Positions 1-64,000 of a DNA stretch of 64,000 nucleotides are shown in pieces (position 1 is the first letter of the stretch; each line of letters starts with the position of its first letter). The stretch is from Candidatus Eiseniibacteriota bacterium. GTDB lineage: Bacteria > Eisenbacteria > RBG-16-71-46 > JABDJR01. The notes beneath the pieces are model-generated. The model ran no database searches. It was not told the DNA's origin and was given only the letters and a program-made list of their open reading frames with translations. The position numbers and the translations under genes were made by a program. The DNA lies in NCBI GenBank assembly GCA_963728475.1, contig CAVSKL010000002.1, positions 558,365 through 622,364 of the forward strand. The letters are read 5' to 3'.

Positions 1-4
1 GCCG

Positions 5-442
5 ATGAAGCACGTGATCGCCTCCGCGCCCTACCTGGTCGCCCTGAGCGCGGGATTCCTGGTCCAGCTCTACAAGTTTCTGGCGGAGATGGTCTTCAAC
101 CGGAGGGTGAACTTCACCCGCCTGGTCTCCACCGGCGGCATGCCCAGCTCGCACTCGGCGAGCGTGGCCGCGCTCACCACCGCGGTGGCGTTCCGGGAGG
201 GGGCGGGGTCCACGATCTTCAGCGTCACCCTCTTCTTCAGCCTCGTCATCATGTACGATGCGGCGGGGCTCCGCCGGGCGGCGGGGATGCAGGCCCGGGT
301 GCTGAACCGCATCGTGGAGGACCACTACCGGCACCGGGAGCTTCTCGCCGAGCGGCTGACCGAACTCTTGGGGCACACCCCGTTCGAGGTCCTGGTGGGA
401 GCGGCGGTGGGCGTGCTCTACGGCCTGGTCTGGTACATCTAG
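5..442 (+). CDS. Divergent PAP2 family membrane protein (DUF212)
   Basis: GGMPSSHSA, YDAAGLRRAAG and LGHTPFEV motifs; hydrophobic helices. Confidence 0.9.
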   Translation: MKHVIASAPYLVALSAGFLVQLYKFLAEMVFNRRVNFTRLVSTGGMPSSHSASVAALTTAVAFREGAGSTIFSVTLFFSLVIMYDAAGLRRAAGMQARVLNRIVEDHYRHRELLAERLTELLGHTPFEVLVGAAVGVLYGLVWYI

Positions 443-450
443 GAGGCGTC

Positions 451-1323
451 ATGGCCCCTCCCAAGCGCGTGTCGGTGCAGGCCAACCTCTTGAAACCGGA
501 GGCGCTCGGCGTGGTGCGCCGGATCACCGGCCGGCTGGAGGCGGGCGGGGTGGAGGTGCTGCTCAAGCACGACCTCGCCGCCGCTCTGGGCAAGCGGGGG
601 AACGAGGACGGGTTCCTGGACCGGACCGAGCTCCTCCTGTGCCTGGGGGGGGACGGCACCCTGCTGAACGCGGTGCGCGCGCTGGAGGGGCGCGAGGTGC
701 CGATCCTGGGGGTGAACCTGGGAGGCCTCGGATTCCTCACCGCGGTCCCCTCGGACGAGATCGACCCCTGCCTGGACGCGGTGCTGGCCGGCGCCTACCG
801 GCTGGAGACCCGGCCGCTCTTGCGCGCGTTCACCGAGGATGAAGCGGGGCGGCGGCTCGAGCTCCACGCCTTGAACGACGTGGTGGTGGACGAGGGGACC
901 TTCAACCGGCGGGCGGTGGTGCTCAAGATGACCATCGACGGCGCCTACGTCGGCACCTTCACCGCCGACGGCCTGGTGGTGTCGACCCCCACCGGCTCCA
1001 CCGCGTACTCCCTCTCCGCCGGCGGGCCCATCGTCCACCCCGCGTTGGGGGCGCTGGTGGTGACCCCGATGTGCGCCCACTCGCTGGCCATCCGGCCCCT
1101 GGTCTTCGGCGACGACGAGGAGGTGGAGGTGGAGAATCTCCTCCCGGGGGTCTTTCTCAAGATCACCGCCGATGGCCAGGACGCGCACCGGGTGGCCCCG
1201 GGGGCGCGGATCCGGATCGGCCGCTCCCAACGCCGGGTGGTGCTGGCGTTCCTGGGACGGCGCCCGTACTACGAGATCCTGCGCACCAAGCTGAACTGGG
1301 GCGGGATACCGAAGAACCGGTAG
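451..1323 (+). CDS. nadK: NAD(+) kinase
   Basis: GGDGT, LNDVVV, DGLVVSTPTGSTAYSLSAGGP; AGGAGG SD upstream. Confidence 0.96.
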   Translation: MAPPKRVSVQANLLKPEALGVVRRITGRLEAGGVEVLLKHDLAAALGKRGNEDGFLDRTELLLCLGGDGTLLNAVRALEGREVPILGVNLGGLGFLTAVPSDEIDPCLDAVLAGAYRLETRPLLRAFTEDEAGRRLELHALNDVVVDEGTFNRRAVVLKMTIDGAYVGTFTADGLVVSTPTGSTAYSLSAGGPIVHPALGALVVTPMCAHSLAIRPLVFGDDEEVEVENLLPGVFLKITADGQDAHRVAPGARIRIGRSQRRVVLAFLGRRPYYEILRTKLNWGGIPKNR

Positions 1324-1324
1324 C

Positions 1325-3163
1325 ATGCCCGCGGGCCCGCTCTGGATCCTCTCCCTGGTCGGCACCGCGGCCGGAAGCTGCCCGGCGCTCTACCTTCGCT
1401 CCCTCCTCACCGTCGGCCTCCTCGCGCTGGCCGCGTTCGCCGCGGCCCGGCGGGGGACGCGCGCCGGGGCGCTGTTGTGGATCGTGGGGGGGGCGTTCGC
1501 GGCGGCGGCGTGGTGGCTGCGCGACCGGAACCTTCTCCTCGGCGACTCCCGGGTGTGGATCCAGAACGCGGATTTCCTGCGCGGGCACCTCCCCGGCTAC
1601 CGATCCCCGCTGGCCGCGGTGGTCCTGGGGTGGGTGGCGCGCCCGGCGTCGGGGACGGGCGCGGTGGCGGCGGCGCTGGCGATGGTGTCGGTGGCCTCGG
1701 GCTGGCTCACCGCCGTCCTCCTCGCCGGAGCGCTCCGCCGCGAGGCGCCGGACCGGAGCGCGGGGGCGGCGGCCCTGGCCCTGGTGCTGGTGTTCGCGGC
1801 CCCGGTGAGCTTCGTCTTCTACGGCCACGTCGAGGTCTATCCGCTCTTCGCCGCGGTGTTCGCCGCATTCCTCGCCTCGCTCCTCCGGGACTTCGCCCGG
1901 GGCCGGACGGGGGTGGGAACGGCGGCGCTTTTGGCCGCCGCGTGCCTGGTCCACGTGGCGGGGCTCCTGGCCGCGGTCCCCCTGGCGGCGTGGGCCCTCT
2001 CACCGCGCCGCGGCCGCCGGATGGCGGCGGTCTGGGCCGGGCTCATGGCCGCCGGATGGGGGGCGACCGCGCTTCTCCCCCCCTTGCGCGCGCACTCCCT
2101 GGCCGCGCACTGGGAGGAGCTCCACCCGCCCGGGGACTACCTCTGGGACGTGGCCGGCGACTGGCTCCTGGTGCTGATCCCGGCGGGGCTGGTCGCCCTC
2201 GCCGCCCGCCGCCGCGCCCTCGACGACGCCCCCGGTCGGATCCTGGGGCTCACCACCGCGGGTTTCCTCCTCTTCCCGCTGATCGGACGGTTCGAGCTGG
2301 GCGGGTACCGCGACCTGGACCTCATGACCCCGGCGCTGGTCTCCGCGGCGTTCTTCGCCGGCCGGGCGGCGGTGCGCTCGGGGTTCGCGTTCCGGCCCGC
2401 GCTCCTCGCCGCGATCGCGCCGGGGCCGATCCTCCTGGGCGGGCTCCTCACCCTGACCCTGTGCCCGGCGGGGGCGAAGTTCCTGGCCGCCCAGAACGCG
2501 CGCGGGTCGGTCACCGGCCCGGCCCGGAGCTACGGCTGGGAGATCCTCGCCTACTACCATCGCGAGCGGGGAGAGGCCGCCGCCGGCGAAGCGGACGTCC
2601 GGAAGGCGCTGGAAGCGACGCCCGGAAACCACCGGTTGTGGGGGACCCTGGGCGACTTCCAGCTCGCCCGCGGGGACACCTCCGGGGCCGTCTCCAGCCT
2701 GGCCCGCTCCATGGACTCGCCCCGGGCGGGTCGGACGGCGGGGGAGCTCGGCGAGCTCCTCACCGCCTCCGGACGGGCGGGGGAGGCGGTGTCGATCCTG
2801 GAGGCGCATCGCGCCGCCACCCTGTCCACCGGGCGGGGGGCGGCGGCGCTGGCGGTGGCGTGGTTCCGCCTCGACCGTCCCGAGTCCACCCTGGCGGTGG
2901 CGCGGGCGCGGCTCCGGCTCGATCCCGGCGACGACGTCGCCCACTTCAACGCGGCGGCCGCCCTCAGCGCGCTCCGCCTCCCCGGCGCCGCTCTCGCCGA
3001 ACTTCGCGAGGCCGCCCGGCTCGACCCGGGCGCGCTCCGCTACCACCGGCAGATCCTGGCCCTCCTCCTTTCCGGGCCGGACGGGCGCGCCCGGGCGGGG
3101 GACTATCTCCGCTCGCTCCCTCCCGCGCTCCGCGACTCGGTGCTGGCCCCCGCCGGGCCCTGA
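1325..3163 (+). CDS. Multi-pass membrane protein with C-terminal TPR repeats
   Basis: About 10 hydrophobic segments followed by TPR-like repeats (LWGTLGDFQLARGD, AHFNAAAALSAL); fills the gap between nadK and recN. Confidence 0.7.
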   Translation: MPAGPLWILSLVGTAAGSCPALYLRSLLTVGLLALAAFAAARRGTRAGALLWIVGGAFAAAAWWLRDRNLLLGDSRVWIQNADFLRGHLPGYRSPLAAVVLGWVARPASGTGAVAAALAMVSVASGWLTAVLLAGALRREAPDRSAGAAALALVLVFAAPVSFVFYGHVEVYPLFAAVFAAFLASLLRDFARGRTGVGTAALLAAACLVHVAGLLAAVPLAAWALSPRRGRRMAAVWAGLMAAGWGATALLPPLRAHSLAAHWEELHPPGDYLWDVAGDWLLVLIPAGLVALAARRRALDDAPGRILGLTTAGFLLFPLIGRFELGGYRDLDLMTPALVSAAFFAGRAAVRSGFAFRPALLAAIAPGPILLGGLLTLTLCPAGAKFLAAQNARGSVTGPARSYGWEILAYYHRERGEAAAGEADVRKALEATPGNHRLWGTLGDFQLARGDTSGAVSSLARSMDSPRAGRTAGELGELLTASGRAGEAVSILEAHRAATLSTGRGAAALAVAWFRLDRPESTLAVARARLRLDPGDDVAHFNAAAALSALRLPGAALAELREAARLDPGALRYHRQILALLLSGPDGRARAGDYLRSLPPALRDSVLAPAGP

Positions 3164-3257
3164 ACCGCTCCGCTGGTGTAGAATCCCGCTTTGCCCGGGG
3201 GCCGGGGGGCCTCGGGCCGCCGGCGACCCCGTTCCCGCCCGTCCGGAGAGGAGCGAC

Positions 3258-4949
3258 ATGCTGAGAGAGCTCTGGGTTTCCAACCTGGCGGTGGTGGACC
3301 GCCTGGAAGCCCGGTTCGAACCGGGCCTGAACGCGATCACCGGGGAGACCGGGGCGGGGAAGTCCCTGGTGGTGGGCTCGCTGGATCTGGTCCTGGGGGG
3401 GCGGGCGTCGGCGGGCCTGGTCCGCCGCGGCGCCTCCGAGGCCGAGGTGGTCGCCCGCTTCGAGCTGGCCCCGGACCACTTCACCCGCCGCGGCCTCGAC
3501 CAGCCCCTGGAGGACGGCACCCTCCTCCTGCGCCGGGTGGTGGGGGCCGACGGCCGCTCCCGCGCCTACGTCAACGATCGGCCGGCCACGGTGGGCCGCC
3601 TCCGCGAGCTGGGGGCGGCCCTGGCCGATCTGCACGGGCAGCACGAGCAGCAGAATCTGTTGCGGGACGAGACCCACCTCGATTATCTCGACGCCTACGC
3701 GGGGGCGGGGAGCGCGGTGGACGCGGTCGCCGCCGCCCATCGCGCCCACGCCGAGGCCTCGGAGCGGGTCGCCGCGTTTCTCGAGGAGAGCCGCCGGAGC
3801 GGCGAGGAGCGGGAGTTCCTCGAATTCCAGTTCCGCGAGCTGACCGATGCCGGGCTCCGCGCCGGCGAGGAGGAGGAGCTGGAGCGGGAACGGCACCGCG
3901 GCGCCCACGCCGAGAAGCTGGCGCAGCTGGCCGCCGGAGCCCTCGACGCCCTCACCGAGGGCGATCCGGGGGCGGAAAGCCTGCTGGGCCGCGCCTCGCG
4001 CGACCTGGGGGCGGCGGCCGCGCTCGACCCGGGGTTGGAGGAGGTGCGGCGGCAGGTCGACGAGTCGCTGGTGGCGTGCGAGGAGGCGGCGCGCGACCTC
4101 GCCCGGTACGTGGACGGGATCGCGGCCGACCCCGGGCGGCTGGAAGAAGTCGGCGCCCGGCTCGCCCTGCTCGCGCGCCTGAAGCGGAAGTACCACGCTT
4201 CGGTGGACGACCTGGTGCGCCGCCGGGAGGAGCTCGACGACCTCCTGGCCGGGCGGGAGGACGCCTCCCGGCGCCGCGCGGCCCTGGACGCGGATCTGGC
4301 CCGGACCGGCGCCGCGCTTCTCGAGGCCGCTTCCCGGCTGAGCGCGGTCCGGAGCCGCGCCGCCGCCGCCTTCGCCCGCGAGGTCACCCGCGAACTGCGC
4401 GGCCTGGGCATGGAGGGGGCGCGGTTCGCGGTGGAGTTCCGCCCCCCCCGCGCGGGGGCGTCGCTACCCGGCCGCGAGGCCCCGGTGGGTCCCCGCGGCG
4501 CCGAGGACGCGGCGTTCGTGCTCGCCGCCAACCCCGGCGAGGCGGCGGGGGCGCTCGCCCGGATCGCATCCGGGGGCGAGGTTTCCCGGGTGATGCTCGC
4601 GCTCAAGAACGTGCTCCGCCGGGTGGACCCGGTGCCGGTGGTGATCTTCGACGAGGTGGACACCGGGATCGGGGGCCTGGTCGCAGAAGCGGTGGGATCG
4701 CGCCTGGCCGCCATCGCCGGCGAGCGCCAGGTCCTGGTGGTGACCCACCTGGCGGTGATCGCGGGGCGGGCCGGGCACCACCTGCGGCTCGTGAAGTCGG
4801 TGGACCGCAAGCGGACCCTGGTCCGGATGGAGGTCCTGGACGCGGCCGGGCGGGAGGCGGAGCTGGCCCGGATGCTGGCGGGGAGCGCCGGAGGCGAGGA
4901 CGCCCGGCGGACCGCGCGGGCGCTGATGGGGGAGGCGGAAGCCCGATGA
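3258..4949 (+). CDS. recN: DNA repair protein RecN
   Basis: TGETGAGKS Walker A, HGQHEQ, ASGGE signature, IFDEVDTG Walker B, VTH. Confidence 0.96.
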
Positions 4950-6652
4950 CCGCCTCCGAGGCCCGCCCGGAAGCTCCCGGCCGCCGGGGCGCGGGGCTCC
5001 GGCTCTTCATGCTCGACAACTACGACTCCTTCACCTACAACCTGGTCCAGTACCTGAGCGAGTTCGGGGCGGAGGTCGCGGTGGCGCGCAACGACGCCGT
5101 CACCCCGTCCGAGGTCGCCGCGGGGGGCTATCACGGGGTGGTGATCTCGCCCGGCCCCGGGGTCCCCGCCGACGCCGGGGTGAGCGAGGCGGTGATCCGG
5201 GCGGTGACCGGGCGGACGCCGCTCCTCGGGGTGTGCCTGGGCCACCAGGCCCTGGGGGAGGTGTTCGGCGCCCGGGTGGTGCGGGCGGAGCGCCTGATGC
5301 ACGGCAAGACCTCGCCGGTGCTCCACGACGGCCGGGATCTCTTCGCCGGCCTCGAGAACCCCTTCACCGCCACCCGCTATCACTCGCTCCTCCTGGAACG
5401 GGGGAGCGTGAACGGGGTGCTCGAGATCTCGGCCTGGACGGAGGAGGGCGAGGTGATGGCGATTCGCCACCGCGAGGCCCCCGCCTGGGGGGTGCAGTTC
5501 CATCCCGAGTCCATCCTCACCGGAGCGGGAAAACACCTGCTCGCCAACTACCTCGACGCCTGCCGCGCCGCGGCCGGCGGGGAGGCTCCTGGTGATCCCC
5601 GGACCCCGGCCGGCATGACCGGCGACTCCCGCGGCCTCGGCGCCGCCCTGGAACGCCTCGCCGACGGCGGCAACCTCTCCCGCGGGGAGATGCGCGCGGC
5701 CATGGACGTCGTCATGCGGGGCGAGGCCACCGCGGCCCAGATCGGGGCGCTCCTGATGGCGCTCCGGGTCCGGGGCGAGACCCCCGAGGAGATCGCGGGG
5801 GCGGCGGAATCCATGCGCACCCACGCCCGCCGGATCGCGGTGGCCCGCGAGCCCCTCCTCGACACCTGCGGGACCGGAGGCGACCGGAGCGGGACCTTCA
5901 ACATCTCCACCGCCTCCGCCTTCGTGGCCGCGGGGGCGGGGGTGGCGGTGGCCAAGCACGGCAACCGTTCGGTGTCCAGCCGGTGCGGGAGCGCCGACGT
6001 GCTGGAGGCCCTGGGGGCGCGGATCGACCTCCCCCCCGAGGCGGTGGCCGCCTCCATCGAGAGCGTGGGCTTCGGCTTCCTGTTCGCCCCGGTGCACCAC
6101 GGCGCCATGAAGCACGCGGCCGCGCCGCGGCGCGAGCTGGCGCTCCGCACCCTGTTCAACGTGCTGGGGCCCCTCTCCAATCCCGCCGGAGCCACCCACC
6201 AGGTCCTGGGGGTGTACGCGGCCGGCCTCACCTCGACCCTGGCCGAGGTGCTGCGGATCCTAGGCCTGCGGGGGGCGATGGTGGTGCACGGCGCGGGGGG
6301 CCTAGACGAGCTCTCGCTCGCCGGCCCCAGCCGGGTGAGCGAGCTTCGCGACGGGACCGTGCGCACCTACGAGGTCGCTCCCGCCGAACTCGGCCTCGCC
6401 TCCGCCCCCGCGGACGCCCTGGCCGGGGGCGGCGCCGCCGAGAACGCGCTTCTCATCCGCGCCGTGTTCACCGGCCGCGAGGGCCCCGCCCGCGACGTGG
6501 TCTGCCTGAACGCGGGCGCCGCCCTCTACACCGTGGGAGCGTCCGCCACCCTCGCCGGGGGGGTCCGCCTCGCCCGCGACACGGTGGAGAGCGGACGGGC
6601 GCTCCAGGCGGTGGAGAACTACGTGCGGTTCACCCGGGAGTGGGACGGATGA
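4946..6652 (+). CDS. trpGD: Bifunctional anthranilate synthase component II / anthranilate phosphoribosyltransferase (TrpG-TrpD fusion)
   Basis: [29 protein letters not shown], then [23 protein letters not shown]; true start is the ATGA overlap with the recN stop. Confidence 0.93.
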
Positions 6653-7491
6653 GCGGGCTTCCCGGCATCCTGGGCCGGATCGTGGAACGGACGCTGGAGG
6701 ACGTGCGCGCGCGGGAGCACCGGGTGTCGCGGAGCGAGCTCCGTGAGCGGGCGGAGGCGCGGGCGGGAGCGCGCCGGGCGCTGGACTCCGCCCTCCGGCG
6801 CCCCCGTCCCGAGGCCCCGGTGCGCTTCCTGTGCGAGGTGAAGATGGCGTCCCCGTCGCGGGGGCTCCTGCGCGAGGACCTGGACCCCGCCCGGCAGGCC
6901 CGCGCCTACCGCGAGAACGGCGCGGCGGCGGTGTCGGTGGTGACCGAGCCCCATTTCTTCCGGGGGAGCGGCGCCCTGCTGGCGGGGGCGCGGGAGGGGG
7001 CGAAGGAGCTGCCGCTCTTGCGCAAGGATTTCCACGTGCACGAGCTTCAGCTCTTCGAAGCGGCTGCGGGGGAGGCGGACGCGGTGCTCCTCCTGGCCGC
7101 GGTCCTGAGCCCGTCCCAGCTCCGCGACTACCTGGAACTCTGCGCCGCCTACCGCCTGGGGCACCTGGTGGAGGTCGACGACGCCGCCCAGGCGGAGACC
7201 GCGCTCCGGGCCGGCGCCCGGGTGGTGGGGGTGAACAACCGTGACCTCGCCGACTTCACCGTGGACGTGGGGCGGACCGAGGCGGTGCTCCCCGCCCTGC
7301 GCGGAAGCGGCGTGGTGACGGTGGCGGAGAGCGGGATCTCCGAGCGCGCAATCGTGCTCCGCCTCCAGGCGGCGGGGGTGGACGCGCTCCTGGTGGGGGA
7401 GGCGCTGGTGGTCGCCGACGACCCCGGGGCCCGCCTCCGCGCGCTCCGCGGCGATCCCGGGCCCGATGCCGGCTCCGGCTCCGCGCCTTGA
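6649..7491 (+). CDS. trpC: Indole-3-glycerol phosphate synthase
   Basis: [28 protein letters not shown]; ATGA overlap with trpD. Confidence 0.93.
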
Positions 7492-7516
7492 CACCGCGGG
7501 GGGGGCGTGTGAAACT
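7488..7516 (+). promoter_or_regulatory. Putative sigma70 promoter for tRNA-Arg
   Basis: TTGACA-N17-GAAACT, 30 bp upstream of the tRNA. Confidence 0.5.
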
Positions 7517-7546
7517 TCATCGCCGTTTTGAAGGATCGCTTGAAGT

Positions 7547-7623
<77 letters not shown>

Positions 7624-7699
7624 GCTTCGCTTGCCCCCCCGCGGCGGGTCGCGGGCGCCGGCCGTCCGGTTTCCTCCCTCCGGGGCCGTGAGCAGGAGG

Positions 7700-9445
7700 A
7701 TGCCCAGAGTGACTCGGCGCCGGTGGTTCCTCTGCCTGCGGATGCTCGCGGTCCTGGCGGTGGCCGCCTTCTGGTTTCTCGCCGCCGGGCGGACCTCCCA
7801 GGCTCTTCCCCCCCAGGCCGAGGTCTCGGCCGACTCCATCCTCGCCACCGCACGCGACCTGAGCGGCGAGACCGGAATCGGGCCCCCCAGCCGGTTCGCC
7901 CCGCTACCCACCACCGGGATCTACGCGCGTTACCTGCTGAAGCGGCTCGACGACGCCCTGAAGCCCCTGGGCGGCTACGCGGTCCTCGACACCTTCTATC
8001 CCGGCCTCGATTATCACGGCCCTCACGAGATCCGCACCGCCTACACCGACGTGGTGGGCTGGCTCCCGGGCGCGATGGGCGGGACCTCGCCCGGGCTTTT
8101 CTTGCTGGGAGCGCACTTCGACGGCACCTCCCAGGCCGACAGCCTCACCCATCCCGAGTGGGACAAGTGGACCTCCCCCGCGCCCGGCGCCGACGACAAC
8201 GGAAGCGGGGTGGGCTCCATCCTGGAAGCGCTGCGGGTGGCCGCGGCCCGGAATCTCCGGCCCCAGGCCGGCGTGATGATCACCTTCTTCGACGGCGAGG
8301 AACAGCAGCTGATCGAGCGCGACCGCTTCCTGCTGGGGAGCCGGTATCTCGCCGACAGCGTGTTCGCGGCCGGGAAGCTCGACCCCCTCAAGCTCTACGG
8401 GGTGGTGAACCTGGACATGGTTTCCTACAACCCCCGCCGGGACTCGCTGGCCGTCATCACCAACATCCCCTCCCGGTGGCTGGCGAATGACCTCCTGGAC
8501 GTCCACCGCGGCGGCGCCGCCCCCGGGCTCGCCCTGTCCCGGCTGGTGAAGGGACTCACCTACAGCGACCACGCCTCGTTCTGGGCCGACGGTTACGATG
8601 CCGTCCTCCTCATCGAGGCCCCGGACATCGTCGACCACAACCCCTACTACCACACCATGCGCGACCTGGTGCCCAACACCTACTCGCGGAACGGAGCCAT
8701 GGCGGCCAAGGCCTCGGAGCTGCTCCTGGGACTGCTGCAATCGTGGGCGCAGACCGGTCCCGAGAGCCTGGTGGTCTCCGCCGACGGCATCCTGGTCCAG
8801 AAGGGGGTGGCGGTCGATCTCGCCACCGTGGACGCGGGCGAGGAGGTGAGCGTGGTGGTGCGGGTGGCCAACCGGGGCGGCGTGCACACCGCGCCGATGC
8901 AGGTGGAACTGGCCACCGCCGGCATGGACGGAAAGCCGATCCGCACCGTGAGCTCGGTGGTGGACGACGAGGTGCTCCCCCCCGGCGCGGCCGCCCGCCT
9001 GACCCTGCCCTGGACTCCGGACTCCCGGGAGCGGGGGGCGGTCCGGCTCCAGGCCCGGGTGATCTCGGGGAGCGGGCGGGCGATGGCCGACAAGCTGATC
9101 GCGGTGCGGGGGGGCGCGGCCGAGGTGCCCCAGGCCTTCGTGTATCCCAATCCCACCGCCGAACCCTCCACCGCCGTGGTGGGCTACTCCCTCACCCAGC
9201 CCGGGCCGGTGCGGATCGGGGTGCTCTCCCTGAACGGGCGGCTCCTCGCCCAGACCGACATCCCCTACGACCCGGTCTATCCCGACAGCAACGTGACCGC
9301 GGGCCGGGCCGACGTGCCCCTGAGCCGGGTCCTGCACGGCACCACGCTCGCCCCTGGGCTCTATCTCCTCCGGGTCGAGCTGTTCGGGGCCCGGTCGGGG
9401 GCCGGCGCGGACGTCGCCATGGCCCGGTTCGTGGTGCTTCGATAG
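7700..9445 (+). CDS. Secreted M28-family metallopeptidase with CARDB/Ig-like domain and C-terminal sorting-type domain
   Basis: Signal peptide; GAHFD, PGADDNGSG, FDGEE, NLDM, SDH, YHT; C-terminal YPNP...GLYLL domain. Start is 7700 (ATG) or 7709 (GTG, better SD spacing). Confidence 0.85.
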   Translation: MPRVTRRRWFLCLRMLAVLAVAAFWFLAAGRTSQALPPQAEVSADSILATARDLSGETGIGPPSRFAPLPTTGIYARYLLKRLDDALKPLGGYAVLDTFYPGLDYHGPHEIRTAYTDVVGWLPGAMGGTSPGLFLLGAHFDGTSQADSLTHPEWDKWTSPAPGADDNGSGVGSILEALRVAAARNLRPQAGVMITFFDGEEQQLIERDRFLLGSRYLADSVFAAGKLDPLKLYGVVNLDMVSYNPRRDSLAVITNIPSRWLANDLLDVHRGGAAPGLALSRLVKGLTYSDHASFWADGYDAVLLIEAPDIVDHNPYYHTMRDLVPNTYSRNGAMAAKASELLLGLLQSWAQTGPESLVVSADGILVQKGVAVDLATVDAGEEVSVVVRVANRGGVHTAPMQVELATAGMDGKPIRTVSSVVDDEVLPPGAAARLTLPWTPDSRERGAVRLQARVISGSGRAMADKLIAVRGGAAEVPQAFVYPNPTAEPSTAVVGYSLTQPGPVRIGVLSLNGRLLAQTDIPYDPVYPDSNVTAGRADVPLSRVLHGTTLAPGLYLLRVELFGARSGAGADVAMARFVVLR

Positions 9446-9447
9446 CG

Positions 9448-9732
9448 ATGCCGATCTCCCGGACCCCCCGGCCCGATCCCCGATCCGTCCGGTGGCTGTC
9501 CGGGGTGATGGCGGCGCTCTACGCCGCGACCTGCGCCCTGGTGATCTACTTCCGGCTGGGGCCGGTGTCGCGGGTGCTGGCCCGGGTGGAGCGGGACGGG
9601 GCCCGGGTCCCGGCCTGGATGCCGGCCGCCTTCACCGTGGGGGCGGTGGTGGCCGCGGCCTTCCTGGCCTGGAAGGGGGCGGTCTACCTCCGCCGGGCGT
9701 TGGGGCCTCGGACGGGGCCGCCCGCGCGGTGA
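9448..9732 (+). CDS. Small two-TM hypothetical membrane protein
   Basis: ATG 2 bp after the M28 stop; two hydrophobic helices; coding-like codon usage. Confidence 0.6.
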   Translation: MPISRTPRPDPRSVRWLSGVMAALYAATCALVIYFRLGPVSRVLARVERDGARVPAWMPAAFTVGAVVAAAFLAWKGAVYLRRALGPRTGPPAR

Positions 9733-9868
9733 GGGCCCCCCGGCCCTGCTCCCGCCAAATCCCCCGATCGCCGCGAATTGCCGCGATTATTTTGCGGGAT
9801 CGAAGGCTTCCCCTGCCGATATAGGGGGACGAAAGGGCAGCGCCGGACCCCCTTCCAAAGAGCGAAGC

Positions 9869-10906
9869 ATGAGCACCGAAAAGACATACCGCGAGCTTTG
9901 CCAGCGGCTCAAGGACATCACCGACCTCGACGAGGGGCGGCGGGACCTGGCCGGCATTCTCTCCCGCACGGCCGGCGCCGCCCGGGAACTCCTGGACGCG
10001 CCCCTGGTCTACGCCGCCGCCGCCGCCGACGGGGCGAGCCTGGTCTCGGTGGCGGAAGAGGGGGCGCTGATGGTGCGCACCGAGCCCTGGCAGGGCCCGG
10101 GCCGCCTGGGGCGCACCGTGCTCCAGGGGGACGGCTGCCGGGTGTGGACCCGGAGCGAGGAGGGGCCCCCTTCCGCCCACGACTTCCTCGACTTCGTGGG
10201 GGCGGGGAGCTGGATCGGCGTTCCCATCGCCATGCCCGACCGCCCCGCCGGCATCCTGGTCGCGCTCCGGGAGGATCCGGTGGGATTCGACGAGACCGAG
10301 CGCGATCTCATGCTGATCCTCACCGGCCACGCCGCCGCCGCCCTCGGCAACCTCCGCACCTTCCAGGAAGTGGAGTCGCTCGCCATCACCGACGAGCTGA
10401 CCCGGATCTACAACTACCGCTTCCTCAAGACCGCGCTCCGGCGGGAGGTGGCCCGCGCCTCGCGCTACGGCCAGACCTTCTCGGTGATCATGATCGACGT
10501 CGACCACCTCAAGAAGTACAACGAGAGCCACGGGCACCTGGGCGGGAGCGAGCTCCTGCGCCAGCTCGCCGGCATCCTCGCTCGCAACTCCCGGGCCATC
10601 GACCTGGTGGCCAAGTACGGCGGGGACGAATTCCTGGTCATCCTGCCCCAGACCCGCCTGGACGGGGCGGTGGTGATGGGGAACCGCATCTGCACCGCGG
10701 TGGCCGGCTCCTGCTTCCCGCACTGCACTCCCGGCGACATCACCGTGAGCATCGGGGTGGCGAGCTTCCCCCAGCACGGCGCGACCATGGAAGCGCTCCT
10801 GGCCGCTTCCGACGAGGCCCTCTTCCGGGCCAAGCGCGGGGGGCGGAACCGGGTGGAGTGCGCGGAGGCGCCGGGCAACCCGGACCGCATCGTCGAAGCC
10901 GCCTGA
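9869..10906 (+). CDS. GAF-GGDEF diguanylate cyclase
   Basis: DELT, MIDVDHLKKYNESHGH, RAID I-site, GGDEF, VSIGVA. Confidence 0.93.
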   Translation: MSTEKTYRELCQRLKDITDLDEGRRDLAGILSRTAGAARELLDAPLVYAAAAADGASLVSVAEEGALMVRTEPWQGPGRLGRTVLQGDGCRVWTRSEEGPPSAHDFLDFVGAGSWIGVPIAMPDRPAGILVALREDPVGFDETERDLMLILTGHAAAALGNLRTFQEVESLAITDELTRIYNYRFLKTALRREVARASRYGQTFSVIMIDVDHLKKYNESHGHLGGSELLRQLAGILARNSRAIDLVAKYGGDEFLVILPQTRLDGAVVMGNRICTAVAGSCFPHCTPGDITVSIGVASFPQHGATMEALLAASDEALFRAKRGGRNRVECAEAPGNPDRIVEAA

Positions 10907-10948
10907 CCCCGGCCGCGCCCCCTTTCGTATGGTCCGGACCGCGGCGGT

Positions 10949-11647
10949 GTGGTTGAATCTCTCCCCATGACCGGGACGCTCTTGGGCGACGACCGCGCGC
11001 TGGTGGGGCTGTCGTTCCTGTGGATCGGGGTGGTGATCGTGGTGGGGGAGGGGACGCGGCGCGTGTTCCGGCTCCCCCCCGAGGTGACCCGCAAGGTGGT
11101 GCACGTGGGGGTGGGGTTCTGGGCGTTGCCCACCGCCCTCTACTTCCGTTCCACCTGGCTCGCCGCCCTCTGCCCTCTGGTGTTCGTGTTCCTGAACGCC
11201 CTCTCCTACCGGTTCCGCCTGATGGAGGTGATCGAGGAGGAGGGGCGGGGGAGCCCCGGCACCATCTACTTCCCCCTCTCCTTCGCCGCCCTCATCCTTC
11301 TCCTGTGGCCGTTCGGAGCCCGCGCCGCCATGGTGGCCGGGCTCTTCGCCATGGGGTTCGGGGACGCCGCCGCCTCGGTGGTGGGCCGCCGGTTCGGACG
11401 CCGCCGCTATCGCACCGCCGCCGGCTCGAAATCGGGGGAGGGGAGCGCGGCCATGTTCGCCTTCTCGTTCGCCGCCATCCTGCTAGGGACCTATCCGCTC
11501 CTCTGGCGATGGATGTGGGGCCCCGCGCTGGGGGCCGCCGCCGCCGCCACCCTGGCCGAGGCGCCGGCCGGGCGCGGGCTGGACAACCTCACCGTCCCCG
11601 CGGCGGGGGCGCTGGTCTTCCTCGCGCTCCAGAGGATCGCCGGATGA
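10949..11647 (+). CDS. CTP-dependent prenol/phytol/dolichol kinase family membrane protein (SEC59/DGK1/VTE5)
   Basis: RKVVH, GDAAASVVG, KSGEGS, LDNLTVP; start may be 10967. Confidence 0.85.
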   Translation: MVESLPMTGTLLGDDRALVGLSFLWIGVVIVVGEGTRRVFRLPPEVTRKVVHVGVGFWALPTALYFRSTWLAALCPLVFVFLNALSYRFRLMEVIEEEGRGSPGTIYFPLSFAALILLLWPFGARAAMVAGLFAMGFGDAAASVVGRRFGRRRYRTAAGSKSGEGSAAMFAFSFAAILLGTYPLLWRWMWGPALGAAAAATLAEAPAGRGLDNLTVPAAGALVFLALQRIAG

Positions 11648-12654
11648 AGGTGTTCCTCACCGGGGGCACCGGTTACCTGGGCGAGCACGTGGCCCGGGCG
11701 CTTCTTGAGGCCGGCCACGAGGTCACCGCGCTGGCCCGCTCCCCGGAGCGCGGCGCGGCGCTCCGCGGCGGCGGGGCGACGGTGGTCCTGGGCGACCTCG
11801 AGGATTCCACCACCTGGGCCGAGGCCCTGGACGGGATGGAAGGGCTGGTCCACACCGCGGCGGTGGTGGAGAGCTGGAGCGCCGATCCCGAGCGCTTCGA
11901 CCGCATCAACGTCGTGGCCACCCTCGACCTCCTGGACCGGGCCCGGGCCTTCGGCATCCCCCGGGTGGTGGTGACGGGGACCCTGTTCGCCCTCGGGCCG
12001 TCCGCGCCCGGCGCGGTCCGGGACGAACACGCCCTCGATCTCGAACCCGGCGCCTGGAGCCGGGCCAACGACTACGTCCGCACCCGGACCGCGGTGTCGC
12101 GAAAGATCCGCGAGCGGCAGCGCCGGGGCGGCCCGGTGATGACCGCGATCCCCACCGTCCTCCTCGGTCCGGGACGCAGGACCCGCGGCAACCACACCGC
12201 CCGCGTTCTGGACGAGATCGGACGCCGGCGCTTTCCGGGGCTGGTGGGGAGCGGGGCCCAGGTCTGGAACCTGGTGCCGGTGGCGCGGGCGGCCCGGGGC
12301 CACGTGCTCGCCCTGGAGCGCGGCCGCCCCGGAGAGAACTACCTCCTGGGGGGCGAGAACTGGAGCGAGCGGAAGCTGGTCGAGGAAGCGGCGCGGGCGT
12401 TCGGGGTCCGCCCCCCTCTCACCCGGCTCGGCACCGGGGTCCCCCTGGCGGTGGGGGCGGCGTGCGAGCTGTGGGCGGGCCTCACCGGCCGCGCCCCTTA
12501 CCTCACCCGGGGGGAGGTCCGGCTCTACCGGGAGAACTGGGCGGTCTCCAGCGAGAAGGCGCGCCGGGAGCTGGGCTATGAGGCGGGGGGAGTGGATGCC
12601 GTCCTCGCCGAGACCGTCGCCTGGCTCCGGGACGAGGTCTGGCCGCGCCGATGA
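11644..12654 (+). CDS. NAD-dependent extended SDR, farnesol dehydrogenase (FLDH)/HpnA-like
   Basis: TGGTGYLG, HTAAVVESW, FALG, YVRTR, GHVLALERGRPGENYLLGGEN; ATGA overlaps with both neighbours. Confidence 0.85.
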   Translation: MKVFLTGGTGYLGEHVARALLEAGHEVTALARSPERGAALRGGGATVVLGDLEDSTTWAEALDGMEGLVHTAAVVESWSADPERFDRINVVATLDLLDRARAFGIPRVVVTGTLFALGPSAPGAVRDEHALDLEPGAWSRANDYVRTRTAVSRKIRERQRRGGPVMTAIPTVLLGPGRRTRGNHTARVLDEIGRRRFPGLVGSGAQVWNLVPVARAARGHVLALERGRPGENYLLGGENWSERKLVEEAARAFGVRPPLTRLGTGVPLAVGAACELWAGLTGRAPYLTRGEVRLYRENWAVSSEKARRELGYEAGGVDAVLAETVAWLRDEVWPRR

Positions 12655-13382
12655 TCCCCCACGATCTTCACGCCCTGGCCCGGAACGCCCTCCCCGCTCT
12701 GCTGGTGAACCTGGTCTTCGCGGCGGCGGCGTTCCTGGGCGGGGGAGTCCGCTTCTCCGGGGTGGTGGGGGGGCTGGCGGTGGGGGTCCCGATCTACCTC
12801 GGCCTGGGTTGGCGTGGATTCCTGGTGCTCCTGGTCTTCTTCGTGATCGGGACCGGGCTCACCCGCCTGGGTTACTCCCGGAAGGAGGCGATGGGGGTGG
12901 CCGAGGCCGGCCGGGGACGCCGCGGGGCCAGCCACGCCTTCGCCAACGTGGGGGTGGCCGCCCTCTGCGCGGCCGGGGCCTGGAGCCTCGGGTCGACGCT
13001 CTTGGCCGTCGCCTTCACCGCGGCGCTGGCCACCGCGGCCATGGACACCGCGGGCTCGGAGGTGGGGCCGCTCTGGGGACGGCGGACGATCTCGCTCCGG
13101 AACCTCCGGCGGGTGCCTCCCGGCACCGAGGGGGCGGTCTCGCTGGAGGGAACCGCGGCGGGGCTGGCGGCGGCGGCGCTGGTGGCGGCGGGCGCGATTC
13201 TCCCCGGACTGATACCGCTCTCCGCCCTGGCCGCGGTGGTGGCCGCGGCCTGGATCGGGAACCTCTACGAGGGGATCCTGGGCTCCCGCCGGCTCCTGCC
13301 TCATGCCTGGCTCAACGCCACCAACACCCTGGTGGGGGCGGCGGTGGCGGCCGCGCTCTCCGCCGGTTTCCCGGGGAAGTGA
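12651..13382 (+). CDS. DUF92 (COG1836/TMEM19/VTE6-like) membrane protein
   Basis: GRRGASHAFAN, AMDTAGSEVG, VPPGTEGAVSLEGT, NATNT. Confidence 0.9.
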   Translation: MIPHDLHALARNALPALLVNLVFAAAAFLGGGVRFSGVVGGLAVGVPIYLGLGWRGFLVLLVFFVIGTGLTRLGYSRKEAMGVAEAGRGRRGASHAFANVGVAALCAAGAWSLGSTLLAVAFTAALATAAMDTAGSEVGPLWGRRTISLRNLRRVPPGTEGAVSLEGTAAGLAAAALVAAGAILPGLIPLSALAAVVAAAWIGNLYEGILGSRRLLPHAWLNATNTLVGAAVAAALSAGFPGK

Positions 13383-13438
13383 CCGGGCCGCCGCCCTAAG
13401 TCCGCCCCGTTCCCTGCCGAAACCAGGACGACTGAGCT

Positions 13439-13467
13439 TTGACCCCCCGGGAATCCGGGGGTAAACT
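13439..13467 (+). promoter_or_regulatory. Putative sigma70 promoter of the nucleotide-sugar operon, inside a long inverted repeat
   Basis: TTGACC-N17-TAAACT within an imperfect palindrome at 13424-13477. Confidence 0.55.
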
Positions 13468-13505
13468 CAGTCCCCTGCTTCCGCCCTTTCCAAGGAGATC
13501 CTGAG

Positions 13506-14798
13506 GTGCTCACCGAGAAATTCAAGAACAAGAGCGCGCGCCTGGGGGTGATCGGTCTGGGTTACGTGGGCCTGCCGCTGGCCGTCGAGTACGCTCGCGC
13601 CGGGTTCCGGGTGACCGGGTTCGACGTGTCGGCCGAGAAGGTGGACGGGATCAACGCGGGCCGGTCCCACGTCAAGGACGTGCCCACCGAGGTCCTGGCC
13701 GGTTACGTCAAGGAAGGACTGATCCGGGCCACCACCGAGTTCACGGAGCTCGCCCGGATGGATTCGGTCAACATTTGCGTGCCTACCCCGCTCCGCAAGA
13801 CCCGCGACCCCGACGTGTCCTACATCGTGTCGGCGGTGGAGGAGATCGCCCGGTACCTCCACCAGGACATGCTGGTGATCCTGGAGAGCACCACCTATCC
13901 CGGGACCACCGAGGAGCTGATCCTGCCCATGCTCGAGGCCTCCGGCCTCCGGGTGGGGGAGGACTTCTTCCTCGGCTTCTCGCCGGAGCGGGTGGACCCG
14001 GGCAACCAGAACTACACCACCCGCAACATCCCCAAGGTGGTGGGCGGGGTGACCCCGGCCTGCACCGAGACCGCGGCCCAGCTCTACGCCAGCACCCTGG
14101 AGACGGTGGTCCCGGTGACCTCCACCCGGGTGGCGGAGATGGTGAAGCTGCTCGAGAACACCTTCCGCTCGGTGAACATCGGGCTGGTGAACGAGCTGGC
14201 GCTCATGTGCGACAGCATGGGGATCGACGTGTGGGAGGTGATCCGCGCCGCCTCCACCAAGCCCTTCGGGTTCATGCCGTTCTATCCCGGCCCGGGCCTG
14301 GGCGGCCACTGCATTCCCATCGACCCGTTCTACCTGTCCTGGAAGGCCCGCCAGGTCGGCTTCGAGGCCCGCTTCATCGAGCTGGCCGGGCTCATCAACT
14401 CCTACATGCCGCAGCACGTGGTCCAGAAGTCGATCCAGGCCCTGAACGACCGCGCCAAGGCCATGAAGGGAGCCCGCATCCTGATTCTGGGAGTGGCCTA
14501 CAAGGCGGACATCGACGACGTGCGGGAGTCGCCCGCCATCGATGTGATCAACCGGCTCAGGGGGATGCAGGCCGAGGTGGCGTTCCACGATCCGTTCGTG
14601 GCCGACCTCACCCACGAGGGGATCGACCTGAGTTCGGTGGAGCTCAGCGACCGGCGCCTGGCCGAGAGCGACCTGGTGCTGATCATCACGCCTCACGCCA
14701 CCTTCGACTACGAGCGCATCCTGGAGAAATCGCCGCTCATCCTGGATACCCGGAACGCGTACCCGGGCCGGACGTCGCCCAAGATCTGGAGACTCTAG
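13506..14798 (+). CDS. UDP-N-acetyl-hexosamine/UDP-glucose 6-dehydrogenase (WbpA/WecC-like)
   Basis: GLGYVGLP, ICVPTP, ESTTYPGTT, KLLENTFR, PGLGGHC, RESP. Confidence 0.93.
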   Translation: MLTEKFKNKSARLGVIGLGYVGLPLAVEYARAGFRVTGFDVSAEKVDGINAGRSHVKDVPTEVLAGYVKEGLIRATTEFTELARMDSVNICVPTPLRKTRDPDVSYIVSAVEEIARYLHQDMLVILESTTYPGTTEELILPMLEASGLRVGEDFFLGFSPERVDPGNQNYTTRNIPKVVGGVTPACTETAAQLYASTLETVVPVTSTRVAEMVKLLENTFRSVNIGLVNELALMCDSMGIDVWEVIRAASTKPFGFMPFYPGPGLGGHCIPIDPFYLSWKARQVGFEARFIELAGLINSYMPQHVVQKSIQALNDRAKAMKGARILILGVAYKADIDDVRESPAIDVINRLRGMQAEVAFHDPFVADLTHEGIDLSSVELSDRRLAESDLVLIITPHATFDYERILEKSPLILDTRNAYPGRTSPKIWRL

Positions 14799-14800
14799 CC

Positions 14801-15763
14801 GTGCCCCACTACCTGGTCACCGGCGGAGGCGGCTTCATCGGCTCCCACCTGGTGGAGCGCCTCCTCACCGACGGCCATCGGGTGCGGGTCCTGGACGATT
14901 TCTCCACCGGCCGGCGCTCCAATATCGAGGCGGTCCGGCACGCCGGTTCCGACCGGCTCCACGTCTCCACCGGGGACATCCGCGACCCCAAGGTGGTGGG
15001 GGAGGCGGTGGCGGGGACCGACGGGGTGTTCCACCTCGCCGCCCTCGGCTCGGTGCCGCGCTCGATCTGCCATCCCCAGGAAACCCACGCCGTCAACGCC
15101 ACCGGCACCCTCAACGTGCTGGTGGCGGCGCGGGACGCCGAGGTCAAGCGGGTGCTGTTCGCGGGGTCCTCCAGCGTGTTCGGGGCGCTGGAGGAGCTGC
15201 CCAAGCGCGAAGATCATCCCACCCGGCCCATCTCTCCCTACGGCCTCACCAAGCTCATGGGCGAGCACTATCTCCGCCTCTTCCACGAACTCTACGGGCT
15301 GGAGACGGTGACCCTGCGCTACTACAACGTGTTCGGCCCGCGCCAGAATCCCAAGAGCCGGTACGCGGCGGTCATCCCCATCTTCATCTCCCGGATCATG
15401 CACGGCGAAGCCCCGCAGGTGGACGGGGACGGCGGGCAGACCCGCGACTTCACCTACGTGGAGAACGTGGTCGAGGCGAATCTGCTGGCCATGCACGCCC
15501 CCGCGGAGCGGGTGGCGGGACAGGTGATCAACGTCGCCGCCGGGGGCCGCCACTCGCTGAACGAACTCATCCAGCGGGTGGGGGAGATCCTGGGGGTGGC
15601 GCCGGCGCCGGAGTACGGGCCGCCCCGCGAGGGGGACATCCGGGACTCCCAGGCCGACATCGCGCTGGCCCGGCGGGTGCTGGGCTTCGAGCCCTCGATC
15701 AGCTTCGCGGAAGGATTGAAGCGCACGGTGGCGTACTTCAAGGAGAGCGGCGAAGCCGCCTGA
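14801..15763 (+). CDS. NAD-dependent UDP-GlcNAc(A) 4-epimerase (WbpP-like)
   Basis: TGGGGFIGS, AALGSVPRS, YGLTK, RYYNVFGPRQ, TRDFTYV; GTG start 2 bp after the upstream stop. Confidence 0.9.
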   Translation: MPHYLVTGGGGFIGSHLVERLLTDGHRVRVLDDFSTGRRSNIEAVRHAGSDRLHVSTGDIRDPKVVGEAVAGTDGVFHLAALGSVPRSICHPQETHAVNATGTLNVLVAARDAEVKRVLFAGSSSVFGALEELPKREDHPTRPISPYGLTKLMGEHYLRLFHELYGLETVTLRYYNVFGPRQNPKSRYAAVIPIFISRIMHGEAPQVDGDGGQTRDFTYVENVVEANLLAMHAPAERVAGQVINVAAGGRHSLNELIQRVGEILGVAPAPEYGPPREGDIRDSQADIALARRVLGFEPSISFAEGLKRTVAYFKESGEAA

Positions 15764-15808
15764 ACCAGCCGGCACGGGAGCGCCCGGCGCCGGAACGAGG
15801 AGGGGGAG

Positions 15809-16861
15809 ATGGCCGAGCGCGGCAAGATCCTGGTCACCGGAGGCGCCGGCTTCATCGGCTCGCACGTGGCGGAGATCATGGCCGGCGACGGCCACCCGGT
15901 GACCGTGCTCGACAACCTCAGCCGGGCCCGGCTGCTGAAGAAGGACGACCGGAACGCCCGCCACAACTGGGATCACCTCGCCGGCCTCGGCAACGTGACG
16001 TTGCTGGAGGCGGACGTGCGGAACTTCGACGCGGTGCGCGCCGCCGCCGAGGACGCCGAGGTCGTGTTCCACACCGCCGCCCAGACCGCGGTCACCACCT
16101 CGGTCACCGACCCCCGCCAGGATTTCGAGAACAACGTCGTCGGCACCTTCAACGTGCTGGAGGCGGCGCGGGCCCAGCGGCGCCGCCCGGCGGTGGTGTT
16201 TTGCTCCACCAACAAGGTGTTCGGCGAGAACGTGAACGCGCTGCCGCTGGTGGAGGAGGCGAGCCGATGGGCCTTCGCGCCCGGGCACGCCTCCGGCATC
16301 GCCGAGACCTTCCCGGTGGACCGCTGCGAGCACACCCCCTACGGCTGCTCCAAGCTCACCGGCGATCTCTACGCGCAGGACTACGCCCGCCTCTACGGGA
16401 TCAAGACCGGGGTGTTCCGCATGTCGTGCATCTACGGCACCCGGCAGTTCGGGATGGAGGACCAGGGTTGGGTGGCCTGGTTCGTGATCGCCGCGCTCAC
16501 CGGCAAGCCCCTCACCGTGTTCGGGGACGGGAAGCAGGTGCGCGACCTCCTGTGGGTGGACGACCTGGTGGCCGCTTACCGGGCCTTCCTGGGATCGGAC
16601 CGGCCGCACGGGGTCTACAACATGGGAGGCGGCCCCGAGTTCACCCTCTCGCTCCGGGAGCTCCTCGCCCAGCTCGGGGACCATCTCGGAGCCGCGGTCC
16701 CCGCCACCTTCGCCGACTGGCGCCCCAGCGACCAGAAGGTCTACGTCTCCGACATCTCCAAGGCCCGCTCCGAGCTGGGCTGGGCCCCCCGGGTCTCCCC
16801 CCGGGAGGGCGTGGACCGCCTCATCGCCTGGGTCGACGCCAACCGGGCGCTGTTCGCCTGA
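15809..16861 (+). CDS. CDP-paratose 2-epimerase (RfbE)-like NAD-dependent epimerase
   Basis: AQTAVTTS, STNKV, YGCSK, FRMSCIYG, EDQGWVAWF, WRPSDQ. Confidence 0.88.
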   Translation: MAERGKILVTGGAGFIGSHVAEIMAGDGHPVTVLDNLSRARLLKKDDRNARHNWDHLAGLGNVTLLEADVRNFDAVRAAAEDAEVVFHTAAQTAVTTSVTDPRQDFENNVVGTFNVLEAARAQRRRPAVVFCSTNKVFGENVNALPLVEEASRWAFAPGHASGIAETFPVDRCEHTPYGCSKLTGDLYAQDYARLYGIKTGVFRMSCIYGTRQFGMEDQGWVAWFVIAALTGKPLTVFGDGKQVRDLLWVDDLVAAYRAFLGSDRPHGVYNMGGGPEFTLSLRELLAQLGDHLGAAVPATFADWRPSDQKVYVSDISKARSELGWAPRVSPREGVDRLIAWVDANRALFA

Positions 16862-17002
16862 TTCCCCGTCCCCGGCCCGGTTGACCCCCGGCCCCGCCCG
16901 CATCGTGCAACCTGCACGATGGGCGGGCCAACTCCCCCCCGGATCCGGTTTCCGCTCAATCCCCGGCCTCCCCGGTCGAAAACTGGACCGAGGAGGAATC
17001 CG

Positions 17003-18835
17003 TTGGAGAGCAGTCTTTTCCCACTCCATGGCCGGGAACCGTCCCCGATCGAATCCGTCCGCCGGGAACTGGCGGGGCGGATCGACGACCTGCGGGGGCT
17101 GGGCATCCTCCCCGCGGGGACCGACCTCCCCGATCTGGACGGGGAGGAAGCGCTGCTGCCGCTGGCCCTCTCCCTGGTGGACGTGCTCGAGAACACCCAG
17201 CGGCGGGTGATCGAGACCTCGATCCAACTCCTCTCCATGCGGGAGCTGGTGGCCAAGCTGCTGAGCCTGCGCACCCCCGAGGAGGTGGCGGAGACCGTCA
17301 CCCTCTACCTCCACAAGGCGTTCGATCACGAGCGGGTGATGGTGGGGGTCTATGACCCCTCCCGGGAGGCTCTGGAGGGCTGGGCCGCGGTGCGCAACGG
17401 CACCAGCTTCTGCCGCCCCTTCACCCTGGAAGGGCGCTGGGACGGCATGGTGCGCCGCGCGGTGGAAGGGGGGGTGCCGCTGGCGGGGCCTCGGAGCGGG
17501 GAGGACACCCCCTTCGTGAGCGGTCCCGCGCTTCCGCCCGAACTGGCCCCCTTCGGACCCGGCGAGGTCGGGCCCTATCTCATCTTTCCCCTCACCGGGC
17601 GGGGGCAGAAGCACCACAAAGTGGTGGGGATCCTGGCGGTGGCCCGCCGCCCCGGGCTTCCCGAGCCCTCGGGAATGGACAGCGCGCTCCTGGAGTCCGT
17701 GGTGGAGGCGGTGGGGACCGCCATGGAGAACGTGATCCTGGAGGAGGACGTGCGGCGGGAGCAGGCCTTCCGCGAGGACATCATGCGGAGCATGACCTCG
17801 GGGCTGTTGGCGGTGGACCTCCTGGGCCGGGTCCTGACCCTCAACGGCGGGGCGGAACGGCTCACCGGCTACGGCCTGGTGGACCTCCGCGGCCGCGACA
17901 CCTCCTGCTTCGACCCCCCCGGGGGCGGGCTCACCGAGCTTCTGCGCAAGACCCTGCGCATCCGCCGGGGCATCCTCCGGGTGGAGCGCGCGGTGCGCCG
18001 CGCCGACGGAGGCGCGTTCCCCGCCGCCTGCGTCACCAACCTGCTCCGCAACCCGGCGGGCGAGGTCTACGGCGCGGTGGCGACCTTCGAGGACCTGACC
18101 GAGATCAAGGGGATGGAGGAGCGGATCCGGTCGCTGGACCGGCTGGCCGCGCTGGGGCGCTTCACCGCGGGCATCGCCCACGAGATCCGCAACCCGCTTA
18201 CCGGGATCGGGACCGGCGCCCAGTACCTGAAGCGGCATCTCGGCGACGATCCCGACCAGCGCGAGAACCTCGAATTCATTGAACGGGAGGTGCGGCGGCT
18301 GGACCGGATCGTGGAGGACCTGTTCCGGGTCACCCATCCCCAGCCGCTTCGCAAGACGCCCGAGGCCCCGCGGGGGCTGGTGGAGCGCGCGGTGCGGTCC
18401 CTGGGATCGGCGCCGGCGGAGAAGGAGGTGGAGGTCGTCCTCCACGTCCCCGAGAAGCTGCCGGCGGTGCCGGTGGATCCGGACCAGATCCAGCAGGTGC
18501 TCCTGAACCTGGTCAAGAACGCGGTGGAGGCCACCCCTTCCGGCGGGGAGGTGCGCGTCCACGCCTACGCGGGCCGCGACGCGCAACGTCCGGGACTGGT
18601 GTTCCAGGTGATGGATTCGGGCCCCGGGATCGATCCCGAGGCGCTCAACCACGTTTTCGAGCCCTTCTTCACCAAGGGCAAGGCCAACGGCACCGGCCTC
18701 GGCCTCTACGTCAGCCACGGCATCGTGGAGCGCCACGGCGGCGAACTCCATGCCGCCAACGCTCACGGCGGCGGCGCCGTGTTCACGGTGAAGCTTCCCC
18801 TCGACGCCTACGACGCAACGGAGATCACGGGATGA
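17003..18835 (+). CDS. GAF-PAS sensor histidine kinase
   Basis: HEIRNPL H-box, NLVKNA, DSGPG, FEPFFTKG, GTGLGL; in-frame TTG start follows an AGGAGG SD. Confidence 0.9.
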   Translation: MESSLFPLHGREPSPIESVRRELAGRIDDLRGLGILPAGTDLPDLDGEEALLPLALSLVDVLENTQRRVIETSIQLLSMRELVAKLLSLRTPEEVAETVTLYLHKAFDHERVMVGVYDPSREALEGWAAVRNGTSFCRPFTLEGRWDGMVRRAVEGGVPLAGPRSGEDTPFVSGPALPPELAPFGPGEVGPYLIFPLTGRGQKHHKVVGILAVARRPGLPEPSGMDSALLESVVEAVGTAMENVILEEDVRREQAFREDIMRSMTSGLLAVDLLGRVLTLNGGAERLTGYGLVDLRGRDTSCFDPPGGGLTELLRKTLRIRRGILRVERAVRRADGGAFPAACVTNLLRNPAGEVYGAVATFEDLTEIKGMEERIRSLDRLAALGRFTAGIAHEIRNPLTGIGTGAQYLKRHLGDDPDQRENLEFIEREVRRLDRIVEDLFRVTHPQPLRKTPEAPRGLVERAVRSLGSAPAEKEVEVVLHVPEKLPAVPVDPDQIQQVLLNLVKNAVEATPSGGEVRVHAYAGRDAQRPGLVFQVMDSGPGIDPEALNHVFEPFFTKGKANGTGLGLYVSHGIVERHGGELHAANAHGGGAVFTVKLPLDAYDATEITG

Positions 18836-20259
18836 CCAACGCTCACATTCTCATCGTGGACGACCAGGAGTCCATCCGGCACTTCATCGAGAAGGCGATG
18901 GTGGACGAGGGATACCAGGTCAGTACGGCGGGCGAGGGACGGGAAGGGCTGGCCGCGGTGGCCGCGGACATGCCCGACCTGGTGCTCCTGGACCTCCGGC
19001 TTCCGGACATGCACGGGCTCGACGTGCTGAAGAAGCTCAAGGACGACGACCCCGATCTCCAGGTCATCATCATGACCGCGTTCGGGGACGTGGAATCGGC
19101 GGTGCGGGCGATGAAGCTCGGCGCCCACGACTACGTGAACAAGCCGATCAACCTCGAGCAGCTCTTCATCACGGTGGACAAGGCGCTGGAGAGCCGGAAG
19201 CTGTGGCGGGAACTCAAGCATCTCCGCCGGCAGCAGTCGGACCGCTTTTCCCGCGACCTGGTGCGCGGGGAGAGCCCCCGCATGCGGGAGGTCTACGACA
19301 TCATCGAACAGGTGGCCAAGTCGGAATCCACCAGCGCCCTCATCCAGGGGGAGAGCGGGACCGGCAAGGAGCACCTGGCCAACATGGTGCACGAGCTCTC
19401 GGTCCGGCGCGAGAAGCCCTTCCTGGAGATCAACTGCGCCGCGATCCCCAAGGAACTCCTGGAGAGCGAACTCTTCGGGCACGAGAAAGGCGCCTTCACC
19501 GACGCCCGGACCCAGAAGCAGGGGCTCCTGGAGATGGCCAACGGCGGCACCCTCTTCCTGGACGAGGTGGGGGAGATGAGCCTCCAGATCCAGGTCAAGC
19601 TGCTGCGGGTGCTCGAGCGCATGACCTTCAAGCGGGTGGGCGGGACCAAGGACATCCAGGTCTCGGTGCGCATCATCAGCGCCACCAACCAGGACCTGCA
19701 GCGGATGTGCGAGGAGGGCCGGTTCCGCGAGGACCTCTATTACCGCCTCAAGGTGGTGCCGCTCCGGGTGCCCCCGCTCCGGGAGCGCCGCGAGGACATC
19801 CTGGTCCTGGCCAAGCATTTCCTGTACGGGTTCTCCCAGCAGTTCGGGAAGGCCTTCCAGGGGTTCAGCCCCGAGGCCGAGCAGGCGCTCCTGTCCTATC
19901 CCTGGCCTGGCAACATCCGCGAGCTCAAGAACCTCATGGAGCGGACGGTGCTGCTGGAAAGCGGATCCCGGGTGGAGGTGGAGATGCTGAAGCTCGGGAG
20001 CGGGCGCACCACCCGGGAGATCGATTCCCCGGTGGCGCGGCTGGAGCAGATCCTGGAGGAGCCCGGCCTTCCCGGTGAAGGGATCCCCTTCGAGGATCTC
20101 CTGGCCGAGATCGAGCAGGCGCTGATCGTGAAGGCGTCCGAGGCCAGCGGATGGAACCAGAGCCGCACCGCGGACCTGCTGAGGCTGAAGCGCGACAAGC
20201 TCCGCTACCGGATGAAGCTCTACAACATGAACCGGCCGGGCCGCCGCCAGGTGGCCTGA
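18832..20259 (+). CDS. Sigma54-dependent NtrC-family response regulator
   Basis: REC (DD...LLD...K), GESGTGKE, GAFTDA, FLDE, WPGNIREL, Fis-type HTH. Confidence 0.95.
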   Translation: MTNAHILIVDDQESIRHFIEKAMVDEGYQVSTAGEGREGLAAVAADMPDLVLLDLRLPDMHGLDVLKKLKDDDPDLQVIIMTAFGDVESAVRAMKLGAHDYVNKPINLEQLFITVDKALESRKLWRELKHLRRQQSDRFSRDLVRGESPRMREVYDIIEQVAKSESTSALIQGESGTGKEHLANMVHELSVRREKPFLEINCAAIPKELLESELFGHEKGAFTDARTQKQGLLEMANGGTLFLDEVGEMSLQIQVKLLRVLERMTFKRVGGTKDIQVSVRIISATNQDLQRMCEEGRFREDLYYRLKVVPLRVPPLRERREDILVLAKHFLYGFSQQFGKAFQGFSPEAEQALLSYPWPGNIRELKNLMERTVLLESGSRVEVEMLKLGSGRTTREIDSPVARLEQILEEPGLPGEGIPFEDLLAEIEQALIVKASEASGWNQSRTADLLRLKRDKLRYRMKLYNMNRPGRRQVA

Positions 20260-20371
20260 CCGCCGCCGATGCCGGTCCAATGCGCCGGAGGTCCCCGGGG
20301 GGCCTCCGGGGCGCCGGCTTCCCGGGCCCCGGTCCCTTGTCCCCGGGGCCCGCTTCCACTAGCCTCTCCCC

Positions 20372-20863
20372 ATGCGTTTCGGCCTTCTGCTGGCGGCGGC
20401 CCTCCTCACCGGGTGCGCCTACACCTTCAATCCCTCGGCGCTGCCTTCCTACATCCACAGCCTCCAGGTTCCCACCGTGGACAACCAGACCCTGGAGGTG
20501 GAACTCTCCGAGGAGCTGACCAGCGCCCTAGTCGACCGGTTCGTGGCCAACAACCGGCTGAACGTGGTGAACGGGAACGCGGACGCGGTGCTGGAGGGGA
20601 CGGTGACCGGCTATGAGAACCGGGTGTTCGGGTTCAATTCCGAGCAGCGGGCCCAGGAGTACATCGTGCTGATCTCGGCCAAGATGACCTTGCGCGACCG
20701 GGTCAAGAACAAGGACCTGTGGAGCGAGGACAACATGCAGGGCTCCGCCTCGTATTTCCCCGGGGGCGCCGGCCAGACCGTGGCCACCGAGGAGGCGGCC
20801 CGCGCCCTGGCCCTGAAGCAGATCGTGGACCAGGCGATCTCGAAGACGGTGGAAGGATGGTAG
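20372..20863 (+). CDS. lptE: LPS assembly lipoprotein LptE family
   Basis: Lipobox LTGC followed by AYTF; NQT, ADAVLEG; immediately upstream of holA. Confidence 0.75.
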   Translation: MRFGLLLAAALLTGCAYTFNPSALPSYIHSLQVPTVDNQTLEVELSEELTSALVDRFVANNRLNVVNGNADAVLEGTVTGYENRVFGFNSEQRAQEYIVLISAKMTLRDRVKNKDLWSEDNMQGSASYFPGGAGQTVATEEAARALALKQIVDQAISKTVEGW

Positions 20864-21885
20864 GGGGGCGCGAGCCCGGGTCGCTGGACGTCCGGAAGGC
20901 GATCGAGGCCGGCCGCATCCCCCCGGTGTGGCTGTGGGCCGGCCCCGAGGAATACCTGAAGGACGAGCTTTTCGCGCTTCTGGCCGCGAAGGTCGTGGGC
21001 CGGGATCTGGCCGCCCTCAACGTCCTCCGCTACCGGGCGGGGGAGGAGGCGCTCGACGTCGTCCTCGCCGCCTGTCGCACCCTTCCCATGCTTTCCCCCC
21101 GGCGGGCGGTGCTGCTGAGGGACATCGAGAAGCTGGGGAAGGCCGATCGCGAGAAGCTTGCCGGGTACGCCGCCGCCCCCACCGAGGAGACCCGTCTCGT
21201 CCTCGCCGGGGAGGCGGGGACCCAGGACTCCTTCGCCAGGCGGCTGGCCGGGGCCGGGGCCGCCGCCGCCATGTTCTGGATCCCGTTCGAGAACGAGACC
21301 TGCCGCTGGATCCAGATCCGCTTCCGCGACCTGGGCAAGCGCTGCGACACCGCCACCGCCCACGCCCTCCTGGCCCTTTGCGGCGGGGGATTCGAGCAGA
21401 AGGTGCCGCTCCGCGAGGTGGCGCCGGAGATCGAGAAGGTGGCGCTGGCGGTGGGGGACGGCGATACGGTGACTGAGGACGACCTGGGGGTGATCGGCCG
21501 GCGCGCCGACCAGGGGCTCCTCTACGAGATCTCGGGCCGGGTCGCCGCGCGCGACCTGGCCGGAGCGCTCCGCGCGCTCGACGGCGCGCTGCTCTTCAAG
21601 GACAACACCGAGATCCGGATCGTGGTCAACCTGACCCATCTGTTTCTGAACGCGGGACGGGCCCGGACCCTGTTCGACGCCGGGATGCCCCCGGACCGGG
21701 CGGTGCGGGAGCTCAAGATCTGGCGCCAGGGGTGGCCGGACGTGGAGCGGGCGGCCCGGAGCTTCCCGCCCCCGGACCTGGAGCGCTCGATCCGGGTCCT
21801 GGCCGCCGCCGACCGCACCCTCAAGTCCAGCCCCAAACCTTCTCGCTTGGTACTTGAAGAGGCGCTCGTAGCTATTTGCGGTTGA
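20857..21885 (+). CDS. holA: DNA polymerase III delta subunit
   Basis: VWLWAGPEEYL, CRTLPML, EIEKV, ADRTLKSS; lptE-holA synteny. Confidence 0.85.
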   Translation: MVGGREPGSLDVRKAIEAGRIPPVWLWAGPEEYLKDELFALLAAKVVGRDLAALNVLRYRAGEEALDVVLAACRTLPMLSPRRAVLLRDIEKLGKADREKLAGYAAAPTEETRLVLAGEAGTQDSFARRLAGAGAAAAMFWIPFENETCRWIQIRFRDLGKRCDTATAHALLALCGGGFEQKVPLREVAPEIEKVALAVGDGDTVTEDDLGVIGRRADQGLLYEISGRVAARDLAGALRALDGALLFKDNTEIRIVVNLTHLFLNAGRARTLFDAGMPPDRAVRELKIWRQGWPDVERAARSFPPPDLERSIRVLAAADRTLKSSPKPSRLVLEEALVAICG

Positions 21886-21904
21886 AGCGTTTCCAATGCC
21901 GGAA

Positions 21905-23014
21905 TCAGTCCAGGCGCCCCTCCTCCGAGGCCTCGGCGAGGATGCTCAGGAGCCGGTCGAGATGCGGTTGCCAGCCGTAGGCCCGGACCGCTTCCCGCCC
22001 CCCTTCGGCCAGGGCCCGCCACCGCGCCAGCACCCGTTCCAGCCCCGCGGCCAGGGCTCCCGGGTCGCCGGGGGGGACCACCACCCCGGTCTCTCCGTCC
22101 CGGACCAGGGTCCGGACCGCCCCCACGTCGGTGGCCACCACCGCCAGCCCGCGCTCCATGGCCTCGAGGATCGCGTTGGGGAAGCCCTCCCAGCGGGAGG
22201 GGAGGACCAGGGCCCGCGCGCGCGCGATCTCCGCCGCGACCCGGTCCTCGGGCACCCGGCCCACGAAGGTGACCGGGAGGCCGCGGGCCGCCGTCTCCAG
22301 CTCCGCGCGGAGCTCCCCGTCCCCGAGGACGCGCAGCGGCGGGGGGGAGGGAAGGAGGCGGAGGGCCTCGATCAGCACGTCCAGGCCTTTCTGCCGGGTG
22401 AGCCGGCCGGCGAACACCAACCCCTCGCGCCCCTCGAAGTCCGGCTCCGATCCGAGGGCGATGGCGTTAGGAAGGACCGCCGAGCGCGCGGCCACCCTCG
22501 CGGCGAAGGAAGCGCCGAAGTGGCGCCGGGCCAGGTCCTCGATCGGTTTCCGGATGGCCTCGTCCTGGAAGAGGAGGCGCGAGGACCGGGAAAGCACCCG
22601 GCGGGCCAGAACGCGGCTCACGGGACGCCGGAACAGGAATCCCTCCGATTCGCACCGGACCCAGGTCACCAGGGGCACGCCCCCCGCCGCGGCCAGCGAG
22701 CCCAGGAAGCCGTTGATGACCATCTGGTAGGCCAGGATCACGTCGTGCCCGGGCCCGCCGGTCCGGCGCCAGTCGTGGAGGAAGCTCCCCACGTGGGACG
22801 CGAAGCGGACGCCGGGAGGGCCCCCCACCCGGGACCGCACCCAGGTCACGTTCCCCTCGCGCACCACCCCCGGAAACGAGGGGGGAAGGCGCCGGGCGTA
22901 GACGGTGACGCGGTGCCCGCGCGCCCCGAGGTTCCGGGCGGTATCGAACGCCTGGTGCTCCGCCCCCCCGATGCGGTGGGGAGGGAGGCTGGAGGTGAGG
23001 ATGGCGATCTGCAT
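21905..23014 (-). CDS. Glycosyltransferase family 4
   Basis: GGAE, AGRLTRQKG, SRWEGFPNAILEAM (EX7E). Confidence 0.92.
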   Translation of the reverse strand: MQIAILTSSLPPHRIGGAEHQAFDTARNLGARGHRVTVYARRLPPSFPGVVREGNVTWVRSRVGGPPGVRFASHVGSFLHDWRRTGGPGHDVILAYQMVINGFLGSLAAAGGVPLVTWVRCESEGFLFRRPVSRVLARRVLSRSSRLLFQDEAIRKPIEDLARRHFGASFAARVAARSAVLPNAIALGSEPDFEGREGLVFAGRLTRQKGLDVLIEALRLLPSPPPLRVLGDGELRAELETAARGLPVTFVGRVPEDRVAAEIARARALVLPSRWEGFPNAILEAMERGLAVVATDVGAVRTLVRDGETGVVVPPGDPGALAAGLERVLARWRALAEGGREAVRAYGWQPHLDRLLSILAEASEEGRLD

Positions 23015-23208
23015 GCGGGCTCCGGAGACCGGTGAGGGGGCGGAAAAGGTCGGGCCAGTATACCCGCCGCCGGAGGCCGGCGCGACTCGGTGAGGAGCGC
23101 GGGCTGTCCGGACCGCCGGGATTTGCTAGACTTTCTCATTTCCGTTCACCTCGATCATCCGGGGGCGGCGGAACCGGCGGCGGCGGCGGTTCCGGAAAGG
23201 AGCACGGC

Positions 23209-24099
23209 GTGCGATCAACCTGGCTCGGCGGCGCCCTGGCGCTTCTGCTCCTCATCCCCGGACGCCCCGGAGCGGCCGGCCCTCCGGACGCGGGCGCGCC
23301 CGCGACGCCGGCGCCGGCGGAAGGGGAGGTGGAATGGAGCGCCGACTACCCGATGGGGCTCCAGGAGGCGCTTCTCCTCCGGCGGCCGGTCCTCCTCACC
23401 TTCTCCACCGGATGGTGCGGCTGGTGCCGGAGGCTGGAGCGGACGACTTTTCAGGACCCCCGGTTCGTGGACCTGGCCCGGCAGATGGTGGCGCTCCAGG
23501 TGGACGCGGAGAAGCAGCCGGCCCTGGCCCAGCTCTTCCGGGTGCGAGGGTATCCGACCACGGTGATCCTGGACCGCCGGGGGAAGGAGATCGGCCGGAT
23601 CGTGGGCTACCAGCCCGCGGAGCCGTTCGTGGCCGGGCTCATGCAGGCCCTGGGCCGGCGGGAGCCCCTGGACGCGGTGGAGAAGCGCGCCGAAGCCGCT
23701 CCCGACGATCCCGAGGCGCAGTACGCCCTGGGGGACGCGCTGCTGGCGGTGGGGCGGTGCGGCCAGGCGGAGGCGGCGTTCGCCCGGGTGCCCAAGCTGG
23801 TTCCCGGGGTGAGCACCGGACTGGTGGAGGACGCGGCCCTGGACCTGGCCGTCGCCCACCTCTTCGATCACGATTACGAGGGGGCGCTGCCGCTCTTCCG
23901 GGCCTACCTGAAGCGCTACCCGAAGGGGGACCGCCGCGACCAGGGGCTCTTCTTCTACGGGCTCGCCCTGGCCGGCTCCGGACGCCGCCAGGAAGGTCTG
24001 GCCCAGATCCGCAAGGCGGCCGAGACCACGTCCTACGAGTACATCAAGCACGAGGCGCGGCGACTGGAGTCGCTGGTGGGGGACGACGATCGTGGATAG
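23209..24099 (+). CDS. Exported thioredoxin-fold protein with TPR repeats
   Basis: Signal peptide, WCGWC, GYPT cis-Pro loop, C-terminal TPRs; GTG start after AAGGAG. Confidence 0.82.
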
Positions 24100-26656
24100 T
24101 GTGGACACCCAGGGGGGCGGAGAGCGGGATTCGGGCCGGTATCCGTTCCGCGAATTCGAGGGGAGGTGGCGCGAACGCTGGGAGGCGGAGGGCCTCTTCC
24201 GCTGCGACACCGGTTCGGCAAAGACGAAGTTCTACTGCCTGAACATGTTCCCCTACCCCTCGGGGGACCTCCACGTGGGGCACGGCCGGAACTACATCCT
24301 GGGCGACGTGGTGGTGCGCCGGAAGATCCAGGAAGGCTACGAGGTGCTGGCCCCCATGGGCTTCGACGCCTTCGGGCTCCCGGCCGAGAACGCCGCCATC
24401 AAGAACGGCATCCATCCCCTCGCCTGGACCCTGGACAACATCGAGAAGTTCAAGGCGCAGTTCAACGAGTGGGGGATCGGGCTCGACTGGACCCGTGAGA
24501 TCGCCGCCTGCCACCCCGGCTACTACCGGTGGACCCAGTGGATCTTCCTCCAGCTCTTCAAGCGCGGCCTGGCCGAGAAGCGGAGCGCGCCGGTCAACTG
24601 GTGCCCCTCCTGCGCCACCGTGCTCGCCAACGAGCAGGTGGTGGACGGGGCCTGCGAGCGTTGCGGCACCCCGGTGGAGCAGAAGCAGCTCTCGCAGTGG
24701 TTCTTCAAGACCACCCGCTACGCCCAGGATCTGCTCGACGACCTGGACAAGCTGGACGCGTGGCCGGAGCGCGTGCGCACCATGCAGCGGAACTGGATCG
24801 GGCGGAGCGAGGGGGTCGCCGTCCGCTTCCACCGCACCGACCCGGGGGCGGAGATCGAGTGCTTCACTACCCGGATCGACACCCTCGGCGGCGTCACCTA
24901 CGTGGTGCTGGCGCCCGAGCATCCGCTGGTGGAGGAGCTCCTTCGCGACCACCCCGGCCGCGAGCGCCTTCTCGCCGAGGTCTCGGCGATGAAGAACCAG
25001 CGCACGGCGCGGCAGGCCGACCCCGACCTGGAAAAGACCGGCTTCGATACCGGCCGCCGGGTGGTGAACCCGGTCTCCGGGGAGCCGGTGCCGATCTGGG
25101 TGGCCAACTACGTGCTCATGGAGTACGGGTCCGGGGCGGTGATGGCGGTGCCCGCCCACGACGACCGCGACTTCGTCTTCGCCCGCAAGTACGGCCTCCC
25201 CATCCGCACCGTGATCCGGAACCCGGACGAGGCCCCCGAAACCGCGAGCGGGAAGGGGGAGGACCTCACCGCGGCCTGGACCGGGCCGGGGACCCTGATT
25301 CACTCCGGACCCTTCGACGGGCTCGCGAGCGAGGCCGCGCTGCGGAAGATCGGCGCGTGGCTCGAGTCGTCCGGGGACGGCGAGTTTACCGTGACCTACC
25401 GGCTTCGCGACTGGCTGATCTCGCGCCAGCGCTACTGGGGAGCACCCATCCCCATCGTGTACTGTGAGAAGCACGGCACGGTGCCGGTGCCCGAGGAGCA
25501 CCTGCCGGTCCTCCTCCCCATGGACGCCGACTTCCGCCCCCGGGGGGAGAGCCCGCTCGCCCGCCACCCTTCGTTCAAGCACACGGTGTGCCCGGAGTGC
25601 GGCGGCCCCGCCGAGCGGGAGACCGACACCATGGACACCTTCGTGGATTCGTCCTGGTACTTCCTGCGCTACCTCTCCCCGCGCGACGAGACCCGGGCCT
25701 GGGACGTGGACACGGTCAACCGCTGGCTCCCGGTGGACCAGTACATCGGCGGGGTGGAACACGCCATCCTCCACCTCATGTACGCGCGCTTCTTCACCAA
25801 GGTGTTCGCGGACCTGGGGCTGGTGAACTTCCGCGAGCCCTTCGCCCGCCTCTTCACCCAGGGGATGATCACCAAGCAGAGCCCCAAGACCGGACGGCTG
25901 GAGAAGATGTCCAAGTCCAAGGGGAACGTGGTGGCGCCCCGGGATCTGATCGCCCGCTACGGGGCGGACACGGTGCGGGTCTACACCCTGTTCATCGGCC
26001 CGCCGGACAAGGACGCCGAGTGGGACGACCGCGGGGTGGAGGGCGCGTGGCGGTTCCTCTCGCGTCTCTGGCGGCTGGCGATGGACCACGCCGGCGACCT
26101 GGCCGCGCCCGGCGCCCGGGTCCCTGCGGATCTCTCCGGTCCGGGCGGGGACCTCCACCGCAAGACCCACGAGACGATCCGGAAGGTGAACGAGGACCTG
26201 GAGCGGTTCCAGATGAACACCGCCATCGCCGCCCTCATGGAGCTGGTGAACGTGCTCTCGATCACCGTCCAGGATCCCGGGTTCGGGCCCGCGCCGGGAA
26301 ACGCCGGCGGCGCCGCCCTTCGCGAGGCGGTGGACAACGCCCTGGTGCTCCTGGCCCCGATGGCGCCCTTCATCTCCGAGGAGCTGTGGGCGCGGACCGG
26401 CCACCGAGAGAGCATCTTCCGCGCCCCCGTCCCCGTCCACGACCCGGCCGCCCTGGTTCGCGACTCCTTCACCCTGGTGGTGCAGGTGGCGGGGAAGGTG
26501 CGGGCCCGCATCGAGGCTCCCGCCGCCGCGGACCGCGACCAGGCCATCCGCCTGGCCCTGGCCGACCCCAATGTGCAGGAGCATCTGGGGGGGAAGACGC
26601 CGGCCAAGCTGATCTACGTGCCCGGCAAGCTCGTGAACCTGGTGCCCGGCCGTTGA
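24092..26656 (+). CDS. leuS: Leucine--tRNA ligase
   Basis: [30 protein letters not shown]. Confidence 0.98.
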
Positions 26657-26712
26657 TCCTCCTCGCCGTCTCTCCCGGGGGCCGGTCCCGCCCCGGATCG
26701 AGGTAGCCCGCG

Positions 26713-28641
26713 GTGTGCGGCATCGCCGGCATCGCGGCCCGGGAACCCGGACGGATCCCCGGAGAGGACCGGCTCCGCCGCATGAGCGCGGCCCTGGCCC
26801 ACCGGGGCCCCGACGACGAGGGGATCTCGGTGGTGGGCCGGGTGGGCCTGGCCCACCGGCGTCTCAGCATCATCGACCTCACCGGCGGACGGCAACCCAT
26901 GGCCGATCCCGGGGGGCGGGTGCGGATCGTCTACAACGGCGAGATCTACAACTTCCGCGAGCTGGCCGGCGAGCTCCGGGGCCTCGGGTGCGCGGTGGAG
27001 GGCCGCTCGGATACCGAGGTGCTGCTTGCCGCCTATCTCCACTGGGGCCCGGCCTGCGTGGAACGGCTGAACGGCATGTTCGCGTTCGTGATCCACGACG
27101 GGCGCACCGACGAGCTGTTCGCGGCCCGGGACCGGTTCGGGGAGAAGCCGCTCTACCTCTGCGAGACCGGACGGGAGATTCTCTTCGCCTCCGAGCTCAA
27201 GGCCCTGGCGGCGGGGGGGGCGGAGATGGGAGGCCTCGACCGCACCGCGCTCTACCAGTTCTTCACCCGGGGCTACGTCTCGGGCCCGGGGACGATCTTC
27301 ACCGGGGTGCGGCGGCTCCCTCCCGGGCACGCCCGGTTGTGGTCGGGGGCCGGCGCCCGGACCTGGCGGTACTGGACGCCTCCCGAGCCCTCGGAGGAGA
27401 TCGTCGATCCCGGGGAGGCGCTCCGCGAGGCCACCGGCCTTCTCCGCGACTCGGTGAGGATGCGCCTGGTGAGCGACGTTCCCCTCGGGTTCTTCCTGAG
27501 CGGCGGGATCGACTCCAGCCTGGTGGTGGCCCTGGGAGCCGAGTCGGCCGAGGGGCGGATGGAGACCTTCGCCGTCGGGTTCGAGGAGAGCCGCTACGAC
27601 GAGCGCCCCTACGCGCGCCGGGTGGCGGATCGGTTCGGGACCCGCCACCACGAGTTCGTGCTCCGCCCCGAAGGGGTGGGGACCGCCGAGGAGCTGGCCT
27701 GGCAGATGGACGAGCCCTTCGCCGACAGCTCCGCCCTTCCGACCTTCTTTCTCTCCCGGCTCACCCGGGAGCATGTGAAGGTGGCGCTGTCCGGGGACGG
27801 CGGAGACGAGATGTTCGCGGGCTACGACGTCTACCGCGGCCACGTCCTGAGCGAGCGGGCGCGCCGGATGCCCCCGCCGCTCCTGCGGGCGGCGGCGGGG
27901 GTGCTCGAGTGGAGCGCGCGCTACGGGGAGGGCCGCCGGGAGCGCATGGAACGCCTGGGGCGGAATCTCCGCGACGCCGGTCGGGACGCCCCGGTCCGGT
28001 TCCGCGACAAGCAGCAGACGGTGCTCCGGGCGGCGTCGCTGGCCGCGTCGTCCGCCGGGACCTGGGTGGGGGAGGAGGCAAGCCGCGAGGAGGCCGGATT
28101 CCGGTCGCTGTTCGCCGCCGCGGCCTCGCCCCTGGACGCCATCGCCGCCTGGCAGCGGGGGAACTCGCTCCCCGACGACATGCTGACCAAGGTCGACCGG
28201 ATGAGCATGGCCGCCTCCCTGGAGGTCCGCCCGCCCTTCCTGGACCATCGCCTGGCCGAGCTGGTGGACCGGATCCCGTTCGCGGTCAAGATGCCGAACC
28301 TCGAGACCAAGCACCTGCTAAAGCGTATGCTGGCAAGCTATTTCCCAAATGACTTCATCCACCGTCCCAAGCAGGGTTTCGTGGTCCCGTTGAACGCGTG
28401 GTTCCGGGACAGCCTGGTGGGGTACGCCCGCGGGCTGGTGCTGGCCCCGGACGGGCGCTCGCGGGCGGTGCTCCGGCCCGGGTGCCTGGAGCGCATCCTG
28501 GCCGAGCATGCGGGGGGTGCGCGGAACCGGGGTCCGGCGGTGTGGGCCCTGGTCGTGTTCGAGAACTGGTGCCGGCGCTTCGGGGTGGAGGCGGCGCAGG
28601 TCTCGGAGGCCCTCCGGACGCCGCCGGATCCGGCTTCCTGA
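26713..28641 (+). CDS. asnB: Asparagine synthase (glutamine-hydrolysing) family amidotransferase
   Basis: N-terminal CGI, HRGPD, RLSIID, NGEIYN, LSGGIDSS, SGDGGDE, KVDRMSM; could be a polysaccharide amidotransferase. Confidence 0.92.
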   Translation: MCGIAGIAAREPGRIPGEDRLRRMSAALAHRGPDDEGISVVGRVGLAHRRLSIIDLTGGRQPMADPGGRVRIVYNGEIYNFRELAGELRGLGCAVEGRSDTEVLLAAYLHWGPACVERLNGMFAFVIHDGRTDELFAARDRFGEKPLYLCETGREILFASELKALAAGGAEMGGLDRTALYQFFTRGYVSGPGTIFTGVRRLPPGHARLWSGAGARTWRYWTPPEPSEEIVDPGEALREATGLLRDSVRMRLVSDVPLGFFLSGGIDSSLVVALGAESAEGRMETFAVGFEESRYDERPYARRVADRFGTRHHEFVLRPEGVGTAEELAWQMDEPFADSSALPTFFLSRLTREHVKVALSGDGGDEMFAGYDVYRGHVLSERARRMPPPLLRAAAGVLEWSARYGEGRRERMERLGRNLRDAGRDAPVRFRDKQQTVLRAASLAASSAGTWVGEEASREEAGFRSLFAAAASPLDAIAAWQRGNSLPDDMLTKVDRMSMAASLEVRPPFLDHRLAELVDRIPFAVKMPNLETKHLLKRMLASYFPNDFIHRPKQGFVVPLNAWFRDSLVGYARGLVLAPDGRSRAVLRPGCLERILAEHAGGARNRGPAVWALVVFENWCRRFGVEAAQVSEALRTPPDPAS

Positions 28642-28701
28642 CCGGCGGGGCCGGAGCAGAGGAGGGGGATCCGGGGTGGCCCGTGGGAGCTCCCGCTTGT
28701 T

Positions 28702-28729
28702 AGGTTACATAATATATATTATGCGACAT
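28702..28729 (-). other. dif: dif site (XerCD chromosome dimer resolution site)
   Basis: Minus strand reads ATGTCGCATAA-TATATA-TTATGTAACCT, compared with E. coli dif GGTGCGCATAA-TGTATA-TTATGTTAAAT; intergenic AT island at the gene-orientation switch. Confidence 0.9.
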
Positions 28730-28789
28730 CTAGTTCGGGCGGCCGGATCCGCCCGGGCCGGGTCCTCCGGGCGGCCGCCGGGATCCCTC

Positions 28790-29485
28790 TCAGCCGTTCC
28801 CCCCGGGAGCGGTCCCCCGGGCGTAGCGGGTCTCGGCCAGGCGGAGCTTGGCCTCCTGGGCGGCTTGCGGGTTTTCGGGGTTGTCGGAGATCTCCTGGTA
28901 GATCTTGGTGGCGGCCTCGATGTCGCCGGCCCGGAGCTGATTGCGGGCCACGTCCAGCAGGAGGTCGGCCCGGGTCACCTGGTTGGGCGCGGTGTCGGCC
29001 AGGCTCTGGTAGGTCCGGGCGGCGTCCGCGTACTTCTTGTCGTTCTCCAGGGATGCGGCGAGCCCCCGGCGGGCGGCCATGCCGAGGATCGGATCGCCCT
29101 TGAACGCGGACTGCGCCCGCCGGTAGTAGCCGGCGGCGTCGGTGAACCGGCCCTGGGCGTAGCGGATGTCCCCGTAGAGCAGGAGCGCCTGCTTGCCGGC
29201 GCGGGTTCCTCCGGAGTCCTTGAGGATGTCGTCCAGGCGCGCGGCGGCCGGCTCCAGCGACCCGTTGTTGTAATCGGCCCAGGCCTCGGTGAGCATCCCC
29301 GCGCTCCGCGACTGCGCCTTCTGGCCGCCGGTGCGGACGAAGAAGACCACCGCCGCGACCGCGACCAGGCCCACCACCAGGCCCACCAGAAGGCGGGCAT
29401 GATGGCTGGCGAAGTCCACCGCCTCGCCGGTGGTCTTCATGAGCGCGTCTTCCTTCAGCTGCTGCTTGGTCATTCGATCGGACAC
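28790..29485 (-). CDS. YfgM-like membrane-anchored TPR protein
   Basis: TKQQLKED N-terminus, single TM, TPR repeats. Confidence 0.78.
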   Translation of the reverse strand: MSDRMTKQQLKEDALMKTTGEAVDFASHHARLLVGLVVGLVAVAAVVFFVRTGGQKAQSRSAGMLTEAWADYNNGSLEPAAARLDDILKDSGGTRAGKQALLLYGDIRYAQGRFTDAAGYYRRAQSAFKGDPILGMAARRGLAASLENDKKYADAARTYQSLADTAPNQVTRADLLLDVARNQLRAGDIEAATKIYQEISDNPENPQAAQEAKLRLAETRYARGTAPGGNG

Positions 29486-29521
29486 GTCGTCTCCCTCTCT
29501 CGCCGAGGCGTCCCGGCGTCT

Positions 29522-31108
29522 CTATTCGGTCCCGCCGGCGGGAACCACCAGCGACCGGATCTCGTGGATGAGGTCCTTCATGTCGGGCTGCGCGTTGCCG
29601 CAGGCGGCCTCGATGTCGGCGGGGGTCAGCGCGCCCCCCTTCTGCCATAGCGGCTTCAGGGCCGAAGCGGCCTTGCCGCCGGCGTACCAGTCTTCGCCCA
29701 GGGTCGTGCGCAGGTGGTTCTGAACCCCGGCCGCGATGAGAAGCCCCTGGAACCGGGCCGCCGAGTTCAGGCGGTTCAGGTACTCGGAGGCCCGCTTGCC
29801 GTCGGAGGCGGCCATGCGGGCTCCGGTGGCGGTCTCCATCGCCTTCCGGAAGTCCTCCCCCATGTCGGCGGAGCCGCGGTAGACCCCCAGCTCGAATCCG
29901 GTGAGGCCGGCCAGCATCCGGGCCTCGTACAGGGTCAGGAAGGCGCGGTAGGTGGAGTACTGGGCGGCCTCGAAACCGTCCGCCTTGGCGTTGGCCTGGA
30001 CCCAGCCCGGCTCGATCAGGACGAGTCTCGGAAGGAAGGCCAGGGCCGCCTGCGCGGTCTGGTTGGGCAGGTACGCGGCCTCGAAGTGGGTCTGGGTGGA
30101 CTGGGTGAAGATCTGGGCCGCGCCCACCCCGTACACGTAGTCGTCGTCGTCGCGGATCCCGCCCAGCGGGTTGAAGCTCACCCGCACGTCGCCGGGCACC
30201 GCCGCCTGGTAGACGCCGGTCCGGAGCGCCTTCCCGGGACGGGCCTCGTCGTCGAGGGTGAGGCCGGCCTGGGCGTCTACGTCCACCCCGAGCCCCCGGT
30301 AGAGAGCCTTCATCCGGGCCTTGCGGGCGGCGGGCGGGAACGCCGACTCGAACATGATCCCCTGGGTGAGATACGGGAGATCGTAGAACCGGACCTTGCG
30401 CGCCTCGGTGTGCAGGTAGCGGTCGGCCATCACCGTGAACAGCGAGTCGTACAGGGATTGGGTGGCGCTCAGGAACGAATCCGCGGTGGCGGCCACGCCG
30501 TCGAGATCGAGGTTCTCGCGGGCGGCGTAGAACTCGGCGAAGTTCTTGAAGCCCCAGGGCTGGAGCTGTTCGTTCCGCCGGGACATGATCTGCTTGCCGA
30601 ACACGGCGATGGTCTCGAACTGGCTGGTGAGGCCTGCGTAGAGCCGGCGCCGGTCGGAATCGCTGGAGGCGGCGGCGAGATCCTTCAGCACGTCGCGGTA
30701 CGGAACGTCCTTGCCGTCCACGTTCACCGTGCTGGTCTGCTCGAACTTCTTGAGGTCGTCCTCGTAGCTGGCCAGGTTCGCGTCCACGATGCACCGGACC
30801 AGAAAGAGCTTGAGGCGGCCGGCGGCGGGATCGGTCCCCCCGGCCCCCGCCAGCTCGTCCACCTTCGACTTCTTGAGCAGGAAATCGTAGTCCTTGTAGA
30901 CCCGCTGGCTGTTGGGGGTGGCGGCCTTGGCATCGACCTCGAACGCGTGCTTCTCGAGGTTCTGCTCCATCTCCTGGGCCTTCTCGCGGATGCGTTCCAC
31001 GTCCGCCCGGCTCACCCCGGGAAACGCGGCCCCCGCCGCTCCCGCCACCAGGACCGCCAGCGCGGCCGGCCGGGCCAGGCCCGTCGCCAAAGTCATGATG
31101 CGGCTCAC
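29522..31108 (-). CDS. Exported M3-like (gluzincin) peptidase homolog lacking zinc ligands
   Basis: Signal peptide; LDLDG...FL..T, VPGDVRVSFNPLGG..DD, GEDWY; YGVGA at the HExxH position. Confidence 0.62.
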   Translation of the reverse strand: MSRIMTLATGLARPAALAVLVAGAAGAAFPGVSRADVERIREKAQEMEQNLEKHAFEVDAKAATPNSQRVYKDYDFLLKKSKVDELAGAGGTDPAAGRLKLFLVRCIVDANLASYEDDLKKFEQTSTVNVDGKDVPYRDVLKDLAAASSDSDRRRLYAGLTSQFETIAVFGKQIMSRRNEQLQPWGFKNFAEFYAARENLDLDGVAATADSFLSATQSLYDSLFTVMADRYLHTEARKVRFYDLPYLTQGIMFESAFPPAARKARMKALYRGLGVDVDAQAGLTLDDEARPGKALRTGVYQAAVPGDVRVSFNPLGGIRDDDDYVYGVGAAQIFTQSTQTHFEAAYLPNQTAQAALAFLPRLVLIEPGWVQANAKADGFEAAQYSTYRAFLTLYEARMLAGLTGFELGVYRGSADMGEDFRKAMETATGARMAASDGKRASEYLNRLNSAARFQGLLIAAGVQNHLRTTLGEDWYAGGKAASALKPLWQKGGALTPADIEAACGNAQPDMKDLIHEIRSLVVPAGGTE

Positions 31109-31185
31109 GCGAATCCTCCTTCTACTCCTCTGCAGAGGTCATACCTTCGGAAGACCGGTCATTATCCCGGAAAACCACAAGTCCA

Positions 31186-32151
31186 TCAACGGGTTCCGGG
31201 GGCGGGTCCGCGCGCCTCCCAGGCCTCGGCCCGGGCCAGATCGACCCAGATCTCCGTATCCCCTCCTTCCCCCGTCCGGCAGCGCCATCGCTCCAGGGGG
31301 ACCCCCACCCGGGCCACCGCGCCCAGCGCCGCCACCACCTGCGGCTGGAGCCGCTCGGTCTCCTCCTGGACCCGCCGTTCCCATTCCAGCTTGTAGAGAT
31401 CGATCTTGCGGCGGCTCTCCTCCTGGCCGCGCCGGGTGGAGCGGGTCTTGAGCACCCGCCGCTCCTCCTCCATGAGCTGCCGGTAATACCGCTCCAGGGT
31501 GGCCAGTTCCTTCTCCAGCACCTCCCGGCCCACCTGCTGGAGGGCGTGGACGCACGCCTCCACCCGGTCCTGGACGGTCTCCCAGGCCTGGTGGAAGGCG
31601 GGGCGGGTGGAAACGCCGGGCGCCGGTCCGAAGCCCTCCCGGGGCCCGGGCTCGGCCTCCCCGAGGCCCCGCCGGGGAAGCCCCCGCGGGGTGATCCTCC
31701 CCCGCTCCACGTCGTAGGCCACCGTCTCCACCCTCTCCTCCGGCGGCTCCGAGTAGTAGGAGAGCCGGAAGGTGAAGAGCAGCACGATGCCGTAGCGCCG
31801 CTCCCGCAGCTCCACGGGAACCGGGCGGCCCCGCCGGCGGCGGGCGATCACCGCCTCCCGGTCCAGGTCCTCGCGGGGGGCGAGGTAGCACGCGGCCACC
31901 CTTCCCCGGTCGCCCGCGTAGCGCAGCAGCTGATCGTGGAGCCAGCTTCCCGGCGAGGCCAGCTCCACCCCCTCGGCGGTGGCCAGCCGCTTGCGGAAGG
32001 TGAACCGGAGCTCCTCGCGGCCGAGCGCCGAGACCAGCCCGTCGGCCAGCCGGCAGGCGTAGATCCCTTCCTCCTCCGGCTCCGGGGTGGACCCCGACCG
32101 GTCCAGGACCTCCAGCACCCAGCGCCGTCCTCCCCCACCCGCCCTAGCCAC
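31186..32151 (-). CDS. YqhG-like hypothetical protein (SNF2 partner)
   Basis: 8-bp overlap with the SNF2 gene; C-terminal coiled coil LERYYRQL...ERRVQEETERLQPQV. Confidence 0.6.
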   Translation of the reverse strand: MARAGGGGRRWVLEVLDRSGSTPEPEEEGIYACRLADGLVSALGREELRFTFRKRLATAEGVELASPGSWLHDQLLRYAGDRGRVAACYLAPREDLDREAVIARRRRGRPVPVELRERRYGIVLLFTFRLSYYSEPPEERVETVAYDVERGRITPRGLPRRGLGEAEPGPREGFGPAPGVSTRPAFHQAWETVQDRVEACVHALQQVGREVLEKELATLERYYRQLMEEERRVLKTRSTRRGQEESRRKIDLYKLEWERRVQEETERLQPQVVAALGAVARVGVPLERWRCRTGEGGDTEIWVDLARAEAWEARGPAPGTR

Positions 32152-34118
32152 CGAAGATCTCCTCGTCGAGGCTCTTCACCGCCTCGTAACGGCGGCGGCT
32201 GAGCGCCATCTGGTCCCCCAGCTCCCGGAATTTCTTCTCCAGGTCCCGGCGGTTGCGGGCTCCGGCCCAGATCTGGAACACCGCGGTCTCGAACGACTGC
32301 TGGTCGCTGAACTCGCCGAGGATCATGTCCATCTCCCCGATCACCAGCTCGAACATGTTGATCTTCCGGTGGAGGATCTCCAATACGTGCGATTCCACCG
32401 TGTTCTCGGTGCTGAAATTGTAGATCTCGATGTCCCCGGTCTGGCCCAGCCGGTGGACCCGGCCGATCCGCTGCTCCACCTTCATCGGGTTCCACGGCAA
32501 GTCGTAGTTGACGACGGTGCGGCAGAAGTGGAGGTTGCGCCCCTCGCCGCCGGCCTCGGTGCTGACCAGGATCCGGGCCGGCCCCCGGAACTCGGCGATG
32601 GCCGCCTCCTTGTCCGGGCCGGGAAGGCCGCCGTGGAAGACCACGGTGGAGTATCCCGCCTCCCGGAGCCGGCGGGACAGGAAGTCCATGGTCGACTTGA
32701 ACTGGGTGAACACGATCGCCTTCCCCTCCACGGTGGGAAGGATCTCCAGGAGCCCCTCAAGCTTGGTGTGGCGCTCCACCGACTCGCTGAGGGCATGGAG
32801 CCGGTTCAGCTCCTCCCGGTGGCCGCGGTAGCGCGGATCCATCCGCGCGCGCTCCAGGGTGTGGCGGGCGGCGGGGGTGCTGCTCCCGATCTCCTTCTGC
32901 AGCACCATGGAGACGAAGTGCCACTTGAGGAACTGGGTGCGGTCGCTGTCGCTGAAGCGCGTCCGCACGAACTCGGTGACCGCGTCGTAGAGCACGCGCT
33001 CCCGCGAGGTGAGCTGGAAGGGGCGGATGTGCACGGTCCGGCGCGGGAAGCGGATGTTGGTCTTGGCCCGGGTGGTGCGGATCATCACCTTGCGGAGGAG
33101 CAGGGAAAGCTCGGCGGTGTTCTTGGGCAGCCGCTTGTCCCCGCGCACCATGTAGCGCCGGCGGAAGCCCCGGTAGGTCCCCAGGGTTCCGGGCCGGAGC
33201 AGGTTCACCAGGTTGTAGAGCTCGCGCAGGTCGTTCTGGACGGGGGTGGCGGTGAGGAGAAGCAGGTACTTGCTCTTGAGCGCGGCCACGAACTTCCAGG
33301 CCAGGGTCTGGTGGTTGCGCAGCCGGTGGGCCTCGTCCACGATCACCAGGTCGAAGGGATGGGCGAGGAGCCGGCTCCGGTTCCTCGAGGTCTTGGCGGT
33401 GTCGAGCGAGCAGATGAGCAGCGGATGCTGGGCCCAATCCCCCCGGCGTCCGGCGATCACGAACTCCAGCCCGAACTTGGTCGCCAGCTCCTCGCGCCAC
33501 TGGATGGTGAGGCTGGCCGGGACCAGGACCAGGGCGCGATGGGCCAGCCCCCGGAGCATGTACTCCTTGAGGATCATCCCCGCCTCGATGGTCTTGCCCA
33601 GGCCCACCTCGTCGGCCAACAGCCCCCTCCCCCGCATTTCCCGGAGCACCCGCAGGCAGGCCGCCTTCTGGTATTCGAGCTGCTCCACCCCCCGCAGGTC
33701 CTCCAGGCAGAGGAGCCGGTCGAAGCCCTGGCTGGCCGCCAGCTCCAAGCCCTCGACCAGGAGCCGCCAGTCCTCCAGGGGTTCGCTCTCCCCCCTCCAG
33801 CCGGGCCAGGATCTCGTCGGTGGCGCCGTCCAGGCTGAGGTAGGGCAGCCGCGAGCCGTTGCCGTCGGTTCCCGGCCGCGCCGCCGCGCTCCGGCGCGGG
33901 CGGGGGCGGCGCCGTCCGGACGGGGGGGGCGGGGGGGGAGGAAGCGCGGAACTTGGCCGGAGCTGGGGATGGAGGCTGGTCACCCGTTTCACCCCGCTCG
34001 GGAAGACCACCTCGAGGATGTCGTAGTACACCCGGTCGCGGATCTCCACCACCAGCCCTTCGCCGAACTCGGCGTGGTGGACCTTGTCGCCGACCTGGTA
34101 GATGTGACGTTCCGCCAT
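32144..34118 (-). CDS. SNF2-family (YqhH/RapA-like) ATPase with N-terminal Tudor-like domain; frameshifted at the C6 run 33790-33795
   Basis: LADEVGLGKT, DEAH, TATP, EGRNL, PWNPMKVEQRIGR in the 32144-33748 frame; the N-terminal part lies in the frame starting at 34118. Confidence 0.85.
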
Positions 34119-34132
34119 ACCGCGATTCCGGT

Positions 34133-34762
34133 TCAGTTGGCCAGGTAGTAGAGGAGCCCGATCTGCGCGGTGAGACCGATCGACACGCTGCCGCCCGCGG
34201 TGATGGTCTCGCGCTCGCCCACCCCCTTGCCGAAGTAGGCGAAGGCGCGGCCGCTCAGGTCCAGCCCCCAGTTTTCACGGATGAACACCTCGGCCCCCCC
34301 GCCCCCGCTCACCACCAGGTTCTCGCCGGGAAACAGGATTTCGTCGGACTGGAAGTGGATCTCGGGCCGGTAGAACCCGACCCCCACCACCAGGTATTGC
34401 GAGGCGTCGGCGGCCCGGTCCCGGTAGTAGTAGAGGTCCCCCATGATCTGGGTGGAGACCAGCTTCTTCACCCCCTGGTCCAGCTTGGCCTGGTCCTTGG
34501 CGGTGTAGGTCTGGCTCTGGAAGTAGAGCCCCAGCGAGGCGTGCGGGCTGGCCACGTAGCGCAGGGTGACCCCGTATCCCCCGCCGTGGGAGAAGTCGAG
34601 GCCGTAGCGGGCCTGCCCGGTGATCCAGCCGAAGTCCCCGAACGCGCTCAACCCGATCGACCCCTCGTCCTCGATGCCGCCCTGGGCGAGCGCGCGGCCG
34701 GGTCCCGAAGCCAGGGCCCCCAGCGCCAGCGCCGCCGCCAACCACGCCGTCGTGCGTCTCAT
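34133..34762 (-). CDS. Outer-membrane beta-barrel protein
   Basis: Signal peptide, alternating beta-strand pattern, aromatic C-terminal strand IGLLYYL. Confidence 0.72.
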   Translation of the reverse strand: MRRTTAWLAAALALGALASGPGRALAQGGIEDEGSIGLSAFGDFGWITGQARYGLDFSHGGGYGVTLRYVASPHASLGLYFQSQTYTAKDQAKLDQGVKKLVSTQIMGDLYYYRDRAADASQYLVVGVGFYRPEIHFQSDEILFPGENLVVSGGGGAEVFIRENWGLDLSGRAFAYFGKGVGERETITAGGSVSIGLTAQIGLLYYLAN

Positions 34763-34805
34763 CGATACTCCCTCCAAGCCCGAAACCGGACGATTGTACC
34801 CCTGA

Positions 34806-35759
34806 TCACGTGCGTCTCCCCCGCTCCCGGGGGTGGAAGAGCCGGTGGACCTCCAGGAGCTGGCCGCGGTCCACATGGGTATAGATCTCGGTGGTGGTGA
34901 CCGAGGCGTGGCCCAGAAGTTCCTGGACCACCCGCAGGTCCGCCCCCCCCTCCAGGAGATGGGTGGCGAAGGAATGACGAAGCATGTGGGGATGGAAATC
35001 CCCGGAGATTCCCGCGGCGACCGCGTGCCGGCGGAGGATCCGCCAGAGCCCCATGCGGCTCAACCGCCCCCCCCGGCGGTTCAGGAACAGGTTCCCGGGA
35101 TCGCGGCGGGCCCTTCCGGCCAGCAGCGCGCGCGCGCCGTCCCGGTAGCGGCGGAGCGCCTCCACCGAGGCCTCGGTCAGCGGCACCGCGCGTTCCTTGT
35201 CCCCCTTGCCGATCACCCGCACGAACCGCTCGTCCAGACGAAGCCCTTCCGGGCGAAGATCCAGCACCTCCGACACCCGCAGGCCCGATCCGTACATGAG
35301 TTCCAGGGCGGCGCGGTCGCGGAGGGCCAGGGGTCCGCTTCCCCGGGGCGCCTCCAGGAGCTTCAACACTTCCTCCACCGCGAGCACCCGCGGGAGCCGG
35401 CGCCCCCGGCGCGGCGGCTCCAGCCCCTCGGTGGGGTCGGCCCCCGCCCGGCGCCGGCGGCTCAGGTAGCCGTGGAAGCCGCGGAGGCAGGAGAGGCGCC
35501 GGGCCAGGGTGCGCCCCGAGAGCCCCCGCTCCCCTTCCGAGCCGAGATAGCGTTCCACCTCGTCCCGGTCCATCTCCCCGGTCTCGGCGTGGCCGCGGGC
35601 CGCCGCCCACCCCAGGTAGCCGGCCAGGTCGGCGGCGTAGGCGTCCACGGTGCGGTCGGAGAGCCGCCGCTCGTAGCGGAGGTAGCTCAGGTAGTCCTCC
35701 CGCGCCCGGTCCAGCCCCGGTGGGAGGGGGGCGCGCGGCGGGGCGGGGCTACGCGGCAT
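34806..35759 (-). CDS. xerD: Tyrosine recombinase XerD
   Basis: RDRAALELMYGSGLRVSE, GKGDKER, HMLRHSFATH, LLGHASVTTTEIYTH. Confidence 0.9.
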   Translation of the reverse strand: MPRSPAPPRAPLPPGLDRAREDYLSYLRYERRLSDRTVDAYAADLAGYLGWAAARGHAETGEMDRDEVERYLGSEGERGLSGRTLARRLSCLRGFHGYLSRRRRAGADPTEGLEPPRRGRRLPRVLAVEEVLKLLEAPRGSGPLALRDRAALELMYGSGLRVSEVLDLRPEGLRLDERFVRVIGKGDKERAVPLTEASVEALRRYRDGARALLAGRARRDPGNLFLNRRGGRLSRMGLWRILRRHAVAAGISGDFHPHMLRHSFATHLLEGGADLRVVQELLGHASVTTTEIYTHVDRGQLLEVHRLFHPRERGRRT

Positions 35760-37578
35760 CGGTATCCTCCCCGGCGTGAAGCGCGTGATAGATGCGCGCG
35801 GCGACCTTGGCGCCGATCCCGGGGACGCCGGCGAGGTCCTCCTCCGATGCCTCGCGCAGCGCGTCCACGCTCCCGAATGCTCCCAGGAGCCGGAGCCGGC
35901 GTTCCTTCCCCACCCCCGCGACCGCGTTCAGGGCCGAGGTGAGGGCGGCCTTGCCCCGGCGCGCGCGGTGGAAGGTGATGGCAAACCGGTGCGATTCGTC
36001 CCGGACCCGGATGAGGAGCCTCAGCCCCTCGTCGGTCCGGGGGAGCTTGAGCGTGCCGGCGCGCCCGGGGATCACGATCTCCTCCTCGCGCTTGGCCAGG
36101 CCCACCAGCGGCACCCCCGCCAGCCCCTCCTGGTCCAGCGCGGTGAGGGCGGCCCCCACCTGCCCCAGCCCCCCGTCGATGAGGATGAGGTCGGGGGGAG
36201 GGAACTCCCCGGCCACGATCCGCGCCGCCCGCCGGCCCACCACCTCCGCCATCATCGCGAAGTCGTTGGGTCCGTCCGGATAGCGCATGGTGAACCGGCG
36301 GTAGGCGCCCTTGGCCGGCTTGCCGTTCCGGAACACCACCAGCGAGGCCACCGGGTGCGACCCCTGGATGTTGGAGATGTCGAACCCCTCGATGTGGATC
36401 GGGGGCCGGGCCAGGCCCAGCGCCTTCTGGAGGACGTAGACCGCGGCGTCCACCCCGCCCCGGGTGCTGTCGCCGCGCGCCTCTTCCAGGTCCAGCCGGG
36501 CGTTCTCCTCCGCCAGCCGGGCCAGCCCCGCGAACCGCCCCCGCCGGGGGACCCGGATGCCGATCCGCCGCCCCGCCTTGCCGGAGAGCCAGCGAGCGAG
36601 AAGCTCGCTCTCGGCCGGCTCCACCGCGGCCAGCACCTCCCCCGGCATCCCGTCGCGGTCCCGGTAGTACTGGGAGAGGAACGCGGCCATGATCGACCCG
36701 TCGGGTTCGTCCTCGGCGCCGCGGAGCCGCCGCCGCTCCTTGCCCAGCACCGTCCCCCCGCGCACCTGGAGCACGGTGCCGTACACCGTGCCGCGATCCC
36801 GGGCGAAGCCGAACACGTCCAGGTCCCGCTCCTGCGCGTCCAGCATCTTCTGCCGGCGCATGAGCCGTTCCACCCCCCGGAGCCGGTCGCGAAGCAGTGC
36901 CGCCCGCTCGAACTCGGTCCGCGCCGAGGCCTCGGCCATGTCCGCGCGGAGCCGCTGGAGCACCTCCTCCCCCTGCCCCGACAGGAACAGGATCAGGCGA
37001 TCCACCAGCTCGCGGTAGTCCTCCTTCGAGATTTTGCCGATGCAGGGAGCGGCGCAGCGGTGGATGTGGAAGTCGAGGCACTCCCGGTAGTGCGGCCCGC
37101 GGCCGGGGCGGGAGCCCATGCAGGAGCGGATGGGGAAGATCGAGCGCACCATCTTCACCGTGCGCCGGAGCGCTCCCGCGTCGGTGTAGGGGCCGAAGTA
37201 GCGCGAGCCGTCGCGGGGGGTGCGCCGGGTGATCACCGCCTTGGGGTAATCCTCGCCGAGGGTGATCTTCAGGAACGGGAACCGCTTGTCGTCCTTGAGA
37301 CGGATGTTGTACGGGGGGCGCTTCTCCTTGATCAGGGTCATCTCGAGGAGGAGGGCCTCCACGTCCGAGTCGGTGACGATGGTCTCGATGTCGCTTACCC
37401 GGGGGACGAACGCGGCCTGCTTGGGGTGGTCGGTGCCGCCCGCGTTGAAGTAGGAGCGGACCCGGTGGTCGAGCCGCGTGGCCTTGCCCACGTAAAGGAT
37501 CCGCCCGTGGCGGTCCTTCATGATGTAGACCCCGGGCCTCCGGGGAAGATGGGCCAGTTTCTGGGCTAGTTCGGGCAT
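35749..37578 (-). CDS. uvrC: Excinuclease ABC subunit C
   Basis: GIY-YIG (PGVY...YVGKA), four-Cys region, FDISN, LIDGG, RDESHRFA, HhH. Confidence 0.96.
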   Translation of the reverse strand: MPELAQKLAHLPRRPGVYIMKDRHGRILYVGKATRLDHRVRSYFNAGGTDHPKQAAFVPRVSDIETIVTDSDVEALLLEMTLIKEKRPPYNIRLKDDKRFPFLKITLGEDYPKAVITRRTPRDGSRYFGPYTDAGALRRTVKMVRSIFPIRSCMGSRPGRGPHYRECLDFHIHRCAAPCIGKISKEDYRELVDRLILFLSGQGEEVLQRLRADMAEASARTEFERAALLRDRLRGVERLMRRQKMLDAQERDLDVFGFARDRGTVYGTVLQVRGGTVLGKERRRLRGAEDEPDGSIMAAFLSQYYRDRDGMPGEVLAAVEPAESELLARWLSGKAGRRIGIRVPRRGRFAGLARLAEENARLDLEEARGDSTRGGVDAAVYVLQKALGLARPPIHIEGFDISNIQGSHPVASLVVFRNGKPAKGAYRRFTMRYPDGPNDFAMMAEVVGRRAARIVAGEFPPPDLILIDGGLGQVGAALTALDQEGLAGVPLVGLAKREEEIVIPGRAGTLKLPRTDEGLRLLIRVRDESHRFAITFHRARRGKAALTSALNAVAGVGKERRLRLLGAFGSVDALREASEEDLAGVPGIGAKVAARIYHALHAGEDTDAA

Positions 37579-37715
37579 GCCGATGGTTTCCGTCGGCGGC
37601 GGGTAAAGGAGGGCCGCCAAGAGTGACCAAGTAGTATACCGGAACCGGCGGGGGCGGTGGGGATTTCACCGAAGGCGGGAGCGGGGCGCGGCGGGCGCCG
37701 GAAGCGGCCCCGGGG

Positions 37716-40700
37716 TCAGCCGGCCCGGCGGAGGCTCTGGGAGAGCACCCGGGAGACCAGGGCGATGAGGTCCCGGTTCCGGAACGGCTTGTTGAGACGG
37801 AACACCCAGGGGTCCCCTTCCGCTTCCAGGGTCTGGACGGCGGAGCGGTCGGTGATGAAGATCACCGGGAACCGCTCCTGGCGGGCGCGGACCCGGCGGT
37901 ACATCTCGGTGCTGCCGCCGCCGGCCAGGCCGTGGCTGAGGATCACCAGGTCGCAGGGGCGGCTTTCCAGGAGGTCCTCGGCGGTCCGCGCGTCCCCCGC
38001 CATCTGCACCTGGTGCCCGAGGCTGCCCAGGAGTTCCCCCACCAGGTCGCGCAACGCGGGGTCGTCGTCCACCACCAGGATGCGTCCGGTGCAGTCGAGG
38101 CTCCGCGGCGGGCGCGGCCCCGGTTCCTCCTCGACCCGCTCGTGCAGGGTGCGGATGGGGAGGACCACCGTGAACGCGGTCCCCTGCCCGGGAGAGCTGA
38201 CCACCCGGATCGCTCCGCCGTGGTCGCGCACGATGTTGTAGGCGGTGGAGAGCCCCAGGCCGGTGCCGGGGGTCTTGGCCCCGGAGAGCGCGCCCTTGGT
38301 GGTGAAGAACGGCTCGAAGATCCGGCTCAGGTGGTCGGAGCGGATCCCCACCCCGGTGTCGTTGATGCGGATCTCGATCTGGCTCCCCTCCGTCCCCGTC
38401 TCCACCGTGAGTTGCCCCCCCGCCTCCATCGCCTGATGGGCGTTGATGAGGAGGTTCAGGAACACCTGCTGGATCTTGCCGGGATCGGCCACGGTGAGCG
38501 GAACCCGCCCGATCTTCCGGGTCACCCGGATGTTCGACTTCTCGAACTGGCGGTTGAGGAGGAGCAGGGTGTCGGTGAGGATCTGGTTCAAGTCCACCGG
38601 CTCCCGGCGGCCGGGACGGCGGCGGCTGAAGGTGAGGAGACTCGAGGTCAACTCGCGCGCCCGCTCCGAGGAGCGGAGGATGATCTCCACGCCCTTGCCC
38701 ACCACCTCGGGGTTGGGGTGTTCCTTCATGAACTGGGCGTAGCCGTAGATGGAGGCGATGAGGTTGTTGAACTCGTGGGCCACCCCCGCCGCCAGCTGCC
38801 CCACCGCCGACATCTTGCTCGACTGGAGCAACTGGCTCTCGATCTCCTTGAGATCGGTCACGTCCTTGAACAGGAGCACCTCGCCGCTCCGCTCGTCCGC
38901 CTTACCGCTGTGGACCGAGGACACCGAGCAGAGGAAGGTGCGTCCGCGGATGGCGTACTCCTGGGTGACGTTGCGCTCCGCCCCCGCCCGCACCCGTCCC
39001 AGCGCCTCCCGCACCACCGCGAAGTCGGGGCCCTGGAGGAGGTCGAGCACCGGCGTGCCCACCCGGTCGCCCTCGCCCAGGTTGAGCATCCGGGTGGCGG
39101 CGGCGTTCAAGAGCAGCACCCGGCCGTCCTTGTCCGCGAACGCCACCCCCTCCTCCATGTGCTGGAGCATGGTCACGAGCCGGGTCCGCTCCTCGCGGAT
39201 CCCCGCGATGAGCCGGGCGTTCTCGAACGCGATGGCGGCCTGGCTGGAGAAGATCTCCACCGTGTTCAGGTCCACCGGGTCGAAGGTGCGCCCCTCCAGC
39301 TTGTGCAGGGTGAGGACCCCGATCAGCCGGTCGGCGCAGATGAGCGGCGCGGCCAGGATCGCCTCCGGCTCCAGCGGGGTGTCCGGGATCTGCACCGAGC
39401 GCGGGTCCATCTCGGCGTGGTTGATGATCTCGCCGCGGCGGCAGGCGGCCACGGTGCCGGTGATCCCCTCCCCCATCCGGATCCGGGCCTTCATCACCTG
39501 TTCCGCGTAGGCGCCCAGGCACACCACCGGGAGCAGGAGGCTCCCGCCGTCGTCGACCAGGAACAGGGTGGCCTCGTCGGCCTCGCACAGGTCGCGGGCG
39601 CGGCGGGCCACCACCGCGGGCACTTCGCTCAGGTCCGCGGTGGAGGAAACCGCATGGCTCATGTCCAGAAGCTCGGCGAAGTTCCGCGTGCTTCGTTCCT
39701 GGCTCTCGGCCACCTGGCGGCTGTGAAGAATGAGGCCGATCTGCTGCCCCAGGAGGCGGAGGGAATCCCGCTCCTCGCCCAGCATGATCGGCCGGGGCTC
39801 GGTGCGCTGGCAGAGGAGCATGCCCAGGGGGCGGTCGGCCTGCCGGAGCGGCACCAGGAGCAGGGCCCCGGTCTCCTCCAGGTCCAGCCGGCCCGCCACC
39901 CGCTCGGGAAGAAGGATATGGCGGCGAGGATCGAGCATGGAAATCGGATGGCCGTCGAGCACCTGGGAGAGCACCGGGGTGCTTTCGATCCGCAGGCTGG
40001 GCAGGAGGCGGGAGCGCGACGGGTCCCCCTTGCCGCGGTCGTACACCGCCTCGCAGGTGAGCCAGCTCGCGTCCTCGTTGACCAGGTAGACCGCGCAGCG
40101 GTCGAGGTCGAGCAGGTCGGTGAGGCGCCGGGTGAGATAGTCGCAGGTCTCGCGGATGCGCGCGAACGCGCTCATGTCCTCGATCAGCTCCTGGGCGATG
40201 GCCAGGAAGTGCGATTGCTGGCGATGGCGGAGGATCAACACCAGGTGCTGGAGCACCGCCGCCAGGGTGTCGAGGGTTCCGTCGACGCGGGCCACCGCCT
40301 CCGGCGTGAACGCTCCGGGTCGGCGGCTGATCAGGTTCAGGCTCCCCACCCGGTGGCCCTCGGAGACCAGCGGGAAGCGGGCCAGCGCCCGGAATCCCTC
40401 CCGGTACACCGCTTCCTCCACCGGAGACCGGGGGGAGGCCGAGGCGAGATCGTTGATCAGCGTCCGCGCCTCCGGGGTCCGGTCGGAGGAGAGCTGGATT
40501 ACGCCGGGCTCGCCGGTGGAGATGGGGGGGGCGAAGGTCATGGGGGCCCCGGTCCAGAGGACGAGCTTCTCCTCCGGCCCTTCGGGACCGTCCCGGGGAA
40601 TGGTCACCGAGGCGCGATCGACCCCCAACGTCTCCCGGAGTCCATCCAGGAGCCGTTGCAGCGACTCCTTGGGGTGGGCGCCGGGCGCGTCGTGCAGGGA

Positions 40701-40748
40701 CGGCTCGCCGGCCGGTGCGCTTGGGGTCTCGCCGTGCGGTTGGGCCAT
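37716..40748 (-). CDS. Cytoplasmic hybrid histidine kinase (3xGAF-PAS-HisKA-HATPase-receiver)
   Basis: HEFNN, NLLINA, DTGVG, FEPFFTTK, GTGLGL; C-terminal REC with ILSH in place of the phospho-Asp. Confidence 0.9.
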   Translation of the reverse strand: MAQPHGETPSAPAGEPSLHDAPGAHPKESLQRLLDGLRETLGVDRASVTIPRDGPEGPEEKLVLWTGAPMTFAPPISTGEPGVIQLSSDRTPEARTLINDLASASPRSPVEEAVYREGFRALARFPLVSEGHRVGSLNLISRRPGAFTPEAVARVDGTLDTLAAVLQHLVLILRHRQQSHFLAIAQELIEDMSAFARIRETCDYLTRRLTDLLDLDRCAVYLVNEDASWLTCEAVYDRGKGDPSRSRLLPSLRIESTPVLSQVLDGHPISMLDPRRHILLPERVAGRLDLEETGALLLVPLRQADRPLGMLLCQRTEPRPIMLGEERDSLRLLGQQIGLILHSRQVAESQERSTRNFAELLDMSHAVSSTADLSEVPAVVARRARDLCEADEATLFLVDDGGSLLLPVVCLGAYAEQVMKARIRMGEGITGTVAACRRGEIINHAEMDPRSVQIPDTPLEPEAILAAPLICADRLIGVLTLHKLEGRTFDPVDLNTVEIFSSQAAIAFENARLIAGIREERTRLVTMLQHMEEGVAFADKDGRVLLLNAAATRMLNLGEGDRVGTPVLDLLQGPDFAVVREALGRVRAGAERNVTQEYAIRGRTFLCSVSSVHSGKADERSGEVLLFKDVTDLKEIESQLLQSSKMSAVGQLAAGVAHEFNNLIASIYGYAQFMKEHPNPEVVGKGVEIILRSSERARELTSSLLTFSRRRPGRREPVDLNQILTDTLLLLNRQFEKSNIRVTRKIGRVPLTVADPGKIQQVFLNLLINAHQAMEAGGQLTVETGTEGSQIEIRINDTGVGIRSDHLSRIFEPFFTTKGALSGAKTPGTGLGLSTAYNIVRDHGGAIRVVSSPGQGTAFTVVLPIRTLHERVEEEPGPRPPRSLDCTGRILVVDDDPALRDLVGELLGSLGHQVQMAGDARTAEDLLESRPCDLVILSHGLAGGGSTEMYRRVRARQERFPVIFITDRSAVQTLEAEGDPWVFRLNKPFRNRDLIALVSRVLSQSLRRAG

Positions 40749-40790
40749 GGGCTTGTTCGGATACCTTCTCCGGGGTCCTCCTCGGCCCTG

Positions 40791-40817
40791 GTATCGGCCG
40801 GATCCGCTGCGGCTTGA
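40791..40817 (-). promoter_or_regulatory. Putative sigma28 (FliA/SigD/WhiG-type) promoter of the hybrid kinase
   Basis: TCAAG-N14-GCCGATAC on the minus strand, about 40 bp upstream of the ATG. Confidence 0.5.
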
Positions 40818-40832
40818 AGGAATCCCGCGCCG

Positions 40833-40861
40833 TTGACACCGGGGGTCCGGGTTGCTAAACT
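40833..40861 (+). promoter_or_regulatory. Sigma70 promoter of rpsT
   Basis: TTGACA-N17-TAAACT with extended -10 TG. Confidence 0.7.
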
Positions 40862-40924
40862 GCAGCGCTCGTTTCAGCTATGGAGAAGGAAACGGGGCCG
40901 AGGGCCCCGCGTGAGGAGATTCCG

Positions 40925-41176
40925 ATGCCCCATCACAAGTCGGCGGTCAAGCGGCTGAAGACCAACGAGGTGTCCCGCCAGCGGAACGCCGCGGTCAAGT
41001 CCACTTTGCGCAAGCAGTTGAAGAAGCAGGGGAACACCCAGGGCGAGGAGGCCGAGGGCCTGCTCCCCGCGACCTACAGCGAGATCGACACCGCCGCCCG
41101 CAAGGGGGTCATCCCCAAGGCCCGCGCCAACCGCCTGAAGTCCCGCGCCGCCCGCCACACCAAGACCCCCGCCTGA
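40925..41176 (+). CDS. rpsT: 30S ribosomal protein S20
   Basis: MPHHKSAVKR...RN, IDTAARKGVIPKARANRLKSR; GAGGAG SD. Confidence 0.93.
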   Translation: MPHHKSAVKRLKTNEVSRQRNAAVKSTLRKQLKKQGNTQGEEAEGLLPATYSEIDTAARKGVIPKARANRLKSRAARHTKTPA

Positions 41177-41183
41177 TCCCCTC

Positions 41184-41204
41184 CGCCGGGGGCGGTCCCC
41201 GGCG
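41184..41204. terminator. Hairpin between convergent rpsT and dapA
   Basis: CGCCGGGG/CCCCGGCG stem; no U-tract. Confidence 0.35.
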
Positions 41205-41209
41205 CGGCC

Positions 41210-42091
41210 TCAGCGGACCGCGCCGATCCCCAGGGCGTCCATCTCGCGCGCGAGCAGCGCTTCCGTACCCTCCCCTACCGGGGTGAGGGGAAGCCGGAGT
41301 TCGTTGCCCATCAACCCCATCCGGGCCAGGGCCGCCTTCACCGGAGCGGGATTGGTCTCCGCGAAGAGCGCCTTGATGAGCGGAAAGATCCGGCGGTGGA
41401 GCGCGGCCGCTTCCCCGGTCCGGCCCTCCCGCGCGTGGCCCACCAAGGCCACCATCTCCTTGCCCGCCACGTGCGCCGCCACCGACACCACCCCCTTCGC
41501 CCCCACCGACATCATGGGTAGGGTGAGCGAATCGTCGCCGGAGAGCACGGTGAGGTCGCATCCGGCGAGAATCTCGGTGACCTGGTCCAGCGACCCCGAG
41601 GCCTCCTTCACCGCCGCGATGCGGGGGTGTTTGGCCAGCTCGACGAGGGTGGCGGGAAGGATGTTGACCGCGGTGCGGCCGGGGATGTTGTAGACGATCA
41701 TGGGGAGGTCCACCGCGTCGGCCACCGCGGTGAAGTGCGCGAGGAGCCCCCGGGGGCCGGGCTTGTTGTAGTAGGGGCCGGAGAGCATGATCCCGTCCAC
41801 CCCCGCCTCCTTCGCGCGCCGGGAGTTCTCGATGCTGGTGCGGGTGGAGTTGGTGCCGGTTCCCGCCACCACGAACGCCTTTCCCCGGGCCTCCTCCACC
41901 GTGATCCGCCACACCCGTTCCCGCTCCGCGTCGTCCAGGGTGGCCGCCTCGCCGGTGGAACCGGTGGGCACCAGCCCGTGCACCCCCTGGGCGAGCAGAT
42001 GACGGATGAGCCCGCGGAGCGAGTCCTCGTCCAGCTCCCCGTTCCGGAACGGGGTCACGATCGCCACCGATACGCCTTCGAACATGATCAC
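41210..42091 (-). CDS. dapA: 4-hydroxy-tetrahydrodipicolinate synthase
   Basis: GSTGE, PYYNKP, YNIPGRT, KEASG, SGDD, NPAPVK. Confidence 0.96.
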   Translation of the reverse strand: MIMFEGVSVAIVTPFRNGELDEDSLRGLIRHLLAQGVHGLVPTGSTGEAATLDDAERERVWRITVEEARGKAFVVAGTGTNSTRTSIENSRRAKEAGVDGIMLSGPYYNKPGPRGLLAHFTAVADAVDLPMIVYNIPGRTAVNILPATLVELAKHPRIAAVKEASGSLDQVTEILAGCDLTVLSGDDSLTLPMMSVGAKGVVSVAAHVAGKEMVALVGHAREGRTGEAAALHRRIFPLIKALFAETNPAPVKAALARMGLMGNELRLPLTPVGEGTEALLAREMDALGIGAVR

Positions 42092-42149
42092 CTCCGGGCC
42101 CGGTCCCGGCCGGGCCGATTGCGTGCTGCGCCGGCCGTCCCCCGCCCGG

Positions 42150-43223
42150 TCAGCCGGCGCAGACGGGGGCGGGCCGGGGCGGAAGCTCTTGCTTGCCCGC
42201 CGGATGCACGATCACCGGGCCGTCGTAGAACGTCTCCGCCTCCTCCCGGTCCTTCCGGCCGTTCCGGTTGCCGTCGCAGAAAGCGGCCAGGCGGTAGGTC
42301 CCCGGCGGCACGTTCTTCACATCATAGGCCCCGTCGTCCCCGACCCGGACCTTGGCCTTCACCTCGGCGGAGTCGGCTCCGGTGCCGAAGAGCTCCACCC
42401 ACCGCGCGGTGGAGTCCTCCGGCGAGCGGGTGAACGACCCGGTCACCTCCCCCGGGGCCTCGGGGTCCACCAGGCGAAGGGCCATGGTCGCTTCGGAGCC
42501 CCCCGGGGTCAAGACCAGCGATTCGGGGCTCGCGCTCACGAACTCGCCGCTCCCCGAGATCACCCGGTTCCCGTCCAGGTCGAGCATGGCGATGAGCCAC
42601 CGCCGCCGCCCGTCCGTCCGGAGCCCGTCCAGGACGTACCGGCCGTCGGCGCGGGCCTGGGTCACCGCCTCCGGCTCGGTGGTGGAGGGATCGGGCACGG
42701 TGTCGGCGGCGCCGGGATAGAGCCCCACCAGCACCTGGCCCCGGGCGGTCCCGCTCCCCCCGCGGGTCACCGTCTCCACCTTGCCCGACACCCGCCCCGG
42801 CCACAGGCGGTCCCCGGTGGAGAAGATCCACCGGTAGGGCTCGGGCATGGCGTTGGCGGTGTTCTCGCGCTTGCGGTCGGTGATCACGGTGGTGAGCAGC
42901 ACCCCCACCGTGGCCGACTCCGGAAACGCGCGGCCGGGGTGGATCACCACCGTCTCCCCGGAGACGTCGAACCGGGGCTTGGAGGTGCCGCCCGGAGCCA
43001 CCCACAGGGCGCGCTCCAGGGTGGAGCGCTCCACCTTCTCGCTGAAGGTGACGGTGATCACGGTGTCCACCGGCACCCCCACCGCCAGGCTCTCCGGCGA
43101 TACCGCGGTCACCGCCGGCGCGGTGGTGTCGAGGGGTCCGCCGGGGGGGGGGAGCACGCGGGCGCAGCCGGCCAGGAGGACGGCGGCGAGCGCCGCCCAC
43201 CCCGCCCGAGGCCTCAGCGCCAC
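42150..43223 (-). CDS. Ig-like (Big_5) domain lipoprotein
   Basis: Lipobox LAGC followed by PPPGGPLDTTAP, TFSE, FSTG; GTG start overlaps the argF end. Confidence 0.75.
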   Translation of the reverse strand: MALRPRAGWAALAAVLLAGCARVLPPPGGPLDTTAPAVTAVSPESLAVGVPVDTVITVTFSEKVERSTLERALWVAPGGTSKPRFDVSGETVVIHPGRAFPESATVGVLLTTVITDRKRENTANAMPEPYRWIFSTGDRLWPGRVSGKVETVTRGGSGTARGQVLVGLYPGAADTVPDPSTTEPEAVTQARADGRYVLDGLRTDGRRRWLIAMLDLDGNRVISGSGEFVSASPESLVLTPGGSEATMALRLVDPEAPGEVTGSFTRSPEDSTARWVELFGTGADSAEVKAKVRVGDDGAYDVKNVPPGTYRLAAFCDGNRNGRKDREEAETFYDGPVIVHPAGKQELPPRPAPVCAG

Positions 43224-44149
43224 CCCTCCCCCAGAAGCCGCACCAGGAGCGCGTTCTGGGCGTGCATGCGGTTCTCGGCCTGGTCGAAGACCCGGGAGCG
43301 GGGTCCGTCGATCACCTCCGCCGCCACCTCCTCGCCGCGATGGGCGGGGAGGCAGTGGAGGAAGATCGCGTCGGCGGCGGCGCGCTCCATGAGCGCGGAG
43401 GTCACCCGGTAGGGCTCGAAGATCGCGGCGCGGGCCTCCTTCTCCTGCTCCTGGCCCATGCTCGCCCACACGTCGGTGTAGATGACGTGCGCCCCGGCCG
43501 CCGCGCGGGCGGGGTCGTGCTCGATCCGGACCCGGTCCCCGGCGTCGGCGCGCACCGCCTCCAGGAAGGCGGGCTCGGGGGCGAAGCCCTCGGGGCAGGC
43601 CAGCACCACCTCGATGGGGAGCCGCCGCGCCGCGTTCATCCACGACCGGGCCACGTTGTTGCCGTCTCCCACGAACACGATCCGCCGTCCGTCCAGCTCG
43701 GGGAAGCTCTCGCGTACCGTGGCCAGGTCGGCCACGATCTGGCAGGGGTGAAAGGAATCGGTGAGGCCGTTCAGGACCGGCACCGAGGCGTGGGCGGCCA
43801 GCTCCTCCACCCACGCGTGGGAGAAGGTGCGGATCATGATCCCGTCCACGAACCGGGAGAGGACCTCGGCGATGTCGGACACCGATTCGCGCGTGCCCAT
43901 GCCGATCTCCTGATTGGAAATATGGATCGCGGTCCCCCCCATCCGGTTCATGCCGCTCTCGAAGGACACCCGGGTGCGGAGGCTCGGCTTGTGGAAGACC
44001 AGGCCCAGCACCTTCCCGGCGAAGGGGCGGCGGAGCCAACCCCGGTGGTACTCCTGCTTGAGCTCCGCGGCCAGGTTCAGGATGTCCCACAGCTCGGCGG
44101 TGGAGAGATCGGTCACGGTGAGAAAGTCGCGTTTGGCCATGCCGTTCAT
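43214..44149 (-). CDS. argF: Ornithine carbamoyltransferase
   Basis: SLRTRVSF, HPCQ, GDGNNV, TDVWASMG, HCLP. Confidence 0.95.
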   Translation of the reverse strand: MNGMAKRDFLTVTDLSTAELWDILNLAAELKQEYHRGWLRRPFAGKVLGLVFHKPSLRTRVSFESGMNRMGGTAIHISNQEIGMGTRESVSDIAEVLSRFVDGIMIRTFSHAWVEELAAHASVPVLNGLTDSFHPCQIVADLATVRESFPELDGRRIVFVGDGNNVARSWMNAARRLPIEVVLACPEGFAPEPAFLEAVRADAGDRVRIEHDPARAAAGAHVIYTDVWASMGQEQEKEARAAIFEPYRVTSALMERAAADAIFLHCLPAHRGEEVAAEVIDGPRSRVFDQAENRMHAQNALLVRLLGEGWR

Positions 44150-45045
44150 TCCTCGGGCTTCGTCCCCGCCCGCGGATGGGCCTGGGCGTGCGCGGCGCGA
44201 AGCCGTTCCATGGTGACGTGGGTGTAGACCTGGGTGCTGGCGAGGGAGGCATGGCCCAGGAGTTCCTGGACCGCGCGCAGCTCCGCCCCGTTGTCGAGCA
44301 GATGGGTGGCGAAGGTGTGGCGGAGGAGGTGGGGGCTGAGCCGCGCCCGGCTCGCGATCCGCCTCAGATGCCGGGTCACGATGCGCTGCACGGTGCGGGG
44401 GGAGATCGGGCCGTTCCGCCCGGCGAAGAGCGGCGCGTCCGGATCCGAGGCCCCCCGATCGGCCAGGTACCGGTCCAGGGCGGCCCGGGCGGCGCTCCCC
44501 ACCGGTACCCGGCGTTCCTTGTTCCCCTTCCCCCGGACCAGGAGGAGCCCGCTCGAGCGCGCCAGGTCCCGGACCCGGAGGCCCACCAGCTCCGAGAGCC
44601 GGATGCCGGTGCCGTAGAGAAGCTCCACCACCGCCCGGTCGCGGGCTCCGGGGCCGTTCTCGTCCCAGCCGGGCCCGTCCAGGAGCCGGGCCAGATCCTC
44701 CTTGCTCAGGAACGGGGGCAGGCGCTTGGGGAGCCGGGGGCCCTTGAGATCCGGCCCCATCACCACCCCGGTCACTCCGCGGCGGCCCAGGTAGCGGCGG
44801 AAGGACCGGAGGGTGGCCAGCCGGCGGGCCACGGTGCGGGCGGAGAGCCCCCGCCGGGTGAGGTCGCGGAGGTAGTCGCGCACCATCTCCTCGTCCACTT
44901 CCTCCGCCGCCGGGATCCGTCCCCGGCGCCGCTCCAGGAAGGCCTCGAAGTCGCCCAGGTCCCGGCGGTACGCCTCCACCGTGCGCGGCGAGTACCGCCG
45001 CGCGGTGCGGAGATGGTCGAGGAACACCGGGACCCGCGTCTGCAT
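44146..45045 (-). CDS. xerC: Tyrosine recombinase XerC
   Basis: RDRAVVELLYGTGIRLSE, GKGNKER, SPHLLRHTFATH, LLGHASLASTQVYTH, AHPRA. Confidence 0.9.
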   Translation of the reverse strand: MQTRVPVFLDHLRTARRYSPRTVEAYRRDLGDFEAFLERRRGRIPAAEEVDEEMVRDYLRDLTRRGLSARTVARRLATLRSFRRYLGRRGVTGVVMGPDLKGPRLPKRLPPFLSKEDLARLLDGPGWDENGPGARDRAVVELLYGTGIRLSELVGLRVRDLARSSGLLLVRGKGNKERRVPVGSAARAALDRYLADRGASDPDAPLFAGRNGPISPRTVQRIVTRHLRRIASRARLSPHLLRHTFATHLLDNGAELRAVQELLGHASLASTQVYTHVTMERLRAAHAQAHPRAGTKPEE

Positions 45046-45105
45046 GGCGGCGAGGATATCAGGAGCGGGGGGCCCGGGATCGGGGGGCGGCGCCCGCGGG
45101 CGGCC

Positions 45106-48100
45106 TCAACCCGCCGCTCCGTGGCATTTCTTGTACTTCTTCCCGCTGCCGCACGGGCAGGGGTCGTTCCGCCCCACCTTCTCCCCCACCCGCACCGGTT
45201 CCGGCGGAGCGGCCGGCGCCGAGGTGGCGGTGGCGGTGGGCCGGCGGTCGAAGGCGGAGAAGCCGGCGTGGTTCTCCCGCACCGCGGCGGAGGCGGCGGC
45301 CCGGGGGGCCTCCGCCGACAGGGCGGGGGCGGCGGCGGGGCGCTCCGGCTCCCGCACGATCGAGACCCTGAAGAAGCGCCGCACGATGTCCCCGCCCAGC
45401 GCCTCCATCATGGTCTCGAAGGTGGTGAACGCCTCACGCTTGTACTCCACCAGCGGGTCCTTCTGCCCCCACGCCCGGAGCCCGATCCCCTCCTTGAGCA
45501 TGTCCATTTCATAGAGGTGGTCGCGCCACCGTTCGTCCATCACCGAGAGCATCACCCGGCGTTCCACCTCGCGGGTGAGCTCCTCGCCCCAGTCGTTCTC
45601 CCGCCGCTCGTAGGCGGCCCGCGCCCGCTCCTGGAAGTGGCCGGTCAGGGCCTGGAGATTCATCTCCTCCCGGCCCAGGATGCCCTCCACCGGCATCGGC
45701 GACACGAACACCATCTCCAGCTCGGCGGCGACCAGCTTGATGGCGTCGTCGTGGACCGGCTCGGAGGGATCCATGTGCCCCTCCACCACCGACGCCACCA
45801 CCCCGTCCACGTAATCCAGCATCTCCTCCTTCATGGACTCGCCGCGAAGCACCCGGCCCCGGATCCCGTACACCACCTCTCGCTGCTTGTTCATGACGTC
45901 GTCGTATTCGAGGAGCCGCTTGCGGATGGAGTAGTTCTGCTCCTCGACCCGCTTCTGGGCGTTGTCCACCGCCTGGGTCACCCAGCGGTGCTCGATGACC
46001 TCGCCCTCCTGCGCCCCCAGCTTCTGCATGATCGTGGCGATGCGCTCCGACCCGAACAGCCGCATGAGGTCGTCTTCGAGCGAGAGGAAGAACTGGGTGC
46101 TGCCGGGGTCCCCCTGGCGGCCGGAACGGCCGCGGAGCTGGCGGTCGATGCGGCGGCTCTCGTGGCGCTCGGTGCCGATGATGGCCAGCCCCATGTCCCC
46201 CTCGTCGTCCACCGCGCCCTCGCTCCCGTCCCGGGGAAGCACCCCCGGCCCCAGCTTGATGTCGGTGCCGCGGCCGGCCATGTTGGTGGCGATGGTGACC
46301 GCCCCCATCTGGCCGGCGTGGGAGACGATCTCCGCCTCCTGCTGGTGCTGCTTGGCGTTGAGCACGTTGTGGCGCACGCCCTGCCGCTTGAGCAGCCGGC
46401 TGAGCGTCTCCGAGACCTCGACGTTGGTGGTGCCGACCAGCACCGGGCGGCCCACCTCGTTCAGTTGCTTCACCTCCTCCACGATCGCGTTGTACTTCTC
46501 GCGGCGGGTGCGGTAGACCAGGTCGTTGTGGTCGGCGCGGCGGATCGGCCGGTGGGTGGGGATCTTGACCACGTCGAGCTTGTAGATCTCGAAGAATTCC
46601 GAGGCCTCGGTCTCGGCGGTGCCGGTCATCCCCGCGATCTTGTCGTAGAGGCGGAAGTAGTTCTGGAGCGTGATGGTGGCGAAGGTCTGGGTCTCGCCCT
46701 CGACGGTGACGCCTTCCTTGGCCTCCACCGCCTGGTGGAGTCCGTCCGACCAACGGCGGCCCACCATGACCCGGCCGGTGAACTCGTCGACGATCAGGAC
46801 CTTGCCGTCCTGGACCACGTAATCCACGTCCTTCTCGTAGAGGGAGTACGCGCGAAGCAGCTGCATCACCGCGTGGATGCGGTCGGCCCGCTCGGCGTAG
46901 CGCCGGAACGCCAGCTCCTTCTCCTGGATCCGCTCCTTGGGGTCGAGATCGGTGCGGGCCTCGATCTCCTCCACCTCCACCGCGAGGTCGGGGAGCACGA
47001 ACATGTCGGGGTCGTTGGGGGAGACCACCTGCCGGCCCTTGTCGGTGAGGTCCAGCTCGCGGTTCTTCTCCTCGATCGAGTAGTAGAGCTCGTTGTCGAT
47101 CTCGCTCATCCGCTTGTCGCGGACGGCGTCGAAGTCCACCTTGCGGATGGCTTTCTGGAGGCCGGGGTTGTCGGAGATGAGCTTCATGAACCGCCGGTGC
47201 TTGGGAGCGCCGCGCTTGACCCGCAGGAGCGCGGTGGCGGTCTCATAGTCGATTTCCTCGCCGTGCTCGGCCACCGCGGTCTCGATGTCCACCATCCAGT
47301 CGTTCACGAGCTTCAGCTGCGCCCGCACCACCCGCTCCACCGCCGGCTTCATCTCGGTGAAATTCTGGTGGGTCTGGGTGACCGGGCCGGAGATGATGAG
47401 GGGGGTCCGCGCCTCGTCGATGAGGATGTTGTCCACCTCGTCGATGATGGCGTAGTAGTGGCCGCGCTGGACCTGGTCCAGGGCCCGGACGGCCATGTTG
47501 TCGCGGAGGTAGTCGAACCCGAACTCGTTGTTGGTGCCGTAGGTGACGTCGGCGGCGTAGGACTGCCGGCGCTGGGGCGGGGTCAGGTCGTGCTGGATGA
47601 CCCCCAGGGTGAGGCCCAGCCACTCCAGGATCGGACCCACCCACTCCCGGTCCCGGCGGGCCAGGTAGTCGTTGACGGTAATCAGGTGGCAGCCCTTGCC
47701 GGTGAGGCCGTTCAGGTAGAGCGGCATGAGGGCGACCAGGGTCTTCCCCTCGCCGGTGGCCATCTCGGCGATCCGCCCCTCGTGGAGCACGATCCCCCCC
47801 ACCAGCTGGACGTCGTAGGGGACCATGTCCCAGGTCAGCTTCTGCCCCACCGCCTCCCAGCTCTTCCCCAGGTGGCGGCGGCAGGCCTCTTTGACCACGG
47901 CGAAGGCCCGGGGGAGAAGTTCGTCGAGGGTGGCGCCCTCGGCCAGCTCTTCACGGAATTTCTGGGTCATTCCACGCAACTCTTCGTCGGACAATGACTT
48001 GAACGACTCGGCGTTGGTGTTGATCTCTTCCACGATCGGGCCGATCCGCTTCATGTCCCGCTCGTACTTGGTGCCGAACACCTTCTCGAGGGTACGGGCG

Positions 48101-48126
48101 GTCGAGTTCTTCAGCGCTTCCAGCAT
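45106..48126 (-). CDS. secA: Preprotein translocase ATPase SecA
   Basis: [60 protein letters not shown]. Confidence 0.98.
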
Positions 48127-48187
48127 GGGGCGGTCTCTCTCCTCCGGCGTGGCGGCCGACGGGCGCCGCAAGATTTCCAAACACAAA

Positions 48188-48216
48188 AAGTTAGCAGACC
48201 TGGGGGCGCCGGACAA
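48188..48216 (-). promoter_or_regulatory. Putative sigma70 promoter of secA
   Basis: TTGTCC-N17-TAACTT with extended -10 TG. Confidence 0.5.
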
Positions 48217-48234
48217 GCCGGAGGGCCGCGCCGG

Positions 48235-50382
48235 TCAGGAAGCGGCCGGGCCGAGGCGCACCGCCAGGAACCGGCCGTCCAGGGTGCCGAAATAGGCGGT
48301 GCCGTCGGCGATGGCCGGGGACGAGTAGGCGGAGCCGTCGATCGGAACCCGGGCCACCTCGGCCCCGGTGAGCCATTCGATCCCGTGGAGAAGGCCGTCG
48401 TAGCCGGTGACCCACACCGTGCGTCCCCAGAACGCGGGCTGGCTCTTCACCGCGCCCCCCGTCGCCACCTTCCATACCTCGCGGCCGAGCCCCACGTCCA
48501 CCCCGATCACGCTCCCCTCGTCGGTGCCCACCACCACCCGCCCCTCATGGTAGGCGGGGGTGCCGTTGACCGGCCCGGGGGCGTCCACCGACCACGCCGG
48601 GGAGCCGGTGGTGAGATCGAAGGCGCTGAGCTTCCCCCCCTTCGTTCCCACGATCACCTTCCCTTCGGCCACGATGGGGTTCCCGTACACCGCCGATCCC
48701 GCCGCGGCCTGCCACCGGACGCGGCCGGTGGCCGCATCCATGGCGGTCACGGTGCCGTCGAGGCCCGCCGCCACCACCGTCTCTCCGGCCACGGTGGGGC
48801 TGGCCCAGAGGACCGAGCCCAGGTCCCGTTTCCAACGGAGCGTGCCGTCGGCCACCGAGGCTGCGTACAGGGTCCGGTCGTAGGAGCCGATGTAGACGAT
48901 GCCGTCCCCCACCGCGGGCGAGGCCACGATGCGGTCCCCGGTGGCCAGGGTCCAGCGCTCCTCCCCGGTGCCCGCGGCCAGGGCGTAGAGCTTGCCGTCG
49001 TAGCCCCCGATGAACACCAGATCCCCCGCGGCGGCGGGCGAGGAGCCGAAGCCGCCGCTCGCCCCGTAGGCCCACATCCGCTTGCCGTCGGCGCGGCTCA
49101 AGGCGTAGACCCGCCCGTCCCGGCAGCCGAAGATCGCGGCGTCCCCGGCCAGGAGCGGACTCGAGGTGACCGCCTTGTCGAACTTCTGGGTCCAGAGCAT
49201 CCGGTAGCCGACGGTCTCTCCGACCGCTCCGCCGACCGGGGAGTCGCCCGGATCGGCGGCGCTGTCGGCGGCTCCGGCGGTGGGCGCCGGGGCGGGATGC
49301 CGGGCCATCCGGGGGCGCACCACCAGCAGGTAGCCGGCGAGGAGCGCGGCGGCCACCACCGTCCCCACCACGCCGAACCAGAACACCAGGCCGCGGGTCT
49401 CCTCCGGCGCGTAGAGCGCGTCGCGCCGGCCGGCGGCCCCCGCGGGCGCCTCGGGCCGGGAGGGCTCCGCGGCCTCCCCGCCGTCGGCCTCCGCGTCCCC
49501 GTGCGCGCCCGCCGGGGCGCGCTCACGGTCGAAGGCAAGCTCGGTCTGCGGTTCGGGCTCCTCCCCGGCGCCGGCCCGCTCGGGGCCGGATTCCGCGGGG
49601 GGGGCCTCGGCGGGCGCGCCCGCCGGTCCCGGGAACGCCCCCTTCAGTTCCCGGAGCACCGAGTCGAATCCGGGGGCCGCCTCCGGCTCGTCCCCGGGGG
49701 GGAGACCGGCGGCCTCCTCGGCGGGCCCGGTGGGTTCCGCCGCTCGCGGGGGCGCCTCGACTGGCTCCGACTTCTCCGGCGGCAGGACCGGCGGCGAGGC
49801 CTCGGCGGGGGTGTGCTCGGGCAGGGGCACCGCCCGGGGCCCCTCCCCCTCCAAGAACGCCAGCACCAGGCCGCCGTCCCCGCCGGCTCCCTGCTCCAGC
49901 CGCCCCAGCACCTCGCCGGCCCCCCCCTCGGCTCCCTCGGGGAGGCGGCCGAAGAAGAGCCGCGTGGTCCCGGTGAGCGGGAGCGCGAGCAGGGCGTCGG
50001 CGGCGATGGGCCGCCCCGGGGTGGGGGCCAGCGGTACCAGGGCCACCCGGCCGTGGGTGAGGAACCAGAGCTGGTCCCGTTCCAGCACCGCGCATCCGAA
50101 TTCCAGGGAAGCGCCCGAAGAGCGCGCTTCGTGCCGGATGAGGCGCGCGGTGGCGTCGAGCAGGACCGCGGTGGGGACCGCGGCCGGGACCTCCTTCAAG
50201 TAACGCACGGCGGCCTGCCCGGCCCGGAGCGCGGCCTCGCGCTCCCCCTCGGCTCGCGCCCCCCCCGGGCCCACCACCAGGAAATGCCCCGCGCGCTCCC
50301 CGCGGGGGGAGAGCTCGAAGAACGCGAGCCAGCCGGAGTGTCGCTCCGGCCTCAAGCTGTGGCAGCGCGCGGCGAGCGGCAT
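48235..50382 (-). CDS. Membrane protein: degenerate PP2C-like N-domain, Pro/Ala/Glu linker, TM, PQQ-like (BamB-type) beta-propeller
   Basis: Repeated SSP...DG.LYAL....G..RW blades; single TM LVFWFGVVGTVVAAALLAGYLLVV. Confidence 0.8.
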   Translation of the reverse strand: MPLAARCHSLRPERHSGWLAFFELSPRGERAGHFLVVGPGGARAEGEREAALRAGQAAVRYLKEVPAAVPTAVLLDATARLIRHEARSSGASLEFGCAVLERDQLWFLTHGRVALVPLAPTPGRPIAADALLALPLTGTTRLFFGRLPEGAEGGAGEVLGRLEQGAGGDGGLVLAFLEGEGPRAVPLPEHTPAEASPPVLPPEKSEPVEAPPRAAEPTGPAEEAAGLPPGDEPEAAPGFDSVLRELKGAFPGPAGAPAEAPPAESGPERAGAGEEPEPQTELAFDRERAPAGAHGDAEADGGEAAEPSRPEAPAGAAGRRDALYAPEETRGLVFWFGVVGTVVAAALLAGYLLVVRPRMARHPAPAPTAGAADSAADPGDSPVGGAVGETVGYRMLWTQKFDKAVTSSPLLAGDAAIFGCRDGRVYALSRADGKRMWAYGASGGFGSSPAAAGDLVFIGGYDGKLYALAAGTGEERWTLATGDRIVASPAVGDGIVYIGSYDRTLYAASVADGTLRWKRDLGSVLWASPTVAGETVVAAGLDGTVTAMDAATGRVRWQAAAGSAVYGNPIVAEGKVIVGTKGGKLSAFDLTTGSPAWSVDAPGPVNGTPAYHEGRVVVGTDEGSVIGVDVGLGREVWKVATGGAVKSQPAFWGRTVWVTGYDGLLHGIEWLTGAEVARVPIDGSAYSSPAIADGTAYFGTLDGRFLAVRLGPAAS

Positions 50383-50394
50383 GCCTCCCTCCTC

Positions 50395-52923
50395 TCAGCG
50401 TGCCTCGGGACCGTTCTCCACCGGCGGCGGACCGCTCGTATAGTAATGGCGGTAGATCCAGGTGAGCCAGACCACCCGCCGGACGTAGCCGTAGGTCTCA
50501 GGATACCCGATGCACTCCACGAACACCTCGTCGCTGTCGCCGTCCGCCCGCTCCAGCCACTCCCGCGCCTTCCCCTCGCCCGCGTTGTAGCCGGCCAGGG
50601 TGGGCATCAGGTGCCCGTCGAACTCGCGCAACCGGTCGCGGAGGAATCCCACCCCCAGGGGGATGTTGATCTCGGGCCGGAAGAGCGCCTCCACCGGAAG
50701 CGGGGGGCTCCCGCTCTCGCGGACGATCCGGGCCAGGGTGGCCGGGGTCACCTGCAGGAGCCCGCGGGCGCCGGCCCGGCTCACCGCGGTGGGCTGGTAG
50801 AGGCTCTCCTGACGCATCAGCGCCCACACCAGCTCGGGCTCCACCCCCGCGGCGCGCGCCGCGCTCTCCACCTCGCCGTAGTAGGCGGCGGGATAGGCCA
50901 GCCGGGCGTATCCGTTGTGGGTGGGATAGCCGGCGGGGACGGTCTGCAAGGCCTGGTTCGCCCACCGCACCCCCTCGGGGTAGATGTGGTGGGCGGCGGC
51001 GGCCAGCGCCAGCAATTCGACCAGGTTGGGACTGCCCGAGGCTCCGACCTCGGCCGCCTTGTTCCACTCCGCCCGGGCGGCGTCGAACTCCCCCAGCCGC
51101 GCCAGGTCCAGCCCGCGGAAGTAGCGCGACTCGACCGGCCCCGGCCACCCCGCGTCCACCGCCGCCGACTCGAACGAGGTGTGGGGATCCATGGAGACCG
51201 CCTCGGGACGGTCCGGCGGGACTCCGGGCAGACCGAACTCCTCCCGGAGCCGCACTCCGTAATAGTCGGCGGGCTCCAGCTTCCACGCCCCCGCCCGGGC
51301 CGCGCGCCCGGCGTCGTCGTCACGGCCGAGCCGTTTCAGGGTGCGGGCGAGCCAGAACGCGGCCTGCTCCTGGTCCGGCTGGGTGATGGAGGCGTCGAAG
51401 GCGGCGCGGAAGTCCTCGACCGCGGCCTCGGGCCGGTTCTCCCGGACCCGGTCGAAACCGCGCCGGAAGCGTGCGTCCCGCAGGCGGGTGGTACGGGGGA
51501 AGCGTTCGAGGTAGAGGGTGTAGACCTTCTCCGCTTCCTTCCACTTCCCCCCGCTCTCCAGCTCCCGCCCCAGCTCCCACGCCGCGGTGGCGGCGTCGGG
51601 GCCCCGGCGCCCGATCACCGCGCGGTAACGCTTCTCCATGGGTCCGGCCCGCCCGGTGTTCCGGTAGCCGCGGGCGAGGATGAGATCGGCCTCGTCGCGG
51701 GTGCGGGGCGACCCGGAGCGGGCGAGCCCGGTGAGGACCGGCCCGGCCTCGGCATAGCGTCGCGCGCGGTAGAGCCAGCGTCCGAGGGCCAGCCCCGCCG
51801 CCTCGCGCTCCACCGCGGGGAGGCCGGCGCTGTCGGCGAAGGCGGCGAGCGCGGCCTCGGCTCCGCTGGCGGCCTGGGGAAGGAGCAAGGCCAGGAGCTG
51901 GATCTTCCCCTCCGCGGTGAGGTAGAGATCGGGATCGCTCTCCCCTAGCCGGACCCGCAGCGCGTATGCGGGCACGGCCAGGGAATCGGCGGGGAACCGC
52001 CCCACCACCGCCTCCAGCTCGTGGGCGGCCTCGTGGGTGTAGCCCTGGGAGAGACGGATCCGGGCCAGGAGCCAGTGGATCTCCGCGGTATCCACCTCCG
52101 GCGGGGCGAGGCGGAGCTCGTTCACCGCCTCCTCCGCCCGCCCCGCGGCGAAGAACGCGCGGGCGCGGGTGAGCCGCACCCGGGGCGCGCGCAGGCTGGC
52201 CGGGTTCACCGCGATGAGCGAGTCGGCCCACCCCAGCGCGGCCGCGCTGTCCCCGGCCGCCTCGGCCAGGGACCAGAGCCGGTAGAGCGCCTCATCCCGG
52301 AGCCGAAAATCCACGCTCTCCCCCGCCGCCACCAGCGCGGCGTGGATCGCCTCCAACGAAAGGGCGGCGGCGGTGTCGGGGAGGGCGCCGCCCCCCGCCT
52401 CGCGCGCCTCCAGGGCGGCCATCGCCTCGGCCAGGGCCAGCGGAGCCCGGGTCGAGGAATCCCGCTCGGGCAGCTCCCCTCCCAGCGCCTCCACCAGCCG
52501 CCGCGACCAGTCGGGGCGGTGCCCCTCCAGGGCGGCATGGAGCCACCGCACCCGGTCGGGCCATACCAGCTCCCGGATGCGCTCCGGGTGCCGCGCCGCC
52601 GCCCGGTCGAGGAGACGGAGCGACGCCAGGCGATGTTCCGAGGAGCGCGCCATCGCCAGCGAGTCCCCCTCGAACACCCCCACCACCAGGGCGCGTTCGG
52701 CGAGACCGAGGGTGTCGAGCGCCGCCGCCACCTCCGCCGCGTCCGGGGCCGGGCCCGAGGTATCGGCCGCGGCCTCCGCGCGCAGGAGCGCGCCCCCCAC
52801 GCTGTCGGCGGGAACGGCGAGCGAGGTGTCCGGGGGCGCGGTCCGGGCGCCCGCCCCCGGCCCCGCGCCGGCGAGGGCGGCGGCAGCGGCGGCGAGGGCG
52901 CCGAGTCGGCTGAAACGAATCAT
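50395..52923 (-). CDS. Soluble lytic transglycosylase (Slt-type) with TPR-like helical domain
   Basis: Signal peptide; MRQES catalytic Glu, GARGLLQV, YNAG, ETYGYV. Confidence 0.9.
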   Translation of the reverse strand: MIRFSRLGALAAAAAALAGAGPGAGARTAPPDTSLAVPADSVGGALLRAEAAADTSGPAPDAAEVAAALDTLGLAERALVVGVFEGDSLAMARSSEHRLASLRLLDRAAARHPERIRELVWPDRVRWLHAALEGHRPDWSRRLVEALGGELPERDSSTRAPLALAEAMAALEAREAGGGALPDTAAALSLEAIHAALVAAGESVDFRLRDEALYRLWSLAEAAGDSAAALGWADSLIAVNPASLRAPRVRLTRARAFFAAGRAEEAVNELRLAPPEVDTAEIHWLLARIRLSQGYTHEAAHELEAVVGRFPADSLAVPAYALRVRLGESDPDLYLTAEGKIQLLALLLPQAASGAEAALAAFADSAGLPAVEREAAGLALGRWLYRARRYAEAGPVLTGLARSGSPRTRDEADLILARGYRNTGRAGPMEKRYRAVIGRRGPDAATAAWELGRELESGGKWKEAEKVYTLYLERFPRTTRLRDARFRRGFDRVRENRPEAAVEDFRAAFDASITQPDQEQAAFWLARTLKRLGRDDDAGRAARAGAWKLEPADYYGVRLREEFGLPGVPPDRPEAVSMDPHTSFESAAVDAGWPGPVESRYFRGLDLARLGEFDAARAEWNKAAEVGASGSPNLVELLALAAAAHHIYPEGVRWANQALQTVPAGYPTHNGYARLAYPAAYYGEVESAARAAGVEPELVWALMRQESLYQPTAVSRAGARGLLQVTPATLARIVRESGSPPLPVEALFRPEINIPLGVGFLRDRLREFDGHLMPTLAGYNAGEGKAREWLERADGDSDEVFVECIGYPETYGYVRRVVWLTWIYRHYYTSGPPPVENGPEAR

Positions 52924-52981
52924 CGGATCCTCCCCCGGCGCCCGGACCGGGTGGAAAGGCGGAAGGAAGCGGCGCGGGCGG

Positions 52982-55608
52982 TCACGGGAGCACCACCACC
53001 CGGCGGCTCTCGAGGCGCCCGTCGGGACGGCGGCACACCAGGAAGTACACCCCCCCCGGGATCGGCCTTCCGGCGAAGTCCCGTCCGTTCCAGACCACCG
53101 ACCGGCTCCCCGCCACTTCCAGCCGCACCGTGCGCGCGGCCACCCGTCGCCCCGCCGCGTCGATCAGGGCCAGCCGGTAGGCGCCGGCGGGTCCCGCCGG
53201 TGGCAGGTCCACCGTCCAGGTCTGGACGCCCCCCCGGCGGAGCGGGTTGGGGGCGGGAAGCGCGAGCGCCGCCGAGGGCGGAGCGGCCGCCACCAGGGCT
53301 CCGGTCTCGCCCCCGGAGCCGCCGGGGGTGAGCCAGACCAGGTCGTAACGGGCGTCGCCGAAGGCGGGGGGGACGCCGACACGGAGAGGGCGGGGCCGCC
53401 GGCGGCGAGGAGCACGGCGGGGAGAGCCACCCGGCGCCCTCCGAACAGGGAGACCTGGGTGCCGGCGGGAACCGGGCCGTCCGCCGCCACCGAGAGCCGG
53501 TGGTTCCCGTCCGGGGTCACGTCCACGTTCAGCGCGAAGGAGACGGGCGGAGCGCCCGCCACCCGGACCGCCGAAACCGTCCAGGCGCTCGAGTCCGGCA
53601 CCGCGTCCCCGGCCGCGCGGAACGCGATCCGCACCGTGCGCCCGGCGTAGGCCCCGAGGTCGAACACCAGCGGCCGCTCCCCCCCGCTCGATCCGGACAG
53701 CACCTCGAGCCCTCCCAGGGCGTCGCCGGTCCCCCGCTCGGCGGTGTGGCCCCAGCCCAGGGGCGGGGCGAGCGGCACCGGCGCCCCGGTCTGGAGCAGG
53801 AGGCGCACCTGCCCCGCGTCCTCGGCCGCGTCGGGCGCGAGCGCGGTCAGGTTCCAGGCGGTGACCACCACCAACCGCCCCCCGCCGGGGACGCGGAACC
53901 AGGGGCTCTCGATCTCGGCGTCGGCCAGCGGCGCCAGAGAGCGCGCGGTCCACGCCCCTCCGGTAAAGCCCCAGGGATTCCGCCGGGGCGGGGCCAGGTT
54001 GCGCGCGGTGAACACGGCCAGCGCGCCCGCGGCGAGGCCGCCGGGACCGGCGTCCACCACCAGGGTGTCGAGGGCCGCGACTCCCCCCTCCGGCGGGGCG
54101 AGGGTGAACGCGACGGCGCCGGGGCTCGCGGAAAGCGAATCCCCTTCCGCGCAGGGAACCGCGGCCCAGGCGAGGTCGGTCACGCTCCCCCCCGCCGGAA
54201 CGGTGACGGTGTCCGGCTCCCCCCGCCGGGCCACGCAGACCGCGCTCCCGGGAAGGCGGGCCAGCTCGAGGACCGCCCGGCGGTCGCGGGCGGGGTCCAG
54301 GTTTTCGATGCGCACGGCGAGGGGGCGGCTCCCCCCCGCTCCGGGGTCCAGAACGCGAACCGAGGCGATCCGGAGCGGAAATCCGGCGGTGGTGCCGGCG
54401 CGCGTGGTGGCCTCGGTGAGATCCAGCGCGACCCCGGTGCGGTTTCCGTCCCCGTCCCTCAGATCCGGATCGGTGCCGTCGTCGAGGTGGGTGGCGCAGG
54501 GATCGCTCCCCGGGCACGCCTCCGCCCGGATCGCGACCAATGGGCGGACGCAGTTCCGGTTGTCCACCGCGGTCTCGTCCACGGCGTAGACCACGGTGGC
54601 CGGAAACGGCACCGCGAGGCCGTTGGTGCCGTCCTGCCGTTCGACCAGGAAATAGCGGGGGCCCGAGGTCTCGCCGGGGGTGAACACCCGCAGGAACGCG
54701 CCCCCGGCCAGCGGGACGGTGAGGTTGAAGCCGGTCCGGGGCACGAAGCCGAGCAGTTGCCGGCTGAAGGCGTCGAGCCCGGTGGGATCGGCGCCGCCCC
54801 CCCGGTTGGCGCCGGTGGCCATGAGCGACCGCTCCCCGAGCCCCGCCCCGGAGCAGAGCGGATTGGAGACGTAGAGATCGACCAATCCCAGGAGGTGCCC
54901 CACCTCGTGGGCCCACGGTCCCACCGCGTCCCGGGTGGCGGCCACCGCGTACGGGAAGACCCGGGCGTCGCGGCGCTCCTCCGGCGCGGGAAGGGTGAAC
55001 GCGTGCGGGAGGAGCACGCTCCGCGGCACCGAGGGATCGATCACCTCGGGGGCGGGCGGCCCCGACTGGAGGAGCAGCAACCCGTCGGCGATTCCGTCCC
55101 CGGTGTTGTCGTACCGGGCGAAGTCCACCCGGTCGGCGAGGGCGGCGGTGGCTTCCTCCGCCAGGCGCTGGGCATTGTGGGGATAGGCGCGGGGATCGAG
55201 CCCGTAGCCGGCGTTCCCCTCCCCCTCGGACGCGTAGTAGGCGCGGATGTGCGCGGGGACGAAGGTGGGAGCGAGGGAGACGTCCATCCGGATCCGTCCG
55301 AAGGAGGCTCGGCGCCAGTACGTGGCCAGCGAGAGCCGGGCGGTGTCGGTGAGGGCGGCGGCCAGCGAGTCGCGCCCTCCCCCGCCCAGGACCGCGTCCT
55401 CGGGGAAGCGCACCGGGATCACCAGGAGCCGGTAGACGGTGTCGGTCGAGGCGGGGGCGAGCCGGAAGTACCGGAGGCCCGGTGCCCGCTCCCCCGGGGC
55501 GGCCGGCGCCCGGGGCGCGGCGCCGGCATGGGCGACGCCGGCGAGGGCGAGGAGCGCGCACGCGGCCCACCCCGCCGCGCGTCCCCGGAATGCTGTGGAA
55601 AGGATCAT
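52982..55608 (-). CDS. Secreted M6 (immune inhibitor A-like) metalloprotease with FlgD-like C-terminal domain; frameshifted at the G7 run 53366-53372
   Basis: LVIPVRFPE, DFARYDNTGDG, HEVGHLLGLVDLY, SLMATG; the C-terminal PNP...WNGRD...GVYF domain is in the adjacent frame. Confidence 0.82.
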
Positions 55609-55645
55609 ACTCGGCTCGCACCCGCCCGGATCCGCCCGCGTCCGG

Positions 55646-57181
55646 TCATTCCCATTCGATGGTCGCGGGGGGCTTCGATGTGACATCGTAGACGACGCGG
55701 TTCACCCCGGGCAACGTGTTCACGATCCGGTTGGCGATCCGCCCGAGCACGTCGGCGGGCAAGGGGAACCAGTCGGCGGTCATCCCGTCCACGCTGGTGA
55801 CCGCCCGCAGCGCCACCACGTTCCCGTAGGTGCGCTCGTCCCCCATCACCCCCACCGAGCGCACCGGCAGGAGCACCGCGAACGCCTGCCAGATGGCGTC
55901 GTAGAGGCCGGCCCGGCGGAGTTCGTCCAGGTAGATGCGGTCCGCCTCGCGCAGGGTGTCCGCGGCCTCCCGGGTCACCGGCCCCAGGATCCGCACCGCC
56001 AGTCCCGGGCCCGGGAAGGGATGGCGGCCGATCACGTGCTCGGGAAGCCCCAGCCGGAGCCCCAGCTCGCGCACCTCGTCCTTGAACAGCTCCCGCACCG
56101 GCTCCACCAGGGTGAGGTCCATGCGCTCGGGGAGCCCGCCCACGTTGTGGTGCGACTTGATCCGGGCCGAGGGGCCGGCCACCGGCACGCTCTCGATCAC
56201 GTCCGGGTAGAGCGTCCCCTGGGCCAGGAACTTCGCCCCCTCCAGCGTCTTCGCCTCCGCCTCGAACACCCGGATGAACTCCTCGCCGATGATCTTCCGT
56301 TTCCGCTCGGGATCGGCCACCCCCGCGAGCTTCGACAAGAATCGCTCCGAGGCGTCGACGTGGCGGATGCGGAGGTGGAACTCCTCGCCCAGGACCCGCA
56401 TCACCTCCTCCACCTCGCCGGTACGAAGCAGCCCGTGGTCCACGAACACGCTGGTCAGCCGGTCCCCCACCGCCTCGTGCACCAGGCACGCCACCACCGC
56501 CGAATCCACGCCGCCGCTCAGCCCGCAGATCACCCCCGCCTCGGGACCCACCTGCTCGCGGATCCGGGCCACCGCCTTCCCGCGGAAGTCCCCCAGGTCC
56601 CAGTCCGCCGGCGCCCGGCACACCCGGAAGAGGAAGTTCCGGAGGATGTCGGCGCCGTGCTCGGTGTGGACCACCTCGGGGTGGAACTGGAGCCCGTAAT
56701 AGCCGCGCCCCGCGTCTCCGGCCGCGGCCACGATGCCGTCGGCGGTGACCGCCTCCCGCTCGAACCCCTCGGGGAGCGCGCTCACCGAGTCGCCGTGGCT
56801 CATCCAGGCGGTGAAGGTGTCCGGGAGGCCGTGGAAGAGTTCCCCGCGCGCCCCCGGGACCCGGTGGACCGGGGTGCGCCCGTACTCCCCCTGCCCCACC
56901 CGCTCCACCCGCCCCCCCAGCAGGTGCACCATGGCCTGGAGCCCGTAGCAGATCCCGAGCACCGGCACCCCCAGCCCGAACACCGCGGGATCGGGGAGCG
57001 GCCCCTCCGCCGCGTAGACGCTGGAAGGCCCCCCCGAAAGGATGATCCCCGCCGGCCGGCGCCGGCGGATCTCCCCGGGAGCGAGCGAGTAGGGATGGAT
57101 CTCGCAGTAGACCTTTTGCTCGCGCACGCGCCGCGCGATGAGCTGGGTGTACTGCGCGCCGAAGTCGAGGACGAGGATCAT
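55646..57181 (-). CDS. guaA: GMP synthase (glutamine-hydrolysing)
   Basis: [40 protein letters not shown]. Confidence 0.98.
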
Positions 57182-57218
57182 GGAGCGGTTCTCTCCCCCG
57201 GGATCCGGGCGGGGTGGA

Positions 57219-58784
57219 TCAATGGCGGAACGAGCGCCGCCCGGTGAACACCATGGCCATGCCGTGCTGGTCGGCGGCGGCGATCGATTCCTGGTCGCGG
57301 ACCGAGCCTCCCGGCTGGATGATCGCGGTCACTCCCGCCTGGTGGGCCGCGTCCACCGAGTCCCGGAACGGGAAGAAGGCGTCCGAGGCCAGCACCCTCA
57401 CCTCCGGCGCGACCTCCGCTTTCGCCGCGCGCTCGGCGGCCTGGCGCACCGCGTCGACGCGGTTCGTCTGCCCGCACCCCAGTCCCAGCATCCCGTCCGA
57501 GGCCCCGATCACGATCGCGTTGGACTTGGCGTGGCGCACCATCACCCACGCCCGTTCCAGGGCCCGGGACTCGGCCTCGGTGGGGGCGCGCCGCGTGACG
57601 GGGCGGCGCTCCCCGTCCCCCGCCGGCCCGTCCGGGGTCTGCACCAGCCACCCCCCCTCCACCGAGCGGATCTCGATCCCCAGGGGCGGCGGCGCGGGGC
57701 GCGCGGTCACCACCCGCAGGTTCTTCTTGGAGGCGAGGGCGGCGGCGGCGGCGGGCTCCACCTCCGGAGCCACGATCACCTCCAGGAACATCTCCTTCAT
57801 GGCCAGAGCGGCGGCCTCGGTGAGGGGGCGGTTGAGGGCCACGATCCCGCCGAACGCGCTCACCGGATCCGCGGCCAGCGCCCGCCGGTAGGCCTTCTCC
57901 ATGTCGTGGTGGAAGCCCACCCCGCACGGGTTCAGGTGCTTGACCACCACCGCCGCGGGGTCGTCGTAGGCGTGGACCAGCTTGTGGGCGGCGTCCAGGT
58001 CCAGGTAGTTGTTGTAGCTGAGCTCCTTCCCCTGGAGCTGCCGGAGCGCGGCCAGCCCCTCCGCCGGGAGCCCCCCCGGGCGATAGAGGGCCCCCCGCTG
58101 GTGGGGGTTCTCGCCGTAACGCAGGGAGGCGGTTCGCACGAATCCCAGGGGGAGGCGCTCGGGGAGCGTCTCCGCCTCCCCCGGCCCGGGGGCGGCATCG
58201 GGCTCGCGGGCCAGCCGCGCGCTGATGGCGGCGTCGTAGGCGGCGGTGCGGGTGAAGACCTTGGCCGCCAGCCTTCGCGACAGGGTCACCGGCACCCCGC
58301 CCTCCCGGAGCGCCTCGATCACCGCGGGATAGTCGGCGGGGTCGCACACCGGCACCACGTGGTCGGCGTTCTTGGACGCGGCGCGGAGCAGGGTGGGCCC
58401 GCCGATGTCGATCTCCTCGATCAGCGCCTCGTGGCTCAGCCCCTCCCGGACCGCCGCCTCCTCGAACGGATAGAGGTTCACCACCACCAGGTCGATGAGC
58501 CCGACCTCCAGCCGTTTCACCTGCTCGAGATGCTCGGGCCGGGACCGGTCGGCGAGAATGCCGGCGTGGATCTTGGGGTGGAGGGTCTTCACCCGGCCGT
58601 CCAGGCACTCGGGAAATCCGGTGGCTTCGCTCACCTCGGCCACCCGGACCCCGGCCTCGCGGAGGCGGGCGGCGGTGCCGCCGGTGGAGAGCACCTCCAC
58701 CCCGGCCGCGGCCAGGGCGCGGCCCAGGTCCGCGAGCCCCGTCTTGTCGGACACGCTCACCAGCGCTCTGCGGACGGTGATCAT
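57219..58784 (-). CDS. purH: Bifunctional AICAR transformylase/IMP cyclohydrolase
   Basis: [46 protein letters not shown]. Confidence 0.97.
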
Positions 58785-59716
58785 GACCAGCTCTCCCGGT
58801 CGAAGCGGAGCGGGCGCTCGCGGTCCACCAGCCGCTCGTAGGCTTCGGCGTAGCGGCGGGCGGTGGCCGCGGCCACCGAGCCGGGAAGCGGGGGCGCCGG
58901 CGGAGTCTTGTCCCAGGGGAGCCCCTCCAGGTAGTCCCGCAGGTACTGCTTGTCGAAGGAGTCCTGGGACCGGCCGGGAGCGTAGGCGTCGGCGGGCCAG
59001 AACCGCGACGAGTCCGGAGTCAGCACCTCGTCGATGAGGGTGATGCGATCCCCCACCAGGCCGAACTCGAACTTGGTGTCGGCGACGAGGATGCCGCGGC
59101 CGGCGCAGTAGGCGGCCACGTTGCGGTAGATGGAGATCGAGAGGTCGCGGAGGCGCGCGGCGTAGTCGGCGCCCACGATCGAGGCCATCCGCTCGAAGGG
59201 GATGTTCTCGTCGTGCCCCTCATCGGCCTTGGTGGCGGGGGTGAAGATCGGCTCGGGGAGCTTGTCGGACTCGCGGAGCCCTTCCGGGAGCCGGATGCCG
59301 CACACCGCGCCGGTCCGGCGGTATTCCCTCCACCCCGAGCCGGCCAGGTACCCGCGGACCACGCACTCCACGTCGAAGCGCCTGGCCTTGTGCACCAGCA
59401 GCGTGCGCCCCTCCAGCACTTCACGATACGCTTGAAATTCAACCGGAAAGTCGCTGACGTTCTTTGAGATGTAGTGATGCGCGATCACGGGAGCGAGGGC
59501 GTCGAACCAGGTGACCGAAAGCGCGGTGAGCACCTTCCCTTTTCCCGGGATGCCGGTGGGAAGGATGCAGTCGAAGGCGGAGATCCGGTCGGTGGCGACC
59601 ATGAGCATGCGGTCGCCGAGATCGAACATCTCGCGGACCTTGCCCCGGTGGGCGGGGCGGAGCCCTCCGAGGTTCAGGGTGGTCAGGGGGACCCCGGCGT
59701 GGGAGTCGGCGGTCAT
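58781..59716 (-). CDS. purC: SAICAR synthase
   Basis: GKVRE, TDRISAFD, ECVVRGY, DTKFEFG, DEVLTPDSSRFW. Confidence 0.97.
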   Translation of the reverse strand: MTADSHAGVPLTTLNLGGLRPAHRGKVREMFDLGDRMLMVATDRISAFDCILPTGIPGKGKVLTALSVTWFDALAPVIAHHYISKNVSDFPVEFQAYREVLEGRTLLVHKARRFDVECVVRGYLAGSGWREYRRTGAVCGIRLPEGLRESDKLPEPIFTPATKADEGHDENIPFERMASIVGADYAARLRDLSISIYRNVAAYCAGRGILVADTKFEFGLVGDRITLIDEVLTPDSSRFWPADAYAPGRSQDSFDKQYLRDYLEGLPWDKTPPAPPLPGSVAAATARRYAEAYERLVDRERPLRFDRESWS

Positions 59717-59743
59717 GATGTCCTCCTCTGGGGGTTGGGAGTC

Positions 59744-60355
59744 TCAGGATGCAAAGACGACGCGGCGTCCCTCCAGGCGGAACCTGCCCTCGATGAGCCG
59801 CGACAGGGCTTCGGGATAGAGCGTGTGTTCCTCGGCAAGGATCCGCGCCTCCAGGCTCTCCTCGGTGTCGTGGTCGAGGACCGGGATCGCGCGCTGGGCC
59901 ACCACCGGACCGGTGTCCACGCCCTCGTCCACCAAGTGGACGGTGCACCCGGCCACGCGGACGCCGTAGGCGAACGCCTGCCGCTGGGCGTGGAGGCCGG
60001 GGAAGGCGGGAAGGAGCGAGGGGTGGATGTTCACCACCCGCCCCGGGAAGCCGCGAAGGAGGGCCGGGCCCACGATGCGCAGGAACCCGGCCAGGGCGAC
60101 CCACTCCGCCCCTGCCTCGCGCAGCGCCGCCACGTAGGCGTCCTCCGCCTCCGGGGTGAGCCGGGCCCCCGGGCGGCCCGGATCCAGGTACCGGGCGGGA
60201 ACCCCGCGGCGGGTGGCCGCGTCCAGCACCGGGGCCCGGGGGTTGTCGGAGAGGACCACTCCCACCCGGGCGCGCAGGCGGCCCTCCGCGGCCGCGCCGA
60301 TGAGCGCGTCGCAGTTGGAGCCCCGGCCCGAGGCGAGGATGCCGATCGTGGTCAC
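59744..60355 (-). CDS. purN: Phosphoribosylglycinamide formyltransferase
   Basis: ASGRGSN, LAGFLR, NIHPSLLP, GCTVH, DTGP, EH; GTG start overlaps the comEC stop. Confidence 0.95.
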   Translation of the reverse strand: MTTIGILASGRGSNCDALIGAAAEGRLRARVGVVLSDNPRAPVLDAATRRGVPARYLDPGRPGARLTPEAEDAYVAALREAGAEWVALAGFLRIVGPALLRGFPGRVVNIHPSLLPAFPGLHAQRQAFAYGVRVAGCTVHLVDEGVDTGPVVAQRAIPVLDHDTEESLEARILAEEHTLYPEALSRLIEGRFRLEGRRVVFAS

Positions 60356-62730
60356 CGAAGCGTGCTTCCCCTCCGAAAAGCCGAAACAGTACCAGAGGCC
60401 CCGCGGACCGGCAACCGGCCGGGGCCGGTCCCGGCCCGCGGCGGATGAAGCGCCACCGCCGGCGGGGGCCGGCGGGCGTCCACCACGACGGCGCCGTCCC
60501 GGTCGGTGCGATAGACCGTGATCCCCCGCGCGGCCAGCGCGGCCACCGTCTCCGGCGAGGGGTGGCCGTAGCGGTTGCCCACCCCGCACGAGATCACCGC
60601 GATCCGGGGCCGCACCCGATCCAGGAAGACCGGGGTGCTCGAGGTCCGGCTCCCGTGATGCCCCACCTTGAGGATCTCCGAGCGGAGGGGTTCTCCGCTC
60701 GCCGCGCACCAGGCCTCGGCGTGGCGCTCGCCGTCCCCGGCGAAGAGCGCGGAGGTGCTTCCGTCCACCACCCGCACCATCAGCGAGGCCTCGTTGAGGT
60801 TCCCGTAGGGGACCGGACCGGTGGGGTCGCCCCGGGGCGGATGCAGGGCGACGATGGTGGCGCCGGGGGCGGCGTACAGGGTGTCCCCCGCCGCGACCAG
60901 GCAGGCCGCCAGCGCGTGGGCGGCGAGCGCGCTGTCCACGGCGGCGCCGGTCCCCCGCCCCATGCCGTAGCCGGCGTCGTAGACCCGCTCCACCCGGATT
61001 CCCTCCAGGAAGGGTCCCAGCGCCCCCACGTGATCGCGGTGGCGGTGGGAGAGGATGAGCCCGTCCACCCGCCGCACCCGCCGGCGGCGGAGGAAAGGGA
61101 GGACCGCGTTCCGGGCGGCGTCGCCGGGACCCCGGTCGTCCCCCACGTCCACCGCCCACACCGTGCCGTCGGAGAGCCGGAAGACCGCGGCGTCCCCCTG
61201 CCCCACGTCCAGGAACGCGAACCAGGGCCCGGGCGGGGGGGGCCAGGGGGCCAGGGTGAGGAGGGCGGCGGCGCCGGCAAGGCCGGCGGCGAGGCCTCGG
61301 GCGGAGGCGCGGAGGCGGAGGGAGCGGGGGGCGGCGAACCACCCCGCGACGATCGCCGGGTAGAGCGCCGCCGTCCACGGAGGCGGCATGGGCAGCCCTT
61401 CGACGAACGGGGCATGGCGGGAGAACGCGCCCAGGATCCAGCCGATCGCCGCTCCCAGGAGCCGGGCCGCCCCCGCGAAGGCCGGCCCCAGGCCGGGGAC
61501 CGGCGCCGCGGCCAGGGCCAGGAGCACCGCGGGAAGAAAGAGCCCGGCCAGCGGGATCACCGCCAGGTTCGGCAAGAGGGCGAGGGGCGAGACGGCGCCG
61601 AACACCGCGATCGACGCGGGCAGGGTCCCCCACTGCGCGCCCAGCCCCGCCCCCACCGGACCGAGGAGCGCGGCCCGCCGCCCGTGGCCGGGGCGGAGGA
61701 GTTCCAGCGCGAGGAGGATCCCCGCCACCGCCCCCACCGAGAGAAGGAAGCCCACCGAGCCGGCCAGGCCCGGGGCGGCCAGGAGGAGCCAGGGGAGCGC
61801 CAGCGCGAGCCACTGGAGGGCGGGGCGGGGCCTGCGGGAGAGGAGGCCCGCCGCGAACAGGGAGGCCATGGCCGCCGCCCGCACCGAGGACGGAGAGAAG
61901 GCGGCAAGCGCGCTGTATCCCCAACCCACCCCCGCCGCCAGGGCGTACCGCGGGCCCCGCGGGAGCGCCCCGAGGACGAGGAGCGCGAGCCCCACCGCCA
62001 GCCCCACGTGGAGCCCGCTCACCGCGGTGAGATGGAGCGCGCCGGAGCGGCGGAACGCTTCGCGCTCCCCGGGGCGGAGCGCGTGGGAGCGACCGAGGAG
62101 CATGGCGCGGGCGAGCCGGCCGGGAAAGCCGGGAAGAAGGGCGCGGGTGCGCGCGGCCAGGGCGGCCCGGCGGCTGAGGCCGGCCGGGGGCGGACCCGGT
62201 CCCCACTCCGGGGCCGCGCCCCGGTCGGGAACGATCCGGCCGGCGGCCCGCGGGTCGGCGCGGGCGCCGGGGTTGGTGACCCCGCGGTCGGGCTCCACCC
62301 GGCCCGCCACCCGGAGCCACCGCGACCGGGGGAGCGCGCCCCAGCCCACCGGCCCCCACCCGCGGAGCACGTAGGGGCGCGCCACCGGCCGGCCGTCCAC
62401 TGCGCGCACCCGGAGCCGGAATCCCACCCCGCTCTCCCCCGCCTCCCAGGAGAGGATCCGGCCGGCCACCGCGGCGTGCTCGCGGCGCAGCGGGGCCTCG
62501 GGGGGGGGCGCGGCGCGCAGGGCCCCCGCGGCCCCCGCCGCCAGAACCACCGCCAGCATCGAGGCCGCATGACCGCGGAGCCGCCGGCGGTCGCGGGTGA
62601 GCGCCACCAGGACCACTGCGGCCGCCCCCAGCGCGGCCCAGGACCGGTCGGAGAGGAGCGGGGAGAGCCGGACCCCGGCGGCGAGGGCGGCGGCGACTGC
62701 CGGCCCCGTGGGAAGCCTCCATCCGGACAT
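60352..62730 (-). CDS. comEC: DNA internalization competence protein ComEC/Rec2 with metallo-beta-lactamase domain
   Basis: HLTAVSGLH, PSSVRA, LDVGQGDA, SHRHRDH, VGHHGS, YGHP, RTDRDG. Confidence 0.93.
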   Translation of the reverse strand: MSGWRLPTGPAVAAALAAGVRLSPLLSDRSWAALGAAAVVLVALTRDRRRLRGHAASMLAVVLAAGAAGALRAAPPPEAPLRREHAAVAGRILSWEAGESGVGFRLRVRAVDGRPVARPYVLRGWGPVGWGALPRSRWLRVAGRVEPDRGVTNPGARADPRAAGRIVPDRGAAPEWGPGPPPAGLSRRAALAARTRALLPGFPGRLARAMLLGRSHALRPGEREAFRRSGALHLTAVSGLHVGLAVGLALLVLGALPRGPRYALAAGVGWGYSALAAFSPSSVRAAAMASLFAAGLLSRRPRPALQWLALALPWLLLAAPGLAGSVGFLLSVGAVAGILLALELLRPGHGRRAALLGPVGAGLGAQWGTLPASIAVFGAVSPLALLPNLAVIPLAGLFLPAVLLALAAAPVPGLGPAFAGAARLLGAAIGWILGAFSRHAPFVEGLPMPPPWTAALYPAIVAGWFAAPRSLRLRASARGLAAGLAGAAALLTLAPWPPPPGPWFAFLDVGQGDAAVFRLSDGTVWAVDVGDDRGPGDAARNAVLPFLRRRRVRRVDGLILSHRHRDHVGALGPFLEGIRVERVYDAGYGMGRGTGAAVDSALAAHALAACLVAAGDTLYAAPGATIVALHPPRGDPTGPVPYGNLNEASLMVRVVDGSTSALFAGDGERHAEAWCAASGEPLRSEILKVGHHGSRTSSTPVFLDRVRPRIAVISCGVGNRYGHPSPETVAALAARGITVYRTDRDGAVVVDARRPPPAVALHPPRAGTGPGRLPVRGASGTVSAFRRGSTLR

Positions 62731-62780
62731 GGCGCGGGTCCTCCGGACGGGGAGGTGCCGGCGGGGGGAGCCCGCCCGGA

Positions 62781-64000
62781 TCAGGGCAGAACGAGAACGG
62801 GAACCGCCCGGGACGAGCCCGCGGAGGCGCGGATCCGGGCGTAGTAGATGCCTGCGGGGACGCGGCCGGAGCCGCTTCGCCGGTCCCAGCGGAAGGAGGC
62901 GGGAAGCACCGAGGGCGCGGAGACGAAGATCCTCCGCCCGGCCACGTCGAACACCTCGAGCCGGGCCTCGCCGGCCCCCACCGCCCGGAAGAGCGGGGAT
63001 CCCGGCCCCTCCACCCGCGCCAGCGCCGGACGGGCGCTCCGGATCGTGGACTCCTGCTCGGGGACGGGGATCCGGCCGCCGGCGGCCGGCCGCCGCTTCA
63101 GGAGCCGCTGCCGCGCCGACTCGCACACGTTCCAGACTTGCTCCATCTGGTCAGGGTTCTCCCAGGAGCCCCGCGTCAGGACCAGCTGCTCCAGGTCGCC
63201 GATCCAGGCGTCGAACCGGCTCACCGCCCCAGGATCCACCGGCATGGGGTCGCCCTCGTGGTTCACGTAGATGGGGCTGGTGAGCGCTTCCAGGTTGCTC
63301 CACACGTCGGTGGGTCCGGGATGCTTGCCCACCAGGCGCGCCACCACCCACCCCGATTGCGGCGGAAGGTAGATGCGGAAACCCTGCTCGAGCTCGCGGT
63401 CGAAGGCGGGCAGGGCCAGGCTCGCGGTCAGCCGGCCGTTGAAATAGATCTCCAGGGTCTCCACCGGCTCCCGGCTGAAGAGCCGGAGACGGCAATCGAC
63501 CGGGTCGGTGCCGCCGCCGGCCGTGTTCAGGGTCCCCCCGATGCCGACCCCGTTCAGGGTGAACTCCACCGGGAGCGGCCCGTTGGTCCCGAAGCTCCTC
63601 CCCGCCCGGAGCCCGGCCAGCCAGTGGTCGTAATTGAAGGCGCCGCTCGGCTGCACGTAGACCCGGAAACCGCCGGGAGGGGGGTCGGTGAGGCGGTTCA
63701 CCGAGGCGTCGGTGCCCACCGAGAGCGGAAGATGGAACCCCAGGTTCAACAGGTCGAACCAGAGCTGCCGCGAGACGGTCTGGTCGTAGTTTGAGTAGGA
63801 ATAGACGTCGACGGCGTCGATCCTCCCCACCAAGAGATCCACCGGCAGCTCGCGCCCGAATCCACTGTAGGGCCACGCGAGATCGGCGTCGCCCATCTCG
63901 ACCGGGTTCATGGTCACCGGGTGGGCGAAGATCACCGTCGCCCCCTGGTCGTGGGCCAGCGCGGCCACGTCGCAATTGAGCGGCACCGCGGGATAACCGG
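62781..64000 (-). CDS. PHP/CehA-McbA-like metallohydrolase with FlgD-like C-terminal domain (5'-truncated by window edge)
   Basis: AHP, ELPVD, W..LLN.GF, GTDA, RVYV, GRSFGTNGP, ALTSPIY; C-terminal VFDVAGR...PAGIYY; frame open to the window edge. Confidence 0.7.
   Translation of the reverse strand, partial: GYPAVPLNCDVAALAHDQGATVIFAHPVTMNPVEMGDADLAWPYSGFGRELPVDLLVGRIDAVDVYSYSNYDQTVSRQLWFDLLNLGFHLPLSVGTDASVNRLTDPPPGGFRVYVQPSGAFNYDHWLAGLRAGRSFGTNGPLPVEFTLNGVGIGGTLNTAGGGTDPVDCRLRLFSREPVETLEIYFNGRLTASLALPAFDRELEQGFRIYLPPQSGWVVARLVGKHPGPTDVWSNLEALTSPIYVNHEGDPMPVDPGAVSRFDAWIGDLEQLVLTRGSWENPDQMEQVWNVCESARQRLLKRRPAAGGRIPVPEQESTIRSARPALARVEGPGSPLFRAVGAGEARLEVFDVAGRRIFVSAPSVLPASFRWDRRSGSGRVPAGIYYARIRASAGSSRAVPVLVLP

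Follow-up and report, generated by a model that had tools for sequence, protein, structure and literature searches.

A recurrent module of a Sec59-like kinase, an SDR and a DUF92 protein with a possible role in the activation of free isoprenoid alcohols in non-photosynthetic bacteria

According to the available part of PMC9782597, biochemical observations in bacteria, animals and plants attest to a salvage of farnesol and geranylgeraniol in which two kinases act in succession, and the genes for it have been identified in plants and cyanobacteria alone. COG1836, the DUF92 family that includes VTE6, is listed under 'phytol-phosphate metabolism', and its linkage with a kinase in prokaryotes is on record (PMC3223725) and is also stated in the accessible portion of PMC9782597; the first-pass annotation of the locus described here likewise treats this linkage as known. 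As far as the available text of PMC13415981 goes, the plant route leads from farnesal via FLDH to farnesol and via FOLK to F-P, with the cytosolic F-P/GG-P kinase missing. The accessible sections of PMC5898192 report a distant relationship between DUF92 and the PF01148 family (97.6% HHpred probability) and, in Methanosarcina, a fusion of DUF92 with a Sec59-like domain.

The locus considered here lies in the window (the whole stretch of DNA that was analysed, 64,000 nucleotides) and consists of three genes on the plus strand. The first, at 10967..11647 (with an alternative GTG start at 10949), encodes a kinase-like protein, hereafter KIN, that is 226 aa long when translated from the ATG at 10967, which is the length of most of its close homologues. 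The second, at 11644..12654, encodes an extended short-chain dehydrogenase/reductase (SDR) of 336 aa, and the third, at 12651..13382, a DUF92 membrane protein of 243 aa (COG1836, VTE6/TMEM19 family). The initial description of three genes joined by two ATGA overlaps, at 11644-11647 and 12651-12654, where the stop of each gene overlaps the start of the next, is confirmed by the sequence and the translations. The sole promoter-like site between 9400 and 14000 is a sigma-70-like match, TTGACC-17-TAAACT, on the plus strand at 13439..13467, between DUF92 and a nucleotide-sugar dehydrogenase gene; this is a consensus match only, with 0.0 expected from shuffles, and a separate transcription unit probably begins here. 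The odds appear about even that KIN, SDR and DUF92 form a translationally coupled operon that is part of a system for the activation of free isoprenoid alcohols. More specifically, the reading that we favor, with a probability of roughly 0.5, is that KIN and DUF92 activate a prenol to the prenyl diphosphate for an enzyme of the UbiA family, the SDR being an optional entry oxidoreductase.

The KIN protein is a polytopic membrane protein of a divergent COG0170/Sec59 type, similar to phytol and dolichol kinases. Its match to PF01148 (15.8 bits at E 0.013) stays below the cut-off of 24 bits; no Pfam family scores above its cut-off and no NCBIfam model matches at E <= 0.01. Of the 17 aligned relatives of KIN, 5 match PF01148 at E <= 0.01, with 3.2e-4 as the lowest value. 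Wherever automatic annotation (JGI) assigns a functional name among the 120 KIN homologues listed, the name is 'phytol kinase' or 'dolichol kinase'; one record reads 'hypothetical protein'. The window KIN retains all 15 invariant columns of the respective alignment (A2), among them R42, H46, N77, G132-D133, E198 and D206-N207, which represent conservation among KIN relatives. The DUF92 protein, which is encoded by a single-copy gene in this genome, matches PF01940 well above the cut-off (140.5 bits against 27.5) and TIGR00297 below it (139.4 bits against 205.85), and shares with its relatives every one of the 30 residues that are invariant in alignment A3. A profile-profile comparison between DUF92 and KIN gives E 2.6e-4 with a 42% probability. 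The DUF92 family also includes human TMEM19. The family assignments originally made for the three genes (CTP-dependent prenol kinase family, extended SDR and DUF92) are upheld, with KIN as a divergent member that falls under the Pfam cut-off.

The SDR matches PF01370 ('epimerase') with 104.2 bits. The best NCBIfam match is HpnA (TIGR03466), with 211 bits against a cut-off of 367.65, followed by SdmB (109 bits) and OleD (94.5 bits), also below cut-off, whereas GalE reaches 42 bits against a cut-off of 262.3 and dTDP-glucose 4,6-dehydratase 25 bits against 365. Matches in the PDB that extend over most of the SDR length include cinnamoyl-CoA and vestitone reductases. Judging by these similarities, the relatives of this protein are lipid or carbonyl reductases and not sugar epimerases. 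In a phylogenetic tree that took in HpnA and OleD and no plant FLDH, the DUF92-linked SDRs form a clade of their own, apart from both (SH-aLRT 96). On the question raised in the first-pass annotation, the SDR does not group with HpnA, and it scores far under the cut-offs of the sugar-enzyme models GalE and dTDP-glucose 4,6-dehydratase. As far as sequence analysis reaches, none of the outcomes named there as refuting has come up.

The nucleotide-binding motif TGGTGYLG is present in the window SDR, along with T113 and Y144. At position 148, the place of the catalytic Lys in the YxxxK motif, the window SDR has an Arg (codon CGG at 12085..12087, plus strand) in contrast to the Lys that is found in 72 of the 72 other aligned relatives and in 31 of 31 in alignment A1; the change from AAR to CGG takes two base changes. 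The Ser/Thr-Tyr-Lys catalytic set together with TGxxGxxG is accordingly present in the clade as a whole and incomplete in the window SDR, whose activity may be reduced or changed by Arg148. Another residue, Arg32, which follows strand beta-2, is conserved without exception in the 72 relatives. An Arg in this position is, by the cofactor rule for SDRs, indicative of NADP(H), so that its invariance hints at a reductive role. Two leads point to a likeness to FLDH: many of the SDR homologues are named farnesol dehydrogenase by JGI, and the nearest ESM-Atlas cluster (score 0.99, 237 of 256 features common) is 80% Eukaryota, mostly Streptophyta. No fused version of the SDR came up at E <= 1e-20 in a search for proteins of 589-2000 aa, which is weak evidence. 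With regard to the three proteins together, a complex prediction for KIN, DUF92 and SDR (alignments A2, A3 and A1) scored 0.00, which makes no call either way. A search of sequencing runs matched one soil-metagenome DNA run, with 0.06 of the words, and no RNA run.

Across the 151 genomes of the window's phylum, SDR matches at E <= 1e-59 are present in 19, and in all 19 the gene is located 39-149 nt from DUF92 on the same strand. The KIN gene is also adjacent in six of these genomes, all of them (the window included) from the window's own family, f1; in the remaining 13, the KIN homologue lies at a distance of more than 150 kb or on a different contig. Family f5 shows a different pattern, with KIN directly upstream of DUF92 in 25 of the 27 DUF92-bearing genomes and no SDR in any of the 32 genomes at E <= 1e-20. 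The deeper link is that between SDR and DUF92, and this association exceeds chance. The expectation that the triad would be conserved is borne out, with the three domains linked in two phyla, but the kinase-SDR-DUF92 order is confined to the window's family. In the window's class, the genes for a nucleotide-sugar dehydrogenase (UGDH) and an epimerase (EPI1) come after all 5 triad loci and after 12 of the 13 SDR-DUF92 loci. A long block from GGDEF to a histidine kinase and response regulator is syntenic in this class, so that part of the module adjacency there is inherited. In the window itself, the nucleotide-sugar genes beside the module are UGDH (TIGR03026, 447 bits), a TviC-like epimerase and a third epimerase/dehydratase.

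Outside this phylum, loci with the same three domains were found in Acidobacteriota. The search for related loci with alignment A1 was keyed on the Rossmann motif and, among the matches listed, only the top Acidobacteriota loci are informative. In a set of 201 Acidobacteriota genomes, DUF92 is encoded in 93, and the SDR is upstream of DUF92 in 38, with a gap of 633-1054 nt that holds the KIN domain; the order of the three domains thus differs from that in the window. Four loci (L002, L003, L004 and L008) contain the SDR gene followed by a single ORF in which KIN is fused to DUF92. In another locus, L005, the SDR, KIN and part of DUF92 are in one frame but frameshifted, and this was not counted as a fusion. 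The surroundings of the fusions vary: L004 and L008 have RmlA-, RmlB- and RmlD-like genes upstream, plus a 300-aa epimerase, L003 has no epimerase upstream, and no UGDH homologue was found in the Acidobacteriota loci. All 42 SDR matches at E <= 1e-48 come from DUF92-bearing genomes. In the opposite direction, a strong SDR match (E <= 6e-44) is present in only 44 of the 93 DUF92-bearing genomes. The absence of the SDR from many genomes that carry the module implies that it is not a core step; the same is seen in family f5, where DUF92 occurs in 27 of the 32 genomes, none of which has the SDR.

A fourth component is a prenyltransferase of the UbiA family. Its gene is directly 3' of the KIN::DUF92 fusion in L002, L003, L004 and L008, and among the 201 Acidobacteriota genomes, 69 of the 70 that carry the UbiA orthologue also have DUF92, the two genes being adjacent in 43. 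The window's genome encodes an orthologue, 51-59% identical over its full length, at another locus (G000:C4:180988-181911); in the window's phylum, the UbiA gene does not adjoin the module. The phyletic patterns nevertheless agree in this phylum, where UbiA and DUF92 occur together in 46 genomes, DUF92 without UbiA in 3 and UbiA without DUF92 in 6; the distribution across families is alike, with 0 of 60 genomes of family f3 encoding UbiA and 0 of 60 encoding DUF92. The best NCBIfam matches of this UbiA protein are PRK12884, ChlG, BchG, HPT and DGGGPS, all below cut-off. In the window's class, the UbiA gene has two divergently transcribed genes as neighbours, one of them PorU-like and the other encoding 629 aa, and these are uninformative. 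The generic quinone or lipid-carrier sink suggested in the first-pass annotation is not what these data point to; the sink is likely one specific ChlG/HPT/DGGGPS-like UbiA prenyltransferase.

Given the gene structure, family placement, conserved linkage, fusion and phyletic co-occurrence described above, the activation of a prenol by KIN and DUF92 could proceed as follows. The COG0170-type membrane kinase, KIN, would phosphorylate the prenol to prenyl phosphate, using CTP by family analogy, and DUF92, acting as VTE6 does on phytyl phosphate and likewise assigned by similarity to that enzyme, would add the second phosphate to produce prenyl diphosphate. The allylic prenyl diphosphate would then be the donor for the dedicated UbiA enzyme, whose relatives are chlorophyll synthase, homogentisate phytyltransferase and DGGGP synthase. 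Since ChlG/HPT/DGGGPS-type enzymes use C20 donors, our best guess for the chain is geranylgeranyl or phytyl. The soluble SDR would be an optional entry or buffer step that converts the corresponding prenal and prenol into each other, most likely through reduction of the aldehyde with NADPH. The substrates, nucleotide donor, chain length, direction of the SDR reaction and UbiA acceptor are all predictions. The initially proposed route from prenal through prenol and prenyl phosphate to prenyl diphosphate stands with respect to the linked genes and their families, but the SDR is optional and the prenal, prenol and CTP chemistry remains at the level of prediction.

The window's genome encodes the MEP pathway, FPP and long-chain synthases and a futalosine menaquinone pathway, which are possible sinks. 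For geranylgeranyl reductase, the best match in this genome is below the cut-off (93.7 bits against 158.8). Archaeal-type ether lipids were considered as a destination and rejected, with no PcrB/GGGPS match, as was a tocopherol pathway, for which no tocopherol cyclase was found although HPPD is present. The latter enzyme is common in tyrosine catabolism.

The presence of nucleotide-sugar genes beside the module in both phyla (UGDH and epimerases in one, RmlA/RmlB/RmlD-like genes in the other) would fit a different part for the SDR. The kinases and UbiA could act as proposed above, with the SDR making or modifying the acceptor or a sugar moiety, so that the product would be a glycosylated or otherwise decorated prenyl lipid built with the flanking nucleotide-sugar genes. 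The match of the SDR to the PF01370 'epimerase' family and the occurrence of the kinase pair without the SDR are compatible with this scheme. Nevertheless, we consider it unlikely: GalE, RmlB and other sugar-enzyme models score far under the lipid-acting relatives, the promoter-like site stands between DUF92 and UGDH, no UGDH homologue was found in the Acidobacteriota loci and L003 has no epimerase upstream, and the long synteny block explains some of the proximity of these genes within the window's class.

Another reading, which is rather improbable, has the module work as dolichol or undecaprenol kinases do, returning a long-chain polyprenol carrier to glycan assembly and not feeding a C15-C20 chain to a prenyltransferase; in this case the SDR would be a polyprenol/polyprenal oxidoreductase like DHRSX. 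Some of the KIN homologues are indeed named dolichol kinase, sugar genes are nearby, and the genome encodes a decaprenyl-phosphate phosphoribosyltransferase (280 bits, cut-off 234), which uses polyprenyl phosphate; furthermore, archaeal DUF92 is located with uppS, as the available portion of PMC5898192 indicates. A carrier lipid, however, needs a monophosphate, which leaves the second kinase, DUF92, without an obvious purpose, and the tight linkage and co-occurrence with a ChlG/HPT/DGGGPS-like UbiA protein suggest that the donor is an allylic diphosphate with a chain of moderate length. Very little speaks for the SDR as a passenger that shares inherited gene order with the kinases and has no functional tie to them. 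The synteny of the whole region in the window's class and the lack of the SDR in f5 would fit, but this SDR clade is linked with KIN::DUF92 in another phylum too, where the order is not the same, and no strong SDR match comes from a genome that lacks DUF92 (19 of 19 and 42 of 42 with DUF92). Finally, the possibility that the SDR is HpnA itself, the hopanoid-associated 'sugar epimerase', as its best NCBIfam match would have it, is negligible, considering the shortfall of its score from the TIGR03466 cut-off, which only L018 passes among 71 relatives, the range of 163.6-233.1 bits for the DUF92-linked SDRs (21 with a score given), the separation of the two clades (SH-aLRT 96 and 99) and the lack of a squalene-hopene cyclase (PF13243) match in the 98.8% complete genome.

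If KIN and DUF92 indeed supply prenyl diphosphate to the UbiA enzyme, a bolder extension, which we regard as doubtful, is that in non-photosynthetic soil Acidobacteriota and in the Eisenbacteria-like phylum, the SDR, prenol kinase, DUF92 and UbiA constitute a four-enzyme route that captures C20 aldehydes or alcohols and attaches the chain to an acceptor, yielding an undescribed class of prenylated lipids similar to quinols, tocopherols or ether lipids. The C20 compounds could come from phytol or phytenal of decaying plant matter or from the bacterium's own dephosphorylated GGPP; we know of no bacterial source of prenals. If true, this would be the first genetically tractable prenal-to-prenyl diphosphate salvage outside phototrophs. 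The module, with its presence in two phyla, is a compact system for asking whether DUF92 proteins are general prenyl-phosphate kinases; it also points to a prenylated product in two widespread soil lineages and offers parts for alcohol-fed isoprenoid production.

A search of the literature did not find a description of the SDR-kinase-DUF92-UbiA module, although the neighbourhood analyses in Seaver 2014 and vom Dorp 2015 may already show part of it. Several known systems resemble it to different extents. HpnA, SdmB and OleD are lipid-acting extended SDRs of the same superfamily with Arg32 in common, but the module SDR scores below all the respective cut-offs, belongs to a separate clade and is encoded in a genome without a hopanoid cyclase. 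Eukaryotic dolichol synthesis (DHRSX, SRD5A3 and DOLK) also places a polyprenol/polyprenal SDR upstream of a CTP-dependent Sec59-family kinase; that route saturates the alpha-isoprene and ends at the monophosphate, whereas the module has a second kinase and a partner predicted to use an allylic diphosphate. Archaeal arCOG02245 (COG1836) protein Mbar_A3310, with its N-terminal Sec59-like domain, has the same kinase::DUF92 architecture as the Acidobacteriota ORFs, and the remote kinship of its two domains is mirrored by the profile match between KIN and DUF92; it differs in that its reported conserved context is uppS, the available portion of the report mentioning neither an SDR nor a ChlG/HPT-like UbiA. 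Prenylcysteine recycling in plants (FCLY, FLDH and FOLK) has the same order of chemistry as proposed here, from aldehyde to alcohol to phosphate, but the genes are unlinked in plants and form a single putative operon in the window, and the window SDR has R148 instead of K. The closest parallel is the plant and cyanobacterial pathway in which VTE5 and VTE6 feed VTE2/HPT: the same two membrane families would act in series in the module, and HPT and ChlG are among the models that the linked UbiA protein matches best. In contrast to that pathway, the hosts of the module are non-photosynthetic (relatives named Candidatus Eisenbacteria, and Acidobacteriota), an SDR is added, there is no tocopherol cyclase among the genes found, KIN is under the PF01148 cut-off, and UbiA passes no equivalog cut-off. 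Altogether, the module appears to be a variant of salvage of the VTE5/VTE6 type, in which the recurrent link to a ChlG/HPT/DGGGPS-like UbiA protein in Acidobacteriota is the new element.

The module comprises three genes on the plus strand: a kinase-like gene of the COG0170 type (KIN; GTG 10949 or ATG 10967 to 11647), an extended SDR gene (11644-12654) and a DUF92 gene (12651-13382). As the first-pass annotation had stated, both junctions are ATGA stop/start overlaps present in the window sequence (11644-11647 and 12651-12654); such overlap of a stop codon with the next start typically indicates translational coupling. The start of KIN was placed at 10967 because the resulting 226 aa correspond to the length of most close homologues. 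DUF92, a single-copy gene in this genome, scores 140.5 bits to PF01940 (cut-off 27.5), and the SDR matches PF01370 (104.2 bits). KIN passes no curated cut-off (PF01148, 15.8 bits, E 0.013) and matches no NCBIfam model at E <= 0.01; a homologue search returned 321 proteins at E <= 1e-3, and the only functional names given by any source among the 120 listed are 'phytol kinase' and 'dolichol kinase'. All invariant residues are retained in both KIN (15/15, 17-sequence alignment) and DUF92 (30/30, 14-sequence alignment). In a profile-profile comparison, the KIN block GD..A..G..G/S.EG aligns with the DUF92 block DT..SE.G..G/S.EG (E 2.6e-4, 42% probability), in agreement with the distant kinship of COG1836 to PF01148 recorded in PMC5898192.

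The three proteins were searched in 151 genomes of the window's phylum (records of the window's relatives bear the name Candidatus Eisenbacteria), and match coordinates were compared. DUF92 is present in 49 genomes and is patchy by family (f1, which includes the window's genome, 6/6; f2, 2/2; f5, 27/32; f9, 9/10; f3, 0/60). In all 19 genomes with an SDR match at E <= 1e-59, the SDR lies 39-149 nt from DUF92 on the same strand; in 13 of these, the KIN homologue is distant, separated by more than 150 kb or placed on a different contig. In f5, KIN is directly upstream of DUF92 in 25 of the 27 DUF92-bearing genomes (one of the remaining two has KIN 2.4 kb away, the other has no KIN match), and none of the 32 genomes has an SDR at E <= 1e-20. 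The triad thus unites two kinds of pair, with the SDR dispensable. The operon proposed in the first-pass annotation is conserved as the SDR-DUF92 pair, and its domains recur in Acidobacteriota, but the KIN-SDR-DUF92 order is found in six genomes only, all from f1 and including the window's. Comparison of the window's proteins with 20 fetched loci by tblastn indicates that a larger block is syntenic across the class: GGDEF, with or without KIN and SDR, then DUF92, nucleotide-sugar dehydrogenase (UGDH), two epimerases, histidine kinase and response regulator. UGDH and the epimerase that follows it are found after DUF92 in 12/13 pair loci and 5/5 triad loci, so that adjacency within the class is partly inherited. 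Two relatives in the window's family contain frameshifts, one in KIN near residues 38-40 (L128, genome G036, about 8170-8290) and one in DUF92 near residues 143-146 (L127, genome G026, about 6259-6301); because both assemblies consist of few contigs, these could equally well be indel errors of long-read sequencing or real decay. In genome G086, the apparent KIN stop is upstream of the start codon.

The top SDR matches outside the phylum are Acidobacteriota loci. In four of these (L002, L003, L004 and L008), a single ORF downstream of the SDR joins KIN and DUF92 domains without an intervening stop (475 aa at 4966-6390 in L004); L005 has SDR, KIN and DUF92 in the same order but frameshifted. Among 201 Acidobacteriota genomes, DUF92 is above the cut-off in 93, usually within an open frame of some 450 aa, and the KIN domain is present in 79. 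An SDR is located upstream of the DUF92 domain on the same strand, with a gap of 633-1054 nt, in 38 genomes, and the KIN match falls inside this gap in the rows compared (e.g., G214 and G151). Of the 42 SDR matches at E <= 1e-48, all from genomes with DUF92, 36 are linked to it and six are on other contigs of draft assemblies; one of these six adjoins a KIN that is truncated where the contig ends. The unpublished genome G179 contributes one genome to each of the DUF92, KIN, UbiA and UbiA-adjacent totals and does not affect those for the SDR. One Thermoanaerobaculia locus additionally contains a 424-aa ORF between epimerase genes and the SDR (L008:2708-3979), with no Pfam match at E <= 1e-6.

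Immediately downstream of the fusion, L002, L003 and L004 carry a UbiA-family prenyltransferase gene (PF01040, 101-138 bits); the copy in L008 (6369-7352) is 71% identical. The top NCBIfam matches, all below cut-off, are PRK12884 prenyltransferase, chlorophyll/bacteriochlorophyll synthases, homogentisate phytyltransferase and DGGGP synthases. Of the 201 Acidobacteriota genomes, 70 have an orthologue at E <= 1e-30, and 69 of the 70 carry DUF92 as well. Adjacent UbiA and DUF92 genes occur in 43 genomes: 40 have them on the same strand, spaced by 29-327 nt in 39 cases and by 1200 nt in one, and 3 on opposite strands. The window's genome encodes a full-length orthologue (51-59% identical) outside the window (G000:C4:180988-181911, i.e., L133:3989-4912). 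Across the phylum, the orthologue is found in 52/151 genomes, alone between divergently transcribed neighbours, and its family pattern is that of DUF92: 46 genomes have both, 3 DUF92 only and 6 UbiA only, where the 46 correspond to about eight family-level agreements, kin not being independent. Also on G000:C4 of the window's genome, and outside the window, L134:4119-5913 encodes a UbiA enzyme of the decaprenyl-phosphate phosphoribosyltransferase type (280 bits, cut-off 234). Its locus includes a gene for ribose-phosphate diphosphokinase, ispE directly downstream and, about 1.5 kb upstream, a long-form RmlA; this locus suggests a polyprenyl-phosphate-ribose pathway in a non-actinobacterial genome.

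The three genes after the triad (13506-16861), an arrangement conserved across the class, encode the WecC/TviB-like UGDH (TIGR03026, 447 bits), a TviC-like epimerase (239 bits, below cut-off) and another epimerase/dehydratase. On the other side, a GGDEF-domain gene (9869-10906) ends 60 nt before KIN and keeps its place beside the module in f1, f2 and f5 genomes; no promoter-like site was found between the two, so co-transcription is possible. Further upstream, trpC and an M28-family peptidase gene flank a tRNA-Arg (CCG; 7547-7623). Nucleotide-sugar genes flank the module in both phyla, which favors the main competing explanation, namely that the kinase-UbiA core is as proposed whereas the SDR has another substrate, tied to these genes. 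However, 9400-14000 contains a single sigma-70-like promoter match, at 13439-13467 (a sequence match only), and it separates DUF92 from the dehydrogenase gene; UGDH is not linked to the module in Acidobacteriota, and sugar-enzyme models score poorly against the SDR (GalE, only 42 bits). A further rival, recycling of a carrier lipid by the module, would have no need of a second kinase. Pure synteny is disfavored as the cause of the SDR adjacency: given the different gene order, the fusion and the second phylum, a functional tie among SDR, KIN and DUF92 is much more likely.

The top NCBIfam model for the SDR is HpnA (211 bits, cut-off 367.65), followed by SdmB (109 bits) and OleD (94.5). The homologue set came from 100 fetched loci; tblastn alignments shorter than 250 residues were left out, as was the L003 SDR, whose extracted ORF overran the stop codon although the gene itself is intact. 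Among the 71 homologues scanned, L018 alone passes the HpnA cut-off (432.7 bits), and the DUF92-linked SDRs score 163.6-233.1 bits (n = 21 with a listed score). In a quick IQ-TREE phylogeny of 72 rows, the DUF92-linked SDRs from both phyla form one clade (25 rows, SH-aLRT 96), apart from the 26-row clade of HpnA and near-HpnA sequences (SH-aLRT 99) and from an OleD-like clade (SH-aLRT 97). The 25-row clade includes two Acidobacteriota rows, L007 and L006, without DUF92 within the fetched flanks; the L006 locus ends 700 nt downstream. Identity with HpnA is thus rejected on the sub-cut-off score, the separate clades and the lack of a squalene-hopene cyclase match in the window's genome (98.8% complete). 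Leads to a possible similarity with plant farnesol dehydrogenase (FLDH) come from the JGI name 'farnesol dehydrogenase' of many homologues and from the nearest ESM-Atlas cluster, which is 80% Eukaryota, mostly Streptophyta.

The window's SDR is unusual in having Arg148 (CGG, 12085-12087, plus strand) at the position of the catalytic Lys of YxxxK, which is Lys in 72/72 other aligned relatives, same-genus orthologues included; T113 stands where Ser is usual. A sequencing error is unlikely because AAR to CGG requires two base changes, and the gene does not look decayed because its branch is not unusually long; the substitution may weaken or change the chemistry of this enzyme. Arg32 after strand beta-2 is invariant (72/72 aligned SDRs), and an Arg at this position is the SDR rule for NADP(H), which suggests an NADP(H) cofactor and hence a reductive role.

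What follows is inferred throughout, from substrates and nucleotide to chain length, the direction in which the SDR runs, and the acceptor of the UbiA enzyme. KIN probably phosphorylates a free prenol, DUF92 would add the second phosphate to the prenyl phosphate, and the linked UbiA enzyme probably consumes the resulting allylic diphosphate. At the entry, the SDR probably converts between this prenol and its aldehyde. For the chain itself, geranylgeranyl or phytyl is our best guess because the nearest named relatives of the UbiA enzyme all use C20 donors. The window's genome encodes the MEP pathway, FPP and long-chain synthases, heme O synthase, an MqnP-type menaquinone pathway and decaprenyl-P phosphoribosyltransferase; it lacks GGGPS and tocopherol cyclase, and has no geranylgeranyl reductase above cut-off. 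Linkage and fusion of the kinase with COG1836 are already recorded (a table in PMC3223725; PMC5898192). Our literature search found no description of an FLDH-like SDR or a dedicated UbiA as conserved partners of kinase-DUF92; Seaver 2014 and vom Dorp 2015 may show part of this. The proposed route mirrors that of plants, in which phytol passes through phytol kinase (VTE5) and the DUF92 phytyl-phosphate kinase (VTE6) to homogentisate phytyltransferase (HPT) or chlorophyll synthase (ChlG), and its entry mirrors the conversion of farnesal by FLDH to farnesol, the substrate of farnesol kinase (FOLK), as outlined in PMC13415981.
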